A stretch of 64,000 nucleotides of DNA. It comes from Acidobacteriota bacterium. Lineage in GTDB: Bacteria > Acidobacteriota > Terriglobia > Terriglobales > Acidobacteriaceae. This document shows positions 1 through 64,000 of this stretch, piece by piece. Numbering within the stretch: position 1 is the first letter of the stretch; the number at the start of each line of letters is the position of its first letter. Under the pieces are notes generated by a model that ran no database searches, had not been told where the DNA came from, and saw only the letters and a list, made by a program, of their open reading frames with translations. The translations under genes and the position numbers were made by a program. The stretch lies in NCBI GenBank assembly GCA_021810625.1, contig JAJZIJ010000004.1, forward strand, positions 9,569 to 73,568. The letters are read 5' to 3'.

Positions 1-102
1 AGTAATTCCCGGCGGCGAGGAGAGGAGGATGCCAAGATCAGCATAGTTTCCATCTTAAATGCGGTGGAGAAATGCGAAAGGGAATTGCGTTGCAAGGTTT
101 CC

Positions 103-726
103 TTAAGAGGCAACGTGGCTGCGCGTGTTCTGGTAGGTGTACGCAATGCGATGGATCACCGTAATGGTGGAAAGCACAGCCAGCACCCAGAGAACGGGAG
201 CCATTACCCCCCAGCGATTGAAAAGCGCGCCAATAATAACCAGCACGACGCGCTCCGGGCGCTCCATAAAGCCGACCTTGCAGGCTCCGATAAGCGCCTC
301 GGCGCGAGCGCGGGTGTAGCTGACCATCAGGGAAGTAATCATGACGAAGGCGACCAGAACCACATAAAAAAAGCGGTTGCTCCGCGCATAGTACACCAGC
401 AGGCCAAAGAAAAGCGCCACGTCGGAGTAACGATCTATAACGGAATCAAAGAACGCGCCGAAGACTGTGACCTGATCGGTCTGGCGGGCCACGCGGCCAT
501 CCACCATGTCAAAGATGCCCGCGCCGATGATGACCAGGCCCGCATAGAAAAACATGGGGATATTGTTTTGTGAATTGGCATAGCCGAAAAAAAATGCCGC
601 GCAAATGTTGATAATCAGGCCAATGAAGGTCAGCACATTCGGAGAAATGCGCGTGAGCGCCAGCCCATTCACAATTTTTTGCAGAATGGTGGCGCAACCG
701 CTGCCGAAAGCGCTGGTCCAGGTCAT
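103..726 (-). CDS. CDP-alcohol phosphatidyltransferase family protein
   Basis: 207-aa multi-TM ORF with the family motif DG-x2-AR-x8-G-x3-D-x3-D (DMVDGRVARQTDQVTVFGAFFDSVIDRYSD). Its start overlaps the greA stop by 4 nt. Confidence 0.85.
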   Translation of the reverse strand: MTWTSAFGSGCATILQKIVNGLALTRISPNVLTFIGLIINICAAFFFGYANSQNNIPMFFYAGLVIIGAGIFDMVDGRVARQTDQVTVFGAFFDSVIDRYSDVALFFGLLVYYARSNRFFYVVLVAFVMITSLMVSYTRARAEALIGACKVGFMERPERVVLVIIGALFNRWGVMAPVLWVLAVLSTITVIHRIAYTYQNTRSHVAS

Positions 727-1196
727 TTCGCCTCGTCGTGAATCGTGGTGAGCTTCAGGATTTCCAACTCGCGTTTTCCGTTGGGCGTGACCACGGTCGC
801 CATATCTCCCACCTGCTTGCCGACCAGGCTGCGGCCAATGGGCGAGGTGGTGGAGATGAGACCCTGGGTGACATCGGATTCTTCGCTCGTGACCAGCTTA
901 TATGTAATCTTCTCGTCCTTCGAGCCGTCGTAGACCAGCACCGTGGAACCAAAGGCCACGCGGTCATGGGGAATGTTGGAGAGGTTGACCAGGGCAAGCT
1001 CCGCCATGCGGTGCTTGAGCTGGCCCAGACGGGCGTTAACGAAAACCTGGCGCTGCTTGGCCATGTGATACTCGGCGTTCTCGCTCAGATCGCCCAGCGC
1101 GACGGCTTTCTTGATCTCGGCTGGCAACTCGTGCGTCAGCTCGTGCTCCAGGAGTCGGATTTCTTCTTCCAGTTTTTTCTTGATGTGCTCAGGCAT
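723..1196 (-). CDS. greA: transcription elongation factor GreA
   Basis: 157 aa. N-terminal coiled-coil with the acidic tip GDLSENAEYHMAKQ and a C-terminal FKBP-like domain (ISTTSPIGRSLVGK), as in GreA. Confidence 0.95.
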   Translation of the reverse strand: MPEHIKKKLEEEIRLLEHELTHELPAEIKKAVALGDLSENAEYHMAKQRQVFVNARLGQLKHRMAELALVNLSNIPHDRVAFGSTVLVYDGSKDEKITYKLVTSEESDVTQGLISTTSPIGRSLVGKQVGDMATVVTPNGKRELEILKLTTIHDEAK

Positions 1197-1286
1197 GGAA
1201 CCAATTCTTGGTACAAGATAGTATTTCCCACAATCCGCAGGAACGGCAGAGACACAACGACCCTGCCAAGAATGTGATTATACGGG

Positions 1287-1751
1287 TTATAAGACGTTGT
1301 TTGGCGCAAAAAGTGATCCTGCTCCGCGATGGGCATCCAGATAGCTCTGGAGAATAAGAACGGCGGCCACCTGATCGATGACCTCCTTGCGCGTATGGGC
1401 GGCGCGACCTGCGGCATCCAGATGACGATGCGCCTCGGCGGTGCTGAGACGTTCATCCCACAAAATGACCGGGAGTTTCAGATTTTCTTCGATGGCGGCG
1501 GCGAACTCCTTTGCCGCCAGCGCGCGCGGGCTAATGTCGCCGGACATGTGCAGCGGCAGGCCCACCACGATAGCCGTACAGCCATGTCGGCGCACGATGC
1601 GAGCCAGCGAGCGCATGTCCTGGCGGCGCTGTGTACGATGCAGCGTCAGCAAGGGCTGCGCGGTCAGTCCCATCTCATCGGAGATGGCCACGCCAATGCG
1701 ACGATCCCCATGATCGAGACCAAGAATGCGCGCGGGTAAAGAGGTGTCCAC
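1287..1751 (-). CDS. ruvX: Holliday junction resolvase-like / pre-16S rRNA nuclease RuvX (YqgF)
   Basis: 154 aa. Has ILGLDHGDRRIGVAISD and DERLST motifs typical of the YqgF family. Confidence 0.9.
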   Translation of the reverse strand: MDTSLPARILGLDHGDRRIGVAISDEMGLTAQPLLTLHRTQRRQDMRSLARIVRRHGCTAIVVGLPLHMSGDISPRALAAKEFAAAIEENLKLPVILWDERLSTAEAHRHLDAAGRAAHTRKEVIDQVAAVLILQSYLDAHRGAGSLFAPNNVL

Positions 1752-1907
1752 ACAGCCGATCTTACCGGAGAGGCTGGGACAAGGGGCCGACGCCTCTGGA
1801 AGAATGGCCCTGAAAGCCTACAATGGAAGGGGCGACGGGGTTATATCTTTCGGATGGCCGCAGCTTTCTGATTTCTGGTCGCTACATCTTGCTGGGTATA
1901 GAGGCGC

Positions 1908-2918
1908 GTGCGTTTTTTTCTTTCGATCCTGGGGTTGATGGTTGTGGCGACAGCGGGAATTATCTTCCTGCTGTGGGTTCCGGCTGGGCCAACAACGGCG
2001 CAGATGGTTCGCATTGCGCCGGGGTCTGCGGCTTGGAAAATTGGCGGAACTCTGGAGCGCGCGGGCGTAATTCGCAGTCAGATTGCCTTTGCGCTATGGA
2101 CGCGAGTGGAAGGCGGAACGCTGAAGGCGGGCGTGTATCGCTTCGATCATCCAGCATCCATGACCGAAGTGTATGCGCGGCTGCGACGCGGGGATGTGTA
2201 CACTCTCGCGCTGACCATCCCGGAGGGGTACAACATTTTTGATATCGCCCAGGCCGTTGAGCGGGCGGGCATCGACAAGGGGCAGGATTTTCTGGCCGCC
2301 GAGCAACAGGACACGGATTTGATTCGCGATCTCGATCCCAACGCGCCAAGCCTGGAGGGCTACCTGTTTCCTGATACCTATCATCTAACTCCAGATGTGG
2401 CTCCGCGAGAAATTTTGACGACGATGGTGCGACGCTTTCGGGCGGAGGCGGCACGGTTGGGACTGACAACGCATGTCCACGATGTTGTTACGCTGGCCTC
2501 GCTGGTGGAGCGGGAGACGCCCGTGGCGGCGGATCGTCCGCTGGTGGCCGGAGTCTTCGCCAATCGGCTTGCGCGCAGGATGCCGCTTGATACCGATCCT
2601 TCAGTAATTTATGCGGCGCTGCTGGAAAAACGCTATCGCGGAACCATTTATGCGTCGGATTTGAAGGCAGACTCGTCATACAACACGTATGTCCACGCCG
2701 GATTGCCTCCGGGGCCGATCTGCAATCCGGGTATTCCGGCCCTGCAGGCGGCCATGCAACCAGCCAGGACGGACAATTTATATTTTGTGAGTGATCTGTT
2801 GCATCCCGGACATTCGCGTTTTGCGGCGACACTGGAAGAGCACCAGAAAAATGTGACAGCTTACAGAAGCGAACAGCGCCATACGGAAGCCAATCACGCG
2901 GCGGAACATGGACAATAA
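1908..2918 (+). CDS. mltG: endolytic murein transglycosylase MltG (YceG-like)
   Basis: 336 aa. N-terminal TM segment, then LEGYLFPDTY, ASLVERE and GLPPGPICNPG motifs of the YceG/MltG family. Confidence 0.9.
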   Translation: MRFFLSILGLMVVATAGIIFLLWVPAGPTTAQMVRIAPGSAAWKIGGTLERAGVIRSQIAFALWTRVEGGTLKAGVYRFDHPASMTEVYARLRRGDVYTLALTIPEGYNIFDIAQAVERAGIDKGQDFLAAEQQDTDLIRDLDPNAPSLEGYLFPDTYHLTPDVAPREILTTMVRRFRAEAARLGLTTHVHDVVTLASLVERETPVAADRPLVAGVFANRLARRMPLDTDPSVIYAALLEKRYRGTIYASDLKADSSYNTYVHAGLPPGPICNPGIPALQAAMQPARTDNLYFVSDLLHPGHSRFAATLEEHQKNVTAYRSEQRHTEANHAAEHGQ

Positions 2919-3876
2919 AAAGGAACCCGTGACACGGAGACAAACGAGCCAGATTGGGAGCATCACACGCAGGCAGGTTGGTCTGTTGGCGCTGTTGGCG
3001 GTCGCATCGTTGGGGATCATGGGGGGAATCACGGGCTGCTGGCGTCACACGCGCATTCTGGAAAAGCCTCTGCCCGCAAGCGTGGTGCAGAGCGCAAACG
3101 CGGAGCAACTGATCCAGATCATCAACCAGCAATATAATTCGATCCATTCGCTAAGCGCCACGGTTTACATTCAGGCCTCCGTGGGTGGCGCGGCCAAGGG
3201 GCAAGTGACCGATTACACCTCCGTGCGCGGATTCATCCTGCTGCGCAAGCCGGCGATGCTGCGCGTGCTGGGATTGCTGCCTGTGCTGGAGACCCGCGCC
3301 TTCGACATGGCGAGTGATGGAAATCATTTCAAGCTGCTGATGCCGACCAAGAGCAAGGCGATTGTGGGTAGCAATGCGCTGGCAAAGCCTTCAAAAAAAC
3401 CTCTGGAAAATTTACGGCCCGCCGTCTTTCTTGATTCGTTACTGATCCGCAGCGTCGAACCGGATGAAATGGTCTATGTAACCAACAGTACCCGCGTGAC
3501 TCGCGATCCGCGCACCCGGCGTTTGATGGAAGAACCGGACTATGATCTGGGCATTCTGCGGCGCAAAAAAAATAGCAACGAACTCGTTCCGGTTCGGGTC
3601 ATCCACATCAGTCGCGTGGATCTGCTGCCGTATCAGCAGGACGTATATGACAACAAAGGAACCCTCGTGACCCAAGCCACGTATCGCAAGTATCGGGTGT
3701 TCGGCCAGACGGAGTTCCCAACAGAAATTAACATTCAGCGTCCGCAGGATGAGTATGCGGTCAATCTAAGCATTCAAAAACTTACATTGAATCTTCCTTT
3801 ATCCGACGAGCAGTTTCACTTGAAAATTCCGGCTGGATACCATATTCAGAATCTGGACACGGGGCACCACAATTAG
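2908..3876 (+). CDS. putative lipoprotein, LolA/LolB-like (DUF4292-like) fold
   Basis: 322 aa. Signal peptide with a lipobox-like GGITGC. Beta-rich sequence with no catalytic motif. The family assignment is only an impression. Confidence 0.45.
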   Translation: MDNKKEPVTRRQTSQIGSITRRQVGLLALLAVASLGIMGGITGCWRHTRILEKPLPASVVQSANAEQLIQIINQQYNSIHSLSATVYIQASVGGAAKGQVTDYTSVRGFILLRKPAMLRVLGLLPVLETRAFDMASDGNHFKLLMPTKSKAIVGSNALAKPSKKPLENLRPAVFLDSLLIRSVEPDEMVYVTNSTRVTRDPRTRRLMEEPDYDLGILRRKKNSNELVPVRVIHISRVDLLPYQQDVYDNKGTLVTQATYRKYRVFGQTEFPTEINIQRPQDEYAVNLSIQKLTLNLPLSDEQFHLKIPAGYHIQNLDTGHHN

Positions 3877-3887
3877 CCGCTGCCAAG

Positions 3888-4820
3888 GTGTCTGCCCAAA
3901 AATCATCGAAGGGAGAGGTCATGTCGCATCCAGCCGAAAAACATCCAGCCGAGAGGCCCGATACGCGCAATTTAGTCCGCGGGCGCGCCACGCTTGGCGA
4001 TTTTGAACTAACCATCTGCACCGACGGCACCTGTCTCCTGGATGGCGGAGCGATGTTCGGCGTGGTGCCAAAGACGATGTGGGAGAAGCGCGCTCCGGCA
4101 GATGCCGCCAATCGCATTCTGCTGGGCGAGAACACCGTCATTGTACGTACCGGAAAACATACGGTCGCCATTGAGACCGGCATCGGCAATAAGCTGTCGC
4201 CCAAACTACAGGAGATTTACGGCTGCCAGCAATTATTGCCGCAAAGCTTGCAGGCCGCCGGAGTGCGCCCGGAGGAGATCGACATTGTCATCAACTCTCA
4301 TTTGCACTTTGACCACTGCGGATGGAATACAACCAAGACCGCATCGGGCGCGGTTGTTCCAACTTTTCCGAACGCTCGTTACTTCGCGCATCGTGGGGAG
4401 GCGGAGCACGGCCACCTGCAACTGGAGCGCGACCGCATCAGCTACATCAGCGACAATTACGATCCGCTGATTGCGACCGGGCAAATGACTCTGGTGGAAG
4501 CCAATCAGGAAATTGTTCCGGGAATCTCTGTCGAAATGTATCCCGGCCATACGGCGCAGTTGATGGCCGTGCATATTGACTCTGGCGGTCAGCGCGCAAC
4601 CTATATTTCCGATCTGATCCCAACCAGCGCGCATCTGGATACGACTTGGGTGATGGGTTACGACTTATACCCACTTACGTGCATTGAAGAGCGCAAACGT
4701 TTCTATCAGCGCGCGATTCCAGAAAAGTGGCTGGTGCTGTTCACCCACGACCATCACACGCCGATGGGCTACGTCACGTTGAACGACAAGGGCAAGCCCG
4801 TGCTGATGCCGATGGAGTAG
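3888..4820 (+). CDS. MBL-fold metallo-hydrolase
   Basis: 310 aa with the HxHxDH metal motif (NSHLHFDHCGW) and downstream His/Asp ligands. GTG start; ATG at 3921 is an alternative. Confidence 0.8.
   Translation: MSAQKSSKGEVMSHPAEKHPAERPDTRNLVRGRATLGDFELTICTDGTCLLDGGAMFGVVPKTMWEKRAPADAANRILLGENTVIVRTGKHTVAIETGIGNKLSPKLQEIYGCQQLLPQSLQAAGVRPEEIDIVINSHLHFDHCGWNTTKTASGAVVPTFPNARYFAHRGEAEHGHLQLERDRISYISDNYDPLIATGQMTLVEANQEIVPGISVEMYPGHTAQLMAVHIDSGGQRATYISDLIPTSAHLDTTWVMGYDLYPLTCIEERKRFYQRAIPEKWLVLFTHDHHTPMGYVTLNDKGKPVLMPME
4736..4763. repeat. 28-bp perfect direct repeat, left copy (inside the MBL hydrolase gene)
   Basis: GCTGTTCACCCACGACCATCACACGCCG, identical to 5578-5605. Confidence 0.95.
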
Positions 4821-4922
4821 GCGGGCAGCAATTACGCGAGAAATTCAAGCGGCGCTATCCAGGAGAAATCTCGGTAGACGTATATATACTTTTAATATAT
4901 ACTGAAGTGGAGGTTAATTCTT

Positions 4923-5168
4923 ATGGCTCAAACGGGGATTGCCAGGCTATTTCAAAATGGAAGCAGTCAGGCTGTCCGACTGCCCCAGGAATTTCGTTTC
5001 GAGGGAAATCGGGTGCGCATCCGGCGCGTACCGCAAGGAGTTCTTTTGCAGCCCTGCGCCTCGGATACGGCAGCATGGTTCCAGCATCTGGATGAATACA
5101 ATACCAAGCCGTTCCCCGCAAAAGATCGCAATCAGCCCGTTACGCCTCGCCGCGAGATATTCCGATGA
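4923..5168 (+). CDS. vapB: type II antitoxin VapB (AbrB/SpoVT-type)
   Basis: 81 aa. The looped-hinge-helix style N-terminus (FQNGSSQAVRLPQEFRF) is typical of AbrB-family antitoxins. 4-nt overlap with the PIN toxin gene. Confidence 0.8.
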   Translation: MAQTGIARLFQNGSSQAVRLPQEFRFEGNRVRIRRVPQGVLLQPCASDTAAWFQHLDEYNTKPFPAKDRNQPVTPRREIFR

Positions 5169-5578
5169 ACTATTTGCTCGATACGAATGCCTGTATCGCG
5201 CTTATCAATGGGAAGCCCGCCTCGGTTCGCGCGCGATTTCACAAAGCCAGCCATGCACGATCCAAGATTCTGGTATCGTCCATCGTTGCCTTTGAACTCT
5301 GGTACGGCGCTGCAAAAAGTTCGCTCAAGGAACATAATGTGAATCGGCTCGAAGCCTTCTTCGCCGGGCCGATCTCCATTCTGCCATTTGAGTCGGAGGA
5401 TGCGCGTATCGCAGGTACAATCCGGGCCACGCTGGAAGTCACAGGAAGACCGATTGGCGCTTACGATCTGCTGATTGCAGGACAGGCGCTTCGCCACAAA
5501 CTCACTTTGGTGACGGCCAACGTCTCGGAATTTGCGCGCGTAGAAGGTCTTGCGTGGCAGGACTGGGCCAAGTCGTAG
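5165..5578 (+). CDS. vapC: type II toxin VapC (PIN-domain ribonuclease)
   Basis: 137 aa. Starts YLLDTNACI (first PIN Asp), has an E in FELWYG and the C-terminal LTLVTAN motif. Confidence 0.9.
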   Translation: MNYLLDTNACIALINGKPASVRARFHKASHARSKILVSSIVAFELWYGAAKSSLKEHNVNRLEAFFAGPISILPFESEDARIAGTIRATLEVTGRPIGAYDLLIAGQALRHKLTLVTANVSEFARVEGLAWQDWAKS

Positions 5579-5605
5579 CTGTTCACCCACGACCATCACA
5601 CGCCG
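5578..5605. repeat. 28-bp perfect direct repeat, right copy (starts at the last base of the vapC stop codon)
   Basis: GCTGTTCACCCACGACCATCACACGCCG, identical to 4736-4763. Confidence 0.95.
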
Positions 5606-5627
5606 CATTCTGGCCTGCGGTTTTGCT

Positions 5628-6260
5628 TTACGGCTTTTTGCGGCTGAGAACAAGGCTGGATTTGCGATGGGTTTTGGCGGCATGGTCGATCTTGCGCCAG
5701 AAGGCTACGAAATAATCCGTGGCCGAGATGATTGAGACCATCGCCATGAAATAAATCGCCGTAACCGCGATGACGTGAACCGGAAGGATGAACCAGCCGA
5801 AGCGCCACACGTTCCAACCGTGGTCAAGAATGGCCGCAACAACGGAGACCACCTGCGTCACCATTTTGAGCTTGCCCAACTCACTGGCCTCAATGGTGAA
5901 ACCCTCCGACGCGGCGATGGAACGCAGCCCGCTCACCAGGAATTCGCGGCCAATCACCAGCACGGCAATCCAGGCCGGAACGATGCGCGGGTTGAATTCA
6001 ACCAGAGAAATGAAGGCTGCTGTGACCATCAACTTGTCGGCCAGGGGATCCAGCAACATGCCCATTGTCGTGATCTGGCCGCGTTTGCGCGCCAGATATC
6101 CATCGACGCCGTCTGTGATGGAGGCCAGAATAAAAAGGAGGGAAGCGAAGATTTCCTGTTCCCCATACATGGCGTGCCCGTGAAAGCTGCGGGAGAGCAG
6201 CCAGATCAGCAGCGGCACACTGCATATTCGGCTCATCGTGATGGAGTTGGGCAGGTTCAC
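5628..6260 (-). CDS. pgsA: CDP-diacylglycerol--glycerol-3-phosphate 3-phosphatidyltransferase
   Basis: 210 aa. NLPNSITMSRI N-terminus and DGVDGYLARKRGQITTMGMLLDPLADK motif, with PgsA-like TM layout. Confidence 0.9.
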   Translation of the reverse strand: MNLPNSITMSRICSVPLLIWLLSRSFHGHAMYGEQEIFASLLFILASITDGVDGYLARKRGQITTMGMLLDPLADKLMVTAAFISLVEFNPRIVPAWIAVLVIGREFLVSGLRSIAASEGFTIEASELGKLKMVTQVVSVVAAILDHGWNVWRFGWFILPVHVIAVTAIYFMAMVSIISATDYFVAFWRKIDHAAKTHRKSSLVLSRKKP

Positions 6261-6359
6261 AAAAATCCGGGACGACTACATACCTTGATGATACTGCCAG
6301 TCTGTTGCGATCCAAACTTCTATCGGCCCCACGGAAGAAAATTCACAACTGGATGTTGC

Positions 6360-8270
6360 TTATGCGTCAGCGCCGACGGCAGCGGAGGAATCTTCTGGAT
6401 CGGTCAGCAAGATGTCCTCTTTGGGGAAAAAGATCATAAAAACAGTTCCCGACGGCGAAGCGGGAACGCCAGGCTGGGAGGCGCCTCCAGAAGAGACCGC
6501 AACGCGGCTGCGCACCCGCACCCTGCCCCGGTGTTTTTCGACAATCCCAGCGCTCACCCAGAGGCCCAGTCCGGTTCCGGTCAATTCCTTGGTGGTGAAG
6601 AACGGCTCGAAGATGTGCTGGCGCACCTCTTCGGTCATGCCGCAGCCGGTATCGGCAATCACGATGCGAACTCCGGCAACGCGATCTTTGCGCCAGGCTC
6701 TGGATTTGCGAACGGAGATCATCAGACGTCCGCCGCGCGACATGGCATCAATGGCATTGCCGACCAGGTTGGCAAAGAATTGGCGCATCTCGCCGCTAAA
6801 GCAGAAGAGTTCGGCAGTGTCGTCATAGCGGCGGACAACTTCAATTTGTGCGGCGTACAGGCGTCCGCGATAGAGCGTCAACACGGAATCGAGTACCTCG
6901 CAAAGCCGGATCAGCGTCGGCTGCGTGGACTGGCGATAGAAACGCAGCGTCTGTTGCGTGATCTGTGAGACGCGCGCCAGTTCATGCTGCGCCATCTCCG
7001 CATAATTTGCTGCTTCGGCATCCAGCGAACGCTGGTTTTGCAGCAGGTAGAGCAGGTTGGTGACAGCCTCCAGCGGGTTGTTGATTTCATGCGCAATGGA
7101 GGCAGCCAGACGTCCGGTGGCCGCCAGCTTTTCGCTTCTGCGAAGGGCCTCTTCCGACTTTTTGCGCTGCGTCGTGTCCATGACCACCGTGCCCACCCAG
7201 CGAATCTGATCCGTGCCCGTGCGGACGGGATAAAAACTCCGCAATCGCGTGCAAAAAGAACCGGGAATGCCAGGAATTTCTCCGCTCCACTCCAGGTCGC
7301 GCACTGGCTCCCCGGTGATAAAAACCTGCTGGATGATGCTGGCCAGCACGCGCGATTCTTCCGTGGGGAATACATCCATAATGGGGCGGCTCAAATGGCG
7401 GCTGATGGGCAGGTGATTCATGTCGGCCATAAACTGATTGACGCGAACATAGCGCAGATTGCGATCGAAGAACGCGAATCCAATGGGGGCATTGGCCAGC
7501 ATGGAATCCAGCAGCGCCAGCGTGTCGTTGAGTCCGGCGCGTTGCTCGTGCAGGGCGGCCACCATTGAGTTAAACGCATGGGTCAGAACCCCGGCTTCAT
7601 TGATGGATGTGGTCTGGATGGGGAAGACATTTTGAATCTCTGGATTGCGAATGAGCAGTTGCGTTCCGCGCAGCAGGCCGCGCAAAGGCTGCGTAATGGA
7701 GCGCGCCAGCAGCATGGAAACAATCGCATTGGCGGCAATGGCCAACAGACCGAAGAGCAGCGCGGAGTTGAGAAACTCCCGAAGGGATTTCTCGTCCTCG
7801 GTCATGTCGGGGACGATCCAGGCCAGCGCGATGGGCGTTCCATCAACCAGCACCGGAGCCACGACCTCTGGCGTCGCGTGTTCACCAAGAAAAACAGCCT
7901 GATATGGCGGATGTAACTGCGCCCTTTCCAAAGGAGAAAGCGGAAGATAGCTGCCAGGGCCATTGCGATCCCCATACGCCAGCACATTGCCGGCAAGATC
8001 CGTGATGCGCGCGGAGCGGATGGTCGGCGAGGCGGGCATGGCGGCCATAATGGCTTGAAGGCCCATCATATGCTGGTCGGCCATCTCCTCCGCAGAGGCG
8101 TCTGCCATCACATGCACCTGGTAGATCAGCCGCTGTTCTGTGCGGGCGCGCGCCTGCGCGTCCTGTTGGCGGTAGATATATCCAACAAAGATGCCGACCA
8201 GCAGGCACTGTAGCAGGAGCGTGCCCGCGATGAGTTGACCTCGAATGGTACTGGGAACAAAACGCGGCAT
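6360..8270 (-). CDS. sensor histidine kinase (2 TM, HAMP, PAS, HisKA, HATPase_c)
   Basis: H-box HEINNPLEAV, N-box LVGNAIDAM, G-boxes DTGCGM and GTGLGL. I placed the start at MPRFVPS (ATG ending at 8270) because the longer ORF to 8435 overlaps ypdA. No response regulator is adjacent. Confidence 0.85.
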   Translation of the reverse strand: MPRFVPSTIRGQLIAGTLLLQCLLVGIFVGYIYRQQDAQARARTEQRLIYQVHVMADASAEEMADQHMMGLQAIMAAMPASPTIRSARITDLAGNVLAYGDRNGPGSYLPLSPLERAQLHPPYQAVFLGEHATPEVVAPVLVDGTPIALAWIVPDMTEDEKSLREFLNSALLFGLLAIAANAIVSMLLARSITQPLRGLLRGTQLLIRNPEIQNVFPIQTTSINEAGVLTHAFNSMVAALHEQRAGLNDTLALLDSMLANAPIGFAFFDRNLRYVRVNQFMADMNHLPISRHLSRPIMDVFPTEESRVLASIIQQVFITGEPVRDLEWSGEIPGIPGSFCTRLRSFYPVRTGTDQIRWVGTVVMDTTQRKKSEEALRRSEKLAATGRLAASIAHEINNPLEAVTNLLYLLQNQRSLDAEAANYAEMAQHELARVSQITQQTLRFYRQSTQPTLIRLCEVLDSVLTLYRGRLYAAQIEVVRRYDDTAELFCFSGEMRQFFANLVGNAIDAMSRGGRLMISVRKSRAWRKDRVAGVRIVIADTGCGMTEEVRQHIFEPFFTTKELTGTGLGLWVSAGIVEKHRGRVRVRSRVAVSSGGASQPGVPASPSGTVFMIFFPKEDILLTDPEDSSAAVGADA

Positions 8271-8331
8271 AGAAACGATTCGTTTCGATTGTAGTGGAGC
8301 GGGAGCATCTCTGCCGGGAAATCCGAGGTGC

Positions 8332-9369
8332 CTATGTCGGTAGCGTCGATGCAGCGCGCGTGGGCCGTATCTTTTTGCGGAGACTGGCGGCAATCTGCGC
8401 GCCGTGGAAACGCCCATTCTCAATGAATATCTCATTCGTGCGCATCCCGGCCACGATCACGCCTGCAAGGTAAATTCCAGGGATGTTACTCTCCAGCGTC
8501 TCCGGGTTGCAGACAGGCGTTCGATCTGCGCCTTCCAGTTGAATGCCGAGCGACTCCAGAAAAGAAAAATCCGGATGGTAGCCGGTCATGGCAAAGACAA
8601 ATTGATTTGGCAGTATGCGTTCACCCTGTGGCGTGGACAGATGCGCGGTGTCGGGAGTAATCGCGGTTACGGTCGAATGGAAGTACGCGGCGATCTCGTT
8701 GTTGCGGATGCGATTCTCAATGTCGGGGAGAATCCAGTATTTGACGTGCTTGTGCATGGCCGCGTCGCGATGCGCCAGCGTAACGCGCGCGCCGTGTCGC
8801 CAGAGTTCCAGCGCCGCAATCGCGGCGGAGTTTTTTCCGCCGATGACCAGCACATCCTGGTTGAAGTAGGGATGCGGGTCGGTGTAGTAGTGCATCACCT
8901 TGGGCAAATCCTCGCCGGGAATGTGCAGCAGATTCGGCAGATCGTAGTATCCCGTGGCGAGGATGAGCTTGCGCGCATGATATGTGTGTGCGCGGCCAAA
9001 GGTGTCGGTGGCGTGGACGACGAAAGCGCCATCGACGCCGGTGATGCGGTCAACATTTTGATAGGCGCGAACATCGAGCCGATAGTGCGCGGCGACCTTG
9101 CGGTAATACTCCAGCGCCTCCTGTCGGTTGGGCTTGGGGTTGGGGCTGCTGAAGGGAATGTTGCCGATTTCGAGCAGCTCCGGCGTGGTGAAGAAGGTCA
9201 TGTGCGCGGGGTAATGAAAGAGCGAGTTGCACAGGCAGCCTTTATCGAGCAGCGCCACGCGAAAGCCCTCGCGCTGCGCGTCAATGGCGCAGGCCAAACC
9301 GGTGGGGCCAGCTCCGATAACGAGAACATCGACCGTGTTGGGCGCGGCGGCGGGCGCAGGGTTGCTCAT
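8332..9369 (-). CDS. ypdA: YpdA-family FAD/NAD(P)-dependent disulfide reductase (putative bacillithiol disulfide reductase type)
   Basis: GxGxxG (VIGAGPTGLACA). Long stretches match my recollection of B. subtilis YpdA (HYPAHMTFFTT, LATGYYD, IPGEDLPKV, VIGGKNSA, FAMTGYHPD, NEIFIENGRFHG). Start at MSNPAP (9369). Confidence 0.85.
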   Translation of the reverse strand: MSNPAPAAAPNTVDVLVIGAGPTGLACAIDAQREGFRVALLDKGCLCNSLFHYPAHMTFFTTPELLEIGNIPFSSPNPKPNRQEALEYYRKVAAHYRLDVRAYQNVDRITGVDGAFVVHATDTFGRAHTYHARKLILATGYYDLPNLLHIPGEDLPKVMHYYTDPHPYFNQDVLVIGGKNSAAIAALELWRHGARVTLAHRDAAMHKHVKYWILPDIENRIRNNEIAAYFHSTVTAITPDTAHLSTPQGERILPNQFVFAMTGYHPDFSFLESLGIQLEGADRTPVCNPETLESNIPGIYLAGVIVAGMRTNEIFIENGRFHGAQIAASLRKKIRPTRAASTLPT

Positions 9370-9432
9370 GCTCTTATTTAAGCAGAGCGGGGATGGATGT
9401 GGATTTACGCGCAATCACAAAAACCCTGCGCG

Positions 9433-9469
9433 CCCCACATGCGCCGCGTTCTTCGCGGCGCATGTGGGG
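9433..9469. repeat. REP-A palindromic element copy 1
   Basis: CCCCACATGCGCCGCG-TTCTT-CGCGGCGCATGTGGGG, a perfect 16-bp stem. It lies just downstream of the Kelch gene stop; on the minus strand a T-run follows 9 nt later. Confidence 0.9.
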
Positions 9470-9487
9470 CGGGTCTTGCGTTCTACA

Positions 9488-11035
9488 CTACGGCTGGTAA
9501 CGCCACAGGTCGTTGAGATCGCCCTGCGCCGTGGTCGAGTCTGGGCCGTAGCCCCCAAAGAGCCAGAGATTGCCGCTGCCATCCATCCAACCGACGGATC
9601 CGCTCCGGCCTCCGGGAACATTGCTGGCAGCAGGGGTTCCCAGCGTGCCGTAAACACCGGATTGGCCGCTGTTTGCGCCCAGCGTGTTGCTGCCGCTCAT
9701 CCACGTCCATTCCTTGCTCGTGGGATTAAACACCCAGAGGTCGTTGAGATAGCCCTGCGCCCCGGTCGAATCGACACCGGAACCTCCAAAGAGCCAGAGA
9801 TTGCCGCTGCCATCTATCCAACTGACGGATCCGCCCCGGCCTCCGGGAACATTGCTGGCGGCGGCAGTGCCCAGCGTGCCGTAAACACCGGATTGGCCGC
9901 CGTTTGCGCCCAGCGTGCTGCTGCCGCTCATCCATGTCCATTCCTTGCTCGTGGGATTAAACACCCAGAGGTCGTTGAGAAGGCCCTGCGCCAGAAGGCC
10001 CCCCGCCCCGGTCGAGTCTGGGCCGAAGCCCCCAAAGAGCCAGAGATTGCCACTGCCGTCTGTCCAACTGACAGAACCATATCTGCCTCCGGGAACATTG
10101 CTGGCGGCAGGGCTACCCAGCATGCCGTAAACACTGGGCTGACCACCGTGCGAACCCAGCGTGCTGCTGCCGCTCATCCATGTCCATTCCTTGCTCGTGG
10201 GATTAAACACCCAGAGGTCGTTGAGATAGCCCGGTGTCCCCGTCGAGTCTTGGCCGTAGCCTCCAAAGAGCCAGAGATTGCCGCTGCCATCCATCCAACC
10301 GACGGATTCGCCCCGGCCTCCGGGAACATTGCTGGCAGCAGGGGTTCCCAGCATGCCGTAAACACCGGGCTGACCACCGTGCGAACCCAGCGTGCTGCTG
10401 CCGCTCATCCATGTCCATTCCTTGCTCGTGGGATTGAACACCCACAGGTCGTTGAGATTGCCCTGCGCCCCGGCGATCGAGTCAAAGCCCCCAAAGAGCC
10501 AGAGATTGCCGCTGCCATCTATCCAACTGACGGATCCGCCCCGGCCTCCGGGAACATTGCTGGCAGCAGGGGTTCCCAGCGTGCCGTAAACACCGGATTG
10601 GCCGCCGTTTGCGCCCAGCGTGCTGCTGCCGCTCATCCATGTCCATTCCTTGCTCGTGGGATTAAACACCCAGAGGTCGTTGAGATAGCCCTGCGCCCCG
10701 GTCGAGTCAAAGCCGTAGCCCCCAAAGAGCCAGAGATTGCCACTGCCATCCCTCCAACTGACGGATCCGGCACGGCCTCCGGGAACATTGCCGACAGCCG
10801 GGCTGCCCAGCGTACCGTAAACACCGGGTTGGCCGCCGTTTGCGCCCACCGTGTTGCTGCCGCTCATCCATGTCCACGGTTTGGCGGCTCCGGGCGTGGA
10901 ACCTGCGCTCCCGCCACAGGCGGTGAGAAACAAAGGAATGGAGAGAGCGAAGATCGCAGGTAGGCTCAACAGCGCGCGCAGCAACCCTTGAAGGAACGTG
11001 TAAAGCAGGGGACAAGCAGGAGTTGCTGTTTTCAT
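9488..11035 (-). CDS. Kelch-repeat beta-propeller lipoprotein
   Basis: 515 aa. Signal peptide with lipobox (FLTACGG), then about 7 units of about 77-82 aa (NDLWVFNPTSKEWTWMSGSSTLG...GSGNLWLFGG) with the Kelch signature. Confidence 0.85.
   Translation of the reverse strand: MKTATPACPLLYTFLQGLLRALLSLPAIFALSIPLFLTACGGSAGSTPGAAKPWTWMSGSNTVGANGGQPGVYGTLGSPAVGNVPGGRAGSVSWRDGSGNLWLFGGYGFDSTGAQGYLNDLWVFNPTSKEWTWMSGSSTLGANGGQSGVYGTLGTPAASNVPGGRGGSVSWIDGSGNLWLFGGFDSIAGAQGNLNDLWVFNPTSKEWTWMSGSSTLGSHGGQPGVYGMLGTPAASNVPGGRGESVGWMDGSGNLWLFGGYGQDSTGTPGYLNDLWVFNPTSKEWTWMSGSSTLGSHGGQPSVYGMLGSPAASNVPGGRYGSVSWTDGSGNLWLFGGFGPDSTGAGGLLAQGLLNDLWVFNPTSKEWTWMSGSSTLGANGGQSGVYGTLGTAAASNVPGGRGGSVSWIDGSGNLWLFGGSGVDSTGAQGYLNDLWVFNPTSKEWTWMSGSNTLGANSGQSGVYGTLGTPAASNVPGGRSGSVGWMDGSGNLWLFGGYGPDSTTAQGDLNDLWRYQP
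9540..10900. repeat. intragenic tandem repeats (period about 228-246 bp) encoding the Kelch blades
   Basis: The motif TGCCGCTCATCCA[T/C]GTCCATTCCTTGCTCGTGGGATT recurs at 9691, 9922, 10168, 10399 and 10627, with a variant at 10858. Confidence 0.9.
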
Positions 11036-11122
11036 AGACTCTCCGCGTCACTTGGAAATGATATTGTATGCAACCGACAGACTGCATACGTATACCACAA
11101 GCCACGCCTTTGAATCTATCCC

Positions 11123-11248
11123 TCAAACCATCTTCAGCAGAATTGACTGCGCGGCGCGCAGCGGATTGGCCGCCTGCGTGATCGGTCTGCCGACGACCAG
11201 ATAGCTGGCTCCAGCAGCGATGGCCGCTCCGGGCGCAGGGTTGCTCAT
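11123..11248 (-). pseudogene. chimeric scar: ypdA start codon plus 5 codons fused in frame to the last ~35 codons of pyrF
   Basis: My translation is MSNPAPGAAIAAGASYLVVGRPITQAANPLRAAQSILLKMV*. Compare the ypdA N-terminus MSNPAPAAAP and the pyrF C-terminus PGAAITAGASYLVVGRPITQAANPLRAAQSILLEM. Confidence 0.8.
11129..11235. repeat. duplicated fragment of the pyrF 3' coding end (copy of 15824-15930)
   Basis: Hand alignment gives 107 bp with 5 mismatches. Confidence 0.9.
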
Positions 11249-11293
11249 GCTCTTAATTTAAGCAGAGCGGAGATGGATGTGGATTTGCGCGCA
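11231..11293. repeat. duplicated fragment of the ypdA start plus upstream leader (copy of 9352-9413)
   Basis: Hand alignment gives about 62 bp with 2 mismatches and 1 single-base indel. It abuts and overlaps the pyrF fragment at the shared GGGCG. Confidence 0.9.
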
Positions 11294-11341
11294 CAACTTT
11301 TCACGCACAACCTCTTGAAAGATCACAGGCACCGCACTCCC

Positions 11342-13558
11342 TTACGGGTGGCTCGTTGTGGTTCGGAGGACGGCCACGGAACCTGCGGGTAGATTCACGG
11401 TTGCCAGCGTATGACCGTTATTCTGTGTCACGGGAACAGACGCGCCTGTGATTACGTCTGTCACCGCGTATGCGCCTCTAAAACTGATGACTGCCTGCCC
11501 GGTATTTCCCCAGTTGGAGAGGATGGCACCCGCGCCATCCGGCAGTGTCATGCCGCGGAAAAGTATCTTTCTGGAACCTTGCAGCATGGAGACTTTCTGG
11601 CTGGCCACTTCCGCAAGAGCGGGCGCTACAATCCACTGCTGCACGATCGGATTCAATCTTCTCGCGTAAGCCAGCGTGACCGCCGATTCAAAATAGTAGA
11701 CCTGCCCCATGCCAAAGGTATGTTTCACTTCAAAAGGCTTGCCACTTTTTGTTCGCATTACAACTTCCGCGCCCTTCATCTCCAGTGGGAGTTTCCAGAG
11801 TTCTCCGCCCTGCTCATTCTGGCTGGTCACGGAATACGGATTTGCCGCTTGCACGGGATAGATATCCGAGGCCTCCACGCCGAAAAGATCGGTCAAGCCT
11901 CCTGGGACGGTGGGGCGAATCTCTCCCGTGCCGTTCTTCCATGCTGTCAGCCCATCGGCCCAGAGCGTTCCTCCCTGGCTCACATAGGTTTTCAGCGCAG
12001 CGAGCGCCTTGTCGTCCAGCGCATAGGAGTCTGGAATGTAGAGAACTTTGAAGTTTTGCAACGCTCCCTGTTTCAGTTGGTCGAGATCGACGAACTCTGT
12101 CGGAATATGGGCACGGTGCAGCGCGAGATAACAGCCCCGCAGCGAATCCGCGACTTCGTCTTCTCGATGCTGGGTGCGACCATCGAGGCTGATAAGAATC
12201 TCCGCCTCGCGGTTGTACAGGATGGCGACTTTTGCCTCCTGTGGCTGCGCCTTAGCCAGCCAGGGATTTTTCCGCAAGGTGTCTGCCACAGCCTTGACTG
12301 CGGGGATGCGATTGGAGGGTATTCCGTCCAGACTGGCCAAGCTCCACTCCCCGGCCTCCGTCCCGCCCACTCTTGGATTCCAAAGCCAGAAGATGACAGC
12401 GCGGCTGCCTGCGCCGTAGGAGTCCCATATCCAGCGCGTCAGATCGCCCGGCGTTGTGTATAGAGGAAATTTGCCCGTGAACATTGTCGGGCCACTCTGC
12501 AATTCCGTCACCCAGAATGGCTTGCGCGGCGCAACTTCGCTGGCATCCGCGATCTGATCAAGACGGTAGGAGTAGAGTTCTCCATAATCACTCTCCGGTG
12601 TCGCGGGGGGAAAGACCCAGGCTGCGTGCATGGAAACGCCAAGAATATCTGGAACTTGTTTTTCTTTCCATATATCCTGGCCAACGGCATCGCCGATGGG
12701 GCTGGTCACATTAAAATGCGTCGGGTGGTTGGGATCAATTGCTTCCACCTGCTGCTTTACCCAGATCAGTTGCTGAATCAGGTTATCGACCTTGAAATTA
12801 TCCCAGTCGATCAGCGCGTGGTAATCCGTCCAATAGGATGTCTGTTGTAGCGAGGTTATCTTTACGTCGGAGAATTTTTTCAATGGCTGAAACCAATGCT
12901 GGTTCAGCGTATTCACGGTGCCATACTTGGCTTGTAGCCAGTCGCCAAAGGCATGAAACGTGGTCGGCTCCGTGTCGTACTTGGTCGGCTCATTCATCAA
13001 CAGCCAAACGCCCTGGGCAGGATTGTTCTTATATCTCCCCACAACTTTTTTTAGATAGATCGCAGATGCGGCGCGATTCGCGGGGGCATTCAAATTGACG
13101 AGATTGTGATAGAACGGCGTTTTATCGGCCCAGCCGGGTGGATCTTCTGGACACAAGGTGGCGACGATTTTTATGCCGTTTTTCGCGGCTGCGTTGTAGA
13201 TCCAGTCATATCCTTCAAAATTCCAAACTCCCGGAACCCGTTCGACATCATCCCAAATAACGAATATCCGAACCAGCGTCAGTCCCGTTGCGTGCATCAA
13301 CTGAAATTGCTTGTCTACGGAGGCCTGGGTATCCGCGCGATTCAGGAAAAACTCAGAGCCAATGCGAAGCTGTTCTGTAAGTTCATTGAGTTTTGCCTGA
13401 CGAGCCACATTCGTGGGCGCAGTGTTTTGGGCGCTCGCCAGTACCCCGAAAAAGATGACCGCGAGCAGCACGCACTGTTGCAACCTGTGTCGGGAAATCC
13501 CTACATGCGACTGCGTTGCTTGATATCGAAATTCCAACACTTTTTGTTGCTGGTACAT
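11342..13558 (-). CDS. glycoside hydrolase family 42 beta-galactosidase, with predicted signal peptide
   Basis: TIM-barrel region with LLMNEPT (acid/base) and WVTELQSG (nucleophile)-like motifs, followed by a GH42M-like domain (KVAILYNREAE). Start at MYQQQK (ATG ending at 13558). Hydrophobic N-terminal segment LLAVIFFGVLASAQ. Confidence 0.8.
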   Translation of the reverse strand: MYQQQKVLEFRYQATQSHVGISRHRLQQCVLLAVIFFGVLASAQNTAPTNVARQAKLNELTEQLRIGSEFFLNRADTQASVDKQFQLMHATGLTLVRIFVIWDDVERVPGVWNFEGYDWIYNAAAKNGIKIVATLCPEDPPGWADKTPFYHNLVNLNAPANRAASAIYLKKVVGRYKNNPAQGVWLLMNEPTKYDTEPTTFHAFGDWLQAKYGTVNTLNQHWFQPLKKFSDVKITSLQQTSYWTDYHALIDWDNFKVDNLIQQLIWVKQQVEAIDPNHPTHFNVTSPIGDAVGQDIWKEKQVPDILGVSMHAAWVFPPATPESDYGELYSYRLDQIADASEVAPRKPFWVTELQSGPTMFTGKFPLYTTPGDLTRWIWDSYGAGSRAVIFWLWNPRVGGTEAGEWSLASLDGIPSNRIPAVKAVADTLRKNPWLAKAQPQEAKVAILYNREAEILISLDGRTQHREDEVADSLRGCYLALHRAHIPTEFVDLDQLKQGALQNFKVLYIPDSYALDDKALAALKTYVSQGGTLWADGLTAWKNGTGEIRPTVPGGLTDLFGVEASDIYPVQAANPYSVTSQNEQGGELWKLPLEMKGAEVVMRTKSGKPFEVKHTFGMGQVYYFESAVTLAYARRLNPIVQQWIVAPALAEVASQKVSMLQGSRKILFRGMTLPDGAGAILSNWGNTGQAVISFRGAYAVTDVITGASVPVTQNNGHTLATVNLPAGSVAVLRTTTSHP

Positions 13559-13660
13559 AGTTTGCTTCCCACCCGTGGTTTTGTAGCTCGTGAAGAAATT
13601 CGGAGAGAAATCACAGCTCCCTCCACTTCGTTCTCTGTCGTGAACCCCGCTTAGGATAGC

Positions 13661-13775
13661 CCCCCTGGGGTTCCCCGGCAACCTTAGACTCGCTCACCGC
13701 GCTAGTTCTTGCGCGCGTTCTCCATTTCCAGCAGAATTGACTGTGCGGCGCACAGCGGATTGGCCGCCTACGTGA
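13661..13775. repeat. duplicated fragment of the pyrF 3' end plus 33 bp downstream (copy of 15764-15877)
   Basis: About 113 bp at roughly 90% identity by hand alignment. REP-A follows immediately. Confidence 0.85.
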
Positions 13776-13785
13776 ACCCTATGCG

Positions 13786-13822
13786 CCCCACATACGCCGC
13801 GTTCTTCGCGGCGCATGTGGGG
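13786..13822. repeat. REP-A palindromic element copy 2
   Basis: CCCCACATACGCCGCG-TTCTT-CGCGGCGCATGTGGGG. It shares the 5' flank AACCCT..GCG with copy 1. Confidence 0.9.
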
Positions 13823-13875
13823 CGGATTCCGAGATTCTCAAGTCTCTAAAAATCGGAACCTAGAGTACCCGGCCT

Positions 13876-14583
13876 TCAAAATCCGAAATCGATGATGTCG
13901 CCACATTTCCGACATTGTGCACTTCCATACATTCCCGCTATGTATTCGAAGAGCTGCCCTTCGCTCATATCATCCGTATCCCACTCAATAGACTCCAGAG
14001 AATTGACTGCCTGACAGGATGAACACTCACGCGGCATATTCCCATCGCCACCAAATTCTTCGTCCATTTTGGTTTGCATCCTTGCTGGATATAGCAGGGT
14101 ACCGCTGATAAGATTCTGAAAAAGTCGATGGGTGTGTGACACGTCGGATCGACAAGCTGCCTTAATTTTGTCATCACTTAATTCGTTCATCTTCCGGCCA
14201 TCGGTGTGTTTCTTCTCGCCAAAATTGCAATTTACAGCCACATTCAGGCTCACTCGAAACCCCGCCTTCGCGCTCATGATTTCGTGCATATCGATATGCT
14301 GGCCCTTGCGGGGTACACGGCCTTTCAGTCCATAGTGTTTTCTGAGAACCAAAAGATCAAAACACTTGCCGTTGAAACTGACAACCTCATCCGCAGACTG
14401 CAATAGCCTTATCAATTTGGTTGCGTTGCGCTGAGTGAAATACTTGTACTCTTGGCGCGATTCATCGAAGATACACGCCACGCGCATCTTTGGCGCATGC
14501 TTTGTTCTTGACTTTGTCGTCGTAGCCCTTCTGAACGCTTCTGAGAATGGTACGGTTTCAATGTCAAACACAATTCGTTTCAT
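13876..14583 (-). CDS. DEDD-type (RNase H-like fold) 3'-5' exonuclease with C-terminal 4-Cys zinc ribbon
   Basis: 235 aa from MKRIVFDIET. ExoI FDIET (D7, E9), ExoII SFNGKCFDLLVL (N71, D76), ExoIII-like CRSDVSHTH (D147, H150). CSSC...CRKC (C187/C190/C224/C227). AT-richer than its neighbours. Confidence 0.6.
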   Translation of the reverse strand: MKRIVFDIETVPFSEAFRRATTTKSRTKHAPKMRVACIFDESRQEYKYFTQRNATKLIRLLQSADEVVSFNGKCFDLLVLRKHYGLKGRVPRKGQHIDMHEIMSAKAGFRVSLNVAVNCNFGEKKHTDGRKMNELSDDKIKAACRSDVSHTHRLFQNLISGTLLYPARMQTKMDEEFGGDGNMPRECSSCQAVNSLESIEWDTDDMSEGQLFEYIAGMYGSAQCRKCGDIIDFGF

Positions 14584-14686
14584 GCAGCATACCTCCACGA
14601 GATTTATGATCCGGCCCAAAACAAAAATAGCAAAAGAGACTGGCAGGATATTCACGGAAGAATGTCACCTGTAAAATTAGAGACGA

Positions 14687-15628
14687 ATGATGACCCCGAA
14701 ACAACTTGGAATTGAACTGCGGCATCGCGGCTATGACACCACTGAACGGAAACTGCGGGACTGGCGAGATAAGGGATTGCTGCCGCCGCTGATGTGCTGC
14801 GGGCGAGGTCGTGGTTCAGGCGTGCGGCATTACTGGAAGGATGCAGGGGTTATAGATCAAGCCATAACCGTTCATGATTTGCTTTCCAGACGTGCGCGCT
14901 CCGAAGGCGCACTTTTGGGAACGTGGTTTGCTGGTTATGCGATGGATGTAGAGAAAGTTCGGAAAGCATGGCTTTCGTCGGTGGATCGCATAAAAAAACG
15001 AGTATTCAGAAATGCTTCTTCAAAGGAACAACGAGAGGATAGTCTTAGCGACTTGTCCCGCGATCTTGCCAAGAAGATGGCTCCTGTTGTCAAGAAGATG
15101 GCTCCTGACACTGATCTCGATTGGGAAAAGTTGGAGGCGCTCTTATCGGAGATATTGAACGCATATTTCGATTCGTCCTCCCCTATCTCTATTGATGATC
15201 AGGTTGTCGATACAGCGCGAAAGATTTTTGACAGGAAAGCCAGCACTTTGGAAGGATCGGAGCTTGTGACCATAGCGGGTTCAGAAAAGATACTCAAATT
15301 TGTACAGAAGAATCTGTCTCTGGATGCCATGCGGCGGTTGATTTTATCAGCAACGGTGGGGGAATTTGAGGTAGCGCATCGGCGTTGGCAATCCGCAATC
15401 CGAATCATCGGGTTATGGTGTAGTGCTGAAATTGACAGAGCGGAAAATCCAGCGGAATTGGTGCGGGAAGGAAGGCTGCTGTTGGGTGTCTTTGGTGCTC
15501 CGTGTATTTTCGCGCTACTGCGCCTTGGAAAAGCCGAAAAAGGGCCGGAGGTAGACTCCTGGCTTGATAGGATCGAGTTGTTTGTGAGAAATCAGCCCAA
15601 TGTCTGGGGATTACAAAACCCCACATGA
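14687..15628 (+). CDS. hypothetical protein with N-terminal HTH-like (MerR/excisionase-style) segment and helical body
   Basis: 313 aa, divergent from the exonuclease gene. The N-terminus (TPKQLGIELRHRGYDTTERKLRDWRDKGLLPP) resembles a DNA-binding HTH. Contains an internal KKMAPVVKKMAPD duplication. No family recognised. Confidence 0.45.
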   Translation: MMTPKQLGIELRHRGYDTTERKLRDWRDKGLLPPLMCCGRGRGSGVRHYWKDAGVIDQAITVHDLLSRRARSEGALLGTWFAGYAMDVEKVRKAWLSSVDRIKKRVFRNASSKEQREDSLSDLSRDLAKKMAPVVKKMAPDTDLDWEKLEALLSEILNAYFDSSSPISIDDQVVDTARKIFDRKASTLEGSELVTIAGSEKILKFVQKNLSLDAMRRLILSATVGEFEVAHRRWQSAIRIIGLWCSAEIDRAENPAELVREGRLLLGVFGAPCIFALLRLGKAEKGPEVDSWLDRIELFVRNQPNVWGLQNPT

Positions 15629-15796
15629 GCCGCAAAGACCGCAGCGCATGTAGGGCACCTGACATGTCAAATGGAACTCCAGAGAATAATGGCGGAGAAT
15701 ATGAAGCGAAGTTTCTCTGGATTCTTCTCTTCGTCCGCTGCGGCGAACTCCGCCCAGAATGATCCCACTGGGGTTCCCCGGCAACCTTAGACTCAC

Positions 15797-16582
15797 TCAC
15801 CGCGCCGACTTCTGCGCGCTCTCCATCTCCAGCAGAATTGACTGCGCGGCGCGCAGCGGATTGGCCGCCTGCGTGATCGGTCTGCCGACGACCAGATAGC
15901 TGGCTCCGGCAGTGATGGCTGCGCCGGGCGTGGCCAGACGTTTTTGATCCTGCGCTGCGCTACCTGCCGGACGAATTCCCGGCGCTACCAGCAGCGGCTT
16001 GTTCCCCAAATTCTGGCGGAGCATGGCCACCTCTTCCGGGGAGCAGACCAGCCCCGCCACGCCGCAGGCCATCGCCATCCTGCCCAGCCGCAGGACTTGT
16101 TCGGCAGGAGATTGAGCAACTCCGATGGCCGCCAGTTCCGCCGCATCCATGCTGGTCAGCACGGTGACAGCCAGCAGTTGTGGGGGATTTCCCCCCTGCG
16201 CGGCAATCTCCGATGCCGCCTCCACCGCTGCGCGCAGCATCGCCGGGCCGCCTGCGGCGTGGAGCGTCAGCAGGGAAGCTCCCGCCTGCGCCGCCGAACG
16301 CACCGCTCCAGCGACCGTGTTGGGAATGTCGTGGAGCTTGAGATCGAGAAAGATGGAGAAGCCGCGCCCCTTCAACTCGGCGACGATGGGGTTTCCAGCG
16401 GCCAGATAGAGTTCCAGCCCAACCTTGACCCAGCGGCAACTTCCGGCCAGTTGGTCAGCCAGCGCCAGCGCTTCAGCGGCGGAGGGGAAATCCAGCGCGA
16501 CGATCAGGGAATCACTCGGCGAGCGACCCCCGGCTGGGCGCAGGGAGGCATCGAAGGTTTCGGAGGGTTTGGGGACACTCAT
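15797..16582 (-). CDS. pyrF: orotidine 5'-phosphate decarboxylase
   Basis: LIVALDF, VKVGLELY, IFLDLKLHDIPNTV and YLVVGRPI motifs. Start at MSVPKP (ATG ending at 16582); the longer ORF upstream looks non-coding. Confidence 0.9.
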   Translation of the reverse strand: MSVPKPSETFDASLRPAGGRSPSDSLIVALDFPSAAEALALADQLAGSCRWVKVGLELYLAAGNPIVAELKGRGFSIFLDLKLHDIPNTVAGAVRSAAQAGASLLTLHAAGGPAMLRAAVEAASEIAAQGGNPPQLLAVTVLTSMDAAELAAIGVAQSPAEQVLRLGRMAMACGVAGLVCSPEEVAMLRQNLGNKPLLVAPGIRPAGSAAQDQKRLATPGAAITAGASYLVVGRPITQAANPLRAAQSILLEMESAQKSAR

Positions 16583-16646
16583 GCGGCTTGATTGTACCGG
16601 AACCCGCTGGAGATGCGGGTGGAATCCTGGCGGATTCCGGCGGCAA

Positions 16647-17318
16647 TTAGAGTTGAGGAGCGGCAGATGCCGGATTCCGGGCTGCATTTTCCGCTGCGCG
16701 CAGGGCGCGCAGATGCTCCATCCGGGCGGCGGCTGCGGCCTGTCTGGGATCAATCACATCCAGACGTACCCGCGCAATCCCCTGCGTCCGCATCCCCAGC
16801 AGGTGCGCTGCTGCTGAAGAGAGATCGACCACCCGCGTCTCCGGCACCGGCCCACGGTCGTTGACCCGGAGCACCACCCATTTGTGGTTGTGGAGGTTGG
16901 TGACTTTGACCCAGGTTCCCAGCGGCAGGGTACGATGGGCGCAGGATAACTCATTCATATCAAAGCGTTCGCCGTCGGCTGTCTGGCGACCTTGGAATTG
17001 TCCGCCATACCAAGACGCGAGGCCCACCTGATGCCATTTGCCGATTTGGGGCCGAGCCGCTTTTGCGGGTAACTCAAGGCTGGCGATGGAGTTGGCTGAG
17101 GGATCGGCTGCGGGAATGACCTCCGGCGTGGTGGAGGCAAGCTCCACCCTGCCGACGGAGTGCAAACCCTCCAGCAGAGCGCGTCCCGGCTGGCTGGCCT
17201 GAACGCTGGTGAGGCCCAGGCTGATGCCGACGGTCGCTCCGACTGCGACCGAGACAACGCGCCGAGCCGTGGAAACGGTTCGTTCGTTCAGGATCGAATT
17301 TTCAGAGAGTATCTTCAT
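16647..17318 (-). CDS. rlpA: septal ring lytic transglycosylase RlpA family (DPBB domain)
   Basis: 223 aa. ASWYGGQFQGRQTADGERFD...AHRTLPLGTWVKVTN...VLRVNDRGP is the RlpA double-psi beta-barrel signature. Confidence 0.85.
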   Translation of the reverse strand: MKILSENSILNERTVSTARRVVSVAVGATVGISLGLTSVQASQPGRALLEGLHSVGRVELASTTPEVIPAADPSANSIASLELPAKAARPQIGKWHQVGLASWYGGQFQGRQTADGERFDMNELSCAHRTLPLGTWVKVTNLHNHKWVVLRVNDRGPVPETRVVDLSSAAAHLLGMRTQGIARVRLDVIDPRQAAAAARMEHLRALRAAENAARNPASAAPQL

Positions 17319-17501
17319 AGCTTTCCCCCTTCATAAGTGTATCGAGACGATGGTAGCTAAGTCAAAGAAATAAAATGGGTTATTTTGATTTTTTTCTTGC
17401 ATTTTTCGTCCCGTTATGGTACCTATTGTCCTACGTCTTTTCTGGAACTTTTCGCCCCCTCGTTTGCCTGGCCGAACGTAACCGCATGACAAGATGATCC
17501 T

Positions 17502-18377
17502 GTGACCTCCGATCCTCATGTTCCGTCCCCGCTGCCGACTCCAACGGAGCCTTCCCTTGGTATTTCCGAGGGGCCGATTGCGTTGACCATTGCAGGATTT
17601 GACCCCTCTGGGGGAGCCGGGATTCTGGCGGATATCAAGACCTTTGCCGCCCACGGGGTTTACGGCATGGCTTGCATCACGGCGCTCACGGTGCAATCGA
17701 CCCTTGGCGTGCAGGGGATGGAGCCAGTGGCCGCCCATGTTCTGGATGAGACGCTGCTTTGCCTTGCCGGGGATGTCCGGTTTGCCGCCATTAAGGTCGG
17801 AATGTTGGCTACGGGGGAGATCGCCGGGGCTGTGGCCAGGTTTCTGCGCCGCCAGCCAAGGGTGCCCGTCGTGCTGGATCCGATCCTGCGCTCCAGCTCC
17901 GGGGCGGAGCTTCTGGAGGTCGGCGGTCAGGCCGTCCTGCGGGAGGAACTGCTGGCGCGGGCCGACTGGATCACTCCCAACCTTGAGGAACTGGCTGCGC
18001 TTACAGGGCGCGCCCTCTCCGAAACCCGCAGGGAGACCGAGGCCAGCGCTCAAGCGCTTTTGGAGATGGCCGCCCGGCTGGGCAATCCCGGCCTGCGGGT
18101 TGTCGTTACCGGAGGGCATGCGACCCGGCCCGACGACCTGCTGAGGACGCTGGCTGCTGGCAGCCAGTGGTTTTCGGGCCAGCGCATTGTCACGCGCTCC
18201 ACCCACGGAACGGGTTGCACCTTTTCCAGTGCATTGGCGGCTCGGCTGGCGCTGGGCGACGCCGATATCTCCATGATAGTCGAGGTGTCCAAAAGATACG
18301 TCACCGGAGCAATGCGGTCTGCCCGCCCCATCGGCCAGGGCAGGGGGCCAATGGATCATTTTTGGAACCGACGTTGA
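17502..18377 (+). CDS. thiD: hydroxymethylpyrimidine/phosphomethylpyrimidine kinase
   Basis: 291 aa. LTIAGFDPSGGAGILADIKTF, KVGML and GTGCTFSSALAA motifs of ThiD. GTG start. Confidence 0.9.
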   Translation: MTSDPHVPSPLPTPTEPSLGISEGPIALTIAGFDPSGGAGILADIKTFAAHGVYGMACITALTVQSTLGVQGMEPVAAHVLDETLLCLAGDVRFAAIKVGMLATGEIAGAVARFLRRQPRVPVVLDPILRSSSGAELLEVGGQAVLREELLARADWITPNLEELAALTGRALSETRRETEASAQALLEMAARLGNPGLRVVVTGGHATRPDDLLRTLAAGSQWFSGQRIVTRSTHGTGCTFSSALAARLALGDADISMIVEVSKRYVTGAMRSARPIGQGRGPMDHFWNRR

Positions 18378-18393
18378 AGCCGGGTTGGGAGAT

Positions 18394-18537
18394 ATGAACG
18401 TACCCGGATGGAGGTTGCACCCGCTGAAGGGAAAACTCACGGGCCGTTGGTCGGTGAATGTGGATGGGAATTGGCGATTGACCTTTGCCTTCGACAGGCC
18501 AGATGCCATTCTCGTGGACTATCAGGATTATCATTAG
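18394..18537 (+). pseudogene. higB: truncated HigB-type (RelE/ParE superfamily) toxin remnant, C-terminal half only
   Basis: 47 codons, translated by hand: MNVPGWRLHPLKGKLTGRWSVNVDGNWRLTFAFDRPDAILVDYQDYH*. This matches only the C-terminal half of ~92-aa HigB killers. The region that should encode the N-terminal half is occupied by the thiD 3' end. Confidence 0.65.
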
Positions 18538-18547
18538 GAGCAAATCT

Positions 18548-18826
18548 ATGCGCATGTACAACCCAGCCCATCCCGGAGAGGTTTTACGGGAGCAGATTGG
18601 CACAATGTCGGTGACAAGGTTCGCCGCGCATCTTGGCGTGTCTCGTGTCACGCTCTCGCGATTGTTAAACGGCAATGCAGGGATTTCGGCACCAATGGCG
18701 CTGAAATTATCGGAGGCGCTGGGGACATCTCCAGAATTGTGGCTCAATATGCAGACTCAGTTTGATTTGTGGAATGCCTCGCGAGAGAAGCGAAAAAAAG
18801 TCTCGCGTCTGCGCCTTGCCGCGTGA
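18548..18826 (+). CDS. higA: HigA-type antitoxin (XRE-family HTH)
   Basis: 92 aa from MRMYNPAHPGEVLRE. HTH segment FAAHLGVSRVTLSRLLNG and the typical LWLNMQTQFDLW tail. Confidence 0.85.
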   Translation: MRMYNPAHPGEVLREQIGTMSVTRFAAHLGVSRVTLSRLLNGNAGISAPMALKLSEALGTSPELWLNMQTQFDLWNASREKRKKVSRLRLAA

Positions 18827-18925
18827 GAGTGACTTCTCTCTCCGCCCACCCGACGCTGGATCATTTTTGGGAGAAGAAATGAACGCGCCGCCGGGAACGG
18901 AAAGCACGTCGGGAACGGAGAGCAG

Positions 18926-18949
18926 GAGAGAGAGAGAGAGAGAGAGAGA
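18926..18949. repeat. (GA)12 dinucleotide microsatellite
   Basis: Uninterrupted GAGAGA... run of 24 nt between higA and the convergent Sel1 gene. Confidence 0.95.
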
Positions 18950-18977
18950 AGAAAATCAGCGCGGGGATTGTTTCTTT

Positions 18978-19703
18978 TCAGGGCATGTCTGGCGATTGCG
19001 GAGCATGCGATTCAAACCACTTCTTTGCCCGCTCCTGCACCTGGAATAGTTCGGCGGGTGTCAGGCGCTTGGCGACCTCGTCCCGAAGGGTATCCACGTC
19101 TTCCTGCTTGAGATTTCCGACCCTGCCGCTGGATGCCGCCAAGTCGTACCAGAAATACGCTTGCGCGTTATCCTGCGGCACGCCGTGGCCCTGGTCGTAC
19201 AAGGTGCCAAGGTTGTATTGAGCCTCGGCAACTCCCTGTTTAGCAGCCTTGCGCCACCAGGCCACTGCTCGCGTCTCGTTTTGCGGCACGCCGTGGCCTT
19301 GATGGTACATCCAGCCAAGTCTGGCTTGAGCCTCGGCAAGTCCCTGTCTGGCGGCCTTGCGATACCAGATCGCTGCCAGCGCCTCGTCTCGCGACACGCC
19401 CTCGCCAAGGTCGTACACCAGACCGAGGTTGTACTGCGCATACACGTCCCCCTGCCTGGCCGCCCTGCGGAACCAGATGGCCGCCCACACATAATCCCGC
19501 ATGACGAGGTACGCAAGCCCAAGCTCACACTGCGCGCCGGAGTCCCCGCGTTTGGCGGCCTCGCGAATTTTCATGAGAGATGACGTTACGAGAGATGGCG
19601 TTTTTTGAAGCGAACCGGGTCGTTCCTCTCCAAGCAGCGTCGTGGAGGATTGGCAGATAACGCACAGCAGAAGGGCAGTCTCAACAAGAGATGGTAGACG
19701 CAT
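18978..19703 (-). CDS. Sel1-repeat (SLR/TPR-like) exported protein
   Basis: 241 aa. Signal peptide followed by about 5 units of A-x-YNLG-x-Y-x-G-x-GV-x-D-x3-A-x-WYRKAA. Confidence 0.9.
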   Translation of the reverse strand: MRLPSLVETALLLCVICQSSTTLLGEERPGSLQKTPSLVTSSLMKIREAAKRGDSGAQCELGLAYLVMRDYVWAAIWFRRAARQGDVYAQYNLGLVYDLGEGVSRDEALAAIWYRKAARQGLAEAQARLGWMYHQGHGVPQNETRAVAWWRKAAKQGVAEAQYNLGTLYDQGHGVPQDNAQAYFWYDLAASSGRVGNLKQEDVDTLRDEVAKRLTPAELFQVQERAKKWFESHAPQSPDMP

Positions 19704-19891
19704 CGCACACTTCCATTTTTCCCCCGGAAGTAACTGCGTAACTACACAGGGGTTATTGTATCATGCAAGTACCGAGAGATGGAAAAATTATTTTCTGGTA
19801 TCTCCATGTGACTACGATCACACCGTCCGCGCTGTCTCGTCTTTGTGTTCGTTGCTTCACATGCAGAAGGCCATCGTTTGTGGCGCGGGCA

Positions 19892-21277
19892 TCATCGGTC
19901 GGCGATGTTCATCTCCATACGGGTGTCTTTGGGAAATTCCACGTTGTGGCCGCGTAGGATCCAGCGCTGCGTGACGGATTTTCCCAGCGCGTAGTAGGCC
20001 AATCCCTCAACAGCCAGCGGATTGACGTAGATGGCGGAAACAACGTTTGCCGCGAGTCCGAAACCATTGCTGTACTCCAGACTTGTTCCCTGGCCGGAGG
20101 CTGGGTCAAAGGTGGAAACTCCTGCCACGGTGCCGAGCGCCAGCGGAGCCAGATATTTCCCCTGGTCGGAGTTGGCCTTCGCGCCGCCCTCAGAATCGAC
20201 AGCGATGTTCTCTCCTTTCTGGCCTTCGACGGCGGCCATCTGGCTATGTACCCGCTCCATTGTTCCCGTCGGCAACTGCACCTGACGGAAGGTGAAGCGC
20301 AGGATGCCGTTTCGCCCAAAGCTGCGGGCAGGTTTGGATTGTTGTACCGCGCCGACCAGTCGCGTTCCCGTGGGCAGCAAAACATGCTGGTGGGAGGCAT
20401 CCATGTAGGGCTGGGTCAGGACGGCCTCCACGGGCGTGCCGATTTTGCTGGTGGCGGAGCTGATGCCCGTAGTCAGTCGAGCCTCAATCGTGCCCGCCGG
20501 AATATGTCCGTTGGGCGGCGTGATGGGAAGCGGCTTGGTCGCCTTGGAGTCGGGCAGGGTCAACGGCGCGGTCAGTTCGACATCGAACTGCGTCCCCGAC
20601 CAGATGTCCTGGGGATGGTAGGGAAGCTGGTTATAGAGAAAGCGCAGCGCCCACTCCGCCTTGTGGTGATGTTGGTGGATATGCAGCATACTTTTGACGC
20701 TCTGGATTTTTGCATGGATGGGGGCGTAAATGCGCTGCCAGAGCGAGGGTTTTTTCTTTTGCGCGGCCATGTGAACCACGCCTGCCGTGCGTTCAATGGC
20801 CTTGCTGTTGAGCGGAACGCGGGTGCCATTGGGCAACTGGATGGAGTTGAAGGCCAGTTCCGGTGTCTTGAGCGGAGTTACATCTCCATTGAGCAAGGCC
20901 CAGGTGCGCGTACTCTTGTGAACCGGAGCAAGATGCACAATCTTGCCGTAGATGGGTGTGTGGGCCGGCAGAAGCACATGGTCGGAGATGTAGACCGGAT
21001 CAAGCAAATATCCCGCCACCGGAGCATTGAGTCGCATCCGGTATCGATGATCCACCTGAACGCGAAGAGGCAGGCCTGCGGGCAACGTTGCGATGGGAGC
21101 GGATTTTGTGGGCGGCATCCGGGGTGTGGGTGTTGGCGCGGGCGTTGGCGAGGAAGTGGGCGGGAGAGAAAGAACAGGCGTGGCCCGCTGCAAGGCGGAG
21201 AGCGTAGTTGCGCTGATCCACAGGCAGGCAAAGACAACCGCGACCTTGGATGGTAGGTGGCAAAACAAGTGGCGCAT
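19892..21277 (-). CDS. hypothetical exported protein with two VirB10/TrbI-like beta-barrel-type segments
   Basis: Signal peptide (from MRHLFC) and a Pro/Thr-rich linker. Two segments fit the pattern [LI]PAG-x-[IL]...LLP-x-[GH]T-x-[LI]-x-G, resembling the VirB10/TrbI C-terminal domain. This is only an impression. Confidence 0.45.
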   Translation of the reverse strand: MRHLFCHLPSKVAVVFACLWISATTLSALQRATPVLSLPPTSSPTPAPTPTPRMPPTKSAPIATLPAGLPLRVQVDHRYRMRLNAPVAGYLLDPVYISDHVLLPAHTPIYGKIVHLAPVHKSTRTWALLNGDVTPLKTPELAFNSIQLPNGTRVPLNSKAIERTAGVVHMAAQKKKPSLWQRIYAPIHAKIQSVKSMLHIHQHHHKAEWALRFLYNQLPYHPQDIWSGTQFDVELTAPLTLPDSKATKPLPITPPNGHIPAGTIEARLTTGISSATSKIGTPVEAVLTQPYMDASHQHVLLPTGTRLVGAVQQSKPARSFGRNGILRFTFRQVQLPTGTMERVHSQMAAVEGQKGENIAVDSEGGAKANSDQGKYLAPLALGTVAGVSTFDPASGQGTSLEYSNGFGLAANVVSAIYVNPLAVEGLAYYALGKSVTQRWILRGHNVEFPKDTRMEMNIADR

Positions 21278-21462
21278 ACCTCTCGAAAGAAGCTGAATCC
21301 AAAAATTTGGAGTCAATCAGATGCAGGAACCAGCGCGTGTTGGTTGGATGAAGGCAAGCAGGCGACAGGTTTCCTGCTTCATTTAGACGGCTGGGAGTGG
21401 AATCCGTCTACGCGGATCCACGGCGATGCGTGAAAATTGCCCCGGAGCAAATGGCGGCTGGA

Positions 21463-22011
21463 TTACTTCTCTTCATCAAAAAGGTGGGCATCCTCGCCGT
21501 AGTCCATCCTGTCCATGTCGGACTCCAGCGCGGCATAGTCGGCATCGGTATAACGATTGGCGGCGGATAGCGCCTCGCTGGCCTCGTCGATATCTGCGGG
21601 GATGGTTCCCTCCTGCACATCTTCCTCGATGAGCAGGAAGCGGCGGATATAGCGCAAGGGGTCTTCGGTGATGGCCATTTGTCGCAGATGATAGCGCCAG
21701 ACGCCAACCTGCGCGGTGCGTCGGGTATGCCCGCGTCGCTGGACGGTGATGACATGGCCGTTCTTGGTGACGCGGGTGTAGCTGGAAGTGGGTACGACAT
21801 AGGTTAGCTTGCTGCCCGGTTTCCAGAAGGACTGGGCAAACTCGTGGGAGAAGAGCAGGCTGTAATAGCGTCGCTCGCTCGCCAGGGTTGTGATGGCATC
21901 CTCAAAGCTCGTCCACGGAAGCGCCAGACGGAGGGCATACCATTTGCGAAACTCGAAGCCGTTTGCTTTCGCCTGACGAACCAGGGCGCGGAGCAGATCA
22001 GAGCGTGTCAT
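21463..22011 (-). CDS. hypothetical protein with acidic C-terminal tail
   Basis: 182-aa ORF with coding-like composition. No motif recognised. Confidence 0.45.
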   Translation of the reverse strand: MTRSDLLRALVRQAKANGFEFRKWYALRLALPWTSFEDAITTLASERRYYSLLFSHEFAQSFWKPGSKLTYVVPTSSYTRVTKNGHVITVQRRGHTRRTAQVGVWRYHLRQMAITEDPLRYIRRFLLIEEDVQEGTIPADIDEASEALSAANRYTDADYAALESDMDRMDYGEDAHLFDEEK

Positions 22012-22324
22012 TCTTTACTCGCTAGCAAATTAGAGTCAAGACGCCAGGGCGGATGAACCGATCCTGAAGGCTGAGATATTTATACGCTGCATGTCGTACA
22101 GGCATCCAAGACACTACCGTGCATAACGGCACCAGTGTATCCCACCATTAGGTGGAAATTTTTGTGGACTGCCCTTGCATGGATGAGAGCGGCAACGGAA
22201 ACTGGAGATGTGCGTCCCAAGCCTTCATCCCACGCCAAGGAGTTGCATGGAAATTCGGATACTCGAAAGCTGTAACAAGCGGGCTTCCTCTGGCGCGGGT
22301 TGGCGCCGTCGCAGTGGAAGTGTC

Positions 22325-23545
22325 ATGGCGATGCTGTTTCTATTTTTTATTTCATTGGCAGCGCTGTGCGCTTCCCAGCCGATGTTTGCTGTTGTTACCG
22401 CTCCCAATGGCACGCACACGGATGCGTTGAATCTGACGCCGGAGGTTCAGGATGCCTATCGACATTTTTACAATCTGGATTATGCCGGAGCGTTGCCGCG
22501 CTTTCAAAAAATTCAAAAGGAACATCCCGACGATCCCATCAGCACGGTCTACGTGCTGAACACCACGGTCTTTCGCGAGCTGTATCGGTTGGGATTACTG
22601 GATACCACGCTCTACGTGAATGATGGTTTTTTGTCGGGGAAGCATCCGGTTGTTGAGGACATGCAAGTACGCAAGCAGGTGGATACGCTTGCGGCGCAGG
22701 CCATTCGCATCGCCAACGCGCAACTCAAGGCAAATCCCAAGGATGTGGATGCGATGTTTGCCCGTGGCTATGCGCGCAGCATACGCGCCACCTACATGGC
22801 GATGGTGGAGGAGAGCAATCTTCCGGCGCTGGCGCTGGCGTTGTCGGCGCGCCGAAATCAGGAGGAGGTTCTGCGACTGGATCCAAAATATACCGATGCC
22901 AAGCTGGTGGTGGGCGTGCATGAGTATGTTGTGGGTTCGCTGCCGCTGCCGCTCAAGTTGATGGCGGGACTGGTGGGCATCAGCGGGTCGGTTTCCAAGG
23001 GGCTGGATTATTTGCGCGATGACGGCAAGAACGGCATCATCACGGCGACCGGAGCCAGCACGTCGCTGGCGCTGTTTCTGCGGCGCGAGGCGCAATATCC
23101 AGAGGCCATTACCGTTGTGCAGGGGTTGGTGGCGCGGTATCCGCGCGATTTTCTCTTTCACCTCGAATATGCCAATTTGCTTAAAGATTCCGGCCAGGGG
23201 CCACCTTCGATTGCCGCATACCGCGCGATTCTGCAATTTGCCGCCACGCCAGGATATTTTCCCAACGCGCATTGGGAGATGGCTTGGTACGGGCTGGGCG
23301 AGGCGTTGCGCGGTCAGCGCGATATTGCCGATGCCGCCGTAGCCTATCAGAAGGCTGCAATGCAGCCGACGGTTTCCTTGCTGCTAAAGCGCCGCGCGTT
23401 GCTGGCCGCCGGGGAGATGGAGGATTTGCTGCATCAGCGCGCCAGGGCGCAGGAGGAATATGCTGCGGTCATCGCCCTGGGGGGTGACACCAGCGAAGTG
23501 GATCGGGCGCGAAAATACCAGCATTCTCCATATCGGGGAAAGTGA
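22325..23545 (+). CDS. TPR-repeat exported protein
   Basis: Signal peptide MAMLFLFFISLAALCASQP and TPR-like helical repeats throughout. Start chosen at the signal peptide; the ORF is open from 22208. Confidence 0.65.
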   Translation: MAMLFLFFISLAALCASQPMFAVVTAPNGTHTDALNLTPEVQDAYRHFYNLDYAGALPRFQKIQKEHPDDPISTVYVLNTTVFRELYRLGLLDTTLYVNDGFLSGKHPVVEDMQVRKQVDTLAAQAIRIANAQLKANPKDVDAMFARGYARSIRATYMAMVEESNLPALALALSARRNQEEVLRLDPKYTDAKLVVGVHEYVVGSLPLPLKLMAGLVGISGSVSKGLDYLRDDGKNGIITATGASTSLALFLRREAQYPEAITVVQGLVARYPRDFLFHLEYANLLKDSGQGPPSIAAYRAILQFAATPGYFPNAHWEMAWYGLGEALRGQRDIADAAVAYQKAAMQPTVSLLLKRRALLAAGEMEDLLHQRARAQEEYAAVIALGGDTSEVDRARKYQHSPYRGK

Positions 23546-23630
23546 AGCGCGCCATCCCAATCCTGAAAACAATGTAGAAGCGCCCATTTTGATCGTGCAA
23601 CAATGGGGGGTGGGGATATCTCTCTTGCAG

Positions 23631-24452
23631 ATGGAACGAGACGAAGCGCTGCTGTTTTACACCTTTATGGGGACTGGCCCGGATGTCGTTCTGGTTCATC
23701 CCACGCCGGTGCATCACGCCTTCTGGCTGCCGGTGGCGGAGCGACTGGCGGATCGCTATCGACTGCTGCTGCTCGATCTGCGCGGACATGGCCAGTCGGA
23801 ACTGGGCACTGGCCCGATGACCATTGCGAAGCTGGCGCGGGATGTCCACGCCATTTTGGAGACGGAAGGGATCAGGAGCGCAGCCTTTGTTGGCTGCTCC
23901 ATTGGCGGCTATCTGCTCTATGAATACTGGCGGCGATATCCAAAAGAAATGGCCGCGATGGCGTTGATCTGCGGCAAGCCGCAGCCGGATGCGGATGCGA
24001 ATCGCGAGCGCCGCCACCAATGGATGCGCGATGCGCGCAAGCCCGGCGGTCTGGAGAAATTTTTCGATCAAGTGGCAGACACGCTGGTGGGGCCAACCTG
24101 CATCCATCGTCACCCGGAACGCCGCGCCGCCGCGCGCGCCATGATGCGCGCGATGTCGCTGGAAGCGATGCTGGCGGTGCAGCAGGGCTTGATGCTGCGG
24201 CCCGATTCCGTGCCCACGCTGGCGACGATCTGCGTGCCGACCTGCGTGATTGCGGGAGGGGAAGATAAGAGCGGCACGCCGGAGGAGATGCGTGTTCTCG
24301 CTGATACCGTGCCGGGCGCGGAGTTCCACCTGCTGGAGGATGCCGGGCACTACGCGCCCCTGGAGCAGCCGGAGAATGTGGCGAGAATTCTCGGCAGCTT
24401 TCTGGATCGAAACTACGGCAATGCCAGCGACAATCCAAGGACGACGGGATGA
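23631..24452 (+). CDS. alpha/beta hydrolase fold protein
   Basis: 273 aa from MERDEAL. HG-type oxyanion region (VLVHPTPVHH), nucleophile elbow GCSIGG and C-terminal DAGHYAPLEQP. Confidence 0.8.
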   Translation: MERDEALLFYTFMGTGPDVVLVHPTPVHHAFWLPVAERLADRYRLLLLDLRGHGQSELGTGPMTIAKLARDVHAILETEGIRSAAFVGCSIGGYLLYEYWRRYPKEMAAMALICGKPQPDADANRERRHQWMRDARKPGGLEKFFDQVADTLVGPTCIHRHPERRAAARAMMRAMSLEAMLAVQQGLMLRPDSVPTLATICVPTCVIAGGEDKSGTPEEMRVLADTVPGAEFHLLEDAGHYAPLEQPENVARILGSFLDRNYGNASDNPRTTG

Positions 24453-25756
24453 ATCCAGTGATTCCAGCAAGAAAGATTCCAGCAAGAAATTTTCAGTATC
24501 GCGGAAAACAAGAAACAGACTTGGCGTGCGAAGGCGTGTCTTTGGCCCGCTTGGCGCGTGTCTATGGCACGCCGCTCTATGTGTACTCCGCAACCGCCAT
24601 TCGCGAGCGGGTACAGATGTTCAACGAGGCGTTTGCGGGCGTGCGCCATGCGCTCTGCTATTCGATCAAGGCCAACTCCAATCTCTCCATTTTGCGCTTG
24701 CTGGCGGGCATGGGAGTGGGCTTTGACATTGTTTCTGGCGGGGAACTGGAGCGCGCGCGACGGGCGGCGAAAAAATCCTTGCGGCGCATCGTCTTTTCCG
24801 GCGTTGGGAAAACAGCGGCGGAGATGGATGCGGCTCTGGCCGCCGACATTTTGATGTTCAACGTGGAAAGCGCGGCGGAGATGGAGTTGCTGGAGGCGCG
24901 GGCGCGACATTTGCGCCAGCGCGCTCCGATGGCGCTGCGGGTAAATCCCGATGTTTTTGCCGAAACGCATCCTTATATCTCTACGGGCCTGCATGAGCAT
25001 AAATTTGGCGTGGCAATGGCGGAGGCGCGGGCGTTATATCGGCGCGCAGCGCGCAGCAAGCACCTGCTGCCCGTGGGAATCAGTGTGCATATTGGCTCGC
25101 AAATTCAAAATGCGGCTCCGTTTGGACAGGCATTGCAGCGGGTGAGGGAACTGGTGGCGGATCTTGCAGCGGAGGGGATTCGCCTCCAATACATCGACGC
25201 GGGCGGAGGACTGGGCATCTCCTACAAACTGGAGGAGCCGTTCGATCCTTCGACCTTGCTGGAACGATATGCCCACGCCATGCGTTCGGCGCTGGGAGAT
25301 TTTGACGGCGAACTACTGCTGGAGCCAGGAAGATTTCTCATCGCGCAGGCTGGCGCGCTGGTGGCCCAGGTGCTTTACGTTAAGAAAAATGGCAGCAAGA
25401 CCTTTGTTGTTACCGATGCTGGAATGAACGATCTGATTCGTCCGGCCCTGTATCAGGCGCACCACGCCATTGTGCCGCTGCGCCGCAACCCGAAGAATCA
25501 GGCGACTGTGGTCGATGTGGTTGGCCCGGTCTGCGAGAGCGGAGATTTTTTTGCCCGCGACCGCGCCATGCCGGAACTTGTCGCCGGGGATGGAGTGGCG
25601 ATTCTCGATGCCGGAGCTTATGGCATGTCGCTCAGTTCCAATTACAACTCGCGCCCCCGCGCAGCCGAGGTGCTGGTGGATGGAAGTCGGCACACGTTGA
25701 TTCGCCGTCGAGAGACGATGCGCGACCTGCTGGCAGCGGAGATGTTACTGCGGTAG
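24449..25756 (+). CDS. lysA: diaminopimelate decarboxylase
   Basis: 435 aa. TPLYVYS, YSIKANSN (PLP lysine), GGGLGI and CESGD motifs. ATGA overlap with the upstream gene. Confidence 0.95.
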   Translation: MNPVIPARKIPARNFQYRGKQETDLACEGVSLARLARVYGTPLYVYSATAIRERVQMFNEAFAGVRHALCYSIKANSNLSILRLLAGMGVGFDIVSGGELERARRAAKKSLRRIVFSGVGKTAAEMDAALAADILMFNVESAAEMELLEARARHLRQRAPMALRVNPDVFAETHPYISTGLHEHKFGVAMAEARALYRRAARSKHLLPVGISVHIGSQIQNAAPFGQALQRVRELVADLAAEGIRLQYIDAGGGLGISYKLEEPFDPSTLLERYAHAMRSALGDFDGELLLEPGRFLIAQAGALVAQVLYVKKNGSKTFVVTDAGMNDLIRPALYQAHHAIVPLRRNPKNQATVVDVVGPVCESGDFFARDRAMPELVAGDGVAILDAGAYGMSLSSNYNSRPRAAEVLVDGSRHTLIRRRETMRDLLAAEMLLR

Positions 25757-26224
25757 AAGCGTAGGGCCAGACAGGGCTGCCGAAGGCGAGAGGGAATGGG
25801 CAGCAGATGGAATGGATGGAGTGGCGGCGTATTCGCCTTCATCCTGCTTGGGGCCGAGGCCGAGCTTGATGAGCGCTCGCGCATCTGGAGTGATCCTGGT
25901 TTGCCAGCCATTGTCGGCCTGGAACTTTTGCATTGCGGTCTGGGTTCGCGTGTCCCAACCTCCGGTGGCCGCGCCCTGTAGGTAATGCTCACGAATCAGG
26001 GCTTCTTGAATCTCCGTTGCCCGCTGCGGAGTCATGACGCGCTGGCCCCGGATTTTATGGGTTTTTCTGTAGTGATGATGCAGCGTTCTGTAGTGGTGAT
26101 GCAGTGTTTTGTGGCCCGCCGTCGCCCGACGACGCACACGAGTTGCGGCAGCAGGCAGACAAACTGCCAGCAGAAGAGCCATCGCGCAGATTGCTCTGCC
26201 GACTTGTGTGCGCGATCCCCACAT
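25745..26224 (-). CDS. peptidoglycan-binding (PG_binding_1-like) exported protein
   Basis: Signal peptide, His-rich tandem TLHHHYR-TLHHHYR, then ATEIQEALIREHYL...GGWDTRTQTAMQKFQADNG, typical of PG-binding domain 1. Confidence 0.65.
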   Translation of the reverse strand: MWGSRTQVGRAICAMALLLAVCLPAAATRVRRRATAGHKTLHHHYRTLHHHYRKTHKIRGQRVMTPQRATEIQEALIREHYLQGAATGGWDTRTQTAMQKFQADNGWQTRITPDARALIKLGLGPKQDEGEYAATPSIPSAAHSLSPSAALSGPTLLPQ

Positions 26225-26373
26225 ACCCTGCAATATAAGCGTATTTTCATTGAGTTGCAATCGGGAAATACCGTGCAACCGTGGAATGCGTGGCAAACAA
26301 AAAGCAGACTGGCATCGAAGATTCTCGATCCCAGCCTGCTTTCTGTTTGCCTCGTCTTCAAAACCACGCCGAT

Positions 26374-28038
26374 TTATGGCATGGTGCCGCCAACATAGGT
26401 GTTGGCGTGGGACTTATCCCGTGGATCGGTGACCATGAAGACAATGTCATCACCAGGTTTCAGCGCATCCACAATGCTTTGGAACTGGGAGACATTGGCG
26501 ACAGGTTTCCGGTTGACCTGCAAGATGACCTGGCCCGGTCGGAGTTGTTGCAGTTCGTCGGCAAACGATCCCGGACGGATGCTGTCGATCAGCACGCCGC
26601 CGGAGATGCCAAGTTTACTGGCCATATCGGAGGGAATATCGCGCACGCCCATGCCCAATTTCCCTTGGCTGCTGCTTACTCCACCCGGCCCGGATCCCTG
26701 GTCGCCATTGCTGAGGGCGGCCATCATCTTGGCGCGATCCGCGATGGTTACGGTGGTGGTTTTATGCTCCCCGTTGCGGAGATAGCCGATTTTTGCCGTT
26801 GAACCAGGCTTGCGTCCAGCGATATCACTGATGAGATCATCGCCGTTTTTGATCTCGCGTCCATCAATCGTGGTAATGATGTCGCCGGGTTTCAGGCCCG
26901 CTTCCGCAGCCGGGAATCCCGGTTGGACGGAGCTGATGATGACCCCATTTTTGAAGCCGTAGACGCGAGCCACGGCGCTGGACATGGCCTGCTCCGGCTG
27001 GAAGGTAATGCCGATGGAGCCGCGAATCACTTTATGCTCCGGCCCGATGAGCTGGTTGTAGGTGTCGATGACGGTGTTGGAGGGCATGGCGAAGCCGATG
27101 CCCTGATTGCCAGCCGACTGGGTATAAATGGCCGTGTTGACGCCAATAACCTGTCCAGCCATATTGACCAGCGGCCCGCCGGAGTTGCCGGGATTGATGG
27201 CTGCATCCGTCTGGATGAAATGCTGGAACTCGCCCGATGTGCCCGGCTCAATGGAGCGATTTTTCGACGAGATAATGCCTGCGGTCACGGTCTGTTGCAG
27301 CCCGAAGGGACTGCCAACGGCCAGAACCCAGTCGCCAATCTGTGCGCTCTGGGAGTTGCCCATCTTCACGGTAGGCAGGGGATTCTTGGCATCGATCTTG
27401 ATGACGGCAATGTCGGTGGCCTTGTCGGTGCCGATCAATGTCGCCGGACGTCCGGGATCGCCTTCTGGATCGGTCGCCAGGCGGACAAAAATTTTGTCGG
27501 CCTTGTCAATGACATGGTTGTTGGTGATGATGTAGCCGCGTGGATCGACGATAAATCCGGAACCCAGAGATTCGCGCACGCCACCACCCTGGCCTTCGCC
27601 GCCGTCATCGCCACCAGGCCCCATATCCTGACCGCCCTGATCCCCCTGATCTCCGGGGCCATTCGGTTCGCCGAAGAAGCGGTTGAAGAAATCCTGGAAA
27701 TTGTCTTGTCCCTGCCCATCGCCGCTGCCTGGGCCACGATGGCGAAGGTTGGCTTTGGGAATGGACTCCGTGTTGATGTTGACCACAGCGGGGCCAACTT
27801 CTTTGGCAATCTGCGAGAAAGCTGTGGACAGAGTCACGGGATTGGGAATCTGCAAGGGGGTCGCGTCCGAGGAGTTGGCTGGCGACTCCTTGCCGTGGAC
27901 ACCATGTGCCATCACGGAACCAAGCAAAATCCCAGCGGAGAGCGTGGCAAGAATGGTGAAGGTAAACGTAAGGCGGCGAGAGCGGAGCCGTGCAAACAAT
28001 GCGTTCATATCGTGATCTAACCTCTTATTTTCAGACAT
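26374..28038 (-). CDS. htrA: periplasmic serine endoprotease DegP/HtrA family (trypsin domain plus 2 PDZ)
   Basis: Catalytic triad context (ITNNHVI, TDIAVIK, GNSGGPL) followed by two PDZ-like segments. Start at MSENKR. Confidence 0.9.
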   Translation of the reverse strand: MSENKRLDHDMNALFARLRSRRLTFTFTILATLSAGILLGSVMAHGVHGKESPANSSDATPLQIPNPVTLSTAFSQIAKEVGPAVVNINTESIPKANLRHRGPGSGDGQGQDNFQDFFNRFFGEPNGPGDQGDQGGQDMGPGGDDGGEGQGGGVRESLGSGFIVDPRGYIITNNHVIDKADKIFVRLATDPEGDPGRPATLIGTDKATDIAVIKIDAKNPLPTVKMGNSQSAQIGDWVLAVGSPFGLQQTVTAGIISSKNRSIEPGTSGEFQHFIQTDAAINPGNSGGPLVNMAGQVIGVNTAIYTQSAGNQGIGFAMPSNTVIDTYNQLIGPEHKVIRGSIGITFQPEQAMSSAVARVYGFKNGVIISSVQPGFPAAEAGLKPGDIITTIDGREIKNGDDLISDIAGRKPGSTAKIGYLRNGEHKTTTVTIADRAKMMAALSNGDQGSGPGGVSSSQGKLGMGVRDIPSDMASKLGISGGVLIDSIRPGSFADELQQLRPGQVILQVNRKPVANVSQFQSIVDALKPGDDIVFMVTDPRDKSHANTYVGGTMP

Positions 28039-28188
28039 CGTGGAGGACGGTTGGTTTGGCAACTGCAAAAAACAGTATACCCGCCAACGGACGCTCCGGG
28101 GGCGCACAGGCACCTCGCGTGTCCGTCAGGGGTATAGACGTAGGATGAGGCGAAAGCGTTTCCATGAACAGAAAGAAAGATGGGAGAT

Positions 28189-28995
28189 TTATTCGGGATA
28201 TTTGATCTGCACCAGGAACAGACCGGAAGCGGGCGCGGTTGGCCCGGCCTGCGAGCGATCACGCGCGGCGAGAATGACAGGGATCGATTCTGGCTGAAAT
28301 CGTCCACATCCCACTGCGAGAAACGTGCCTACCAGATTGCGCACCATGTGATGCAGAAATCCATTGCCGCGCACCGTATACCGGAGCAGGCTGGGAGTGT
28401 CGCTGTCCGCGATGGCGTCCTGTGACCAGTTGGATTCGTAAAGTATGCGGATATTGGTGTTAGCGGGCGGCTTGGCGCTGTCGGCGCGGGTTGCGAGATC
28501 GGGATCGGTGGCGGCGAAGGATGTGAAATCGTGCTCGCCGAGAACGGCGCGCGCGGCCTGCCGCATGGCGGCCAGATCAAGCGGCCAGGGGGAGACATGC
28601 GCGTACCGCGCGAGAAATGGAGGACAGACTGCGCCCGATGCGGCGGGAAAGATGCGGTATTGATAGGTTTTTTCCATCGCGCTGTGGCGCGCATGGAAGT
28701 CCGGCGGAACCGGTTCGGCTGCGAGCACGCGCAGCGGCGCAGGAAGTACGCGATTCAAGGCGCGCATCAGGTTGGACGCGGGAATCGGGGCCAGCAGCGA
28801 AAAACTGGCCACCTGACCGAGCGCATGAACGCCAGCATCGGTGCGCCCGGAGCCTTGCGGCAGTACCCGCTCGCCGGTGATGCGCGCGATGGCATCGGAC
28901 AGCGCGCCCTGGAGTGTGGGCAATCCGGGCTGTATCTGCCAGCCGTGAAAATCCGTTCCGTCGTAGGCGAGCGTGAGTTTCCAGTGGGTGGACAT
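28189..28995 (-). CDS. truA: tRNA pseudouridine(38-40) synthase TruA
   Basis: LTLAYDGTDFHGWQIQ and GSGRTDAGVHALGQV (catalytic Asp) motifs. Start at MSTHWK. Confidence 0.9.
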   Translation of the reverse strand: MSTHWKLTLAYDGTDFHGWQIQPGLPTLQGALSDAIARITGERVLPQGSGRTDAGVHALGQVASFSLLAPIPASNLMRALNRVLPAPLRVLAAEPVPPDFHARHSAMEKTYQYRIFPAASGAVCPPFLARYAHVSPWPLDLAAMRQAARAVLGEHDFTSFAATDPDLATRADSAKPPANTNIRILYESNWSQDAIADSDTPSLLRYTVRGNGFLHHMVRNLVGTFLAVGCGRFQPESIPVILAARDRSQAGPTAPASGLFLVQIKYPE

Positions 28996-29203
28996 GGCGG
29001 CTGAGGAAAATAGCAGCGCGATATACTCGCTATGTCTGACTATACGTGAGCCGAACCCCGCCAGAAAGCACAGCAAGCGACGCTGTTTTTAGGATTTCGG
29101 AAACTTGGCGACAGGTGGCTGCGTCTTAAAAGGGAGAACATTCCAACGGGAGCGCGGGTTGCATCAAGTTGGGTTGCATTGAACATTGAGGAAGGGTCAA
29201 AGC

Positions 29204-31420
29204 GTGAAAATTCAGAACCTGCAAGGTGGACTGGCTGTGGGGTTGTTGTTGCTGAGTACATGGACTCCATTGGTGACTCCCTTGGCGAGCGCGCAAGCGC
29301 AGAATGGCGCGGCAGCAGCGCAGGTGCCGAATGCTCCCGTGGCGGCAACGGCGACCTTGTCCACCACCGCTCCATCCATTCCAACCACGCCCTATGCAAT
29401 GCGTCCAACGGGTCACGATTATTCGCAGAGCAAGCGGCAGTGGATCAATCCAATCGCGCAATATACGCAGACGACGGTTCCTGCGCCGAGCTTCGCCAAC
29501 TCGCCGCGCCTCGATGACCTGTATCGCAATGGGAAGATTTATCTCAGCCTGGACGATGCGATTTTGCTGGCGCTGCAAAATAATTACGACATTGCCATCG
29601 CCCGATACAACCTGGACATTGCAGACACCGATCTGCTGCGCGCTCGCTCCGGTCTGTCCTTTTTGGGCGTCAATAACGGCCTGTTGACGGGCACGCTGGG
29701 CGGCAGCACTTCGCCAGTCTTCAGTGCCTCTCCTGCAGGAGCGGGCGCGGGCGCGAACAGCACCACTGCGACGACCAATGTTTCAACGGTGCAGACCGCA
29801 GGCGCAGCGGGCGGTGGCCCCGGCGGTACTTCGGTTGGCGCGGGCGGCGGGGCCTCCGGGCCATCCGGCATCAACGAAACCACGCTGGGCGCAGGCCCGC
29901 TGGTCACTCCGCTGGAGCCATTGGATCCCAGCGTGACCGGAAATGTTCAACTGGCGCGCGCCTATTTCCCGCAATCCTCCAGCTTTCATACCAATTCCTT
30001 TACCCTGAATCAGAATACGGACACGTACAATTTTGGTTACACGCAGGGCTTTCTTCCCGGAGAAACGCTGGCTGTGACCTTTGACAACTCGCGCATCACC
30101 AGCAACAGCATCTTCAATTTTTATAGTCCGACCATCAACACCTCCTTCAACGCGCAGATCACGCAACATCTGCTGCAAGGCTTTGGGCAGACGGTAAATG
30201 GACGCTACATCGCCATCACCAAAAACAACCGCAGGATTACGGATTCTTCTTTCCGCGCGCAGTTGCTCTACACCATCGACCAGATTGAGAACATCTACTG
30301 GGGACTGGTGGGCGCGTATGAGGATGAGCAGGCCAAGGAAGGCGCGCTGCGGCAGTCGATGCAGTTGGCCTCCGACGATCAGAAGCAGTTGCAGATTGGC
30401 ACGTTGGCCCCGCTGGACGTGGTGAATGCGAATGCTGGCGTGGCCAGCGACAGACAGGCGCTGATCGCTTCGCAGACCAAGCTGCAATATCAGGAACTCA
30501 TCATCAAACAGGCGATTGCCCGCAATCTGGACGATCCCATCTTCGCCGCCGCTCCGGTGATTCCCACGGATCGCGTTTCCCTGATGCAGACGCAGGAGGA
30601 AGAGAAGCCGGTGGAGGCGTTGGTGCAGGAGGCCTACGCGAACAGTCCGGCGATTGAGCAGGCGCAGTTGGGACTCAAGAATCAGGAAATCACGCTGAAG
30701 TCGGTGAGGAATGCGCTGCTGCCGCAGTTGGACATCTACGGTTTTTATGGAGCCTCCGGTCTGGCCGGAGCGCAAAGTCCGTTCATCAACTGCGCCGGCC
30801 CCTTCAAGCTCTGCGCGGGAACGCCGGGGTCGCAGATTGGCTACAGCACGGCGTTTCAGAATTTATTTAACAGCAGCGGCTCCAACAAGGGCGCGGGCAT
30901 CAATCTGACACTGCCGCTGCGCAATCGGCAGGCCCAGGCGCAGCAGGCGCGCGCGGAGTTGGAGTATCGCCAGTCGCAGATGCGCCTGCAACAGATGTAT
31001 GTGCAGATTCGGATGAACGTCATCAATCAGCTTTACGCATTGCAGAATGATCGGGCAACCGTGCAGTCGGCGGAGGCGTCGCTGGAATATGCCCGGCAAA
31101 GCCTGGATGCCGAGCAGAAGAAGTATCGGCTGGGAGCATCCACCACGGCCAACGTGCTGTTGCAAATGCGCAGCCTGGAGGCGGCGCAGGATAACAAGAT
31201 TGCCGCGCAGACGACCTATGCCGTGGATCGCGCCGCGTTGTCGCAGTTGGTGGCCGACACGCTGGACAAATATGGCATTTACATTACCGAGGCGGCCACG
31301 GGCAAGATACAGCACGCGCCGCAGGTTCCTGGCCTCGAAGCTCCCAAGCCGGAGCCACTGCCGCAGCCGCTGCATCCGGGCGAAGCGCCGCCAGCGTCGG
31401 GATCGTCTATTCAGCAATAA
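29204..31420 (+). CDS. TolC-family outer membrane efflux protein
   Basis: Signal peptide and two OEP repeats (LSLDDAILLALQNNYDIAIARYNLD...; VEALVQEAYANSPAIEQAQL...). The GTG at 29204 has GAGGAAGGG 8 nt upstream. The ORF is open from 29186. Confidence 0.85.
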   Translation: MKIQNLQGGLAVGLLLLSTWTPLVTPLASAQAQNGAAAAQVPNAPVAATATLSTTAPSIPTTPYAMRPTGHDYSQSKRQWINPIAQYTQTTVPAPSFANSPRLDDLYRNGKIYLSLDDAILLALQNNYDIAIARYNLDIADTDLLRARSGLSFLGVNNGLLTGTLGGSTSPVFSASPAGAGAGANSTTATTNVSTVQTAGAAGGGPGGTSVGAGGGASGPSGINETTLGAGPLVTPLEPLDPSVTGNVQLARAYFPQSSSFHTNSFTLNQNTDTYNFGYTQGFLPGETLAVTFDNSRITSNSIFNFYSPTINTSFNAQITQHLLQGFGQTVNGRYIAITKNNRRITDSSFRAQLLYTIDQIENIYWGLVGAYEDEQAKEGALRQSMQLASDDQKQLQIGTLAPLDVVNANAGVASDRQALIASQTKLQYQELIIKQAIARNLDDPIFAAAPVIPTDRVSLMQTQEEEKPVEALVQEAYANSPAIEQAQLGLKNQEITLKSVRNALLPQLDIYGFYGASGLAGAQSPFINCAGPFKLCAGTPGSQIGYSTAFQNLFNSSGSNKGAGINLTLPLRNRQAQAQQARAELEYRQSQMRLQQMYVQIRMNVINQLYALQNDRATVQSAEASLEYARQSLDAEQKKYRLGASTTANVLLQMRSLEAAQDNKIAAQTTYAVDRAALSQLVADTLDKYGIYITEAATGKIQHAPQVPGLEAPKPEPLPQPLHPGEAPPASGSSIQQ

Positions 31421-31421
31421 A

Positions 31422-31733
31422 AATGACTCGTTGTGAAGGAAACTTTTTTCATTTCTAAACAAAACAACACCGATCCCACCCTTGGCTACGCCAAGGATGG
31501 CGCACCCGGAGAGGAGAATCCTCGCCTCGTCCATCATGCTCTCATCAAAAACGAAGAGTCATTCTGAACGACCACCGGGAGTGAAGCCTGCCCTGAGCGA
31601 GCCGCAGGCGAGTCGAATGGGAATCCAGAGAGTCCGCGCCGCATCGACAAAGCCATCACCGTCTGGATTCTTCGCTTCGCTCAGAATGACTCGTCGCGGG
31701 AGAGACATCCTTCATTTCCAAACAAAACAACAC
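31422..31733. repeat. composite MITE-like repeat region downstream of the tolC-like gene
   Basis: About 49-bp direct repeats (AATGACTCG...TTCATTTC[T/C]AAACAAAACAACAC) at 31422-31470 and 31685-31733. Inside are a REP-C-like hairpin (31476-31500) and 12-bp inverted termini GAGTCATTCTGA (31556-31567) and TCAGAATGACTC (31681-31692). Confidence 0.85.
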
Positions 31734-31755
31734 GGCCATTTGAACTGAAAACGCT

Positions 31756-32238
31756 TTAGCTGGCGAAGAGTCGTTCCTGCGCTGCATCTTTCACCTTGCG
31801 GCGCGTGCCGACGCCGATGACCGCCATGATCTGCAAGGCTTCCAGCGCGTTGCGCGGAACAAAGACGCGCTGTGTATTGGAACGAGTATCGGGCGGCGTT
31901 ATCTGAATGCCTTCCGGGTCGAGTAGCGAGAGGTCGTTGTTGGCCATGCCTTCCAGTTGATCGCCATCGCGGAAGTGCAGGCGCACCCAGAGACCCGCCA
32001 TGCGTGGTCGCGTGCTGAAGGCGCGTCGCGCAAGCCGTTCTGGATTGGCCGGGTCGTTGGGAAAAAAATCGCGGACGAAACAGACCATCTTAATTTCGCG
32101 CAGCATAAGTTCCGTGACCTTGCCTGTCGGATCGAGCAATTCCAGTCGTCCATCGCGCGCAAAGCCCTGCGGCTCCACGTATCCGGAGAGCCAGTCGCGG
32201 CTGAATTTGCGGACGATCACTTTTTTTCTGCTCGACAT
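31756..32238 (-). CDS. hypothetical protein
   Basis: 160-aa ORF with coding-like composition. No motif recognised. Confidence 0.45.
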   Translation of the reverse strand: MSSRKKVIVRKFSRDWLSGYVEPQGFARDGRLELLDPTGKVTELMLREIKMVCFVRDFFPNDPANPERLARRAFSTRPRMAGLWVRLHFRDGDQLEGMANNDLSLLDPEGIQITPPDTRSNTQRVFVPRNALEALQIMAVIGVGTRRKVKDAAQERLFAS

Positions 32239-32456
32239 GGATATGTTCGTCTTGTGGACTCAGATATGGGGCTTCAACTCTGGATTGTCGCATGAAGCAG
32301 GGGCGAAGCCGCGCCCATTGTTTACTTTAGTGGAAAATATTGTGATTCTATGGTATGGTTAGGCTATTGCAATGCGGTCGAAAGACGCATATCTATATGG
32401 AAAGAATGGCGTTAACGGCTTAAGTTTTGCGCCGTTCTCGTCTTCCCGCACAGGGC

Positions 32457-34364
32457 ATGCCTGATTATACTCACCTGCTGGAAACCAGACTGACTATCGA
32501 CCAGAAGCAAGCGCTCAACGCAGTGACGGAGATTGCGCGCGCGCACACGATGACGGTCTACCTGACCGGCGGAGCGGTGCGCGATATCGTGAGCGGGTCT
32601 TCTGTGCGCGACCTCGATGTTTCGGTTCAGGGAAATGCGCTCAAATTACGCAAGGATTTAGAGAAGTCCGGCTTTGTGTTGGCCGGGGAGCATGAACCTT
32701 CCCGCACGCTCTTCGCATATTTTCATCGCCACGCCCGGCTGGAGATTTCCAGCACCCGAACGGAGCATTTTGCCAAGCCCGGACGCGCCGAGTACAAATC
32801 GGCTGGCATTCTGGACGATCTGCGCCGCCGGGATTTTACCGCCAATGCAATGGCGCTTTCGTTGAACGAAGGCTCCTACGGCCTGCTGCTTGATCCGCTC
32901 AATGGCACGGCGGACATCCAGTCGCAGCACCTCCGTCTGGTCAGCAATTATGGATTTCTCGATGATCCCATCCGTCTGGCGCGGGCCACGCGCTTTCTGG
33001 CTCGTACCGGCTGGAGCATGGAGGAGCGCACCAAGGTTCGCTATGGCAATGCCAAATCGGAAGGCGTGATTGAGTCCATCTCGGCCTATCAGCGTGGCTA
33101 TGAACTTGAAGAGCTTGCCTATGAGGAAGATGCGCTGGTTGTACTCCGGGCGCTGGAATCTGAAGGCTGGATGAAGCATCTCTTTCCCGCCTGGACGCAC
33201 CATAGCGTCGATGCTGCCGGATTGCAACGGCTGCATGAGAAGCTGGTGCAGCTTTTGATGGCGGGCCTGCATCCTGATGCCGCCGCCGCCGCCTTTACGC
33301 AACTCACGGCCAAGATGTCATCCTCCAATCTGGGCGCGCTCAAGCGGCTCTTTCCGCGTCGCGGCCTGTTGCAGGATGTTGCCTCGCTGGAGCGCGATGC
33401 CAAAGAATTTTCCAAGCGCCTGCTGTCCAAGGAAACGGCCAAGCCCTCGCAGACGTGGAAGCTCTTCCATAATGCAAAGCCGGAGGCCGTGCTGTGGCTC
33501 TTCTTCACCGGCAAGGGAGCCGCGCTTCAGGCCCGGTTCGACAACTTCTTTACCAAATGGACGGAGGCGCGGCAGAAGATTCCCTACGCCATTCTGCAGG
33601 AGATGCGCATCAAGCCGGAACTGGAAGGCTACGCCGATGTGCTGGACAAGACGACCTTTGCCTTTATGGATGGCGAATTGACCTCCGAGGAGACCATCCG
33701 CAAATTTCTGGAGCCATTCTCTCCGCCCGCGCCTCCTCCGCCGGTTATTATTCGCCGTCCGCGTGCCGTCAAGCGCGTCGTGGAGCCGAAGCCAAAGAAG
33801 AAGTCCGCTAAGGCTCTTAAGGCCGAAGAGGCCGCTGCCGCAGCGTTGGCGCTTGGTTCCGTGGCGGCGGAGGCTACGACTGCACAGCCCGCAACCGCGA
33901 AAAAAACCGAAGCCAAACCTGCGATCAAGTCGGAAGCCAAATCTCCGGCGAAGGCTCCCGCCAAAGCTGGCGCGAAGGTTCCTGTAAAGTCTGAGGCCAA
34001 GCCTGCCGTTGCTGTCACAAAAAAGAAGAAGTCCGTCGCCGCTCCCGCGAAAAAATCTGTTGTGGCCAAGCCGAATGCCAAGGTTGCGGCGAAACCGAAA
34101 TCTGGGTCTGCAAAACCAGTCTCTGCCAGGGCGGTAAAGAAAGTTGCGCCCGCCAAACCTGCGCACAAAAAGCCTGTGGCCAAGCCAGCGAAAAAATCTG
34201 CCAGCAGAAAGCCCGTAGACAAGAACAAAAAAGCAAAGGCCGCGCCAAAGCCAGCAGCTAAGCCGACGAAACAACCATCCAAGCCAGTGGCCAAACCAGC
34301 CGCCAAGCCGAAGAAGGCTGCGTCCAAACTTGCCAAGCCCGGCAAGCCCGGCAAGAAAAAATAA
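32457..34364 (+). CDS. poly(A) polymerase / CCA-adding enzyme family nucleotidyltransferase with a long Lys/Ala/Pro-rich C-terminal tail
   Basis: Head-domain motif YLTGGAVRDIVSG...RDLDVSV and RRDFTANAM. The last ~190 aa are low complexity (AKPAxK-type). ATG at 32457; TTG at 32427 is possible. Confidence 0.75.
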   Translation: MPDYTHLLETRLTIDQKQALNAVTEIARAHTMTVYLTGGAVRDIVSGSSVRDLDVSVQGNALKLRKDLEKSGFVLAGEHEPSRTLFAYFHRHARLEISSTRTEHFAKPGRAEYKSAGILDDLRRRDFTANAMALSLNEGSYGLLLDPLNGTADIQSQHLRLVSNYGFLDDPIRLARATRFLARTGWSMEERTKVRYGNAKSEGVIESISAYQRGYELEELAYEEDALVVLRALESEGWMKHLFPAWTHHSVDAAGLQRLHEKLVQLLMAGLHPDAAAAAFTQLTAKMSSSNLGALKRLFPRRGLLQDVASLERDAKEFSKRLLSKETAKPSQTWKLFHNAKPEAVLWLFFTGKGAALQARFDNFFTKWTEARQKIPYAILQEMRIKPELEGYADVLDKTTFAFMDGELTSEETIRKFLEPFSPPAPPPPVIIRRPRAVKRVVEPKPKKKSAKALKAEEAAAAALALGSVAAEATTAQPATAKKTEAKPAIKSEAKSPAKAPAKAGAKVPVKSEAKPAVAVTKKKKSVAAPAKKSVVAKPNAKVAAKPKSGSAKPVSARAVKKVAPAKPAHKKPVAKPAKKSASRKPVDKNKKAKAAPKPAAKPTKQPSKPVAKPAAKPKKAASKLAKPGKPGKKK

Positions 34365-34478
34365 GCTCGCTAGGCGAGATTCCGCGTTCTCTACGGAGTT
34401 TCGCCCCTGTTTTCCTCAGTCCAGCCCGCACTCTTCCGCGAACACGCCTTCTGCAAAGAATAGAATCAAGCCAGAAGC

Positions 34479-37400
34479 ATGGCTGAATTTACCCATCTCC
34501 ATCTGCACACCGATTACTCGCTGCTCGACGGGGCCTGCGATATTGAGAAGCTGGTCGCCCACGTAAAAGGGATGGGCCAGAAGGCCGTCGCCATGACGGA
34601 TCACGGCAACATCTATGGGGCCGTTCATCTTTTTGATGCTGCCAAAAAGCATGACATCAAACCCATTCTTGGCTGCGAACTCTACGTCTGCAAAAAGGAA
34701 GATCATCGCGCCGATCCGCAGGGCGACGAGTACAACCACCTGCTTGTCATCGCGGAAAATGAAGAGGGCTATCGCAATCTTGTCCGCATTACCTCAGAAG
34801 CGTCGCTGCACGGTTTCTATCGCAAGCCGCGCATCAGCAAAAAGTTTTTGGCCGAGCACGCCAAGGGACTGATTGGCTTCTCTGGCTGTCTTGCCGGAGA
34901 GCTTTGCCAGAACCTGATGCAGGGCAACTACGACTCCGCTCGTGCCTCCGCCAAGCAGTATCAGGATATTTTTGGTCGCGGAAATTTCTTTTTGGAGATT
35001 CAGGATCAAGGCCTCGAACAGGAAAAAAAGATTCATGCCGATCTGTTTCGTTTGGAGAAAGACCTCGACATTCCTCTGGTCGCCACCAACGACAGCCATT
35101 ACATTCACCATGACGACCACCACGCGCACGACGTGTTGCTCTGCGTGCAAACCGGAGCGTCTGTCCACGATGCCAAGCGCTTCCGCTTTGATGGCGACCA
35201 GTTCTATGTGAAATCCGCCGAGGAGATGGAGCAGGTTTTCTCGCACGCGCCGGAGGTGGTGGCGCGCACCATGCAGTTTGCCGAGCGCTGCAACATGAAG
35301 CTCAGCAAGATCGCCAATTCGTTTCCTCAGTTTGATGTGCCGCCCGGCTTCACCATTGACAGCTATTTTGAGAAGGTCAGTCGCGAAGGTTTTCGCCATC
35401 GTTTGGAAACGTCGGTGCAACATCTCCGCAATACCGGCCATTTGCGCCACACGACGGAAGAATACGAACAACGGTTGCAACGTGAGATCGATTGCATCCA
35501 GCAGATGAAATTTTCCGGGTACTTCCTCATCGTGTGGGATTTCATCCGCTACGCGAAGGAGCAGGATATTCCAGTGGGGCCAGGCCGTGGTTCGGCAACC
35601 GGCTCCCTGGTCGCGTATGCCCTGGGCATCACGGACATTGATCCGTTGCAGGCAAGCCTGCTGTTTGAGCGTTTTCTGAATCCCGAACGTGTCTCCATGC
35701 CGGATATCGATATCGATTTCTGCATGAATCGCCGCGGCGAAGTCATTGACTATGTCACCCGCAAGTATGGTCGCGAGCAAGTCGCGCAGATCATCACCTT
35801 CAACACAATGGCGGCCAAGGCTGCCGTTAAGGATGTTGGTCGCGCCCTCGACATGCCCTATGGCGAGGTCGATAAGATTGCCAAAATGATTCCGGCCACC
35901 ATCGGGATCACGCTGGAAAAGGCGATTGCCGAGTCGGAGCCACTCCAGCAGTTGTATGAGAACGATCCGCAGATTCGCGAGCTGCTCGACACTGCCCGCA
36001 AGCTGGAGGGGCTGGCGCGTGGCGCGGGCGTTCACGCTGCCGGGGTCGTGATTGCGCCGGAGCCGCTCACCAATCTGGTTCCGCTCAGCCGCAGCAAAAA
36101 CGACGAAATCGTCACCGCCTATGACATGAAATCCATCGAGAAAATCGGGCTGCTCAAGATGGATTTTCTTGGCCTGACGGCGCTGACCGTGATTCACGAG
36201 GCGCTTCGGCTCATATTCGTCAATCGCGGGATTCAGGTCGATATGGAGACGATTCCGCTTGAGGACAAGCAGACCTACTCCCAGGTATTTCACCGCGCGC
36301 TGACCTCTGGAGTGTTTCAGTTTGAATCCGATGGTATGCGCGATGTGCTGCGCCGCTACAAGCCAGAGACGGTCGCCGACCTTACGGCGTTGAATGCGCT
36401 GTATCGACCAGGGCCGATGCAGATGATCGACGACTTTGTTGAGCGTAAGTGGGGTCGCAAGCAGGTTCAATATGAACTTCCAGAGCTGGAAGCGCTGTTG
36501 AGCGAAACGCTCGGCGTGATTGTGTATCAGGAACAGGTGATGCAGATTGCCAATGTGCTGGCAGGCTACTCGCTCGGAGAGGCCGACCTGCTGCGCCGCG
36601 CAATGGGAAAAAAAGACCCCGTAGAGATGGCCAAGCAGCGCAACCGTTTTGTGCAGGGAGCGCTCGAACGAAAATTTCCGCAGAAAACGATCGACCACAT
36701 CTTCGACCAGATGGAACGCTTTGCCGGCTATGGATTCAACAAGTCGCACTCGGCGGCCTATGCGTTGCTGGCCTATCACACGGCTTATTTGAAGACGCAC
36801 TATCCGGTGGAGTTTATGGCCGCGCTGCTTACCTCCGAGACCAGCAAGCCGGAGAATGTGGTCAAGTACATCAAGGAATGTCGCGAGATGGGTATCGCCG
36901 TCGAGCCGCCCGATGTGCTGACCAGCAACTCCGACTTTACGCCCAACGGCAGCGCCATCCGCTTCGGACTGGCGGCCATCAAGAACGTTGGCCGCAATGC
37001 CATCGAGTCCATTCTTGATGCCCGCAAAATCGCGCAGCAGGAGCAGCGTCCCTTCGCCTCGCTCTTCGATTTTTGCGAGCGCATTGACCTGCGCCTTTTG
37101 AACAAGCGCGTGCTGGAGTCGCTCATTAAATCGGGAGCCTTCGACAGCTTTGGCCCACGCGCCGCGCTCGCCGCCGCCGTGGATAAAGCGATGGAGCGCG
37201 CGCAGAAATCGCAGCGCGACAACGCCGCCGGACAGCATGGATTGTTTGGCCTCTTCAACGACGGCCCGGCGACGGCGGCAGCTAATCAAGACGCGCTCCC
37301 GCAGGTTCCTGACTGGGAAGAACCTGTGCGTTTGCAAAACGAGAAAGAAGTTCTCGGATTTTATGTTTCCGGCCATCCGATGGACAAATATGCGGAAAAA

Positions 37401-37991
37401 CTTCGCAATCTTCCCGGCGTTGTGGACGCGCAAAAAGCGCTGGAGATGACACCCGTTGCCAGCTCTGGCCGCCGCGATCAGCAGAATGAAAATGAAATCT
37501 CCGTTGCCGGAATTCTTACTGGCGTGCGCGTGGCCAAGTCGCGCAAAGGCGACCTCTACGCGCAGGGCACGCTGGAAGACCTGACGGGCAAGATTGACCT
37601 GATCTGTTTTCCTGAAGCGTACAAAAAGCTGGCCGAGAAATTGAAGATGGAAGTCCCGGTGCTGGTTCGCGGCGTGCTGCGCGGCGAAGAGGACAGCGAG
37701 CCGAAGCTGGCTCTCTCCAGCATTACGGCGCTGGAAGACGTGAAGGTCAAACTACCCGGCAGCCTACGCATCCGCGTGGCGATGGAACGCGCCACAGAAG
37801 GAACGCTCACCCAACTCCACGCTCTGATTGTGGCTACGCCCGGCCCCGGAAAGTTGCTGCTCGATCTCGAACAGAAGGACGAATTTCTTGTGGTGCTGGA
37901 ACCTGCTGGCTTCGCCGTCGCCGCCGACAAAGCCTTTGTCGAGCGCGTCGAGGAGTTGGTCGGGGCTGGTTCCGTCCGCGTGATCGAGTAG
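34479..37991 (+). CDS. dnaE: DNA polymerase III subunit alpha
   Basis: 1170 aa. PHP domain (FTHLHLHTDYSLLDG), palm motifs (PDIDIDF, GLLKMDFLGL) and an OB fold near the C-terminus. Confidence 0.97.
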   Translation: MAEFTHLHLHTDYSLLDGACDIEKLVAHVKGMGQKAVAMTDHGNIYGAVHLFDAAKKHDIKPILGCELYVCKKEDHRADPQGDEYNHLLVIAENEEGYRNLVRITSEASLHGFYRKPRISKKFLAEHAKGLIGFSGCLAGELCQNLMQGNYDSARASAKQYQDIFGRGNFFLEIQDQGLEQEKKIHADLFRLEKDLDIPLVATNDSHYIHHDDHHAHDVLLCVQTGASVHDAKRFRFDGDQFYVKSAEEMEQVFSHAPEVVARTMQFAERCNMKLSKIANSFPQFDVPPGFTIDSYFEKVSREGFRHRLETSVQHLRNTGHLRHTTEEYEQRLQREIDCIQQMKFSGYFLIVWDFIRYAKEQDIPVGPGRGSATGSLVAYALGITDIDPLQASLLFERFLNPERVSMPDIDIDFCMNRRGEVIDYVTRKYGREQVAQIITFNTMAAKAAVKDVGRALDMPYGEVDKIAKMIPATIGITLEKAIAESEPLQQLYENDPQIRELLDTARKLEGLARGAGVHAAGVVIAPEPLTNLVPLSRSKNDEIVTAYDMKSIEKIGLLKMDFLGLTALTVIHEALRLIFVNRGIQVDMETIPLEDKQTYSQVFHRALTSGVFQFESDGMRDVLRRYKPETVADLTALNALYRPGPMQMIDDFVERKWGRKQVQYELPELEALLSETLGVIVYQEQVMQIANVLAGYSLGEADLLRRAMGKKDPVEMAKQRNRFVQGALERKFPQKTIDHIFDQMERFAGYGFNKSHSAAYALLAYHTAYLKTHYPVEFMAALLTSETSKPENVVKYIKECREMGIAVEPPDVLTSNSDFTPNGSAIRFGLAAIKNVGRNAIESILDARKIAQQEQRPFASLFDFCERIDLRLLNKRVLESLIKSGAFDSFGPRAALAAAVDKAMERAQKSQRDNAAGQHGLFGLFNDGPATAAANQDALPQVPDWEEPVRLQNEKEVLGFYVSGHPMDKYAEKLRNLPGVVDAQKALEMTPVASSGRRDQQNENEISVAGILTGVRVAKSRKGDLYAQGTLEDLTGKIDLICFPEAYKKLAEKLKMEVPVLVRGVLRGEEDSEPKLALSSITALEDVKVKLPGSLRIRVAMERATEGTLTQLHALIVATPGPGKLLLDLEQKDEFLVVLEPAGFAVAADKAFVERVEELVGAGSVRVIE

Positions 37992-38000
37992 GGATGCATC

Positions 38001-38120
38001 CGGGTGCCCTATCCTTCGCGCCTTTGCGAAGGGTGGCATGACGCGCTGCTCTCCTCGAAAAATTCATTTTCGTGGAAGGAGTCATTCTGAGGAGCAATGC
38101 GACGAAGAATCCAGAGAATC
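38001..38120. repeat. REP-C element plus GTCATTCTGA...GAAGAATCC module
   Basis: CGGGTGCCCTATCCTTCGCGCCTTTGCGAAGGGTGGCATGACGCGCTGCTCTCCTCGAAAAATTCA, then GTCATTCTGAGGAGCAATGCGACGAAGAATCCAGAGAATC. Confidence 0.85.
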
Positions 38121-38183
38121 CACGCTAGCCTATGTCAGCCTGATATCTATATCCTGCTTCTGGATTGCAAAGGGAGAACAGCC

Positions 38184-39056
38184 ATGAATCGCCCCAAAAT
38201 TATCTTGGATACTAATATCTGTAGCGATGTGGTGAACGGAGTCATTTCGCCAGATGAGTGGAAGCGAGTACGCCAACATATCAACGCGCATTATCGCTAT
38301 TGGATTTCTTTCATCACTTTAAAAGAGCTATGCGGAAGGCTTGCCAAAGGTAAGGATGAGTTCTTTGAGGAAAATAAAAAACCACTGCGCGTCTTGTATG
38401 AACCAGCCAAAATAGAATTCTTGGCTTATCCAGTGACATTCGCACTCCGTACTGTGCTCGGAGTAGACGTTTCACGACGCTTTGATAGAAAATATGCACG
38501 CACAGAAGAAGAATTTTATGAGCTTATTTACAAGGTTGTTCTTCGTGCATCAAGTAAAAGACAGCTTAAAGTTCTAGGGGTTCCTAATCCCAATAGCAGA
38601 CCAAAAATAATTACATTTGACCTTGACCATTTCGATTCTCACGAAGATGGCCCCCAAAAGACATTCGCTGAACGCTTTAAAAAAATCCGGGAGGGAAAGG
38701 TCAAAAACCCAACGCCGCGCATGATTGTTGAAGGGTTATTGGAGGATTTGCCAAGTGACTGCGTTCGGACAGGGGATATTCCCACTCCTACGGCAGAAAA
38801 CTACGAGAAATTGGAGCACTCGCTAGACGCTGCCTGTAAGCACATATGCAATGTTGCTGGTTTAATGAAAGATGGAAACTACGACATCTCCAAGCCGAAG
38901 AACGAAAACAACTGGGGAGACTCAATGCAGCTTTTCTACCTCTGCGATGAATCTATGCACTTTTTGACAGCGGATAAAGGTTTTCACAACAACACACAAG
39001 GTAGTCCCCAGCAATCTCGTATATTGCTTTACAAAGATTTCGTTCAATCCTTTTGA
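38184..39056 (+). CDS. PIN-like domain protein with large internal insertion
   Basis: 290 aa from MNRPKIILDTNI (PIN motif 1). Also ITLKEL (Glu) and C-terminal NNWGDSMQLFYL...HFLTADKGF (PIN motifs 3/4). AGGGAGA lies 7 nt upstream. A 60-nt line counted 23/60 GC. Confidence 0.55.
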   Translation: MNRPKIILDTNICSDVVNGVISPDEWKRVRQHINAHYRYWISFITLKELCGRLAKGKDEFFEENKKPLRVLYEPAKIEFLAYPVTFALRTVLGVDVSRRFDRKYARTEEEFYELIYKVVLRASSKRQLKVLGVPNPNSRPKIITFDLDHFDSHEDGPQKTFAERFKKIREGKVKNPTPRMIVEGLLEDLPSDCVRTGDIPTPTAENYEKLEHSLDAACKHICNVAGLMKDGNYDISKPKNENNWGDSMQLFYLCDESMHFLTADKGFHNNTQGSPQQSRILLYKDFVQSF

Positions 39057-39088
39057 TCGCGCCTACTCAACCTTACGCAGCCTGCAGC

Positions 39089-39163
39089 CGGGTGCCGGGT
39101 ACCCCATTCTTCGCGCTTTTGCGAAGGATGGGATGATGCGCTGCTCTCCTCGAAGAATTTATT
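39089..39163. repeat. REP-C element, direct-repeat partner of 38001-38066
   Basis: CGGGTGCCGGGTACCCCATTCTTCGCGCTTTTGCGAAGGATGGGATGATGCGCTGCTCTCCTCGAAGAATTTATT. Same orientation as the copy upstream of the PIN-like gene. Confidence 0.85.
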
Positions 39164-39260
39164 CCCTCTGTGTACTATCTCCAGAATTCTTTCATCGTGC
39201 CCTCTTGTTTGTGCGCATCTAACTAAAAGTAGCCAGTAGCGGACATCATCGAGGTAGACC

Positions 39261-39662
39261 ATGAAACTTCATCGAAACATCGCCTTCCAGGCAGCACTGT
39301 TGCCTGTGTTGATCGCAGGAGCGCACGCGCAGACTGCAACCACCCCAAACAGCACGACGACTACGACCACCACGCAGAATGCAACGCCGCAGCCAGCCCC
39401 GGCGTCTCCGATTGCCCAGACTCCGCTGACTTCAGCACAAGGCATGACCAAGGCTAATTCCGAGAAACAGCAGGCAGCGGAACTGAAGCGTCAGGCGAAG
39501 TACAACAAAAAAGCCGCCAGGAATCGCGAAAACGCAATCAAGGATAAGCAGAAGGCAGCAGCAAGCCGTACCAAGGCCCAGCAGGAGCAGAATCAAGCTA
39601 TTGTTGAGCACGATAAGGCTGCGGAGAATCAGCAACGGGCGACTCCACAACCACAACCGTAG
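39261..39662 (+). CDS. small secreted low-complexity protein (Thr-rich, then Lys/Gln/Ala-rich)
   Basis: 133 aa. Clear signal peptide (AALLPVLIAGAHAQ), a poly-Thr run and a charged helical tail. Confidence 0.5.
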   Translation: MKLHRNIAFQAALLPVLIAGAHAQTATTPNSTTTTTTTQNATPQPAPASPIAQTPLTSAQGMTKANSEKQQAAELKRQAKYNKKAARNRENAIKDKQKAAASRTKAQQEQNQAIVEHDKAAENQQRATPQPQP

Positions 39663-39703
39663 CCAGGATTATGCGATCTGGCTGGATGCCCTTATTCCAG
39701 ATG

Positions 39704-39730
39704 CCCCATCCTTGATTCGCAAGGGTGGGG
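39704..39730. repeat. REP-C-like hairpin
   Basis: CCCCATCCTTG-ATTCG-CAAGGGTGGGG, in the accA upstream region. Confidence 0.75.
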
Positions 39731-39847
39731 GGGGGAGTGTGCCCGGCGTGCTTGGCTGTGTGCTGGCAGAAAATTTCTTCCTCTCCCCACTCCCCCCAGT
39801 TGTGTTGCGCTGCTCGTATCCATAGAATCAAAGATTCAGGAACCGAG

Positions 39848-40693
39848 ATGGAGATTTCCGCAGCACAAGCCAACGAAGCGCCAGCCGAGACGACAACCCT
39901 CGCCTGGCAGAAGACGGAGCTGGCGCGTCATCCACAGCGGCCTCATCCGATGGATTTTATTGCCAACCTCTTTACCGACCGCAGCGAGATTCACGGCGAC
40001 CGCGCCTTTGGCGATGATGCCGCTGTGACCTGCCTGATGGCGCGCTTTCACGGTGAAGAAGTGCTGGTGATCGCCAACCTCAAAGGCCGCACCACCAAGG
40101 AAAAAGTTCAGCGCAACTTTGGCATGCCCAATCCAGAGGGCTATCGCAAAGCTCTCCGCACAATGAAGATTGCCGAGAAATTTGGTCGTCCCATCTTTAC
40201 GTTCATCGACCTTGCCGGCGCCAATGCAGGTCTGGGAGCCGAGGAGCGCGGCCAGGCCGAGGCCATTGCCCACAATCTGCGCGAGATGTCGCGGCTGCGC
40301 GTGCCCACCATCGCCACCATTACCGGCGAAGGCGGCTCCGGCGGCGCGCTTGCCATTGCCGTGACGGATCGCGTTTTTATTCTGGAGAATGCGGCCTACT
40401 CCGTCATTTCTCCCGAAGCCTGCGCGTCGATTATGTGGCGCGATGCCAGCAAACGCGCTCTTGCGGCAGAGGCGCTGCGTACAACTGCGGATGACGTGTA
40501 CCGTCTCGGCTGCGTGGATGCCATTGTGCCGGAGCCGGAGGGCGGCGCGCACACCCAACCCGCTCTGGCGGCGGAGATGCTCGGCAAAATTCTGCGACAG
40601 AGCCTGAGCGATTTACAGCAGCTTTCCATCGAAGAGTTGATCGCGCAGCGGCAGAAAAAATTCCGCAACATGGCGCAGTTTTACACCTCCTGA
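39848..40693 (+). CDS. accA: acetyl-CoA carboxylase carboxyltransferase subunit alpha
   Basis: ARHPQRPH, NFGMPNPEGYRKA, TFIDLAGA and TGEGGSGGALA motifs. Start at MEISAAQ. Confidence 0.93.
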   Translation: MEISAAQANEAPAETTTLAWQKTELARHPQRPHPMDFIANLFTDRSEIHGDRAFGDDAAVTCLMARFHGEEVLVIANLKGRTTKEKVQRNFGMPNPEGYRKALRTMKIAEKFGRPIFTFIDLAGANAGLGAEERGQAEAIAHNLREMSRLRVPTIATITGEGGSGGALAIAVTDRVFILENAAYSVISPEACASIMWRDASKRALAAEALRTTADDVYRLGCVDAIVPEPEGGAHTQPALAAEMLGKILRQSLSDLQQLSIEELIAQRQKKFRNMAQFYTS

Positions 40694-40797
40694 CCCCACA
40701 GAAAATAGGCGGCACACACATAGATGGCAGGTTTGCGGCGCAGCGATGGACGAATCGGGATCGATGCCCACTGTTGCCATGTCTGCGAGGCGGACGC

Positions 40798-41796
40798 ATG
40801 AGTCTCTTTCGCGGGTCGGGACGGGGTCGTGTGCTTGCGCGCTTCGTGCTGGCCGTTGCCTTCTTCATTGTCGCGCAATTTCTGGCCGATCAAGCCGCGC
40901 AGGGCTTCAGCGTGGGGATCGCGCTCCCACTGGTACGCAATACATTTCTTCTTTTTCTGGAGATCATAGGCTTTGGCTATATGGGGCTGGCCTTTGACGG
41001 CACGCGCCAGCCGCTCCGCGCAATGGGTTTTGTGCGGCGGCCTGGCCAACGCTTTGGGCGGTTGCGCGAGTTTGCCCTGGGCGCGGCTCTGGGCTGGGGC
41101 ATGATGGTGGCCGTCGCTCTGGTGTTGGCGCTCGCTGGCATTTTGTATGTGCATTTCTCGTGGGGGCCGCGCGCTTTTTTGCTTCTGGCGATGCAGTTGG
41201 GGGTTCTCGCCACAGGCGCGCTGGCCAGTGAGGTTGCCTTGCGCGGCTACCCCTTTCAAAAACTCATTGAAGCCTTTGGCTCCTTCACGGCCACGGTCAT
41301 GGCCTGCATCTTTTTCGGACTGCTGCGCATGGAATCTCCCGGCGCGGGGACAGCGGGCATCTGGGTCAGCGGGATTGCCGCATTGCTGCTCTCGCTGGCG
41401 TATCTGCGTACACGCGCCCTGTGGCTGCCCTGGGGGATTCACTTTGCATGGCTGGCCAGCATGGGCGCTCTCTTTGGCCTGCCAATGGCGGGCAACACCG
41501 CCGCCGCAACTATAGTGCAGACCGACACCTACGGCCCGCGCTGGATGACCGGCGGAGACTACGGCCCGGAGGCGGGATGGCTGGCCTTTCTGGCGCTGCT
41601 GGTCGGCGTGTTTGTGCTGCTGCGCGTCACGCGGGAGTTGTCATGGAGGGTGAATCAGCCGGAGTTGCAGCCGGCAGGCATCCCGGTTGACATTCCGCAT
41701 CCTGCGCCCGCATCGTCCGCCGCGCCCGCATCGCCCGCTGCCGTTGCGCCGTCCCTTGTGCAGATTGCGCCGACCAACAAAACTGAGAATCGCTGA
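40798..41796 (+). CDS. CPBP-family intramembrane glutamic endopeptidase (CAAX protease-like)
   Basis: Multi-TM protein with an EVALRGY (EExxxR-type) motif and a downstream FxxxH-like HFAWLASMG. Confidence 0.65.
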   Translation: MSLFRGSGRGRVLARFVLAVAFFIVAQFLADQAAQGFSVGIALPLVRNTFLLFLEIIGFGYMGLAFDGTRQPLRAMGFVRRPGQRFGRLREFALGAALGWGMMVAVALVLALAGILYVHFSWGPRAFLLLAMQLGVLATGALASEVALRGYPFQKLIEAFGSFTATVMACIFFGLLRMESPGAGTAGIWVSGIAALLLSLAYLRTRALWLPWGIHFAWLASMGALFGLPMAGNTAAATIVQTDTYGPRWMTGGDYGPEAGWLAFLALLVGVFVLLRVTRELSWRVNQPELQPAGIPVDIPHPAPASSAAPASPAAVAPSLVQIAPTNKTENR

Positions 41797-41979
41797 ACTG
41801 TTCCGAGGCGACCATCTTCATGTAAACTTGTCTTGCAGACGGCTTCGCAGTTGCCGCAGTCCAGCGAATCCCCACAGTGGATGAACGCATTCCTCACGCG
41901 GCACTCCTCGCGCGCGCCGGAGTTGCGTGATTCCTGCGGGATTGCAGGGACAGAGATATTTTTTCAGGAGATTGTTTGT

Positions 41980-42159
41980 ATGGCCAAGATTGCCAAGACC
42001 GGTGACCGCAAAAAAGTGATGGACACCACCAAGAGCACCGATTGCCCCAAGTGCGCCAAGCCCACCCGCATCGTCAAGCGCGTCAAGGATCGCGAGCGTG
42101 GCACGCCGGGCGGCATGTACATCTCCTGCTCGGCCTGTGAGTTCTTCGAGAAGCTGTAG
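41980..42159 (+). CDS. small zinc-ribbon protein (59 aa)
   Basis: MAKIAKTGDRKK...CPKC...(27 aa)...CSAC. AGGAG lies 9 nt upstream of the ATG. It sits inside a longer 108-aa ORF. Confidence 0.45.
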   Translation: MAKIAKTGDRKKVMDTTKSTDCPKCAKPTRIVKRVKDRERGTPGGMYISCSACEFFEKL

Positions 42160-42194
42160 GCTGAATTTACCCTGTGACCCGGACTCGCCGGATG

Positions 42195-42230
42195 CCCCAC
42201 ATGCGCCGCGTTTTTTGCGGCGCATGTGGG
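42195..42230. repeat. REP-A palindromic element copy 3
   Basis: CCCCACATGCGCCGCG-TTTTT-TGCGGCGCATGTGGG. Confidence 0.85.
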
Positions 42231-42277
42231 AGAGTCGTGGAATCGTTTCCGTTTTGAGGATATACAGTCAGGAGTTT

Positions 42278-42309
42278 CCCCATTCAAGCCAAAAGAAGGC
42301 CTGAACGGG
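42278..42309. repeat. REP-B palindromic element (degenerate copy)
   Basis: CCCCATTCAAGCC-AAAAGAA-GGCCTGAACGGG, followed by CCACCC. Confidence 0.75.
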
Positions 42310-42346
42310 CCACCCGCCACCCGCCTAAAGTCGCGTTCAACTGAAA

Positions 42347-42766
42347 ATGGAGTTTGTGGACATGGAAGAAAAAGATCAGGTCGCTTCCGACGTTTCGCCT
42401 GAGGAGTGGGTCGCAGAAGTTCTCCGATTGTCCAAAGAACCTGACGAATCCGAAATCTACGTTCGAGTGCTATTTCCTGGCGGTGAAATCGTTGCCAGTG
42501 GGTTCCGACCCTTGGCAGATGCACAAACGATTCAAATTCCCCTACAGCGACAATCGCCTTCGGGTTTAGGTAGTGCCGCCCTACGACTTTCCCTGCCAAG
42601 ATTGGAGGAAGGCTGGTATCGGAAGGCTCTGAGCGAAACAGGCGAAATCTTCTTATCTGTGGCTTATCCGGCATGTGGAATGACAATTCCCGCGAGGGTG
42701 GAACTTCAGATTGCCACGAATCTGGACTTTTTAGACCTCGTAACGAACGTAGCTCAGATGCAGTGA
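42347..42766 (+). CDS. hypothetical protein
   Basis: 139-aa ORF followed by a clean rho-independent terminator. No motif recognised. Confidence 0.45.
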   Translation: MEFVDMEEKDQVASDVSPEEWVAEVLRLSKEPDESEIYVRVLFPGGEIVASGFRPLADAQTIQIPLQRQSPSGLGSAALRLSLPRLEEGWYRKALSETGEIFLSVAYPACGMTIPARVELQIATNLDFLDLVTNVAQMQ

Positions 42767-42840
42767 GAGAGATTGGTGTAGACATAGATTCTCTCCAGCG
42801 CTAATATGCGTCTAGAGAGTCGCGTCTTAAGAGATAATCA

Positions 42841-42867
42841 GCCCCGCCCTGGCAGGCGGGGTTTTTC
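42841..42867 (+). terminator. rho-independent terminator
   Basis: CCCCGCC-CTGGCA-GGCGGGG followed by TTTTT, 75 nt after the stop of the 42347-42766 ORF. Confidence 0.8.
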
Positions 42868-43005
42868 TATTTGCTGGCTTAATTGTCTGGCTGATTCAGA
42901 ATCTTCGCTATAGGAAAATTTTAGGCAATGGCCTGTGGCTTCTTTTTCCTGTGGAAAGTTTTTGGAACCCGTGGTTCCATAAGACAGGAGCATGAGTTTA
43001 GGACT

Positions 43006-43344
43006 ATGACCGATCAAGAAAAGAAGTTGCACCGCGCAAAGCTGCTCATTGAAATCGAAGATGCCGAACGCGACCTTGCGTTTTCCCAAGATCAGGCAAT
43101 CGCCCTCGCGGAAAGACTTGAGAAGATCGCTGACAAATTGAGAGGCAATGCCGAACTGCAACCCAATCCCCTTGACTTTAGCCCAGAGGGAGATGTGGCA
43201 AACCGGCTGACACCCGACCAAATTTCCGAATTCCCGGTCTTGCAGATGGTAGCCGCCGTCGTCGAAGAACTAAAAAGATCGCGTCAGACCGTGTTAAATC
43301 TCCGAAAGCGGATGGATAAACTCACAGCCGCCGCAATTTTCTAA
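43006..43344 (+). CDS. hypothetical coiled-coil protein
   Basis: 112 aa from MTDQEKK with heptad-like helical sequence. No SD seen. No motif recognised. Confidence 0.35.
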   Translation: MTDQEKKLHRAKLLIEIEDAERDLAFSQDQAIALAERLEKIADKLRGNAELQPNPLDFSPEGDVANRLTPDQISEFPVLQMVAAVVEELKRSRQTVLNLRKRMDKLTAAAIF

Positions 43345-43852
43345 AACCGCGATAGTTGGCATAGCACAACGCAACTAACGGGACAGCAAGAATCGAGAGG
43401 TTAAGGATTCCAGTACACCATTCACTTGCATAGGCTTCAATGCAACGCCAGCGATCCCAATAAATCCAAATCGTTGCCAGTAATCCAAAACCAATCCCGA
43501 CCCCCACCCACGAGATGCCTGGAAAGATAGCATCGAGTCCTTTGGTAACGATAATTGCCAGCAATACAACCTGTAGAACAAAAGCAACAGCTACATGTAT
43601 CCATGCGTGGTATCCGCCGTGATCCATTTCTCGGTATTCGCCAGCCGAGTCTCCGATGACCGTGGGAATCCTGCGTGGCTTGGGGCGTGGGCGATGAGCA
43701 CCCCAGTTAAACTGCTTAACGGAAATATGACGGCGCAGCATCTCGGCTCTCAGAATCTTCCGCGCTTCAGGAGTGAGATCTTTTACATTGTCGGCGACCT
43801 GACGAAGTTCCGTTTCGGACATCTCCGCATAACGTTCAACCAGAGAGGCCAT
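43322..43852 (-). CDS. hypothetical membrane protein (cytosolic helical N-domain plus 3-4 TM)
   Basis: 176 aa. N-terminus is YAEMSETELRQVADNVKDLTPEARKILRAEMLRR, followed by hydrophobic helices. Confidence 0.5.
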   Translation of the reverse strand: MASLVERYAEMSETELRQVADNVKDLTPEARKILRAEMLRRHISVKQFNWGAHRPRPKPRRIPTVIGDSAGEYREMDHGGYHAWIHVAVAFVLQVVLLAIIVTKGLDAIFPGISWVGVGIGFGLLATIWIYWDRWRCIEAYASEWCTGILNLSILAVPLVALCYANYRGFRKLRRL

Positions 43853-43952
43853 CGCTCATTTCCCCTTTTTGCTGCTCCAGCGGGCTTTCGCGGCCTTGAC
43901 TGCAACCTTGCGGCGCTGTTTTCCTTGGTCATGGTCACGAGACGACAGGTGG

Positions 43953-43984
43953 CCCATTTAAGCCTTCTTTTGGCTTGAGTGGGG
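43953..43984. repeat. REP-B palindromic element
   Basis: CCCATTTAAGCC-TTCTTTT-GGCTTGAGTGGGG, preceded by GGTGG. Confidence 0.8.
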
Positions 43985-43998
43985 AAGAAGTTCCGGCT

Positions 43999-45234
43999 TT
44001 ATTGCGTGGCCGATTGGGCGGAGTGATCTGCAATCCACTTCTTCACCCGCGCTCGCGCCAGGGCAAGTTTGGCCGGGGTTAGGTGACTGGCCGCCTGATT
44101 CCGCCATTTGTTCACATCGGCCTGCGCGACCCGTTCAGGCTTGCCGGATGCCGCAAGGGCGTACCAGAAGTAGGCTTCTGCGTTGTCCTTTGGCACGCCG
44201 TGGCCGAACTGGTACGCATTGCCAAGGTATAACTGCGCGTCGGCATTGCCTTGATCGGCGGCCTTGCGGAACCAGGTCGCTCCCTGCGTATAATCCTGCG
44301 GCACGCCGTGGCCGAGGGCATACACCAGACCAAGGTTGTATTGCGCCACGGCATTGCCCTGATCGGCAGCTTTGCGATACCAGGCTATTGCCTGCGCAGG
44401 GTCCTTCGGCACGCCCTGGCCGAGGTCATAAGCCACGCCAAGGTTGTACTGCGCGTCGGCATTGCCCTGATCGGCAGCCTTGCGGTACCAGGTCACCGCC
44501 TGCGCAGAATCCTGCGGCACGCCGTGGCCGAGGGCATACGCCAACCCCAGGCTGTATTGCGCCACGGCACTGCCTTGATCGGCGGCTTTGCGGTACCAGA
44601 CCACGGCCTGCGCGGAATCCTGCGGCGCGCCGTGGCCGAGATCATAAGCCACGCCAAGGTTGTATTGCGCATCGGCATCGCCCTGCTCGGCAGCCTTGCG
44701 CCACCAGACTACGGCCTGGGCATCGTCCGGCGGCACGCCCTGGCTCCCCTGAACGTACAACGCGCCAAGACTGTCTTGCGCCTGAGCATCGCCCTGCTCG
44801 GCAGCTTTGCGCCACCAGACTACCGTTTGCGTGGCATCCTGCGGTACGCCGTGGCCCTGAAGGTATAGATTGCCAAGGCTGTATTGCGCATAGCTATCGC
44901 CTTGATCGGCAGCCTTGCGCCACCAGATTGCTGCCTGGGCATCGTCCGGCGGCATGCCCTGTCCCTGGTCATACATCCAGCCCAGGCCGGTTTGCGCCTT
45001 GACATTGCCTTGCTCGGCGGCCTTGCGATACCAGGCCGCAGCCTGCGCATAATCCTGCGGCACGCCGTGGCCCTGATAGTATGCCAGGCCAAGGCTGAAT
45101 TGCGCCCAGGCATCGCCCAGCCCGGCTTGTCTCTTGAGCGTGTCGATGTCGTTCTGGGCCATCGCCGCGAAGGCCAGACTCAGGACGACCAACGCAACGG
45201 AAAACATTTTTGCAACGAAGCGGGACGCGGGCAT
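43999..45234 (-). CDS. Sel1-repeat exported protein (about 10 repeats)
   Basis: 411 aa. Signal peptide, then about ten 36-aa units (AQYNLGVAYDLGHGVPQDSAQAVVWYRKAADQG). Confidence 0.9.
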   Translation of the reverse strand: MPASRFVAKMFSVALVVLSLAFAAMAQNDIDTLKRQAGLGDAWAQFSLGLAYYQGHGVPQDYAQAAAWYRKAAEQGNVKAQTGLGWMYDQGQGMPPDDAQAAIWWRKAADQGDSYAQYSLGNLYLQGHGVPQDATQTVVWWRKAAEQGDAQAQDSLGALYVQGSQGVPPDDAQAVVWWRKAAEQGDADAQYNLGVAYDLGHGAPQDSAQAVVWYRKAADQGSAVAQYSLGLAYALGHGVPQDSAQAVTWYRKAADQGNADAQYNLGVAYDLGQGVPKDPAQAIAWYRKAADQGNAVAQYNLGLVYALGHGVPQDYTQGATWFRKAADQGNADAQLYLGNAYQFGHGVPKDNAEAYFWYALAASGKPERVAQADVNKWRNQAASHLTPAKLALARARVKKWIADHSAQSATQ

Positions 45235-45354
45235 AATCCACCTCCAAAGGGTTTAAGGAAAGATCACAACTAAAATTACTGTGCCTGCAAGTCTACAACA
45301 ATGTGCCGCATCGGGTTTGGCCGCGCCATTCGTCGTATTCGTGGGAGGGGGTGT

Positions 45355-46389
45355 CTAGCCGCGTGGTTCGGCGTACTGCTCCACGCGACGCAGTAATTCC
45401 AGCTTGCGGGATGGGGGAAGGAAGCTGGCCTCAATGGAATTGCCAGCAAGCTCGCGCAGATGTTCCAGTGTCAGGCCAAAGCTGCGATGCGCCAGCAGAT
45501 ATTCCTCCTGCAAATTGCTGCCGAAGATCGCCGGATCGTCCGAGTTCAGCGTGACCATCAGGCCGCTGTCAAAGTATTGGCGCGCGGGATGCTCCTCCAA
45601 CCGCGTGCAGCAGCCAGTGCGCAGGTTGCTGGTGATGCAAATCTCCAAAGGAATCTGCTTTTTTGTCAGTACGTCTATTAACTCGGCATCGTGTTGTGCG
45701 CTCAGCGCGTGGCCCAGCCGCTCGGCTCCGATGTTGATGGCCGACCAGATGCTCTCCGCGCCGACGGCTTCTCCTGCATGAGCCGTTAGCCGTAGACCGT
45801 TGTCGCGTGCCTCACGATAGAGGTCGCGAAAAGCGTTCGCCCCGGTCTGGCGCTCATCGCCGCCGATGCCAATGGCCACAATGGAGGGATGATGGTTCCT
45901 CATCTCGGCAGCCTTGCGAAAGACGCGCGCGGCCTCCTCTGGGCCAAAGTGTCGCACCGCGTCGAAGACCCAGAGCAGCGAGATGCCAAACTCGCGCTCG
46001 CCGCGCTCGCGCCCGCGCTCCATGCCGACAAAGAGAGGCTCAAACTCCATCTTGCGCCAGTAGTACACCACGCCGACCGAGACATAAACCTCGGCATGAA
46101 CCACTCCTTGCTGATGCAGGTCGCGCAGCATGGCATAGGTGATTAGCTCGTAATCTTCCGGTGTGCGCAGTCGCTCGGTCACGGCTTTGAAGGCCATCAG
46201 AAATCCGGTGAAGTCGGCGTACTGATATAGCGCCTGCGCGGTTTCCAAAGTGAGCGGATGGGCATCGTGACGTTGACTCAGCGTCACCAGAGTTTCCGGG
46301 GCAATCGTGCCCTCCAGATGCAGATGCAGCTCGGCCTTGGGAAGGTTACGAATCCAGGCGACCACGTCAATCTGTTTTTTTTCTGGCAT
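45355..46389 (-). CDS. add: adenosine deaminase
   Basis: LPKAELHLHLEGT, TAHAGE and SLNSDDPA-type (TLNSDDPAIF) motifs. Start at MPEKKQ. Confidence 0.9.
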   Translation of the reverse strand: MPEKKQIDVVAWIRNLPKAELHLHLEGTIAPETLVTLSQRHDAHPLTLETAQALYQYADFTGFLMAFKAVTERLRTPEDYELITYAMLRDLHQQGVVHAEVYVSVGVVYYWRKMEFEPLFVGMERGRERGEREFGISLLWVFDAVRHFGPEEAARVFRKAAEMRNHHPSIVAIGIGGDERQTGANAFRDLYREARDNGLRLTAHAGEAVGAESIWSAINIGAERLGHALSAQHDAELIDVLTKKQIPLEICITSNLRTGCCTRLEEHPARQYFDSGLMVTLNSDDPAIFGSNLQEEYLLAHRSFGLTLEHLRELAGNSIEASFLPPSRKLELLRRVEQYAEPRG

Positions 46390-46397
46390 CCGCAAGC

Positions 46398-47972
46398 CTA
46401 TTGAGCGCGTGGTGAAAATTCGCTGCGATGACGACTGTAAAAATAATAGATCGCCAATCCGATGGCCAGCCAGACGAAGAAACGAATCCAGGTAAGCATC
46501 GGCAATCCCATCATCAGCAATATGCAAAAGCATACGCTGAGCAGCGGAAAAATGGGGCCACCGGGACAACGAAAGGCGCGTGGGCGATCCGGGTCTTTAT
46601 AGCGCAGGATGAGAACTCCAAGGGAGACCAGCACAAACGCGAAGAGCGTGCCAATGTTCGACAGATCGGCAAAGGTGCCAATGTCGAGCAACCCGGCGGG
46701 CAATGCGACGACAAGGCCCGCTGTCCAGGTGGCTGCCGCAGGCGTGCGAAAACGCGGATGCACGCGGCTGAAGATGGAAGGCAGCAGACGATCCCGCGAC
46801 ATGGCGAACCAGACGCGGGTCTGGCCAATCTGAAACACCAGAATGGAGGAGACCATGCCCACCAACGCGCCCAGCAACACCGCCAGATGCGTCCAGTGCA
46901 GCAGCTTGCTGCCGTTGTGCAGGTAGAGCCGATGCAGCGTGTTCACCACGGGAGCGGCATCGTCCATAAACAGCGGCCAGTGGATGATTCCGGTGAGCAC
47001 CACGGCGACGCCGACGTACAGCACGGTGCAAACGACCAGCGTGGCCAGAATTCCAATGGGTACGTCGCGCTGCGGATTTTTGCATTCCTCCGCTGCGGTG
47101 GAAACGGAGTCGAAGCCGATGTAGGTGAAGAAAATAATCGACCCGCCAGTCAGCACGCCCGACCATCCGTTGGGAGCGTAGGGATGCCAGTTCGATGAGT
47201 GAATGAAATGCGATCCAACCAGCACGAACAACAGAATCGCGCCGATCTTGAGCAGCACCATGATGTTGTTGGTCTCGGCGGACTCGCGAATGCCGCGCAC
47301 CAGAACAACCGTCAGCAGCAGCACAATAAAAAATGCGGGAAGATTGAAGCCGAAGTGCCATCCCGGCGCATAGAGCGCGTGCCCTTGCAAATCCTGTAGG
47401 CCGCTCGGCAGATACGCCGGAGAAATCCAACGCAGCGCTGGATGCAGGCCCAGCCAGTCCATCAGATCGACAACATGCGCGGCAAAGCCCACGCTGACGG
47501 CCATGTTGGAGAAGGCATATTCCAGAATCAAATCCCAGCCGATGATCCAGGCGATCAACTCGCCCATCGTGGCGTAGGTGTAGGTGTACGCGCTGCCCGC
47601 GATGGGAATCATGGAGGCCATTTCTGCGTAGCACAGCCCGGTGAAGGCGCACACAAAAGCCACCAGCACCAGCGAGACTGCCAATGCTGGGCCGGCTCCG
47701 GGACGACCCAGCAGCGCCGTGTGATGCACGAGGAAATCGAGCATCGGCGTGTTCAAAACGGATGGCGCGGAGAAGTGCTGCCCTGCGATGGCCGTGCCGA
47801 TCACGGTAAAGATGCCCGACCCGATGACCGCGCCAACGCCAAGCGCCGTCAGCGAGACCGGGCCGAGCGTCTTCCGCAGGCGATGGTCGGGATGCTCCGA
47901 TTGGGAGATCAGCGCGTCGATGGATTTGGTGGCGAAAATCTGCTTGGGCAGAACACCGTCTCCTGTTGACAC
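46398..47972 (-). CDS. APC-superfamily amino acid permease (cationic amino acid transporter type)
   Basis: 524 aa with about 12-14 TM. GVGAVIGSGIF and FTGLCYAEMASMIP motifs. Confidence 0.9.
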   Translation of the reverse strand: MSTGDGVLPKQIFATKSIDALISQSEHPDHRLRKTLGPVSLTALGVGAVIGSGIFTVIGTAIAGQHFSAPSVLNTPMLDFLVHHTALLGRPGAGPALAVSLVLVAFVCAFTGLCYAEMASMIPIAGSAYTYTYATMGELIAWIIGWDLILEYAFSNMAVSVGFAAHVVDLMDWLGLHPALRWISPAYLPSGLQDLQGHALYAPGWHFGFNLPAFFIVLLLTVVLVRGIRESAETNNIMVLLKIGAILLFVLVGSHFIHSSNWHPYAPNGWSGVLTGGSIIFFTYIGFDSVSTAAEECKNPQRDVPIGILATLVVCTVLYVGVAVVLTGIIHWPLFMDDAAPVVNTLHRLYLHNGSKLLHWTHLAVLLGALVGMVSSILVFQIGQTRVWFAMSRDRLLPSIFSRVHPRFRTPAAATWTAGLVVALPAGLLDIGTFADLSNIGTLFAFVLVSLGVLILRYKDPDRPRAFRCPGGPIFPLLSVCFCILLMMGLPMLTWIRFFVWLAIGLAIYYFYSRHRSEFSPRAQ

Positions 47973-48037
47973 AATGGAAGCCAGAAATGAGTCACTCTGG
48001 ATTCTTCGCTCCTGCTGGTTACGCCAACAAAATTTTG

Positions 48038-48193
48038 CTAGCGTTTGCCCAATGCGCGCGCGGCCTTCTTCACCTTGGCTTTGTTGGAGCCGCGTGGTTC
48101 GGTGCGCTTTGCTTTGGGAGCAGCCTTTTTCCGGGCTGCGCGTTTTACCTGTTTGCGTTCTGCTTTATTTTCGATTTTCTTTGTATTTGCCAT
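48038..48193 (-). CDS. small highly basic protein (51 aa), below the ORF-track cutoff
   Basis: Hand translation: MANTKKIENKAERKQVKRAARKKAAPKAKRTEPRGSNKAKVKKAARALGKR*. AAGGA lies 3 nt upstream. Located between uvrD and the permease gene on the same strand. Confidence 0.4.
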   Translation of the reverse strand: MANTKKIENKAERKQVKRAARKKAAPKAKRTEPRGSNKAKVKKAARALGKR

Positions 48194-48296
48194 AATCCTT
48201 TTCGTTTCCTATTGCGCGTATGCGTGAGCATTGCCGCGCATTCTGTAAATATCGACGTGGTTTGCAGCGTGGCGATTTGCATGGCGGAAGGCGCGG

Positions 48297-50984
48297 TTAC
48301 ACGCGCTCCAGTTGCGCAAATTTCTCCACCAGCTTTTTTATGCCGAATCTCTGAAATTGTACCGTAATCTTTGCATTCTCTCCGTCGCCCTCGCGATGGA
48401 AGACGGTTCCTTCTCCATATTTCGGATGGCGAACGCGCTGGCCATTGCGAAATCCTGTGCTGCCAGCGGCCTCTGGCGCGGGGAGTTTGGATCGCGCGCT
48501 CTTCTCTCCACGAGCGCCGAAAAACTGCGCAATGTTGTCGATGGAGTTGCCGCCCGATGCTGCCGCATTCTGCGCCGCAGGCTTGTTCGATCTTCGCGTG
48601 GCGTTGGAGCCGGAGGGTCGCGCGCTCTGATCTTCATCCTCGTAATTCCAATGCGGCTTCGTCGCTGCGCCCGCATCTGCGCTGTCGCGCTGCCTACGGC
48701 TGTAGCCGCTGTGGTGGCCGCCTCCATAACCGCCCGGATTGCTGGTCGGTTGTGTACTCACGCTCAGGTCTTCGATCAAATGCTGCGGAATCTCCGCCAG
48801 GAAGCGCGATGGAGTCGAGTGCTCCGGCATTTCGTTTCCATAGCGACGACGAAAACGGGCGCGTGTCAGAAGCAGGGAATCCATCGCGCGCGTCATGCCC
48901 ACGTAGCAAAGGCGGCGCTCCTCTTCCAGCCCGTTGGTGTCGTTAAAAGTGCGCGAGTGCGGGAAAAGACCCTCCTCCATTCCGGTTAAAAAGACCAGCG
49001 GAAACTCCAGTCCCTTGGCTGCGTGCAGCGTCATCAGCGTTACGCGCGCCTCCGGGTTGTACTGGTCGGTGTCGCTGACCAGCGCGGCGTGATCCAGAAA
49101 TTCCGTCAGCGTTTCGCCACGCTCCTGCGCGTCCTGCGCGGCGTTGACTAATTCGCGTAAATTTTCGATGCGCGAGGTCGCCTCCGGCGTGGCCTCTTCT
49201 TCCAGCGCTCGTATATAGCCGCTGCGGTCGATGAGGAACTTGATCAACTCCGGCAGTGTGGCGGCATCGCCGGGTTGTCGAAAGGCTGGCTTCTCGGTAT
49301 CGGCAGGCGCGTCGTCCGATGGCTTGGTTGGAGAATTTCGTCCTGCGGATTGCTTGGCCGCGAAGGGAGAAAGTTGGGCGGGAGAAAATTCCGCAGGAGA
49401 AAATGTTGTTGCCGAGACGTCTTCCGTCGTGCCCATGCTGCCAAAGTCGAAGCTGACGTCCGCGCTCGCGCTCGCTTCGGAGGTAGCTTCTGGTGCAGCC
49501 TCGGCAGCAATGTCGCCCGCCAGCTTGTCGGCAAATCCCGGCCCCAGCAGCGCGCGCGCATCTTCGATCATGCGACGAAATCCATCCAGCGCCAGCAGCG
49601 TGCGCGTTGGGAGCAGACGCTCGCGGATCGCCGCATGAATGGCGGCCCAGGTGCTCGTCCCGGTCTCCAGCGCCAGCCGCTCCAGCGTCTCCACCGTAGT
49701 TTTTCCAATGCCGCGTGTTGGAGTGTTGATGGTGCGTTGCAGCGCGACGGAATCGTTCGTATTTTGCACCAGCTTCAGGTAGCTCAGCAGGTCTTTGATC
49801 TCGGCGCGGTCGTAAAACGAAAATCCTCCCACCATTGAGTAGGCAATTCCGTAGCGACGCAAACCCTCTTCCACCAGGCGCGATTGCGAGTTGGTTCGAT
49901 AGAGTACGGCGATGCGCGGAAGTTCCTCGGCGTTTCCGGTTTCGCGAATATATTTCTGAATGGTGTCGGCGATAAAAAGCGCCTCGCCTTCGCCGTCCAG
50001 CGCCTCATAGTAGCCGACCTGCGCGCCGCCGGGGCGCGTCGTCCAAAGAGATTTTCCTTTGCGCTGAAGATTGTTCGCAACCACGCCCGCTGCCGCTTCC
50101 AGAATCACTTGCGTCGAGCGATAATTCTGCTCCAGTCGGATGATGTTGCTCTGCGGAAAGTCCTTCTCAAACTCCAAAATGTTGCGGATGTCGGCTCCGC
50201 GCCAGGAGTAGATGCTCTGATCCTCGTCGCCGACGACGCAGACATTTTTTCCTTCTCCGGCCAGCAGCTTCATCAACTCATATTGCGGGCGGTTGGTGTC
50301 CTGATACTCGTCGATCAGCAAATAACGATAGCGTCGATTGTAAGCCGCGCGTACCTCGGCGCTGACGCTCAACAGGCGAACGCCCTCCAGCAGCAGATCG
50401 TCAAAATCCAGCGCGTTGGCGCGCTCCAACTCCTTGGAATACTGCTCGTAGATGTGCGCGATGCGCTCGGTTTTTGGGTCTGCCGATTGCAGATACATCT
50501 CCTGCGGATCAAGCATGTGATTCTTCGCCCAGGAGATGCGCGAGAGCACCTGTCGCGGCGGTAGTTGCTTGTCGTCCAGCCCCATGCGCTTCATCGCCTG
50601 CTTGATGATGGCCTGCTGATCGTTCTCGTCGTAGATGACAAAATCGCGCGTTCGTCCGCGACCGTTCACGCGCAGCGCTTCGATGTCGCGCCGCAGCAGG
50701 CGCACGCAAAAGGAGTGGAACGTAGCCATCATCGGTCGCGCCAGACTGCCATGCTCCAGCAACCGCTCGACGCGCTCGGCCATTTCTTTTGAGGCTTTAT
50801 TGGTGAAGGTAACGGCGAGGATGGAATCCGGCGCAACACCGCGCTCCTGAATCAGATAGGCAATGCGATAGGTGATGACGCGCGTCTTCCCAGAGCCGGC
50901 GCCTGCCAGAATCAACAGCGGGCCATCAACGGTTTCCACGGCAGCTCGCTGCTGCGGATTTAATTTGTCAAGGGGCAGTGCCAT
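48297..50984 (-). CDS. ATP-dependent DNA helicase UvrD/PcrA family
   Basis: 895 aa. SF1 motifs (AGAGSGKT, LLIDEYQDTN, VGDEDQSIYSWRGA, YRS, TLHAAKGLEF, LCYVGMTRA) and a C-terminal Tudor-like GQRVRHPKYGEGTV. Confidence 0.93.
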   Translation of the reverse strand: MALPLDKLNPQQRAAVETVDGPLLILAGAGSGKTRVITYRIAYLIQERGVAPDSILAVTFTNKASKEMAERVERLLEHGSLARPMMATFHSFCVRLLRRDIEALRVNGRGRTRDFVIYDENDQQAIIKQAMKRMGLDDKQLPPRQVLSRISWAKNHMLDPQEMYLQSADPKTERIAHIYEQYSKELERANALDFDDLLLEGVRLLSVSAEVRAAYNRRYRYLLIDEYQDTNRPQYELMKLLAGEGKNVCVVGDEDQSIYSWRGADIRNILEFEKDFPQSNIIRLEQNYRSTQVILEAAAGVVANNLQRKGKSLWTTRPGGAQVGYYEALDGEGEALFIADTIQKYIRETGNAEELPRIAVLYRTNSQSRLVEEGLRRYGIAYSMVGGFSFYDRAEIKDLLSYLKLVQNTNDSVALQRTINTPTRGIGKTTVETLERLALETGTSTWAAIHAAIRERLLPTRTLLALDGFRRMIEDARALLGPGFADKLAGDIAAEAAPEATSEASASADVSFDFGSMGTTEDVSATTFSPAEFSPAQLSPFAAKQSAGRNSPTKPSDDAPADTEKPAFRQPGDAATLPELIKFLIDRSGYIRALEEEATPEATSRIENLRELVNAAQDAQERGETLTEFLDHAALVSDTDQYNPEARVTLMTLHAAKGLEFPLVFLTGMEEGLFPHSRTFNDTNGLEEERRLCYVGMTRAMDSLLLTRARFRRRYGNEMPEHSTPSRFLAEIPQHLIEDLSVSTQPTSNPGGYGGGHHSGYSRRQRDSADAGAATKPHWNYEDEDQSARPSGSNATRRSNKPAAQNAAASGGNSIDNIAQFFGARGEKSARSKLPAPEAAGSTGFRNGQRVRHPKYGEGTVFHREGDGENAKITVQFQRFGIKKLVEKFAQLERV

Positions 50985-51075
50985 GCAGCGAAAAAACTCC
51001 CTCCCCGCACGCAGTTTTCCGCGCCGGGCCTACCCCTTCAGTGTACCGGGTATGTTTCGACACACTGTAGCATTC

Positions 51076-51158
51076 GGGTGCCCCATGTCTCGTTTTTGAG
51101 ACATGGGAATCACAAGACCCGCCCACTCAAGCCAGAAGCGGGCTTGAATGGGGCACCT
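51076..51158. repeat. compound REP-B element: outer stem enclosing two hairpins
   Basis: GGGTGCCCC...GGGGCACC form an outer stem. Inner hairpins are CCCATGTCTC-GTTTTT-GAGACATGGG and CCCACTCAAGCC-AGAAGCG-GGCTTGAATGGG. Confidence 0.85.
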
Positions 51159-51185
51159 GGCGACGTATTACTCTGAACCGTTCGG

Positions 51186-52121
51186 CTAACTCAGAGCGCC
51201 GAAAGATGCCATGAATTCAGAAATCGCTCCATCAAGTCTTTCAATTACATATTTTTCATCGGATGTATAGTAAATGCCTTTGAGTCGAAAGCGCATGTAC
51301 CTATAAACAGCACTGAAGAACCCGAATCGAAATAACCGCTTTCTTGCATTTCGCACTGCGGAATGAAGCTTCTTATCTGCCTGATTAAAGTTTGACTCAG
51401 CTAGTTCCAAGAGTCTGACATTCGCCTGTACGTCAGTTTGAATAGACGTGTTTTTTTCATTGGCAAGTCGAAATTGATCACAGAGGCGATTTATTTCATT
51501 TGCTTTTTTATGAGCCATCACGCTAGATGTCGCAATGCAAACCACGACGCCTGCCGCTGGTAGAAGAATATGGCCGATTGCCATACCACCGCCGCCTGTG
51601 GCGAGTGACCCGCCGCCGAATTGGGCCCAACCTGCATTGCTCGCGGCAATGCCATGTAATCCTGCTATGGACGCGCCTGTAGAAGCAGTTCCTGCGAACT
51701 GCACCCCCTGCCATGCTGTTATCGCAGCCAAGGTTCCGGCTCCGCATCCGGTGGCGATTATCCTATCTAGTTGCTTGTTGGATATATGTTGGTTGTTCTT
51801 GCGGATAGGTGGGGCCAATAGTCCCGGACGAAGTGACGAGGAGGGTAGGGACTGAGATGTCGAAAGGGTTCCCATACATGTTGGAAAGAGAATTCTTCGA
51901 GCTCGCCTAAGGTTGCGCTTCGTACGGGCAAATTTAGATCGTAGACGAGAAATGCTGGCACGAATTTTTACATTTCCCATCTCGATTCGTGAAAGAAGCG
52001 TCGCATAGCGATTCTGCTCTAATTGCAGATTAGCTTTCGCTGCCTCAACGCGAGAAGCGCCGCCAAATGTAACGACATTTTGTACACCCTTCCAAAATCC
52101 CATAGGCAACGTATACAACAT
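51186..52121 (-). CDS. hypothetical protein: coiled-coil N-region, Gly/Ala-rich hydrophobic (glycine-zipper-like) core, helical C-region
   Basis: 311 aa. Core sequence ATGCGAGTLAAITAWQGVQFAGTASTGASIAGLHGIAASNAGWAQFGGGSLATGGGGMAIGHILLPAAGVVVCIA. A 60-nt line counted 24/60 GC. No family recognised. Confidence 0.45.
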   Translation of the reverse strand: MLYTLPMGFWKGVQNVVTFGGASRVEAAKANLQLEQNRYATLLSRIEMGNVKIRASISRLRSKFARTKRNLRRARRILFPTCMGTLSTSQSLPSSSLRPGLLAPPIRKNNQHISNKQLDRIIATGCGAGTLAAITAWQGVQFAGTASTGASIAGLHGIAASNAGWAQFGGGSLATGGGGMAIGHILLPAAGVVVCIATSSVMAHKKANEINRLCDQFRLANEKNTSIQTDVQANVRLLELAESNFNQADKKLHSAVRNARKRLFRFGFFSAVYRYMRFRLKGIYYTSDEKYVIERLDGAISEFMASFGALS

Positions 52122-52252
52122 AAAACGCTAAGATTCAAAAATAACTGTTGGCGGGTGCCCCTCGATAAGGACGAAGGCAATGTCAAGGCACAGTTTTGCT
52201 GTGCGCTGCGGCTGCATCGCTATCGTAGCTAGAGAGGTTGAGGATCAGAGCC

Positions 52253-52290
52253 GGGTGCCCCATTCAAGCCGGTGTTTGGCTTGAGTGGGG
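52253..52290. repeat. REP-B palindromic element
   Basis: GGGTGCCCCATTCAAGCC-GGTGTTT-GGCTTGAGTGGGG, followed by a TCGAAGAATCCAGAGAATC module also seen near 38101. Confidence 0.85.
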
Positions 52291-52368
52291 TCGAAGAATC
52301 CAGAGAATCTCCGCGCTGCACTTTCGCCGCTTGGACGGCGAGTCCTCCCGCGTTATTCTTAAAGATAC

Positions 52369-52941
52369 ATGCATCCCCAACGAAACATTTGCGTCTATTG
52401 TGGGTCGAACGATGGCAGGCGTCCAGAGTACCGTGCTGCCGCTGTGGAACTGGGCGCTGCGATGGCGCAGGCCGACGTGGGATTGGTCTACGGCGGCGCA
52501 TGTGTCGGGCTGATGGGCGCTGTTGCGGATGCGGCGCTGGACGCAGGCGGACGCGCCATAGGCTTTATTCCGCGCCAGTTGATGGAGAGGGAAGTGGCGC
52601 ATCGGGGACTCACGGAGTTGCGCGTCGTCGAAACCATGCACGAGCGCAAGCATGGGATGGCCGCGCTTGCCGATGCTTTTATCGCGCTGCCCGGCGGATA
52701 CGGCACGCTGGATGAATTGTGCGAAATTCTTGGATGGGCGCAGCTTGGAATTCACTCCAAGCCTGTTGTGTTGCTGAATGTCGGCGGATATTACGATCCT
52801 CTGCTGACCATGCTGGATCGCGCCGTGGCCGAGGGATTTCTGAAGCCGCAGCATCGGCGCTCCGCGCTGCAAGCGCCAATCGTAGATGTCGCGCTGCAAA
52901 AAATTCAGGCTGCGTGGGACATGGCGGCGCAGGGCCGTTAA
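52369..52941 (+). CDS. LOG-family cytokinin riboside 5'-monophosphate phosphoribohydrolase (TIGR00730 type)
   Basis: 190 aa. VYCGS, VYGGA and PGGYGTLDEL motifs. Confidence 0.9.
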   Translation: MHPQRNICVYCGSNDGRRPEYRAAAVELGAAMAQADVGLVYGGACVGLMGAVADAALDAGGRAIGFIPRQLMEREVAHRGLTELRVVETMHERKHGMAALADAFIALPGGYGTLDELCEILGWAQLGIHSKPVVLLNVGGYYDPLLTMLDRAVAEGFLKPQHRRSALQAPIVDVALQKIQAAWDMAAQGR

Positions 52942-52948
52942 GGAACCC

Positions 52949-53052
52949 CTGCACAAGTACCGAGCGTTCCCTCAGCGGCTAAAGCCGCATTGCAATGCTT
53001 GGACTTACGGCGGGACTAAAGTCCCGCCCCTTCAAAACGCTGACTTGTGCAG
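52949..53052. repeat. 104-bp element with 10-bp perfect terminal inverted repeats and two internal hairpins
   Basis: CTGCACAAGT (52949-52958) and ACTTGTGCAG (53043-53052). Internal hairpins GCGGCT-AA-AGCCGC (52975-52988) and GGCGGGAC-TAAA-GTCCCGCC (53009-53028). Sits between convergent genes. Confidence 0.85.
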
Positions 53053-53059
53053 AGCTTCC

Positions 53060-53497
53060 TCAATAGGCTGGCTTCTTTATACACGCCTCGCACTGGCACA
53101 TGCGGCGCAGATACTCCCAGGAAAAAATGCCGCTGTGGTGGCCGTCATTCCAATCAAAGCTGATGGCGTAGCGTCCTACAGGAGAGACCTTCACTGGCTG
53201 CGCCGGAGCCTTATACATCGGCAGTAGATTCGCAGGCTGCGGCTTGGGAACTCCAGGCTGGCGATTCTCTTGCTCGCGTTCCTCATTGCAGGTGGCGCAG
53301 GGGCAGGCATCGCGCAGCCAGGCAAAGCTCCAATGGCTGGTATGCCCGTCTTTCCAGTCGATCTCGACACCGGTGCCTTCGCTCTTTCGCACGCGCACAT
53401 GTTGAGGGTCAGTGGCTTCGCGGGGCAAATCTTTTTCTTCTGCCGCTGCTTTGCGCGCGGCCTCTTCGCTGACAAAGCGGATGCCTTCGTGGCTCAT
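53060..53497 (-). CDS. DUF971 (gamma-butyrobetaine hydroxylase N-terminal-like) protein
   Basis: 145 aa. Duplicated W.DGH.S....WLR..C.C..C pattern (IDWKDGHTSHWSFAWLRDACPCATC and FDWNDGHHSGIFSWEYLRRMCQCEAC). Confidence 0.75.
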   Translation of the reverse strand: MSHEGIRFVSEEAARKAAAEEKDLPREATDPQHVRVRKSEGTGVEIDWKDGHTSHWSFAWLRDACPCATCNEEREQENRQPGVPKPQPANLLPMYKAPAQPVKVSPVGRYAISFDWNDGHHSGIFSWEYLRRMCQCEACIKKPAY

Positions 53498-53784
53498 ATC
53501 TTATTTTTACGCCTTGGGAGATCGTAACGCAGTTTTAACAGCAAGATGGCCAACGAGAGAACCAGCGTGGCCGCGTTAGCTTCAATCACGGGTCGGGAGT
53601 GGATGCGTATTCCGTAGATCAACCATAGCAATACGCCGAATGAGAAACATAGGAACATGCCCAGCGATATGTCTGCCGCGCTTTTGCGCCGCCACACACG
53701 CGCCAACTGCGGAACAAAGGCAATTGTCGTGCAAATGGCCGCCACGGTGCCGATGATCTCCGTTATGTGTTGCGCGAGGGTCAT
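53494..53784 (-). CDS. SemiSWEET / PQ-loop family small transporter
   Basis: 96 aa from MTLAQHI. 3 TM with a PQ motif (FVPQLARVWRRK). 4-nt overlaps with both neighbours. Confidence 0.7.
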   Translation of the reverse strand: MTLAQHITEIIGTVAAICTTIAFVPQLARVWRRKSAADISLGMFLCFSFGVLLWLIYGIRIHSRPVIEANAATLVLSLAILLLKLRYDLPRRKNKI

Positions 53785-54569
53785 CTGTAGACCTTCCAGA
53801 AAAAGTATGTCGTTACGATGCAGCCCATCAGGATCACCAGCGCTCGCAACCAACGAGGCTGACGCCTGCGTACCGTCCGCGCGCATACATATCCGCCCAC
53901 GCTGGCTGCCAGCATCATCAGCAAAGCGTAATGCCACACGACCGCGCCGTAGATCACGAACGTAATTGAGGCGACACCGTTGGACACGCTGGTGATGACC
54001 GTCTTCAGCGCATTGATCTCATGCACGCTTTCCACGCCAGCGACGCTCAGCACGCCCATAATCAGCAGGCCCGCCCCCGCGCCAAAAAATCCAATATACA
54101 AGCAGACAACAAAGATGCCGACAGGCAGCAGGATACGCGCCATTCGGCGCAATCCCGTGGGATGAGCGTGTGGATGCGCTGCCTGTAGGAATCTCTGTTG
54201 CAGCGATGGCCCGATCGCAAACAAGATCGTTGCGAGCAGCAGCAGCCACGGCACCAGATGCAGAAATTGTTTCTGCCGCGTTGTCATTAAAATTCGCGCG
54301 CCGATCACGCCTCCGGCGAACGCGGCCAGCAGCAAGGGAACGAGCATGGAATGGTGACGTCGCAGCTCTTCGCGATATGCGGTGGCGGAGGTGAATTGCC
54401 CCGGCAGCAACGCGACCGTGTTTGTTGCATTCGCCTGTTTCGGCAACACGCCCGCTTGTAGCAGGGCGGGAAAGGAGAGCAGCGAACCGCCGCCAGCAAC
54501 GGCATTGATGGCTCCGGCCACAAGCGCGGCAGCGGCCAGCCCAAGAGAGCGCATAAAGAGAAAAGGCAT
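53781..54569 (-). CDS. TauE/SafE family sulfite exporter-like membrane protein
   Basis: 262 aa, 7-8 TM. Gly-rich N-terminal helix (AGAINAVAGGGSLLSFPAL) typical of DUF81/TauE. Confidence 0.8.
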   Translation of the reverse strand: MPFLFMRSLGLAAAALVAGAINAVAGGGSLLSFPALLQAGVLPKQANATNTVALLPGQFTSATAYREELRRHHSMLVPLLLAAFAGGVIGARILMTTRQKQFLHLVPWLLLLATILFAIGPSLQQRFLQAAHPHAHPTGLRRMARILLPVGIFVVCLYIGFFGAGAGLLIMGVLSVAGVESVHEINALKTVITSVSNGVASITFVIYGAVVWHYALLMMLAASVGGYVCARTVRRRQPRWLRALVILMGCIVTTYFFWKVYR

Positions 54570-54655
54570 TCACCTTTATTGTAGTGGGTGCGCGAGGACT
54601 CGCTCGCATCAACCATGATCCAAGTGCCGATGCGCATCCGAATTTCACGAGAAAT

Positions 54656-55468
54656 TTATGTTGGAAGAATCGATGCGCCTGCGTCATCGAGAATCGGCAT
54701 CTCCGGCGTGGCGGCCAGCAGCGCTTGCGTATAGGCTGACTGCGGCTGTTCGCAGATTTGCTGCCAGCCACCTTGTTCCACCACGCGTCCTTGTCGCAGC
54801 ACCACAATCTGATCGGAGAGGTAGCGTGCCAGCGGCATGGAGTGCGTGATGAAGAGATAGGTCAGATGAAACTCGCGTTGCAGGCGTTGCAGCAGCGTGA
54901 TGATCTGCGCTGCCACGCTGACATCAAGCGCGGAGACTGGCTCATCCAGCACGACAAACTCCGGTTGCAGAATCAGCGCGCGCGCAATGTTGATGCGCTG
55001 CCGCTGTCCGCCGGAAAATTCATGTGGGTAACGCGCCAGGGCGGAGCCATCCATGCCGACCGCGCGCAGCATGGCGGAGACGCGCTCCCGGCGCGCAGAT
55101 CGAGTTGTCACATCCGCAGTATGGATGTCCAGCGGCTCGCCCACAATTTGCTCCACGCGCATGCGGGGATTCAGCGCGGCGTAGGGGTCTTGAAAGACAA
55201 TCTGCATGTGTTGGCGCAGTTCCCGCATCTGCCGATGCGAGGCTGCCCGCAGGTCTGCGTCATGGAAGCGGATCGTCCCTGAATCCGGTTCGATCAGCCG
55301 CAGCAGCATTCGCGCCACTGTGCTTTTGCCGGAGCCAGATTCGCCAATCAATCCCAGTGTCTGCCCGCGTTCAATTTGAAACGAAACGTAATCGACAACG
55401 GTGCTGCGCTGTCGCGTACCCGCTCCAGCGTAACTCTTCGTTAGACCTTCGATCTCGACCAACGGCAT
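54656..55468 (-). CDS. ABC transporter ATP-binding protein (oligopeptide/dipeptide DppF/OppF-like)
   Basis: Walker [10 protein letters not shown], signature FSGGQRQR, Walker [12 protein letters not shown]. No permease or substrate-binding gene is adjacent. Confidence 0.88.
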
Positions 55469-55495
55469 GTTCGCATCCTAGCACTGCGGCGTGCG

Positions 55496-55915
55496 TCACT
55501 GCGGAGCGCGCACAGTGGCTTGGCAGTTCTCGCGTTCCAGCAGCGCTTCCACGCGGCCTTGAATTTCATCTCGAATCTCGCGTACCTCTTCGAGAGGCAA
55601 ATGCTTTGGATCGCGTAGCGGCCAATCTTCGCGCCGCATTCCGGGCACGACCGGGCAGGCATCGCCGCAGCCCATTGTGATGAGAAGTTGCGCGTCCTGT
55701 GCCAGCGCATCGGTCAGCTTTTGCGGCTTGCACGCGCTCAGATCAATGCCCACTTCCCGCATCGCCGTCACAACGATGGGATGAACAAATTCTCCCGGAG
55801 CAGTCCCGGCGGAAACTGCGCGCGCGCATTGCGGATCAGAAAGCTGGTTGAAAAATGCCGCTGCCATTTGTGAGCGGCCTGCGTTGTGTACGCAGGCAAA
55901 AATTATCTTCTTCAT
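55496..55915 (-). CDS. arsC: arsenate reductase, LMW-PTP (thioredoxin-coupled) type
   Basis: 139 aa from [18 protein letters not shown] (CX5R P-loop), with downstream Cys pair context. Confidence 0.9.
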
Positions 55916-57015
55916 ATCGTTTGTACCGTTTTTTTTCTTTGCATAAAATAGCGTTTTTGCAGCCATAGAGAGACGTTTACCAGGCCGATGAGCGCGGGAA
56001 CCTCCACCAATGGGCCGATCACGCCGACAAATGCCTCGCCGGAGTTCAAGCCAAAAACGGCGACTGCAACGGCGATGGCCAACTCAAAATTATTGCTGGA
56101 GGCGGTGAATGCAAGCGTGGCGGTTTTGGAGTAATCCGCGCCCAGACTGTGGCCCATCCAGAAGCTCACCAGAAACATCACGGCAAAATAAATGACCAGT
56201 GGCACCGCGATGCGTAGCACGTCGAACGGGAGACGCACAATCATGTCTCCCTTCAGGCTGAACATGACAACGATGGTAAACAGCAAGGCGATCAGCGTCA
56301 GTGGACTGATGCGCGGCAGAAAATGCGTTTGATACCACGCCTCGTTTTTGCAGCGCAAAAAAATGAAGCGCGTCAACATTCCCGCCAGAAAGGGAATGCC
56401 CAGGTAGAGAAATACGCTCTTGGCGATTTGCTCCATGCCCACATGCACAGCCGATGTCTGCAAGCCGAACCATCCTGGCATCACCGTGAGAAAGACCCAG
56501 GCGTAGACGCTGTAGAAGAGCACCTGGAAGATGCTGTTGAAGGCCACCAGTCCCGCAGCGTAGTCCGTATCGCCTGCGGCCAGATCGTTCCAAACGAGCA
56601 CCATTGCGATGCAGCGGGCCAGGCCGATCAGGATCAGACCGCGCATGTAGGCCGGCTCGCCACGCAGAAAGATCAACGCCAGCGCAAACATCAGCAGCGG
56701 CCCGATAACCCAGTTCTGCGCGAGCGATAGCGCCAGCACCTTGCGATTGCGAAAGACCTCATGCAGCTTTTCGTAGCGCACTTTGGCCAGCGGTGGGTAC
56801 ATCATCACGATCAAGCCAATGGCGATGGGCAGGTTGGTCGTCCCGTGCTGAAAGCGCTGGATAAACGTGGCCGTGCCGGGAACAAAATGTCCCAGCGCGA
56901 CACCTGCGGCCATCGCAAGAAAAATCCAAAGCGTCAGATAGCGATCCAGAAACGAAAGATGAGCGCGTGGGAGTGGCACGCAGACTTTCCCTTGAAATGC
57001 GGCGGGATTCGACAT
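55912..57015 (-). CDS. acr3: arsenite efflux transporter ACR3 family
   Basis: [22 protein letters not shown] and about 10 TM helices. Start at MSNPAAF. 4-nt overlap with arsC. Confidence 0.92.
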
Positions 57016-57017
57016 GG

Positions 57018-57452
57018 TTATCGCGCCTCCATACGCGGGGATGATGTGCGCGTTAAGGCCGAGAGAGCCATTGGCGGCGGCGCGCCCTGAATGGAAACAA
57101 ACTTCTCCGGCTTGCAGCAGGCGCGGGCCAAACGCGCTTGATCCGCCTGCATTGCCTTGTCCTCGCGCAGCCAGGACAGCACTTCCCGCAGTACGCGGCG
57201 GCCAGCGGCGTCCTGCGGCTCGGTGATTCGGTAGTGCATCCATTTCCCTTCGCGCCGCGCTGCCACAATTCCGGCGCGCCGCAGATAAGCCAGATGACGC
57301 GAAATTTTCGGCTGGCTCTCTCCGGTCACTTCAATGAAATAGCAAACGCAGATTTCCTGGCCCGTCATCAGATTCAGCAGGCGGAGCCGCGTTCGATCCG
57401 CAAGAGCGCGAAAGAGGCTGTCCATTGCAAACGGTTTTTGACGACCTGTCAT
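57018..57452 (-). CDS. arsR: ArsR/SmtB-family metalloregulator
   Basis: From MTGRQKP. Has [13 protein letters not shown], a CVC metal(loid) site (EICVCYF), the [18 protein letters not shown], and a C-terminal extension with a CC pair. Confidence 0.85.
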
Positions 57453-57467
57453 GTTCGTAGAATACAT

Positions 57468-57495
57468 TTGCATAAGCGTATGTGTCCAGTATAAT
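57468..57495 (+). promoter_or_regulatory. sigma70-like promoter for arsM in the arsR/arsM divergent region
   Basis: TTGCAT (57468-57473), a 16-nt spacer, then TATAAT (57490-57495). Flanked by an imperfect inverted repeat, TTCGTAGAATACAT (57454-57467) and ATGTCTGTACGAA (57499-57511). Confidence 0.55.
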
Positions 57496-57545
57496 GTATA
57501 TGTCTGTACGAATATGTTTATGCCCACGTACACGAGGTGAAGAAA

Positions 57546-58415
57546 ATGCAGGAAAACATACTTGAAGCCGTCCGTTCCAAATATGCAGATATTGCCCGGA
57601 GTACGTTGTCCAGCGAACACGTTGGGGTCAAAGCGGTTGCCGAGGCATTTGGCTACGATGCCGCAGAACTGGCTGCGATTCCCGCCCGCGCCAACATGGG
57701 CCTTTCCTGTGGCAATCCCACGGCGATGGCCTCCTTGCGTCCAGGAGAAGTGGTGCTGGATTTAGGTTCCGGCGGCGGTTTGGATGTGTTCCTTGCGGCC
57801 AACAAGGTCGGCCTGCAGGGCAGGGCCATCGGCATCGACATGACAGAGGAGATGATTGAGCGGGCGCGGAAAAATGCGGTGGATGGCGGCTATACCAATG
57901 TTGCGTTTTACCTGTCCACCATCGACAATATCCCGCTGCCGGACGCATCGGTCGATTGCGTTCTCAGCAACTGTGTCCTGAATCTTGCGCCAGACAAGTC
58001 TGCGGTCTTTCGGGAAATTGCGCGCGTTCTCAAGCCCGGAGGCAGGCTGGCCGCCAGTGATATTGCGCTGAAAGAGGGACACGCCTTGCCCGCTGAAGTT
58101 GCTTCGAGTGTGGCGGCCTATGTTGGATGTATCGCCGGGGCCATTTCCATCGACAGGTATCGTGACAGTCTGTTGGCCGCAGGCTTTCAGCATGTCGCGA
58201 TTGTGGATAGTGGCGCCGATCTGAATCTCTGGACCAAGCAGGAAAACCAGTCAGGCTGCGGTTCATCGCAGGGAACGACAGGCGCGTCGGGCTGTTGCTC
58301 TTCGGGTGCAACAGGGAATGCGTCGGGAGAAAAGCGGCAGTTGGGAGAACTGCTGATGCAATATGACATCAACAAAATTGCGGCCAGCGTCAGGGTGTAT
58401 GCGGTGAAACCATAA
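57546..58415 (+). CDS. arsM: arsenite S-adenosylmethionine methyltransferase
   Basis: SAM motif [11 protein letters not shown]. Conserved Cys contexts GLSCGNP and YVGCIAGA. Cys-rich C-terminal tail. GAGGTGA lies 5 nt upstream of the ATG. Confidence 0.85.
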
Positions 58416-58509
58416 AAGACGCGCTTAAATTTTGCGCATGTTTATATCAAGCCATTTGGTTTATATTCAAGGGGCTTGAGTGATAACTGAATACGGAGGC
58501 TCAATCTTG

Positions 58510-59337
58510 ATGAACTGCCGCAGAAAACAATCCTTATGTCAGCGCTTCTTTGCCATTCGACTGCCTGTGCTTGCTTTGCCCCTCATGTTTGCAACTACGT
58601 GTTTCGCGGCGCAGCGGAGAATCGACTGGACACTGCCTCCCGGCACGGCCATCCCAGTTGAATTCACACGCACCATCAAAGCAGACAAGGCGAGGGCCGA
58701 GGATCAGGTTAAGGCTGAGACGATGCAGGTTGTCCATCTCGGACAAGGGCACGATTTGCCCAAAGGGTCAATTGTTCTGGGGCAGGTCATCACGGCGCGT
58801 CCACTACGCGGGGATGTCGATCCCTCGATACTCGCATTCAAGTTTGATCGGATCGTTACCCGCGCCGGTGTTCTCCATGTTCATCTCTATGTGCGTGCCC
58901 TCGCAAATGTTGATGATTCAAGTGCGGCCAGTGTGCCCACGCCTCCATCCGACATGAATCTTTCCGACTCCCGCACTCTGATTGACGGAGACCAGGTGAT
59001 ACCTTCCGAACGTAAAATCTACTCGTCGGAAGACAAGGAGGGGCCTGTGCTTGGCGAGAACCTGAAAGACGGCGTATTCGAGCGCCTGCGACCCGCATTG
59101 GCTGTAAACCAGGGGAAACAACTCCTCTGCGATGGGACAGCAACGGAGCAGTCCGTAGCCATTTATTCAGGAAGCGCATGTGGGCTTTACGGTTTCGGTA
59201 CCGCCTATCTCGCGCACCGGGGGAAACGAAATCAAGGAGTCGTTGAAATGGATGCCAGGTATTTTACGGTCAGGCTTTATTCGCAGAGTACGGCTTTGCT
59301 TCAGGTTGCGCCGAATTCAGATGCTTCCAAGCCGTAA
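58510..59337 (+). CDS. hypothetical exported protein (VirB10/TrbI-like segment, related to 19892-21277)
   Basis: Signal peptide (LPVLALPLMFATTCFAA), then LPPGTAIPVEF...LPKGSIVLGQV, which resembles the pattern in the 19.9-21.3 kb protein. Confidence 0.45.
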   Translation: MNCRRKQSLCQRFFAIRLPVLALPLMFATTCFAAQRRIDWTLPPGTAIPVEFTRTIKADKARAEDQVKAETMQVVHLGQGHDLPKGSIVLGQVITARPLRGDVDPSILAFKFDRIVTRAGVLHVHLYVRALANVDDSSAASVPTPPSDMNLSDSRTLIDGDQVIPSERKIYSSEDKEGPVLGENLKDGVFERLRPALAVNQGKQLLCDGTATEQSVAIYSGSACGLYGFGTAYLAHRGKRNQGVVEMDARYFTVRLYSQSTALLQVAPNSDASKP

Positions 59338-59456
59338 ATATAACCGCTGTCCTTGCGCTTGGTAACGCTCGCCAACATGGGAGTGGCCTCTCACTGGCGG
59401 ATGCGTGAAGCCTTCACAAGCCAACTCGATTCAATTGTTCGGGAGGTTGAGAGATT

Positions 59457-60389
59457 TTGGAGTTCACACGACGACTGTTTCCGGTGATGGCTGGCATCTG
59501 CTTCTTGGCCGGGTTTCTCATCGAATCTACTCATCCTGCCCTTGCATCTCCTGCCACGTTTGTTACAGCGCTGCCCGTAGCCGAGAACCAGATATTGTCT
59601 CGTTTTAATTGGGATCCTACTTTTAGTAGCCAAGACCTCACCAGCTTCCAGTTTCCTTTTGATCTTGCCTATGGCTTGGATGCGCGCTGGACGATCTTTA
59701 CCACATTTAATCCCGTATATAACTCCATGCAGACGCAAACACCCTCTGGCCGGAGCAACATTAGCTCCGGCGGTTTTGGAGACACGCTTGTGTTTGCGCG
59801 GTACACATTATTTAGCCGCGACACGCCAAAATCTACCTTGCGCCTTGCTCCCGTGGCAGGGTTAGATTTTCCCAGCGGAGACAATACACTCCGCGATTCC
59901 AATGGATTCCTGCCCGCACCGATGCAAACTGGCTCCGGTAGCGTTGCTCCTTATGGAGGTATGGCATTTGGCTGGAACGGCCCAGCGTATGGGCTTGCCG
60001 CAGACAGTACCTTTCTCCACAATCCGATTACAAACACGGGCATCAACCCTGGCGACCAATTTCGCGCTGATGCGCAGGGAGAGGTGCGGCTATATCCCAG
60101 AACCCTGCCAGAAATTGGCCTGCCAAAGGAGCTATGGGTGTCCATCGAAGAGAATTACTACCATAATTCTCTTTCGCACATTAGTGGTCAGGTCTTGCCT
60201 GGGTCTGGCGGCCAGAGCTTTTATCAGGATGTCGTCCTTGAATTTGCAACCTTGCATTACGAGGTCGGCGCAGGCATACAGCTTCCGGTTGTACAGGATT
60301 TGAATAGCTCAAGCTATGCGCGGGAAAAGCGCCAACTGTTATTTTTTACCGAATACTATTTCTCCGGTTTCAAAAGGCGCAAACAATGA
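59457..60389 (+). CDS. putative outer-membrane beta-barrel (MetA-pathway/transporter-like family)
   Basis: Signal peptide, alternating beta-strand pattern, GGFGDTLVFARYTLF motif and an aromatic-rich C-terminal strand (LLFFTEYYFSGF). TTG start with GGGAGG upstream. Confidence 0.55.
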   Translation: MEFTRRLFPVMAGICFLAGFLIESTHPALASPATFVTALPVAENQILSRFNWDPTFSSQDLTSFQFPFDLAYGLDARWTIFTTFNPVYNSMQTQTPSGRSNISSGGFGDTLVFARYTLFSRDTPKSTLRLAPVAGLDFPSGDNTLRDSNGFLPAPMQTGSGSVAPYGGMAFGWNGPAYGLAADSTFLHNPITNTGINPGDQFRADAQGEVRLYPRTLPEIGLPKELWVSIEENYYHNSLSHISGQVLPGSGGQSFYQDVVLEFATLHYEVGAGIQLPVVQDLNSSSYAREKRQLLFFTEYYFSGFKRRKQ

Positions 60390-60823
60390 TGGCCAGCAGG
60401 TGGAATCGACATCGCATCCTCGCGCTCGTGGTGCTCCTCAGCGTGCCCTGTGCTGCCGCCCCCCTAAGATCGCAACCCTTGCAGGATGCGTCCTGGCAAC
60501 GTGTCACAGCGCACCTGAATGGGGTGTTTTCTCCCCGCGGATTCTTCAATATCCTGGTCAGGCTCTACTCATTGCCGAGCTTGAAGAGCGCGCAGTTCAA
60601 CCTGCGGCAGTCATCGGTCGTTTTGGATTTTCCACCGGGTACATCCCCCGTGACAAGCGGTCAGATTCAGCGGATTGAGAAGGATGCCGGGTATCGTCCC
60701 GGTCAAGTCGAAATCCAACGAATCCCGGCACGCAGTTTTGCGGAGAATGGGCCGGGATGGACAAAGATCAAGCATCCACAGTCGAAACATGCAGTTATCC
60801 GGTGGTTGAAACAAAACTTCTAG
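60386..60823 (+). CDS. hypothetical exported protein with cysteine-less HMA-like (ferredoxin-fold) pattern
   Basis: 145 aa with a signal peptide. The ATGA overlap with the upstream barrel gene suggests translational coupling. The beta-alpha-beta-beta-alpha-beta spacing resembles HMA domains but lacks CxxC. Inference only. Confidence 0.4.
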   Translation: MMASRWNRHRILALVVLLSVPCAAAPLRSQPLQDASWQRVTAHLNGVFSPRGFFNILVRLYSLPSLKSAQFNLRQSSVVLDFPPGTSPVTSGQIQRIEKDAGYRPGQVEIQRIPARSFAENGPGWTKIKHPQSKHAVIRWLKQNF

Positions 60824-60926
60824 CGGACAATTTGCCTGAAAGGACACAGGCGCGCGCAGGCTGCTGTGTGCGGATCGTGTGTACAGCAGAATCGGAACAG
60901 GGCACAATAACGTAGAGGGAAACATC

Positions 60927-62087
60927 GTGCGCACTGTCATTACAGCCGCCCAGCTTCTTACGCCAGAGACCTGCGTGGCGCGCCCCGTCGTTGTGGTGGA
61001 AGATGGGAAGATCGCCAGCATTCAATCGGCGGAGGCCGCGCCCATGCCTGCGGCAGAGCGGCATCTGGACTACGCTGACTCTATTCTCGCGCCTGCATTT
61101 TTTGATGTTCATACGCATGGCGCGCGCGGGCGCGATGTTATGGAAGCCTCTACAGATGCGCTGGATACCATCGGTCTATTTCTGGCCTCGCGTGGCGTGG
61201 GGTCATATTTTCCTTCCACCGTGACCGCTTCTGAGGAGGAAATTTTGCGCGCTCTGGATGGCTTGGCGCAGCAGGTGGAGCGCGTCGATCATCCTGGAGC
61301 CAGGCCGGTGGGCATTCATCTGGAAGGGCCGTTTCTCTCCTGCGAGCAACGCGGTGTGCATCCTCCGCAGGACTTGCAAGCTCCCACCATTGAACTTTTC
61401 GAGCGATTTTTTCAGGCGGCGCGTGGTCATATCGCGTTGGTGACGGTCGCGCCGGAGCTTCCCGGCGCAGTGGAGATGATCGAGTACGCGACACGCAAGG
61501 GCGTGCGCATCAGCATGGGGCACAGTAATGCGCGCGCGCAGGCTGCGCTGGCCGGGATTGCTGCTGGAGCGTGCAGCGCGACACACACCTTCAACGCGAT
61601 GCGACCCATCAGCCATCGTGACCCAGGCGTGTTGGACGTGGTGCTGGATCGCGAGGATTTGTTCGCCGAGATTATCTGCGACAAGATTCATGTGAACCCC
61701 AGCGCGGTGCGCCTTTTCTGGAAGGCCAAAGGGCCGCAGCGCAGCATTCTGATTACGGATGCCACCAGCGCGACGGGAATGCCCAATGGCAATTACCGTC
61801 TGGGATCGTTTGAGATTACGCTTGTCGATGGAACCTGCCTGCTCAACGGCGGTCTGGCTGGAAGCGCGCTCACGCTGGATCGGGCACTGCAAAATTTTAT
61901 GGAATGTACCCAGTGCGGCTTGCAGGCCGCGCTCCGCTGCATGACAGCGAATCCGGCAGCCATGACTGGCCTGGAGAAAAAAATTGGCCATCTGCAAGTG
62001 GGAATGTCTGCGGACATTACCGTTCTTGCCGCCAGCGGAGCAGTGCAAGCCACGATTCTTCGCGGAGTTCCCGCGCAGATCCCTTGA
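60927..62087 (+). CDS. nagA: N-acetylglucosamine-6-phosphate deacetylase
   Basis: FDVHTHGA, HLEGPF, VTVAPE, GHSNA and ATHTFNAM motifs. The GTG at 60927 has AGAGGGA upstream. The ORF is open from 60879. Confidence 0.9.
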   Translation: MRTVITAAQLLTPETCVARPVVVVEDGKIASIQSAEAAPMPAAERHLDYADSILAPAFFDVHTHGARGRDVMEASTDALDTIGLFLASRGVGSYFPSTVTASEEEILRALDGLAQQVERVDHPGARPVGIHLEGPFLSCEQRGVHPPQDLQAPTIELFERFFQAARGHIALVTVAPELPGAVEMIEYATRKGVRISMGHSNARAQAALAGIAAGACSATHTFNAMRPISHRDPGVLDVVLDREDLFAEIICDKIHVNPSAVRLFWKAKGPQRSILITDATSATGMPNGNYRLGSFEITLVDGTCLLNGGLAGSALTLDRALQNFMECTQCGLQAALRCMTANPAAMTGLEKKIGHLQVGMSADITVLAASGAVQATILRGVPAQIP

Positions 62088-63017
62088 TTATGGCGTAGAA
62101 AATTTCTTCCACTGGCGCGCCCGCCACAGCGCTCCCATCGCCGCATCCACGGGTTCGAGGTGGAGGGTGACTTCAGGGAAGGTGTGTCGCACGGTTGCCA
62201 CGAACGTATTCCGCACCTGTGGAATTTTTCCGAGCACGCTTCCTGTAAAAGCCAGTTGCAGTGGTATCTCCGCCGGGGCAGCAGAAGCGCGCACTTTCTC
62301 CAGCGCATGGGCGGCGATTTCGCCCAGTTTCCTTCCAGCTTTTTCCAGCACGGCAAGCGCAACCGCGTCCCCGGCGTTCGCGCACTCGGCGACGACGGGA
62401 GCCAATTGCGAAAAATCCGGGCCAGGCACGAGATTTCCCCTATCGATCAACTCCGCGTGTGTGGATATCCGCCACTGATGGAGAATGGCAGGCAGCAGTC
62501 GCGTGTCGATATTGTGATCGTTGGCGTACAGCACCGCACGCACGGCTTCTATCCCAATCCAATATCCCGAGCCTTCGTCGGACAGCATTGGCCCCCATCC
62601 TCCAAAATGAAAGATTGCGCCATTCTGCGCGCGTCCCACGACAATGGAACCCGTTCCGGCAACTACCAGCACTCCTGGCTCGCCGAAAAATGCTCCATCC
62701 AACGCGATCTCCTCATCGCCACAGATCAGGATTTTTCCGTTGAGTTGCGCCTGAAGCGCATTGCGCGTCCATTGCTCCACACGCGGCACGATAACGCCAG
62801 CCATCCCGACGCAGGCGCAAACAATATCGCCCATGCGCGCGCCAGATTGCTGCGAAATATCGCGCAGCAGAGCGGCAAGATTCGCCGCAGCCTCCGCCTC
62901 GCTTACGCGCATCACTTTGATGGAGCCAGCCGTGGCTCTGGCCAGGACGGTATGCTCATCTGCGATGATTCCGGTTGTTTTTGTTCCGCCTGCGTCAATA
63001 CCGAGGTAATAGCTCAT
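62088..63017 (-). CDS. BadF/BadG/BcrA/BcrD-type ATPase, N-acetylglucosamine kinase-like
   Basis: YYLGIDAGGTKT phosphate-1 motif and VVAGTGS. Start at MSYYLG. Convergent with and abutting nagA. Confidence 0.85.
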   Translation of the reverse strand: MSYYLGIDAGGTKTTGIIADEHTVLARATAGSIKVMRVSEAEAAANLAALLRDISQQSGARMGDIVCACVGMAGVIVPRVEQWTRNALQAQLNGKILICGDEEIALDGAFFGEPGVLVVAGTGSIVVGRAQNGAIFHFGGWGPMLSDEGSGYWIGIEAVRAVLYANDHNIDTRLLPAILHQWRISTHAELIDRGNLVPGPDFSQLAPVVAECANAGDAVALAVLEKAGRKLGEIAAHALEKVRASAAPAEIPLQLAFTGSVLGKIPQVRNTFVATVRHTFPEVTLHLEPVDAAMGALWRARQWKKFSTP

Positions 63018-63213
63018 AAAAAATAGGCAATCCAAAATAGGAATAGGCAATGCATGAGGGGCTTGCCGCGTAGGCTTTCCCTGACCATACGATTCAAGGG
63101 TTCTTTCGGGTACGGCGTTACAGGTGGTGTCTCACCGAATATACTGCATTTGGATCGCTCCAACTATATGTACCGCTTTCTTTGGATTGATTTTATCTGC
63201 CGAGGTGTTTTGC

Positions 63214-64000
63214 ATGTTGCTTTCCATATATCGGCGTTATGCCATTTGCCTGCTTTGCGTTCTGCTGCTTTTTTCCCAGAGATTATTTTCGCAGGCCGCA
63301 ACACAGGCCGCAACGACCCCCATTCATCAAGAAGAGAGCCAACTGCCGCTGGTTCCAATGCCAAGGGAGATTCAGGCGCTTGGAACCTTGCCATTGCGAG
63401 AGGGGATCGCGATCCGGTCTTCGCGCAATGCGGAGGATGAATTTGCCGCGCGAACTTTGGCGGATGCGTTCCGTCAGCGCGGAGTCGTCTGTCGCGTGCA
63501 GGGCACAGCAAAGGTGTCCATCGTGTTGCTTCGGCTGAACACAAAAATGGCTTCGGTCATTCTTGCGCGTCGGCATCTTAAATTTGCGTCGGAGATGCGA
63601 GACGAAGGATATATTCTCGTCGGCGAAGGGAGGACGCTCTACGACATTGCCGCCACCTCTGCTGGAATCTTTTATGGCGCGCAGACCATTCGACAATTAC
63701 TCGCGGAGCGGGGTGGACAGCCTGCGCTACAAAAAGTGATCGTTCGGGATTGGCCGGCGATGAAGTATCGCGGACTGGATGATGATCTTTCGCGTGGCCC
63801 CATGCCAACGTTGGAGTATCAAAAAAAACAGATTCGGACGCTGGCGGCGTACAAGGTAAATCTCTATTCGCCTTACTTTGAGAACACGCTGCAATACGCC
63901 TCCAACCCGCTGCCAGCGCCGCCCGGAGGCGCGATGACCCGCGCCGATGTTGCGGAGCTTGTCCGGTACGCGCAGCAATATCACATCACCATCATTCCAG
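63214..64000 (+). CDS. GH20 beta-N-acetylhexosaminidase (partial, runs off the window end)
   Basis: My translation: signal peptide MLLSIYRRYAICLLCVLLLFS, then VRDWPAMKYRGLDDDLSRGPMPTLEYQKKQIRTLAAYKVNLYSPYFE...VRYAQQYHITIIP, typical of the GH20 catalytic domain start. No stop before 64000. Confidence 0.8.
   Translation, partial: MLLSIYRRYAICLLCVLLLFSQRLFSQAATQAATTPIHQEESQLPLVPMPREIQALGTLPLREGIAIRSSRNAEDEFAARTLADAFRQRGVVCRVQGTAKVSIVLLRLNTKMASVILARRHLKFASEMRDEGYILVGEGRTLYDIAATSAGIFYGAQTIRQLLAERGGQPALQKVIVRDWPAMKYRGLDDDLSRGPMPTLEYQKKQIRTLAAYKVNLYSPYFENTLQYASNPLPAPPGGAMTRADVAELVRYAQQYHITIIP

Follow-up and report, generated by a model that had tools for sequence, protein, structure and literature searches.

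In an uncultured bacterium of the Acidobacteriaceae, the interval between the housekeeping genes ypdA and pyrF lies within the window, which is the whole stretch of DNA that was analysed (64,000 nucleotides), and holds three unrelated modules, namely a Kelch-repeat lipoprotein gene (module A), a GH42 gene (module B), and a gene for an RNase-H-like exonuclease together with an orphan gene (module C). The modules are separated by fragments of the 3' end of pyrF and, in one seam, additionally by a copy of the ypdA start and leader, and these repeats were recovered in a self-BLAST with E-values of 1e-45 to 1e-17. All features are listed in Table 1. The Kelch gene contains six repeats of ~231 bp. 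Module C (13826-15619) has a GC content of 0.483 as opposed to 0.572 for the whole window. Its exonuclease gave no match in PADLOC, NCBIfam or phage searches, and the 313-aa orphan protein has only 6 homologs among 5.8 billion proteins and gave no match in a plasmid search. The helix-turn-helix (HTH) assignment that the earlier note had made for this protein is unsupported, as the top match is MerR_1 with E = 0.11. Of the flanks, the YpdA protein is identical on 13 contigs, and the ~30 nt of the ypdA leader proximal to the ATG are likewise kept in L001, the sister species. Downstream of pyrF, the stretch named here D (15724-15796) is ancestral flank rather than cargo; the first ~50 nt of the tail plus D are common to L172 and L170, the PyrF of the latter being 85% identical.

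Table 1. Genes, repeats and seam features of the ypdA-pyrF interval, with positions in the window.
Feature	Position	Strand	Annotation
ypdA, intact near flank	8332..9369	-	YpdA-family putative bacillithiol disulfide reductase; TIGR04018 461.8 bits (cut-off 339.9); PF13738
ypdA leader, 44 nt	9370..9413	-	source of the J1 leader copy
REP1 hairpin	9422..9472	.	15 nt after the Kelch stop
Module A: Kelch-repeat lipoprotein gene	9488..11035	-	Pfam Kelch families; lipobox LFLTAC; GC 0.625
Kelch upstream region and private pyrF tail "c"	11036..11127	-	tail ends in ..LLKMV and stop
41-aa chimeric ORF ypdA'-'pyrF	11123..11248	-	in frame: YpdA residues 1-6 and PyrF C-terminus; by-product of J1
J1 pyrF' fragment	11128..11235	-	orphaned 3' end of a pyrF allele, from -107; matches 15823-15930
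J1 ypdA' start (~20 nt) and leader copy	11230..11293	-	matches 9351-9413
Module B: secreted GH42-family glycoside hydrolase, 738 aa	11342..13558	-	PF02449 (GH42) and PF08532 (GH42M); signal peptide; GC 0.543
J2 copy: last ~77 nt of pyrF, ancestral-type tail, downstream sequence D'	13621..13775	-	tail ends in ..ENARKN and stop; upstream of GH42
REP2 hairpin	13775..13825	.	to REP1: 51 nt, 94%, E = 1.6e-17
Module C, gene 1: RNase-H-like/PolB-exo-like putative 3'-5' exonuclease, 235 aa	13876..14583	-	PF13482 (RNase_H_2) 29.8 bits; PF10108 23.9 bits
Module C, gene 2: orphan protein, 313 aa	14687..15628	+	no Pfam family at E <= 0.1
REP3, degenerate	15619..15658	.	inverted relative to REP1/REP2; 87% to REP1 on the opposite strand
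Source of both pyrF-derived copies	15724..15930	-	pyrF 3' end (15797-15930) and downstream D (15724-15796)
pyrF (orotidine-5'-phosphate decarboxylase), intact far flank	15797..16582	-	PF00215 208.9 bits; protein P0121

At the seam between the Kelch and GH42 genes, referred to as J1, the pyrF' fragment matches the 3' end of the intact gene over 108 nt without gaps and with 5 mismatches (95%, E = 1.7e-45). It directly abuts the copy of the ypdA start and leader (64 nt, 95%, a single 1-nt indel, E = 1.7e-23), so that both copies described in the earlier note, at 11129-11235 and 11231-11293, were reproduced. The two pieces share the GC-rich hexamer CGGGCG at 11230-11235 (CGCCCG in gene orientation), which gives a microhomology of 6 bp. 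On the plus strand, the 3' end of pyrF is fused to the 5' end of ypdA, i.e., a distal end is followed by a proximal start. The chimeric ORF that spans this fusion is annotated as a gene in L082, with a weak OMPdecase match; neither it nor the pyrF stubs are suited to annotation as genes. The J1 fragment carries two states common to the outgroup L001 and one marker of the tail-c allele, and the PyrF variant P0127 has the same ..LLKMV tail.

The second seam, J2, lies between the GH42 gene and module C. Here, the copy spans the final 77 nt of pyrF and about 75-100 nt of downstream sequence, and 13626-13775 aligns with 15729-15876 over 151 nt (83%, 2 gaps, E = 4.6e-40), while the repeat search extends the copy to 13621. 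The presence of this second copy and its attachment to a REP hairpin were correctly recognised in the earlier note, but the extent given there (13661-13775) is too short. The join falls at the exact edge of REP2, with one shared base (13775). Arms of the REP family are matched 6 times in the window, where chance would give 0.08, and the third, inverted element, REP3, overlaps the stop of the 313-aa gene; the low-GC module C is therefore bracketed by REPs, REP2 and REP3 forming an inverted pair 1.8 kb apart around it. The REP at J2 had also been matched to the one beside ypdA by its flanks. The hairpins agree at 94%, but the shared flank is only 6 nt long on one side and ~3 nt on the other, so that the J2 REP may represent the ypdA-proximal flank on the strength of only ~9 extra shared bases. 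Identity between the downstream sequences D and D' reaches only about 77-83%, and this divergence, together with the outgroup states and the tail-c marker at J1, indicates that the flank copies are not recent self-copies.

All four repeat claims behind the proposed arrangement of three unrelated modules parted by flank copies were thus reproduced by self-alignment, and the repeat positions bear out that both junctions read from far flank to near flank. Both are illegitimate. The Pfam calls, which cover every gene within ±10 kb, include no integrase or transposase family, as had been suspected, and the domains of the cargo are only Kelch, GH42, RNase_H_2 or none. No further copies of either flank were found elsewhere in the 64-kb window, and the module ends carry no terminal inverted repeats or target duplications, the REP2/REP3 pair being the only one that brackets a module. 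The two orphaned pyrF fragments have different starting points, -107 in J1, where the fragment abuts ypdA', and -76 in J2, where it abuts the REP. Since starts and partners differ and terminal repeats, integrases and transposases are absent, the joins are regarded as non-site-specific. Integrase-driven island accretion at a gene 3' end was rejected because these ±10 kb contain no recombinase gene and the end points of the pyrF stubs do not form a constant att core; transposon-, IS- or MITE-borne cargo was rejected because no transposase is present in that range and no TIRs or target duplications bracket the modules.

The three-module stack is found in at least five independent assemblies (NCBI MAGs, JGI and ENA, from different samples and pipelines) with 98.8-99.9% identity, and it is therefore no assembly artefact. 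It is true that every source is a metagenome assembly and that contigs of this species often break at the locus, and an assembler might in principle concatenate the single-cargo alleles of co-existing strains. However, the same junctions recur in the at least five assemblies, J1 also in L186, and a mis-join in the assembly graph requires a shared k-mer, which the 6 bp shared at J1 and the single base at J2 cannot provide, so that such a chimera is extremely improbable. The frequent breaks are explained by the flank-stub repeats.

The stack was compared with public assemblies of the same species and of the sister species L001, all of them short-read metagenome contigs, and the simpler alleles predicted for relatives do exist. 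In L001, the site is empty. In L171, intact pyrF runs unbroken into the J1 fragment sequence, tail c and the start of the Kelch gene, with positions 1289-1512 corresponding to 11235-11012 of the window (98.7% over 224 nt, ungapped). In L174-179, intact pyrF continues into the J2-type downstream sequence D' and GH42 (93.6% over 747 nt), and in L181-185, which share samples with L175, L177 and L179, GH42 is followed by the same leader and a full-length ypdA, with J1 and Kelch absent. The GH42-only allele is accordingly reconstructed from two contigs split by an IS element, which has TIRs and a TA target and interrupts GH42 in other strains. L186 contains a two-module allele, intact pyrF-GH42-J1-Kelch, without module C and J2, in which intact pyrF is contiguous with J2-type sequence as in L174-179. 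Between 13390 and 10890, it departs from the window at 0-1 positions per 100 nt, with J1 identical over 316 nt; as J1 is base-identical in both, it arose once. The sample ERZ27237420 holds two alleles together, L172 and L186. Overall, the states observed at the interval are empty, GH42, GH42+Kelch, C+GH42+Kelch, pyrF-Kelch and two more pyrF-proximal sequences (L172/173 and L180), so that other strains have none, one or two of the three modules; a complete Kelch-only or module-C-only allele is spanned by no contig of the set. Between the alleles, pyrF with its upstream genes and ypdA with its downstream genes retain 94-99.9% nucleotide identity over kilobases. The same gene pair thus encloses differing content in different strains, and the interval is a core-gene-flanked integration hotspot.

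We consider it probable that the window allele arose by successive additive joins between alleles of this one strain-variable hotspot, with homology-facilitated illegitimate recombination (HFIR) as the most likely mechanism. The pyrF-ypdA interval would then be a site of gene gain in one Acidobacteriaceae species, with unrelated inserts that differ between strains, and the window allele would be a concatemer of three alleles made in two additive steps. At each step, DNA from a strain with another allele would enter the cell and undergo homologous recombination within a conserved flanking gene, the simplest case being pyrF together with its upstream genes, and its other end would be joined illegitimately to the resident copy, slightly inside the flank, which amounts to an unequal crossover between non-identical alleles and would involve no dedicated recombinase. 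An orphaned flank at each seam, ypdA'::pyrF' at J1 and REP::pyrF' at J2, is explained if nothing was deleted at either step. The Kelch module next to ypdA would be the oldest, followed by GH42, and the low-GC exonuclease/orphan pair next to pyrF would be the newest; the drop in GC content towards pyrF, from module A through B to C, fits this order. The private substitutions, of which there are 4 in 54 nt at J2 (every one GC to AT) compared with 1 in 108 nt at J1, are awkward for module C as the newest. Reported HFIR junctions have about 3-10 bp of usually GC-rich microhomology, a range that includes the 6 bp of J1; the 1 bp next to the REP hairpin at J2 lies below it, a point against this explanation. 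HFIR, Campbell-type circle integration and unequal crossover end in the same final topology and for this reason look alike in sequence alone.

Circle integration would begin with a fragment of another strain's locus that starts within the 3' end of pyrF and stops shortly after entering ypdA or shortly beyond the REP. This fragment would be circularised by end-joining at microhomology (J1 or J2) and then enter the resident allele by a single homologous crossover. The permuted order of far flank and near flank is exactly that of a circle junction, and in an E. coli HFIR assay, single-crossover integration of circles duplicating part of the homologous locus dominated (PMC3240628). However, the J1 circle would share only 108 bp (pyrF) or 64 bp (leader and ypdA) with a resident of differing cargo, which is poor compared with kilobase linear anchors; two events, circularisation and crossover, would be needed per step, and no circular form was observed, so we hold this course to be unlikely. 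Tandem duplication in situ, the other course that the earlier note had considered besides the joining of alleles, would copy the whole interval or an empty intergenic region by a microhomology-mediated replication template switch, the cargo being replaced or filled in later. J1 and J2 do show the classic short-junction topology, a join at a microhomology or beside a REP hairpin, and at J1 the distal end meets the proximal start. REP elements and microhomologies are reportedly recurrent end points of bacterial duplications. However, the supposed copies share no cargo, as Kelch, GH42 and module C have no mutual similarity and only the flank stubs repeat, and these stubs are diverged and marked by different alleles (tail c and outgroup states at J1, D/D' downstream of pyrF). 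Homologous replacement of the cargo would also have to use the 64-bp arm and not the long arm, which would erase the duplication. In addition, separate precursor alleles are present in the population, and the J1 flank fragment is already partly placed with the intact allele of another strain, L171. Plain tandem duplication is therefore disfavoured and quite improbable, and of the two courses proposed the joining of different alleles of the same locus is favoured.

A different kind of explanation is suggested by the points at which the alleles diverge. Tail c (L171/J1) and L180 leave the ancestral sequence at the same nucleotide, between GAGATGG and TT, with L001 departing some 6 nt later, immediately after GAGATGGAGAG; besides the position of J2 and the inverted REPs around module C, a REP stands at the end of both the Kelch module and module C. 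Such features would suit accretion directed to the site by an unseen system, either an integrase acting in trans at an att site in the pyrF 3' end or a REP/RAYT- or hairpin-directed insertion. However, the differing starts and fusion partners of the orphaned pyrF fragments are unlike att repeats, integrases and transposases are missing within 10 kb, as are terminal repeats and target duplications at the modules, L180 may be no more than a descendant of the tail-c allele (ATGGTT in both), and REPs are normally found after gene 3' ends anyway, all of which leaves site-directed accretion very improbable. A slim chance is also given to the reading that the interval is targeted beyond being permissive, by an integrase-free process associated with hairpins or REPs, e.g., RAYT-like cleavage or replication stalling, which would reopen the pyrF end at one nucleotide in two alleles and ~6 nt away in a third, and would act at the REP edges at J2 and at the right-hand ends of modules A and C. 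If this were true, the interval would be a defined "landing pad" on which unrelated DNA is captured and stacked.

The preferred explanation, the additive joining of alleles, has parallels in several known systems. HFIR was described by de Vries and Wackernagel (2002), Prudhomme et al. (2002) and Meier and Wackernagel (2003), as cited in PMC5361080, and is also known from E. coli conjugation (PMC3240628). The locus resembles it in the one-sided homologous anchor in a conserved gene, in the short GC-rich microhomology at J1, and in the additive capture of non-homologous DNA without a dedicated recombinase. It differs in that HFIR was seen experimentally and would here be deduced from natural alleles, in the 1-bp microhomology of J2, and in that the "foreign" DNA stems from the same locus, of which it is a further allele, so that pieces of both flanks come to lie at a seam. 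Displaced modules at Rhs and CDI loci keep a stub of the conserved gene. In T6SS effector-immunity, Rhs and CDI arrays, for which Kirchberger et al. (2017; PMC5361080) give HFIR as the proposed route to displaced modules, new modules are likewise added by a conserved 5' anchor and older ones pushed distally, with simpler intermediates in other strains and no involvement of an integrase. The anchor here is the housekeeping gene pyrF and not a polymorphic toxin gene, and one seam includes the ypdA' start of the opposite flank; since the modules have nothing to do with toxins or immunity, no selective pressure is evident that would retain those that are displaced.

The locus also resembles integrase-free hotspots between core genes and "replacement" flexible genomic islands (Touchon et al., 2009; PMC2617782; Lopez-Perez et al., 2014; PMC4033161), in which the non-homologous genes at one pair of core genes vary between strains without a tRNA or integrase, and homologous recombination in the flanks can carry alleles from strain to strain. 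In these models, an allele is replaced by a double homologous crossover, whereas here alleles are added and the illegitimate seams kept. The integrase-driven tandem islands, represented by phage-ICE tandems (PMC13651849) and tycheposons (10.1101/2020.12.28.424599), are similar in that island arrays are parted by direct repeats of the target gene 3' end and the incoming DNA rebuilds that end; they differ from the present locus, which has no integrase, variable repeat end points and partners in place of a constant att core, and the 5' end of the far gene in one seam.

The locus illustrates known processes in an instructive natural case and is no new system. The majority of hotspots for gene gain in bacteria are flanked by core genes and have no integrase (PMC2617782); since their junctions seldom survive, how they grow is largely a matter of inference. 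At this locus the seams remain, and the series of empty, one, two and three modules is visible within one species and its sister species. The flank stubs form direct repeats (108 nt at 95%, 151 nt at 83% and 64 nt at 95%) that could later delete modules, which would make the locus reversible. The interval provides a concrete, testable case of gene gain by addition, through the illegitimate joining of alternative alleles, beyond the toxin/immunity loci from which such arrays are known, and shows a route for bacteria to accumulate foreign genes without a dedicated insertion enzyme.

The interval between ypdA and pyrF contains a Kelch lipoprotein gene (module A), a GH42 gene (module B) and a low-GC gene pair (module C), which are separated by copies of the interval's own flanks. 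The gene calls obtained here match those of the earlier note, whose label "HTH" for the 313-aa protein is without support. The flank-fragment copies claimed there were all reproduced with significant E values; these repeats are real and well above chance level, and no further copies of the pyrF or ypdA flank occur elsewhere in the 64-kb window. Both seams also have the structure described there. At J1, the ypdA'::pyrF' seam between the Kelch and GH42 genes, the two source sequences have CGCCCG (11230-11235) in common, and the reading frame is kept across the fusion, so that a 41-aa YpdA'-'PyrF open reading frame results. At J2, the REP2::pyrF' seam between the GH42 gene and module C, the orphaned pyrF 3' fragment (stub) and the REP hairpin have one base in common.

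Genes, flank repeats and REP-like hairpins of the window, and alleles of the locus on public contigs
Feature	Position or contig	Strand	Remarks
ypdA	8332-9369	minus	TIGR04018, 461.8 bits vs cut-off 339.9
Kelch-repeat gene with lipobox	9488-11035	minus	module A
Secreted GH42 hydrolase	11342-13558	minus	module B
RNase_H_2/PolB-exo-like protein	13876-14583	minus	module C, gene 1
313-aa protein	14687-15628	plus	module C, gene 2; divergent transcription
pyrF	15797-16582	minus	
J1 pyrF stub	11128-11235 = 15823-15930		108 nt, 95%, E = 1.7e-45
J1 copy of ypdA start and leader	11230-11293 = 9351-9413		64 nt, 95%, E = 1.7e-23
J2 pyrF stub and D'	13626-13775 = 15729-15876		151 nt, 83%, E = 4.6e-40
REP1	9422-9472		pairs with REP2: 51 nt, 94%, E = 1.6e-17
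REP2	13775-13825		
REP3	15619-15658		inverted, degenerate
Fourth REP	42194-42230		without the AACCCT flank common to REP1 and REP2
Empty site	L001, sister species		86-92% nt identity; 38 bp from pyrF stop to ypdA ATG
GH42 only, pyrF half	L174-179		intact pyrF, D', GH42 5' part; 93.6% to window 13775-13030
GH42 only, ypdA half	L181-185		window-equivalent 13034, GH42 stop, same 48-nt spacer and leader, full-length ypdA
Kelch beside intact pyrF	L171		1289-1512 = window 11235-11012, 98.7%, no gaps; rest of pyrF precedes
Kelch right end, another strain	L188		Kelch-REP1-leader-ypdA; 96.4% to window
Two modules	L186		intact pyrF-GH42-J1-Kelch; module C and J2 absent
Three modules	window		
Two further pyrF-proximal sequences	L172/173 and L180		

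The YpdA protein occurs with identical sequence on 13 public contigs, and the closest public relatives by YpdA are uncultured Acidobacteriaceae MAGs. The interval is covered in five independent assemblies (NCBI MAGs GCA_027385675.1, GCA_027385695.1 and GCA_027385635.1; JGI 3300033990; ENA ERZ27237009), four of which contain the full three-module stack and the fifth (L085) the part with GH42, J1 and Kelch, together with J2. All are 98.8-99.9% identical to the window at the nucleotide level and have the same junctions, the sole structural difference being the count of the ~231-bp repeats within the Kelch gene. Because the joined sides share just 6 bp and 1 bp, an assembler could not have made J1 and J2 from single-cargo strains; the three-module structure is not an artefact, the chance of a misassembly being negligible. 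The Kelch gene carries six of these tandem repeats (77 aa; 9516-10982; 64-86% identity), its length in independent same-species assemblies is 203, 285, 438 or 515 aa, and several contigs stop inside it; the repeat count reflects either real strain variation or collapse by short-read assembly.

The GH42 gene is two-part in composition (GC 0.503 in the 5' 1 kb, 0.576 in the 3' 1.2 kb) and may be a mosaic. The 313-aa protein is a near-orphan: a search of 5.8 billion proteins gave just 6 homologs (25-100% identity), and no Pfam family was found for it. Its gene has a 21-nt tandem duplication in perfect register at 15066-15107. An origin of module C from a defence system, phage or plasmid was rejected, as PADLOC, NCBIfam, phage and plasmid searches were all without match. 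A promoter and terminator scan of 9300-16000 gave counts at shuffle level, from which no claim is made. The REP family has the core CCCCACATGCGCCGCG-loop-CGCGGCGCATGTGGGG, with 6 arm matches as opposed to 0.08 expected, and three of the four copies lie directly after gene stops; the inverted copy REP3 makes the low-GC module C REP-bracketed. In L180, the sequence replacing the pyrF tail (1206-1274) is 81% identical over 69 nt to window 52968-53036, with GGCTAAAGCC-type hairpins, and may represent a second short dispersed repeat family.

Alternative alleles were taken from the contigs of PyrF 90% cluster members, which are near-identical save for the last few residues. The C-terminal variants are ..LEMESAQKSAR (window), ..LEMENAQKSAR, ..LEMENARTS, ..LEMVGSGSI and ..LLKMV; the last of these (tail c) is exactly what the J1 stub encodes. 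The single-cargo versions that the earlier note proposed to look for in relatives were found as a GH42-only allele in two contig halves and as Kelch next to an intact pyrF. The GH42-only contigs break within GH42 because an IS5-like element (TIR GATAGTGTCGTCACGAGAT; transposase C-terminus ..GWRGIATRYAKRADSFLAAAQIKCLMLWINIS, then stop) is inserted there, at a TA at ~13030 (window-equivalent); it is seen at L175 5960-6105 and L181 1-133. Both halves were obtained from samples ERZ27237452, ERZ27237460 and ERZ27237515, and the ypdA half is without J1 and without Kelch. YpdA has 352 aa in these strains (L181 1924-2982) and 345 aa in strains of the window type; a 21-nt insertion directly after the start (MSDPALSAAPTRAQAAPN.. 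vs MSNPAPAAAPN..) accounts for this and adjoins the point of J1 formation. In the two-module allele L186, J1 is identical to that of the window over 316 nt, and 0-1 differences per 100 nt occur from 13390 to 10890; sample ERZ27237420 holds two alleles, L186 and L172. Same-species contigs often stop a few hundred bases past pyrF, at the stubs or within Kelch, which is what a locus rich in repeats and variable between strains should produce.

In the genome scan with YpdA, L001 alone keeps pyrF beside ypdA, its homology with the window stopping at 15819 and 9402; the other 79 loci are uninformative on the interval because pyrF is not within 10 kb. The metagenome scan with PyrF found no close relatives, the best match being 66% identical. 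Three contigs were set aside: L170 ends 110 bp past pyrF, L187 contains a 100% identical module C but ends inside the pyrF-stub repeat and REP2 and so gives no context, and L189 belongs to another species, in which the upstream gene is also another one. Some 2 kb upstream of pyrF (roughly window 18500-19500) is a gene for a HigB-like toxin, beside an HTH_31 gene; the toxin gene is full length in L173 (7524-7802), truncated (47 aa) in L174-176 (L174 8046-8189; L175 2565-2708) and uncalled in window-type strains and L172. Just beyond it are an isolated TrbI/VirB10-like gene and one for Sel1; this region is another small strain-variable spot.

The window sequence after ..GAGATGG, comprising the pyrF tail and the downstream sequence D (15724-15822), is homologous to L172 and, over ~50 nt, to L170 (PyrF 85% identical), and is therefore ancestral flank and not cargo. 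L001 is doubtful as the pristine ancestral state, as it has a novel PyrF tail and is without D, which is common to L170 and L172; judging from these alignments, its empty state probably arose by secondary deletion. Of the 108 positions of the J1 stub, 4 depart from the species consensus, two of which are states common to the outgroup L001, one a tail-c marker (intact in L171) and one a private C to T change. Given these allele-specific states, the stub is what is left of the end of another, older pyrF allele, as opposed to a recent duplicate of the resident gene. The J2 stub (13722-13775) contains four private changes in 54 nt, as opposed to the single one in J1, all of them GC to AT (C to T or G to A), as would be expected for an unselected remnant; D and its counterpart D' in the J2 copy are only 77-83% identical. 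That L186 arose from the three-module allele by simple deletion, through recombination between the pyrF copies, was considered and rejected on pyrF-end markers: its pyrF 3' end departs from the consensus at nine positions, and the private changes of the J2 stub are all absent from it. Since L186 is not a simple deletion product of the window allele, the parsimonious order would be the joining of GH42 and Kelch (J1) and then the addition of module C on the pyrF side (J2). GC declines in the same direction (Kelch, 0.625; GH42, 0.543; module C, 0.483; window, 0.572). The J2 stub has decayed faster or for longer than the J1 stub, which goes against expectation were J2 the younger of the two junctions.

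The overall observation of the earlier note is confirmed and its interpretation supported. In general terms, the stack very probably arose when alternative alleles that already existed were joined illegitimately. We consider a mechanism resembling homology-facilitated illegitimate recombination (HFIR) the probable route, in which a linear fragment of another strain's allele would enter, anchored on one side by a homologous stretch of kilobases covering pyrF and the sequence upstream of it (or ypdA and the sequence downstream of it), while its other end would be joined illegitimately slightly inside the resident flank. Such joins would give exactly J1 and then J2, without loss of resident DNA. 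The same product would arise if a circularised fragment integrated by single crossover, as was commonly seen in the E. coli assay (PMC3240628), but with only 64-108 bp of homology usable here this is rather unlikely. Tandem duplication in situ with subsequent replacement of one unit appears somewhat less likely still, since the units have no cargo in common, the stubs bear markers of different alleles, and the replacement would need to use the 64-bp arm over a long arm that would collapse the duplication.

A targeted or site-specific process is very unlikely. As the earlier note had claimed, no integrase is visible: the genes within ±10 kb are all without a recorded integrase or transposase family, the module ends show neither terminal inverted repeats nor target duplications, and the cargo encodes Kelch, GH42, RNase_H_2 or orphan proteins. 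Moreover, the two stubs differ in their start (-107 and -76) and in their fusion partner. However, tail c (J1, L171) and the L180 allele depart from the ancestral sequence at the same nucleotide, between GAGATGG and TT, L001 departs ~6 nt further on (after GAGATGGAGAG), J2 lies exactly at a REP edge, and a REP stands at the end of Kelch and of module C alike. Shared ancestry (ATGGTT is common to L180 and tail c), selection for intact PyrF and the usual placement of REPs after genes could account for these coincidences, which are also compatible with a hairpin-directed process. With site-specific action and tandem duplication both unlikely, the remaining option is that two different alleles of the locus were joined.

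The join proposed for J1 and J2 has the same geometry as HFIR (PMC3240628; primary references in PMC5361080) and as the sequential-displacement model for T6SS/Rhs/CDI orphan arrays (PMC5361080). The orphan-module arrays of polymorphic-toxin loci (PMC5361080) are the closest described pattern; in contrast to them, this locus has a housekeeping-gene anchor, non-toxin cargo and a seam with the start of the opposite flank. It behaves like the integrase-free hotspots between core genes (PMC2617782) and like a replacement-type flexible island (PMC4033161), except that alleles are here added together, not swapped, and that the illegitimate seams can still be read. The processes involved are already known; what is unusually clear is the natural stepwise record that they have left in an Acidobacteriaceae population.

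Follow-up and report, generated by a model that had tools for sequence, protein, structure and literature searches.

The window analysed here, a 64,000-nucleotide stretch of DNA from an Acidobacteriota bacterium, carries a pair of divergently transcribed genes downstream of pyrF (15797-16582, minus strand, according to the gene calls in identical contigs). The minus-strand gene (13876-14583) encodes a 235-aa protein, a predicted stand-alone DEDD 3'-5' exonuclease with a C-terminal zinc ribbon; its product starts with MKRIVFDIET and a GGAGG site (CCTCC on the plus strand, 14592-14596) lies 8 nt upstream. The plus-strand gene (14687-15628), called ORF-B, encodes a 313-aa protein in which an N-terminal MerR-like winged helix-turn-helix precedes an all-helical body. 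The start codons at 14583 and 14687 face each other across an intergenic region of 103 bp (14584-14686), which would contain back-to-back promoters and an operator. A first-pass annotation of this DNA had already reported the divergent arrangement with these same starts and had remarked that no integrase, helicase or polymerase partner accompanies the pair, and on both points we agree with it.

A GC scan of the window gave 0.47-0.50 (about 48%) for the two-gene stretch (13800-15600), compared to 0.60-0.67 in pyrF on the right and 0.62-0.63 in a Kelch gene further to the left, so that the segment is AT-richer than its surroundings, as had been noted before. Since the adjoining 5' part of a GH42 gene (12600-13600) has a GC content of about 0.50 as well, this contrast is sharp on the right side only. 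The segment is enclosed by direct repeats of about 165 nt, 77-86% identical, both in the minus-strand orientation. The left copy (13621-13784) consists of a pseudo pyrF 3' end of about 23 codons with its own stop, together with some 60 nt of post-pyrF sequence, and the right copy (15724-15885) consists of the authentic pyrF 3' end (15797-15885) and its downstream tail (15724-15796); in translation the left one ends in AANPLCAAQSILLEMENARKN and the authentic one in AANPLRAAQSILLEMESAQKSAR, each followed by a stop. Directly after the pseudo-pyrF repeat, the left edge of the cassette is formed by a REP palindrome (13786-13822; CCCCACATrCGCCGCG-N5-reverse complement), and its right edge by a degenerate REP copy (15619-15655) with two mismatches to the core in each half, which overlaps the ORF-B stop codon. 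The left boundary proposed earlier, a REP with a duplicate of the pyrF end, is therefore recovered; of the right boundary the authentic pyrF end stands, but the repeat debris described at about 15700-15762 is in fact the downstream-tail part of the right direct-repeat copy.

Two 38-nt inverted arms, 13785-13822 and 15619-15656, show 84% complementarity. A transposon with terminal inverted repeats was considered and rejected, since these arms are copies of a host REP element found elsewhere in the window (further copies of the cassette-edge REP at 9433-9469 and 42195-42231). The REP core matches the window nine times, with 2.0 matches expected from shuffles and nine reached in none of 100 shuffles. 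Flanking direct repeats made from the 3' end of a target gene, here pyrF, are present, and they enclose two genes only, neither of which matches a recombinase family, so that no integrase or recombinase lies between them. We read the segment as a two-gene module that a soil acidobacterium acquired horizontally. It sits in an insertion hotspot, the same site being empty in a close relative, and the 2-kb island of the earlier annotation is one part of a composite insertion of about 6.4 kb downstream of pyrF.

The assignment of the 235-aa protein as a DEDD exonuclease with a zinc ribbon, also made in the first-pass annotation, was upheld by Pfam and PHROG profiles, conserved alignment columns, an AlphaFold2 model and Foldseek searches. 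The protein matches Pfam RNase_H_2 (PF13482) with 29.8 bits (E 6.9e-7), exceeding the 22-bit cut-off, and DNA_pol_B_exo2 (PF10108) with 23.9 bits at a cut-off of 24 bits, and it matches phrog_403, annotated as 'DNA polymerase exonuclease subunit', with E 8e-9. Its model (pLDDT 88.9) has an RNase H-like fold, with 86 Foldseek matches in the PDB at E<=1e-3; the top ones are the exonuclease domains of family-B and T7 polymerases, NrnC and a TREX1 homologue (probability 1.0, query TM 0.42-0.50). A PolB-exonuclease-like RNase H fold covers residues 1-160 approximately and a CxxC...CxxC zinc ribbon residues 185-235 approximately. FDIET, FNGKCFD, SDVSH, CSSC and CRKC are all present and fall on invariant or near-invariant columns of the family, in which D7, E9, N71, G72, D76, H96, D98, S146 and D147 are invariant across 36 homologues and the ribbon cysteines C187, C190, C224 and C227 are at least 90% conserved. 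The D-x-E of Exo I lies in FDIET on the first beta strand (E3-10 in the model) with D7 and E9, and Exo II (N-x(2-3)-[FY]-D) is found as SFNGKCFD with N71, G72 and D76, and with F75 at least 90% conserved. In the Exo III region D147 is preceded at position -4 by an invariant Ala143 and at -5 by a variable residue, compared to Y-x3-D in DEDDy and H-x4-D in DEDDh enzymes. The protein is thus a PolB-exo-like DEDD 3'-5' exonuclease with a zinc ribbon as far as fold and active-site conservation are concerned, its activity being predicted from sequence and model. It would work on its own, as a 3'-5' exonuclease of the PolB-proofreading type that depends on Mg, and its zinc-ribbon tail probably aids in holding the nucleic acid.

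PolB-related stand-alone 3'-5' exonucleases have been described as clusters F.10-F.23 of the RNase H-like superfamily (PMC3985635), and Bacillus subtilis MrfB/YprB is a DEDDh repair exonuclease (PMC11194089). With the PF13482/PF10108 enzymes the window exonuclease shares the RNase H-like DEDD fold, the DxE of Exo I, the NxxxFD of Exo II, a final Asp on a long C-terminal helix and polymerase proofreading domains as structural neighbours. Unlike them, it has Ala143 instead of a Tyr or His 4-5 residues before the last Asp and an invariant H96-x-D98 between Exo II and Exo III, a pair which, judged from its conservation, might supply the general base; at its C-terminus a CxxC...CxxC ribbon is found versus a TPR region in MrfB.

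The model of ORF-B (pLDDT 93.4, pTM 0.88) shows at its N-terminus the helices H4-13 and H20-28 followed by a hairpin b36-39/b46-50, the layout of a MerR-type winged helix-turn-helix. This domain spans residues 1-55 approximately, and the conservation of the protein lies mainly in residues 1-85. Local structural alignments were obtained with a MerR-type HTH phage protein (probability 0.97, rmsd 3.0 over 80 columns) and with CueR and NmlR; none of the MerR regulators matched ORF-B over its whole length. The classical MerR layout, in which a coiled-coil dimerisation helix and an effector pocket are accommodated in about 130-150 aa, is absent from ORF-B, a protein of 313 aa with about 12 further helices. 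A known fold for the whole protein was sought with Foldseek (PDB, BFVD) and a PDB-sequence profile search and was rejected, as these returned designed helical repeats and the local MerR HTH only, with no whole-protein Foldseek match at E<0.5 in PDB or BFVD. Likewise, Pfam, NCBIfam, PADLOC and PHROGs contain no family for ORF-B; Pfam MerR_1 reaches E 0.11 for ORF-B itself and matches 3/52 relatives (best 1e-4). A phmmer search against 1.84 billion cluster representatives gave 420 matches at E<=1e-3, corresponding to a family of about 420 clusters at 50% identity. Model, Foldseek and profile searches are in line with the earlier description of a MerR-like HTH with a helical body of unknown family, and ORF-B is, as modelled, a MerR-like winged helix-turn-helix joined to a body without structural match, forming an undescribed family.

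Among small winged-helix proteins, BldC is a MerR-like protein able to bind direct repeats (PMC5859096) and RdfS is an oligomeric directionality factor (PMC11963761). ORF-B resembles these and excisionases in its N-terminus, where a helix-turn-helix is followed by a MerR/Xis-type beta-hairpin wing, and its upstream DNA resembles tandem TGTAA-type half-sites, comparable to the direct repeats bound by BldC-type multimers, although binding by ORF-B is putative. The ORF-B family differs in size, its members having 300-350 aa with a large helical body versus about 70-100 aa for BldC and RdfS.

An alignment of the intergenic regions (A6) contains two conserved blocks. The first is the motif GAATGTCACCTGTAAAAT (14660-14677, plus strand), which ends 9 nt short of the ATG of ORF-B; two direct half-sites, TGTmAnn/TGTAAAn, can be read in it, and it includes an extended -10-like TGTAAAAT. 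In 25 loci with ORF-B, irrespective of the partner gene, the pattern AATGTMASYTGTAAA occurs in exactly one copy, on the plus strand and immediately before ORF-B. Variants of the motif are found at L012, L049, L055 and L059-L062, and the pattern is absent from every exonuclease-only and pyrF-only locus. The second block, TAGCAA (14628-14633; TTGCTA on the exonuclease strand), precedes the start of the exonuclease gene by about 45 nt, and its columns are near-invariant in A6 across exonuclease-, HNH-, ParB- and DUF2130-paired loci. A consensus scan of the intergenic region found no canonical sigma-70 -35/-10 pair or terminator above shuffle expectation. Nor was a classical MerR operator, a dyad inside a 19-20 bp promoter spacer, found in the divergent region; the gene layout is divergent and the conserved motif resembles direct half-sites, not a dyad. 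That the motif is kept with ORF-B whatever the partner counts in favour of a module regulated by ORF-B, but it could also be a strong promoter merely carried along with ORF-B.

The exonuclease/ORF-B pair recurs in five independent lineages with the same divergent geometry, a spacer of 97-106 bp and ORF-B proteins 42-55% identical; whether such a conserved divergent pair exists was a check that the first-pass annotation had proposed. Besides the window's own pair these are L011 (ORF-B 55%, exonuclease 78% identical), L059 (45% and 58%), L060-62 (42% and 62%) and L049 (46% and 60%), the last one being decayed. In 2/5 paired loci the exonuclease is frameshifted, which reflects either decay or an assembly error. 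The contexts compared form a small sample of about 20 independent loci. Other ORF-B relatives have a different divergent partner: a 166-aa protein matching phrog_5200 'HNH endonuclease' (E 4e-18), proteins with ParB_N (two partners) or DUF2130 (one), or an unknown 357-aa protein. A divergent gene is present at every ORF-B locus with readable upstream sequence and is of nuclease type except in one locus group. In the ORF-B tree a single clade comprises the HNH-paired proteins and arises from within a grade of exonuclease-paired ones, the ParB-paired clade branching outside. Since partner type follows the tree, the pairs are passed on stably and replaced rarely. Throughout the wider family, the constant part is ORF-B with its promoter region, and the nuclease is interchangeable.

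Conversely, exonuclease homologues at 44-68% identity were found in Terracidiphilus, Gallionella, Polaromonas, Nitrospirae, Bradyrhizobium and Rhodomicrobium MAGs with ORF-B absent within 6 kb, profile search included. The gene is intact and alone in at least six genomes, and profile search showed it intact without ORF-B at L001, L005 and L019-L022. A neighbour common to these solitary exonucleases was looked for and not found. As homologues up to 68% identical live without ORF-B, the enzyme needs no partner, and its link with ORF-B may be regulatory at most. The idea of a nuclease and its partner as one unit thus survives in that the pair recurs, but does not hold in the sense of an exonuclease family tied to ORF-B.

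ORF-B relatives sit among defence and mobile-element genes; a location in defence islands was another point that the first-pass annotation had wished to see checked. Their neighbours include an MmeI-type restriction-modification enzyme, Fic, AAA-Mrr, Nmad2, DUF6650, RelB/YafQ, Gp49/HTH_37, a TrwC relaxase and a Y1 transposase. A NucS_C protein near one relative matches PADLOC PDC-S02 (E 1e-17), and the ParB_N partners match PD-Lambda-5_A (E 6e-7) in a region that spans the N-terminal ParB_N domain only, so that partners and neighbours of the relatives resemble the PD-Lambda-5/PDC-S02 candidates via shared nuclease domains only. Unlike these, the window proteins match no PADLOC model: PADLOC-DB v2.0.0 gave 0 families at E<=1 for both proteins and NCBIfam gave none, by which a named defence system was rejected and the earlier view of an unnamed pair is sustained. 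A phage or plasmid origin was also considered and rejected, as no relatives were found in IMG/VR (pattern scan), INPHARED phages or PLSDB plasmids (tblastn). Literature searches gave nothing relevant on PF13482/PF10108 in defence, on MerR with nuclease and anti-phage, or on DEDD with zinc ribbon.

The explanation we prefer, and to which we tentatively give close to even chances, is that of a regulated module in which the nuclease effector can be swapped, residing in hotspots and in mobile or defence islands. Hereby, the MerR-like winged helix of ORF-B would bind the conserved TGTmA..TGTAAA (TGTCACCTGTAAAAT) boxes in the 103-bp divergent region and control both its own promoter and that of the nuclease, and its poorly conserved helical body could act in oligomerisation or in the sensing of a signal. 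The nuclease would then be made on cue only, for instance upon entry of invading DNA, DNA damage or element transfer. The window pair would be one version of a larger modular family, the divergent slot of which can hold a DEDD exonuclease, an HNH, a ParB-like or a DUF2130 protein, a layout expected for a regulated nuclease effector in conflicts with phages or other mobile DNA, with a putative role in defence. Several results weigh against this explanation, namely the solitary exonuclease homologues, the frameshifts in two paired loci, the missing MerR-type dyad operator, and the lack of any match for either protein in PADLOC, PLSDB, INPHARED or IMG/VR.

Transcription factors beside varied defence effectors are known, such as BrxR (PMC9122601) and CapW (PMC9122588). 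Like these WYL-domain regulators (PMC9122601, PMC9122589, PMC9122588), ORF-B combines a helix-turn-helix with a separate sensor-like domain, adjoins many unrelated effector systems or islands and has its own conserved operator or promoter. It differs from them in its MerR-like DNA-binding fold versus a winged HTH plus WYL, in an all-helical C-terminal domain without PDB or BFVD match, and in having one nuclease gene as partner versus a multi-gene system; its role as regulator is putative. A bolder version, which we consider possible but rather unlikely, holds that the ORF-B family represents unrecognised, widespread modular two-gene conflict systems, in which the MerR-like protein, its helical body acting as a sensor, would perceive a signal of invasion or damage and switch on or directly recruit whichever nuclease is divergent to it, and of which the window pair would be an anti-phage or anti-plasmid exonuclease version with exchangeable effectors. 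Provided that the coupling is functional, ORF-B would represent a novel kind of sensor/regulator for nuclease effectors, joining the short list (BrxR, CapW) that explains how toxic defence nucleases are silenced, its DNA signature AATGTmAnnTGTAAA could be used for finding more cargo genes in metagenomes, and a first functional handle would be provided on the patchily distributed stand-alone PolB-like exonucleases with a zinc ribbon.

Instead of regulating a nuclease, ORF-B might serve a mobile element, forming assemblies on direct repeats as a winged-helix protein of the excisionase/directionality or relaxosome-accessory kind, with the nuclease processing DNA ends in transfer, establishment or inter-element competition and the window copy being a remnant cassette mobilised in trans. 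At L060-62 the pair indeed has a 915-aa TrwC relaxase at a distance of 1.6 kb and a Y1 transposase and a Gp49/HTH_37 toxin-antitoxin pair in its vicinity, the window cassette lies between direct repeats of a gene 3' end like integrated elements do, the conserved motif resembles tandem half-sites, and oligomeric winged-helix directionality factors exist (RdfS). We nevertheless hold this to be improbable, because the window, L008 and L011 are without integrase, relaxase or origin-of-transfer-like feature, ORF-B is 3-4 times the size of known directionality factors, the modules at other loci have no flanking repeats, direct or inverted, and neither protein matched any PLSDB plasmid.

The pair could also be a DNA-repair module unrelated to defence, in which a damage-inducible accessory 3'-5' exonuclease, comparable to MrfB/YprB, is controlled by a stress-responsive MerR-like regulator. 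MerR-family proteins are typically stress sensors, the exonuclease belongs to the Pfam family of MrfB (PF13482), with a weak profile match to the MrfB structure 8UN9 (E 0.21 over 59 positions), and its solitary homologues sit among housekeeping genes. An MrfAB-type pair was, however, not found, since the island and its flanks contain no DUF1998 helicase (MrfA/YprA). The distribution is patchy, island-borne and of low GC, and replacement of the partner by HNH and ParB-like nucleases beside restriction-modification and toxin-antitoxin genes is unusual for repair, so that we give this explanation a small probability.

Possibly, two accessory genes without functional link merely co-travel after capture on one fragment, since many exonuclease homologues are without ORF-B, many ORF-B homologues are without exonuclease, and the exonuclease is frameshifted in two paired loci. 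This is quite improbable in view of the orientation and spacer, which are kept in differing contexts across five lineages at 42-55% protein identity, and of the divergent, mostly nuclease-type gene at the readable ORF-B loci; even if co-transfer is all there is, the insertion hotspot that follows pyrF in Acidobacteriaceae has been cleanly described. A toxin-antitoxin or addiction pair, as suggested in the first-pass annotation, in which ORF-B neutralises a toxic exonuclease and represses the locus, would suit a compact two-gene unit on acquired DNA, given that helix-turn-helix antitoxins are common and toxin-antitoxin pairs adjoin several relatives, but is very improbable, as the exonuclease stands intact and alone in at least six genomes, the genes are divergent and not co-transcribed as in a type II module, PADLOC gives no match, and the four unrelated nuclease folds that occur as ORF-B partners are hard to reconcile with neutralisation by a specific protein-protein contact.

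The exonuclease gene (13876-14583, minus strand; 235 aa, N-terminus MKRIVFDIET, GGAGG site 8 nt before the start) and ORF-B (14687-15628, plus strand; 313 aa) are divergent, separated by a gap of 103 bp, and lie in a region (13800-15600) with a GC content of 47-50%, compared to 60-67% for pyrF on the right and 62-63% for the Kelch-repeat gene further left; the 5' part of the adjoining GH42 gene is likewise at about 50%. Both sides of the pair carry a direct repeat of about 165 nt (13621-13784 versus 15724-15885, identity 77-86%), of which the right copy is the authentic pyrF end with its downstream tail and the left copy codes for a decayed pyrF C-terminus with its own stop. Immediately inside these repeats lie REP palindromes (13786-13822 on the left and a degenerate one, 15619-15655, on the right), with further copies at 9433-9469 and 42195-42231; the REP core has 9 matches in the window compared to 2.0 expected, a number reached in 0 of 100 shuffles. 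This REP-like family has the form CCCCACATGCGCCGCG-N5-reverse complement, and its copies occupy intergenic positions of the window. The low-GC divergent two-gene segment with bounding repeats described in the first-pass annotation was hereby confirmed, and all sequence motifs quoted there are present in the window.

The 235-aa protein is an exonuclease of the DEDD type whose third motif is atypical and whose tail forms a zinc ribbon. It exceeds the cut-off of Pfam family RNase_H_2 (PF13482; 29.8 bits, cut-off 22 bits), stays slightly under that of DNA_pol_B_exo2 (PF10108) and matches the PHROGs family 'DNA polymerase exonuclease subunit' (E 8e-9). In an alignment of 36 of the 60 homologues found, no variation occurs at D7, E9, N71, G72, D76, H96, D98, S146 or D147, and each of the four ribbon cysteines reaches at least 90% conservation; an invariant Ala stands 4 or 5 residues before the last Asp, where Tyr or His is expected, and the invariant His96-x-Asp98 may substitute for this absent residue. 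In a Foldseek comparison, the AlphaFold2 model (pLDDT 88.9) aligned with family-B and T7 polymerase proofreading domains as well as with NrnC and a TREX1 homologue. By sequence, the closest solved structure is Bacillus subtilis MrfB, a DEDDh repair exonuclease (PMC11194089), at an E-value of only 0.21. We consider it unlikely that the pair is a damage-inducible, MrfB-like repair module.

ORF-B has no family match in Pfam, NCBIfam, PADLOC or PHROG, in line with the first-pass annotation, in which the pair was not recognised as any named system; MerR_1 hit the window protein at E 0.11 and three of 52 relatives at no better than 1e-4. A word-indexed search returned only six relatives; with an exhaustive phmmer search the number rose to 420 cluster representatives at E<=1e-3, of which 215 also passed E<=1e-10, and their lengths are mainly 300-350 aa. 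The AlphaFold2 model, built from 52 of the phmmer-found relatives (pLDDT 93.4, pTM 0.88), shows a helix-turn-helix and its beta-hairpin wing at the N-terminus, and roughly twelve helices after them. Foldseek gave no whole-protein match with E <0.5 in PDB or BFVD and aligned the N-terminal part only, to MerR-type helix-turn-helix domains, while the ORF-B profile found only designed helical repeats among PDB sequences. Both fold assignments made beforehand, a DEDD exonuclease with zinc ribbon and a helix-turn-helix with helical body, were right. Conservation peaks within residues 1-85 (W26, R27, K29-P33, the G-x-G-x-G wing, W50 and G83) and is low in the helical body, a profile that fits a protein which binds DNA and has a structural or sensing domain, rather than an enzyme. 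The window ORF-B also contains a 21-nt tandem duplication (15066-15107; TTGCCAAGAAGATGGCTCCTG, two copies, 95% identical), which adds seven residues in a helix of the variable body (resulting sequence ...KKMAPVVKKMAPD...); none of the five homologues aligned has this insertion.

The same short motif stands ahead of every ORF-B gene; in the window it reads GAATGTCACCTGTAAAAT (14660-14677, ending 9 nt before the ATG) and in distant members AATGTAAGCTGTAAAC. The pattern AATGTMASYTGTAAA occurs exactly once, at the same position and strand, in 25 ORF-B loci, and has 0 occurrences in exonuclease-only or pyrF-only loci. Loci with different partner types also share a second block at 14628-14633, TAGCAA, which reads TTGCTA on the nuclease strand. 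The first motif includes an extended -10-like TGTAAAAT and can also be read as two TGTmA/TGTAA half-sites with 7 bp spacing; a canonical -35/-10 pair was not found in the spacer. From this layout we infer that the 103-bp spacer (14584-14686) contains back-to-back promoters and a putative ORF-B operator. In L042, L044-L048 and L051, the HNH-paired modules possess a perfect palindrome, AGACCAGGGTGGTCT, which lies about 70-85 nt before ORF-B and is flanked by the TTGCTA block and the ribosome-binding site of the HNH gene. Exonuclease-paired modules lack this palindrome, which may act as a further operator or form a leader hairpin.

The first-pass annotation missed that its island belongs to a larger insertion hotspot. 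In L056, a close relative with 90% identical pyrF, a pyridine-nucleotide-disulfide oxidoreductase gene lies 38 bp after pyrF, whereas in the window this distance is about 6.4 kb (9415-15796), occupied by the Kelch gene, the GH42 gene and the exonuclease/ORF-B pair. The pyrF 3' end is present in three copies (15797-15885, 13682-13784 and 11128-11235), the third being fused to 53 bp that duplicate the start of the oxidoreductase gene (11230-11282), with which it overlaps by 6 nt, and this 11128-11282 junction looks like the form expected from tandem duplication. The setting is thus a composite hotspot, not a simple island. Speculatively, the cassette may have arrived when a circular fragment with a diverged pyrF end integrated by a single crossover, which would fit the repeats of about 165 nt. 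That the pair serves the transfer or excision of a mobile element itself seems improbable to us, to the same degree as the repair reading. At L060-62, on an 83.6-kb contig, the pair adjoins a TrwC relaxase, a Gp49/HTH_37 pair and a Y1 transposase. No integrase accompanies it in the window hotspot, no flanking repeats were found around ORF-B modules in other loci, and searches of phage and plasmid collections (IMG/VR, INPHARED, PLSDB) turned up neither gene. For the Kelch gene (9488-11035), gene calls give lengths of 285, 203 and 515 aa across MAG contigs that otherwise hardly differ (L013/L014/L015), probably due to assembly repeat collapse or real repeat copy-number variation. What looks like a decayed toxin-antitoxin pair lies at a distance of 2.7 kb from the island (18385-18826): a HigB-like toxin ORF, truncated to 50 aa (PF05015, E 4e-9), and after it a HigA-like HTH_3 protein (92 aa). 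About 4 kb to the right of pyrF there is a TrbI/VirB10-family gene (about 19892-21316, minus strand), which the precomputed annotation of identical contigs assigns to PF03743.

As anticipated, the two genes recur as a conserved divergent pair, in five lineages and with a spacer of 97-106 bp: the window with identical MAG contigs (both proteins 100%), L011 (ORF-B 55%, exonuclease 78%; over the 82 residues preceding the contig end), L059 (45%; 58%, frameshifted), L060-62 (42% and 62%) and L049 (46% and 60%, both genes decayed). About 1.7 kb from the L049 pair lies a tRNA-Arg(CCT) (7357-7433, minus strand), and 35 nt of its 5' part are repeated without mismatch at 7524-7558, a distance of 125 bp. 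The genes do belong together, but not exclusively. Even by HMM search, ORF-B was not found within 6 kb of exonuclease homologues at 44-68% identity (hosts: Terracidiphilus, Gallionella, Polaromonas, Nitrospirae, Bradyrhizobium and Rhodomicrobium MAGs), nor was any other common neighbour, so that the exonuclease can stand alone; this frequent solitary occurrence had escaped an interpretation otherwise right on folds, divergent pairing and absence of a named system. The solitary Terracidiphilus homologue (L001/L002) is directly followed, at 6789-7450, by an MNT/HepT-type nucleotidyltransferase toxin-antitoxin pair, HepT being split into two ORFs in L002. We consider mere co-transfer of the two genes slightly less probable than either the repair or the mobile-element reading.

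The remaining ORF-B relatives are also divergent from their upstream gene, which is of other kinds: a 166-aa Cys-rich protein (phrog_5200 'HNH endonuclease', E 4e-18) in at least 8 loci, ParB_N proteins in L008 and L055, a DUF2130 protein with a NucS_C neighbour in L012, and in L053 a 357-aa protein with weak zinc-ribbon and HNH-like matches only. The first-pass annotation had overlooked that what stays constant in the family is ORF-B together with its promoter motif. In a neighbour-joining tree of ORF-B, HNH-paired members form one clade inside an exonuclease-paired grade, with the ParB-paired clade outside; pairs are therefore passed on stably, and nuclease replacement is rare. A toxin-antitoxin pair, the least probable reading, is weakened by the solitary exonucleases and by the swapping of ORF-B partners across unrelated folds.

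We tentatively favour, at somewhat less than an even chance, a functionally coupled regulator and regulated nuclease. The MerR-like winged helix of ORF-B would bind the conserved boxes, with BldC as precedent for such a domain binding direct repeats (PMC5859096), and would control the divergent promoters, its variable helical body oligomerising or sensing a signal; the exonuclease would be the regulated effector, a role taken by other nucleases in sister modules. This arrangement resembles that of BrxR and CapW, which are sited next to varied defence systems (PMC9122601, PMC9122588). The stronger claim, that the pair is part of a new defence-system family, is doubtful. Near ORF-B relatives we found an MmeI-type restriction-modification enzyme, Fic, an AAA-Mrr nuclease, Nmad2, DUF6650, a NucS_C protein matching PADLOC PDC-S02 and several toxin-antitoxin pairs. 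Just downstream of the distant ORF-B homologue of L052 and L053 lies a gene for a 172-aa Cas1-domain fragment (1772-2290 and 2836-3354, respectively; PF01867, E 1.6e-14), followed by an AIDA-repeat protein.
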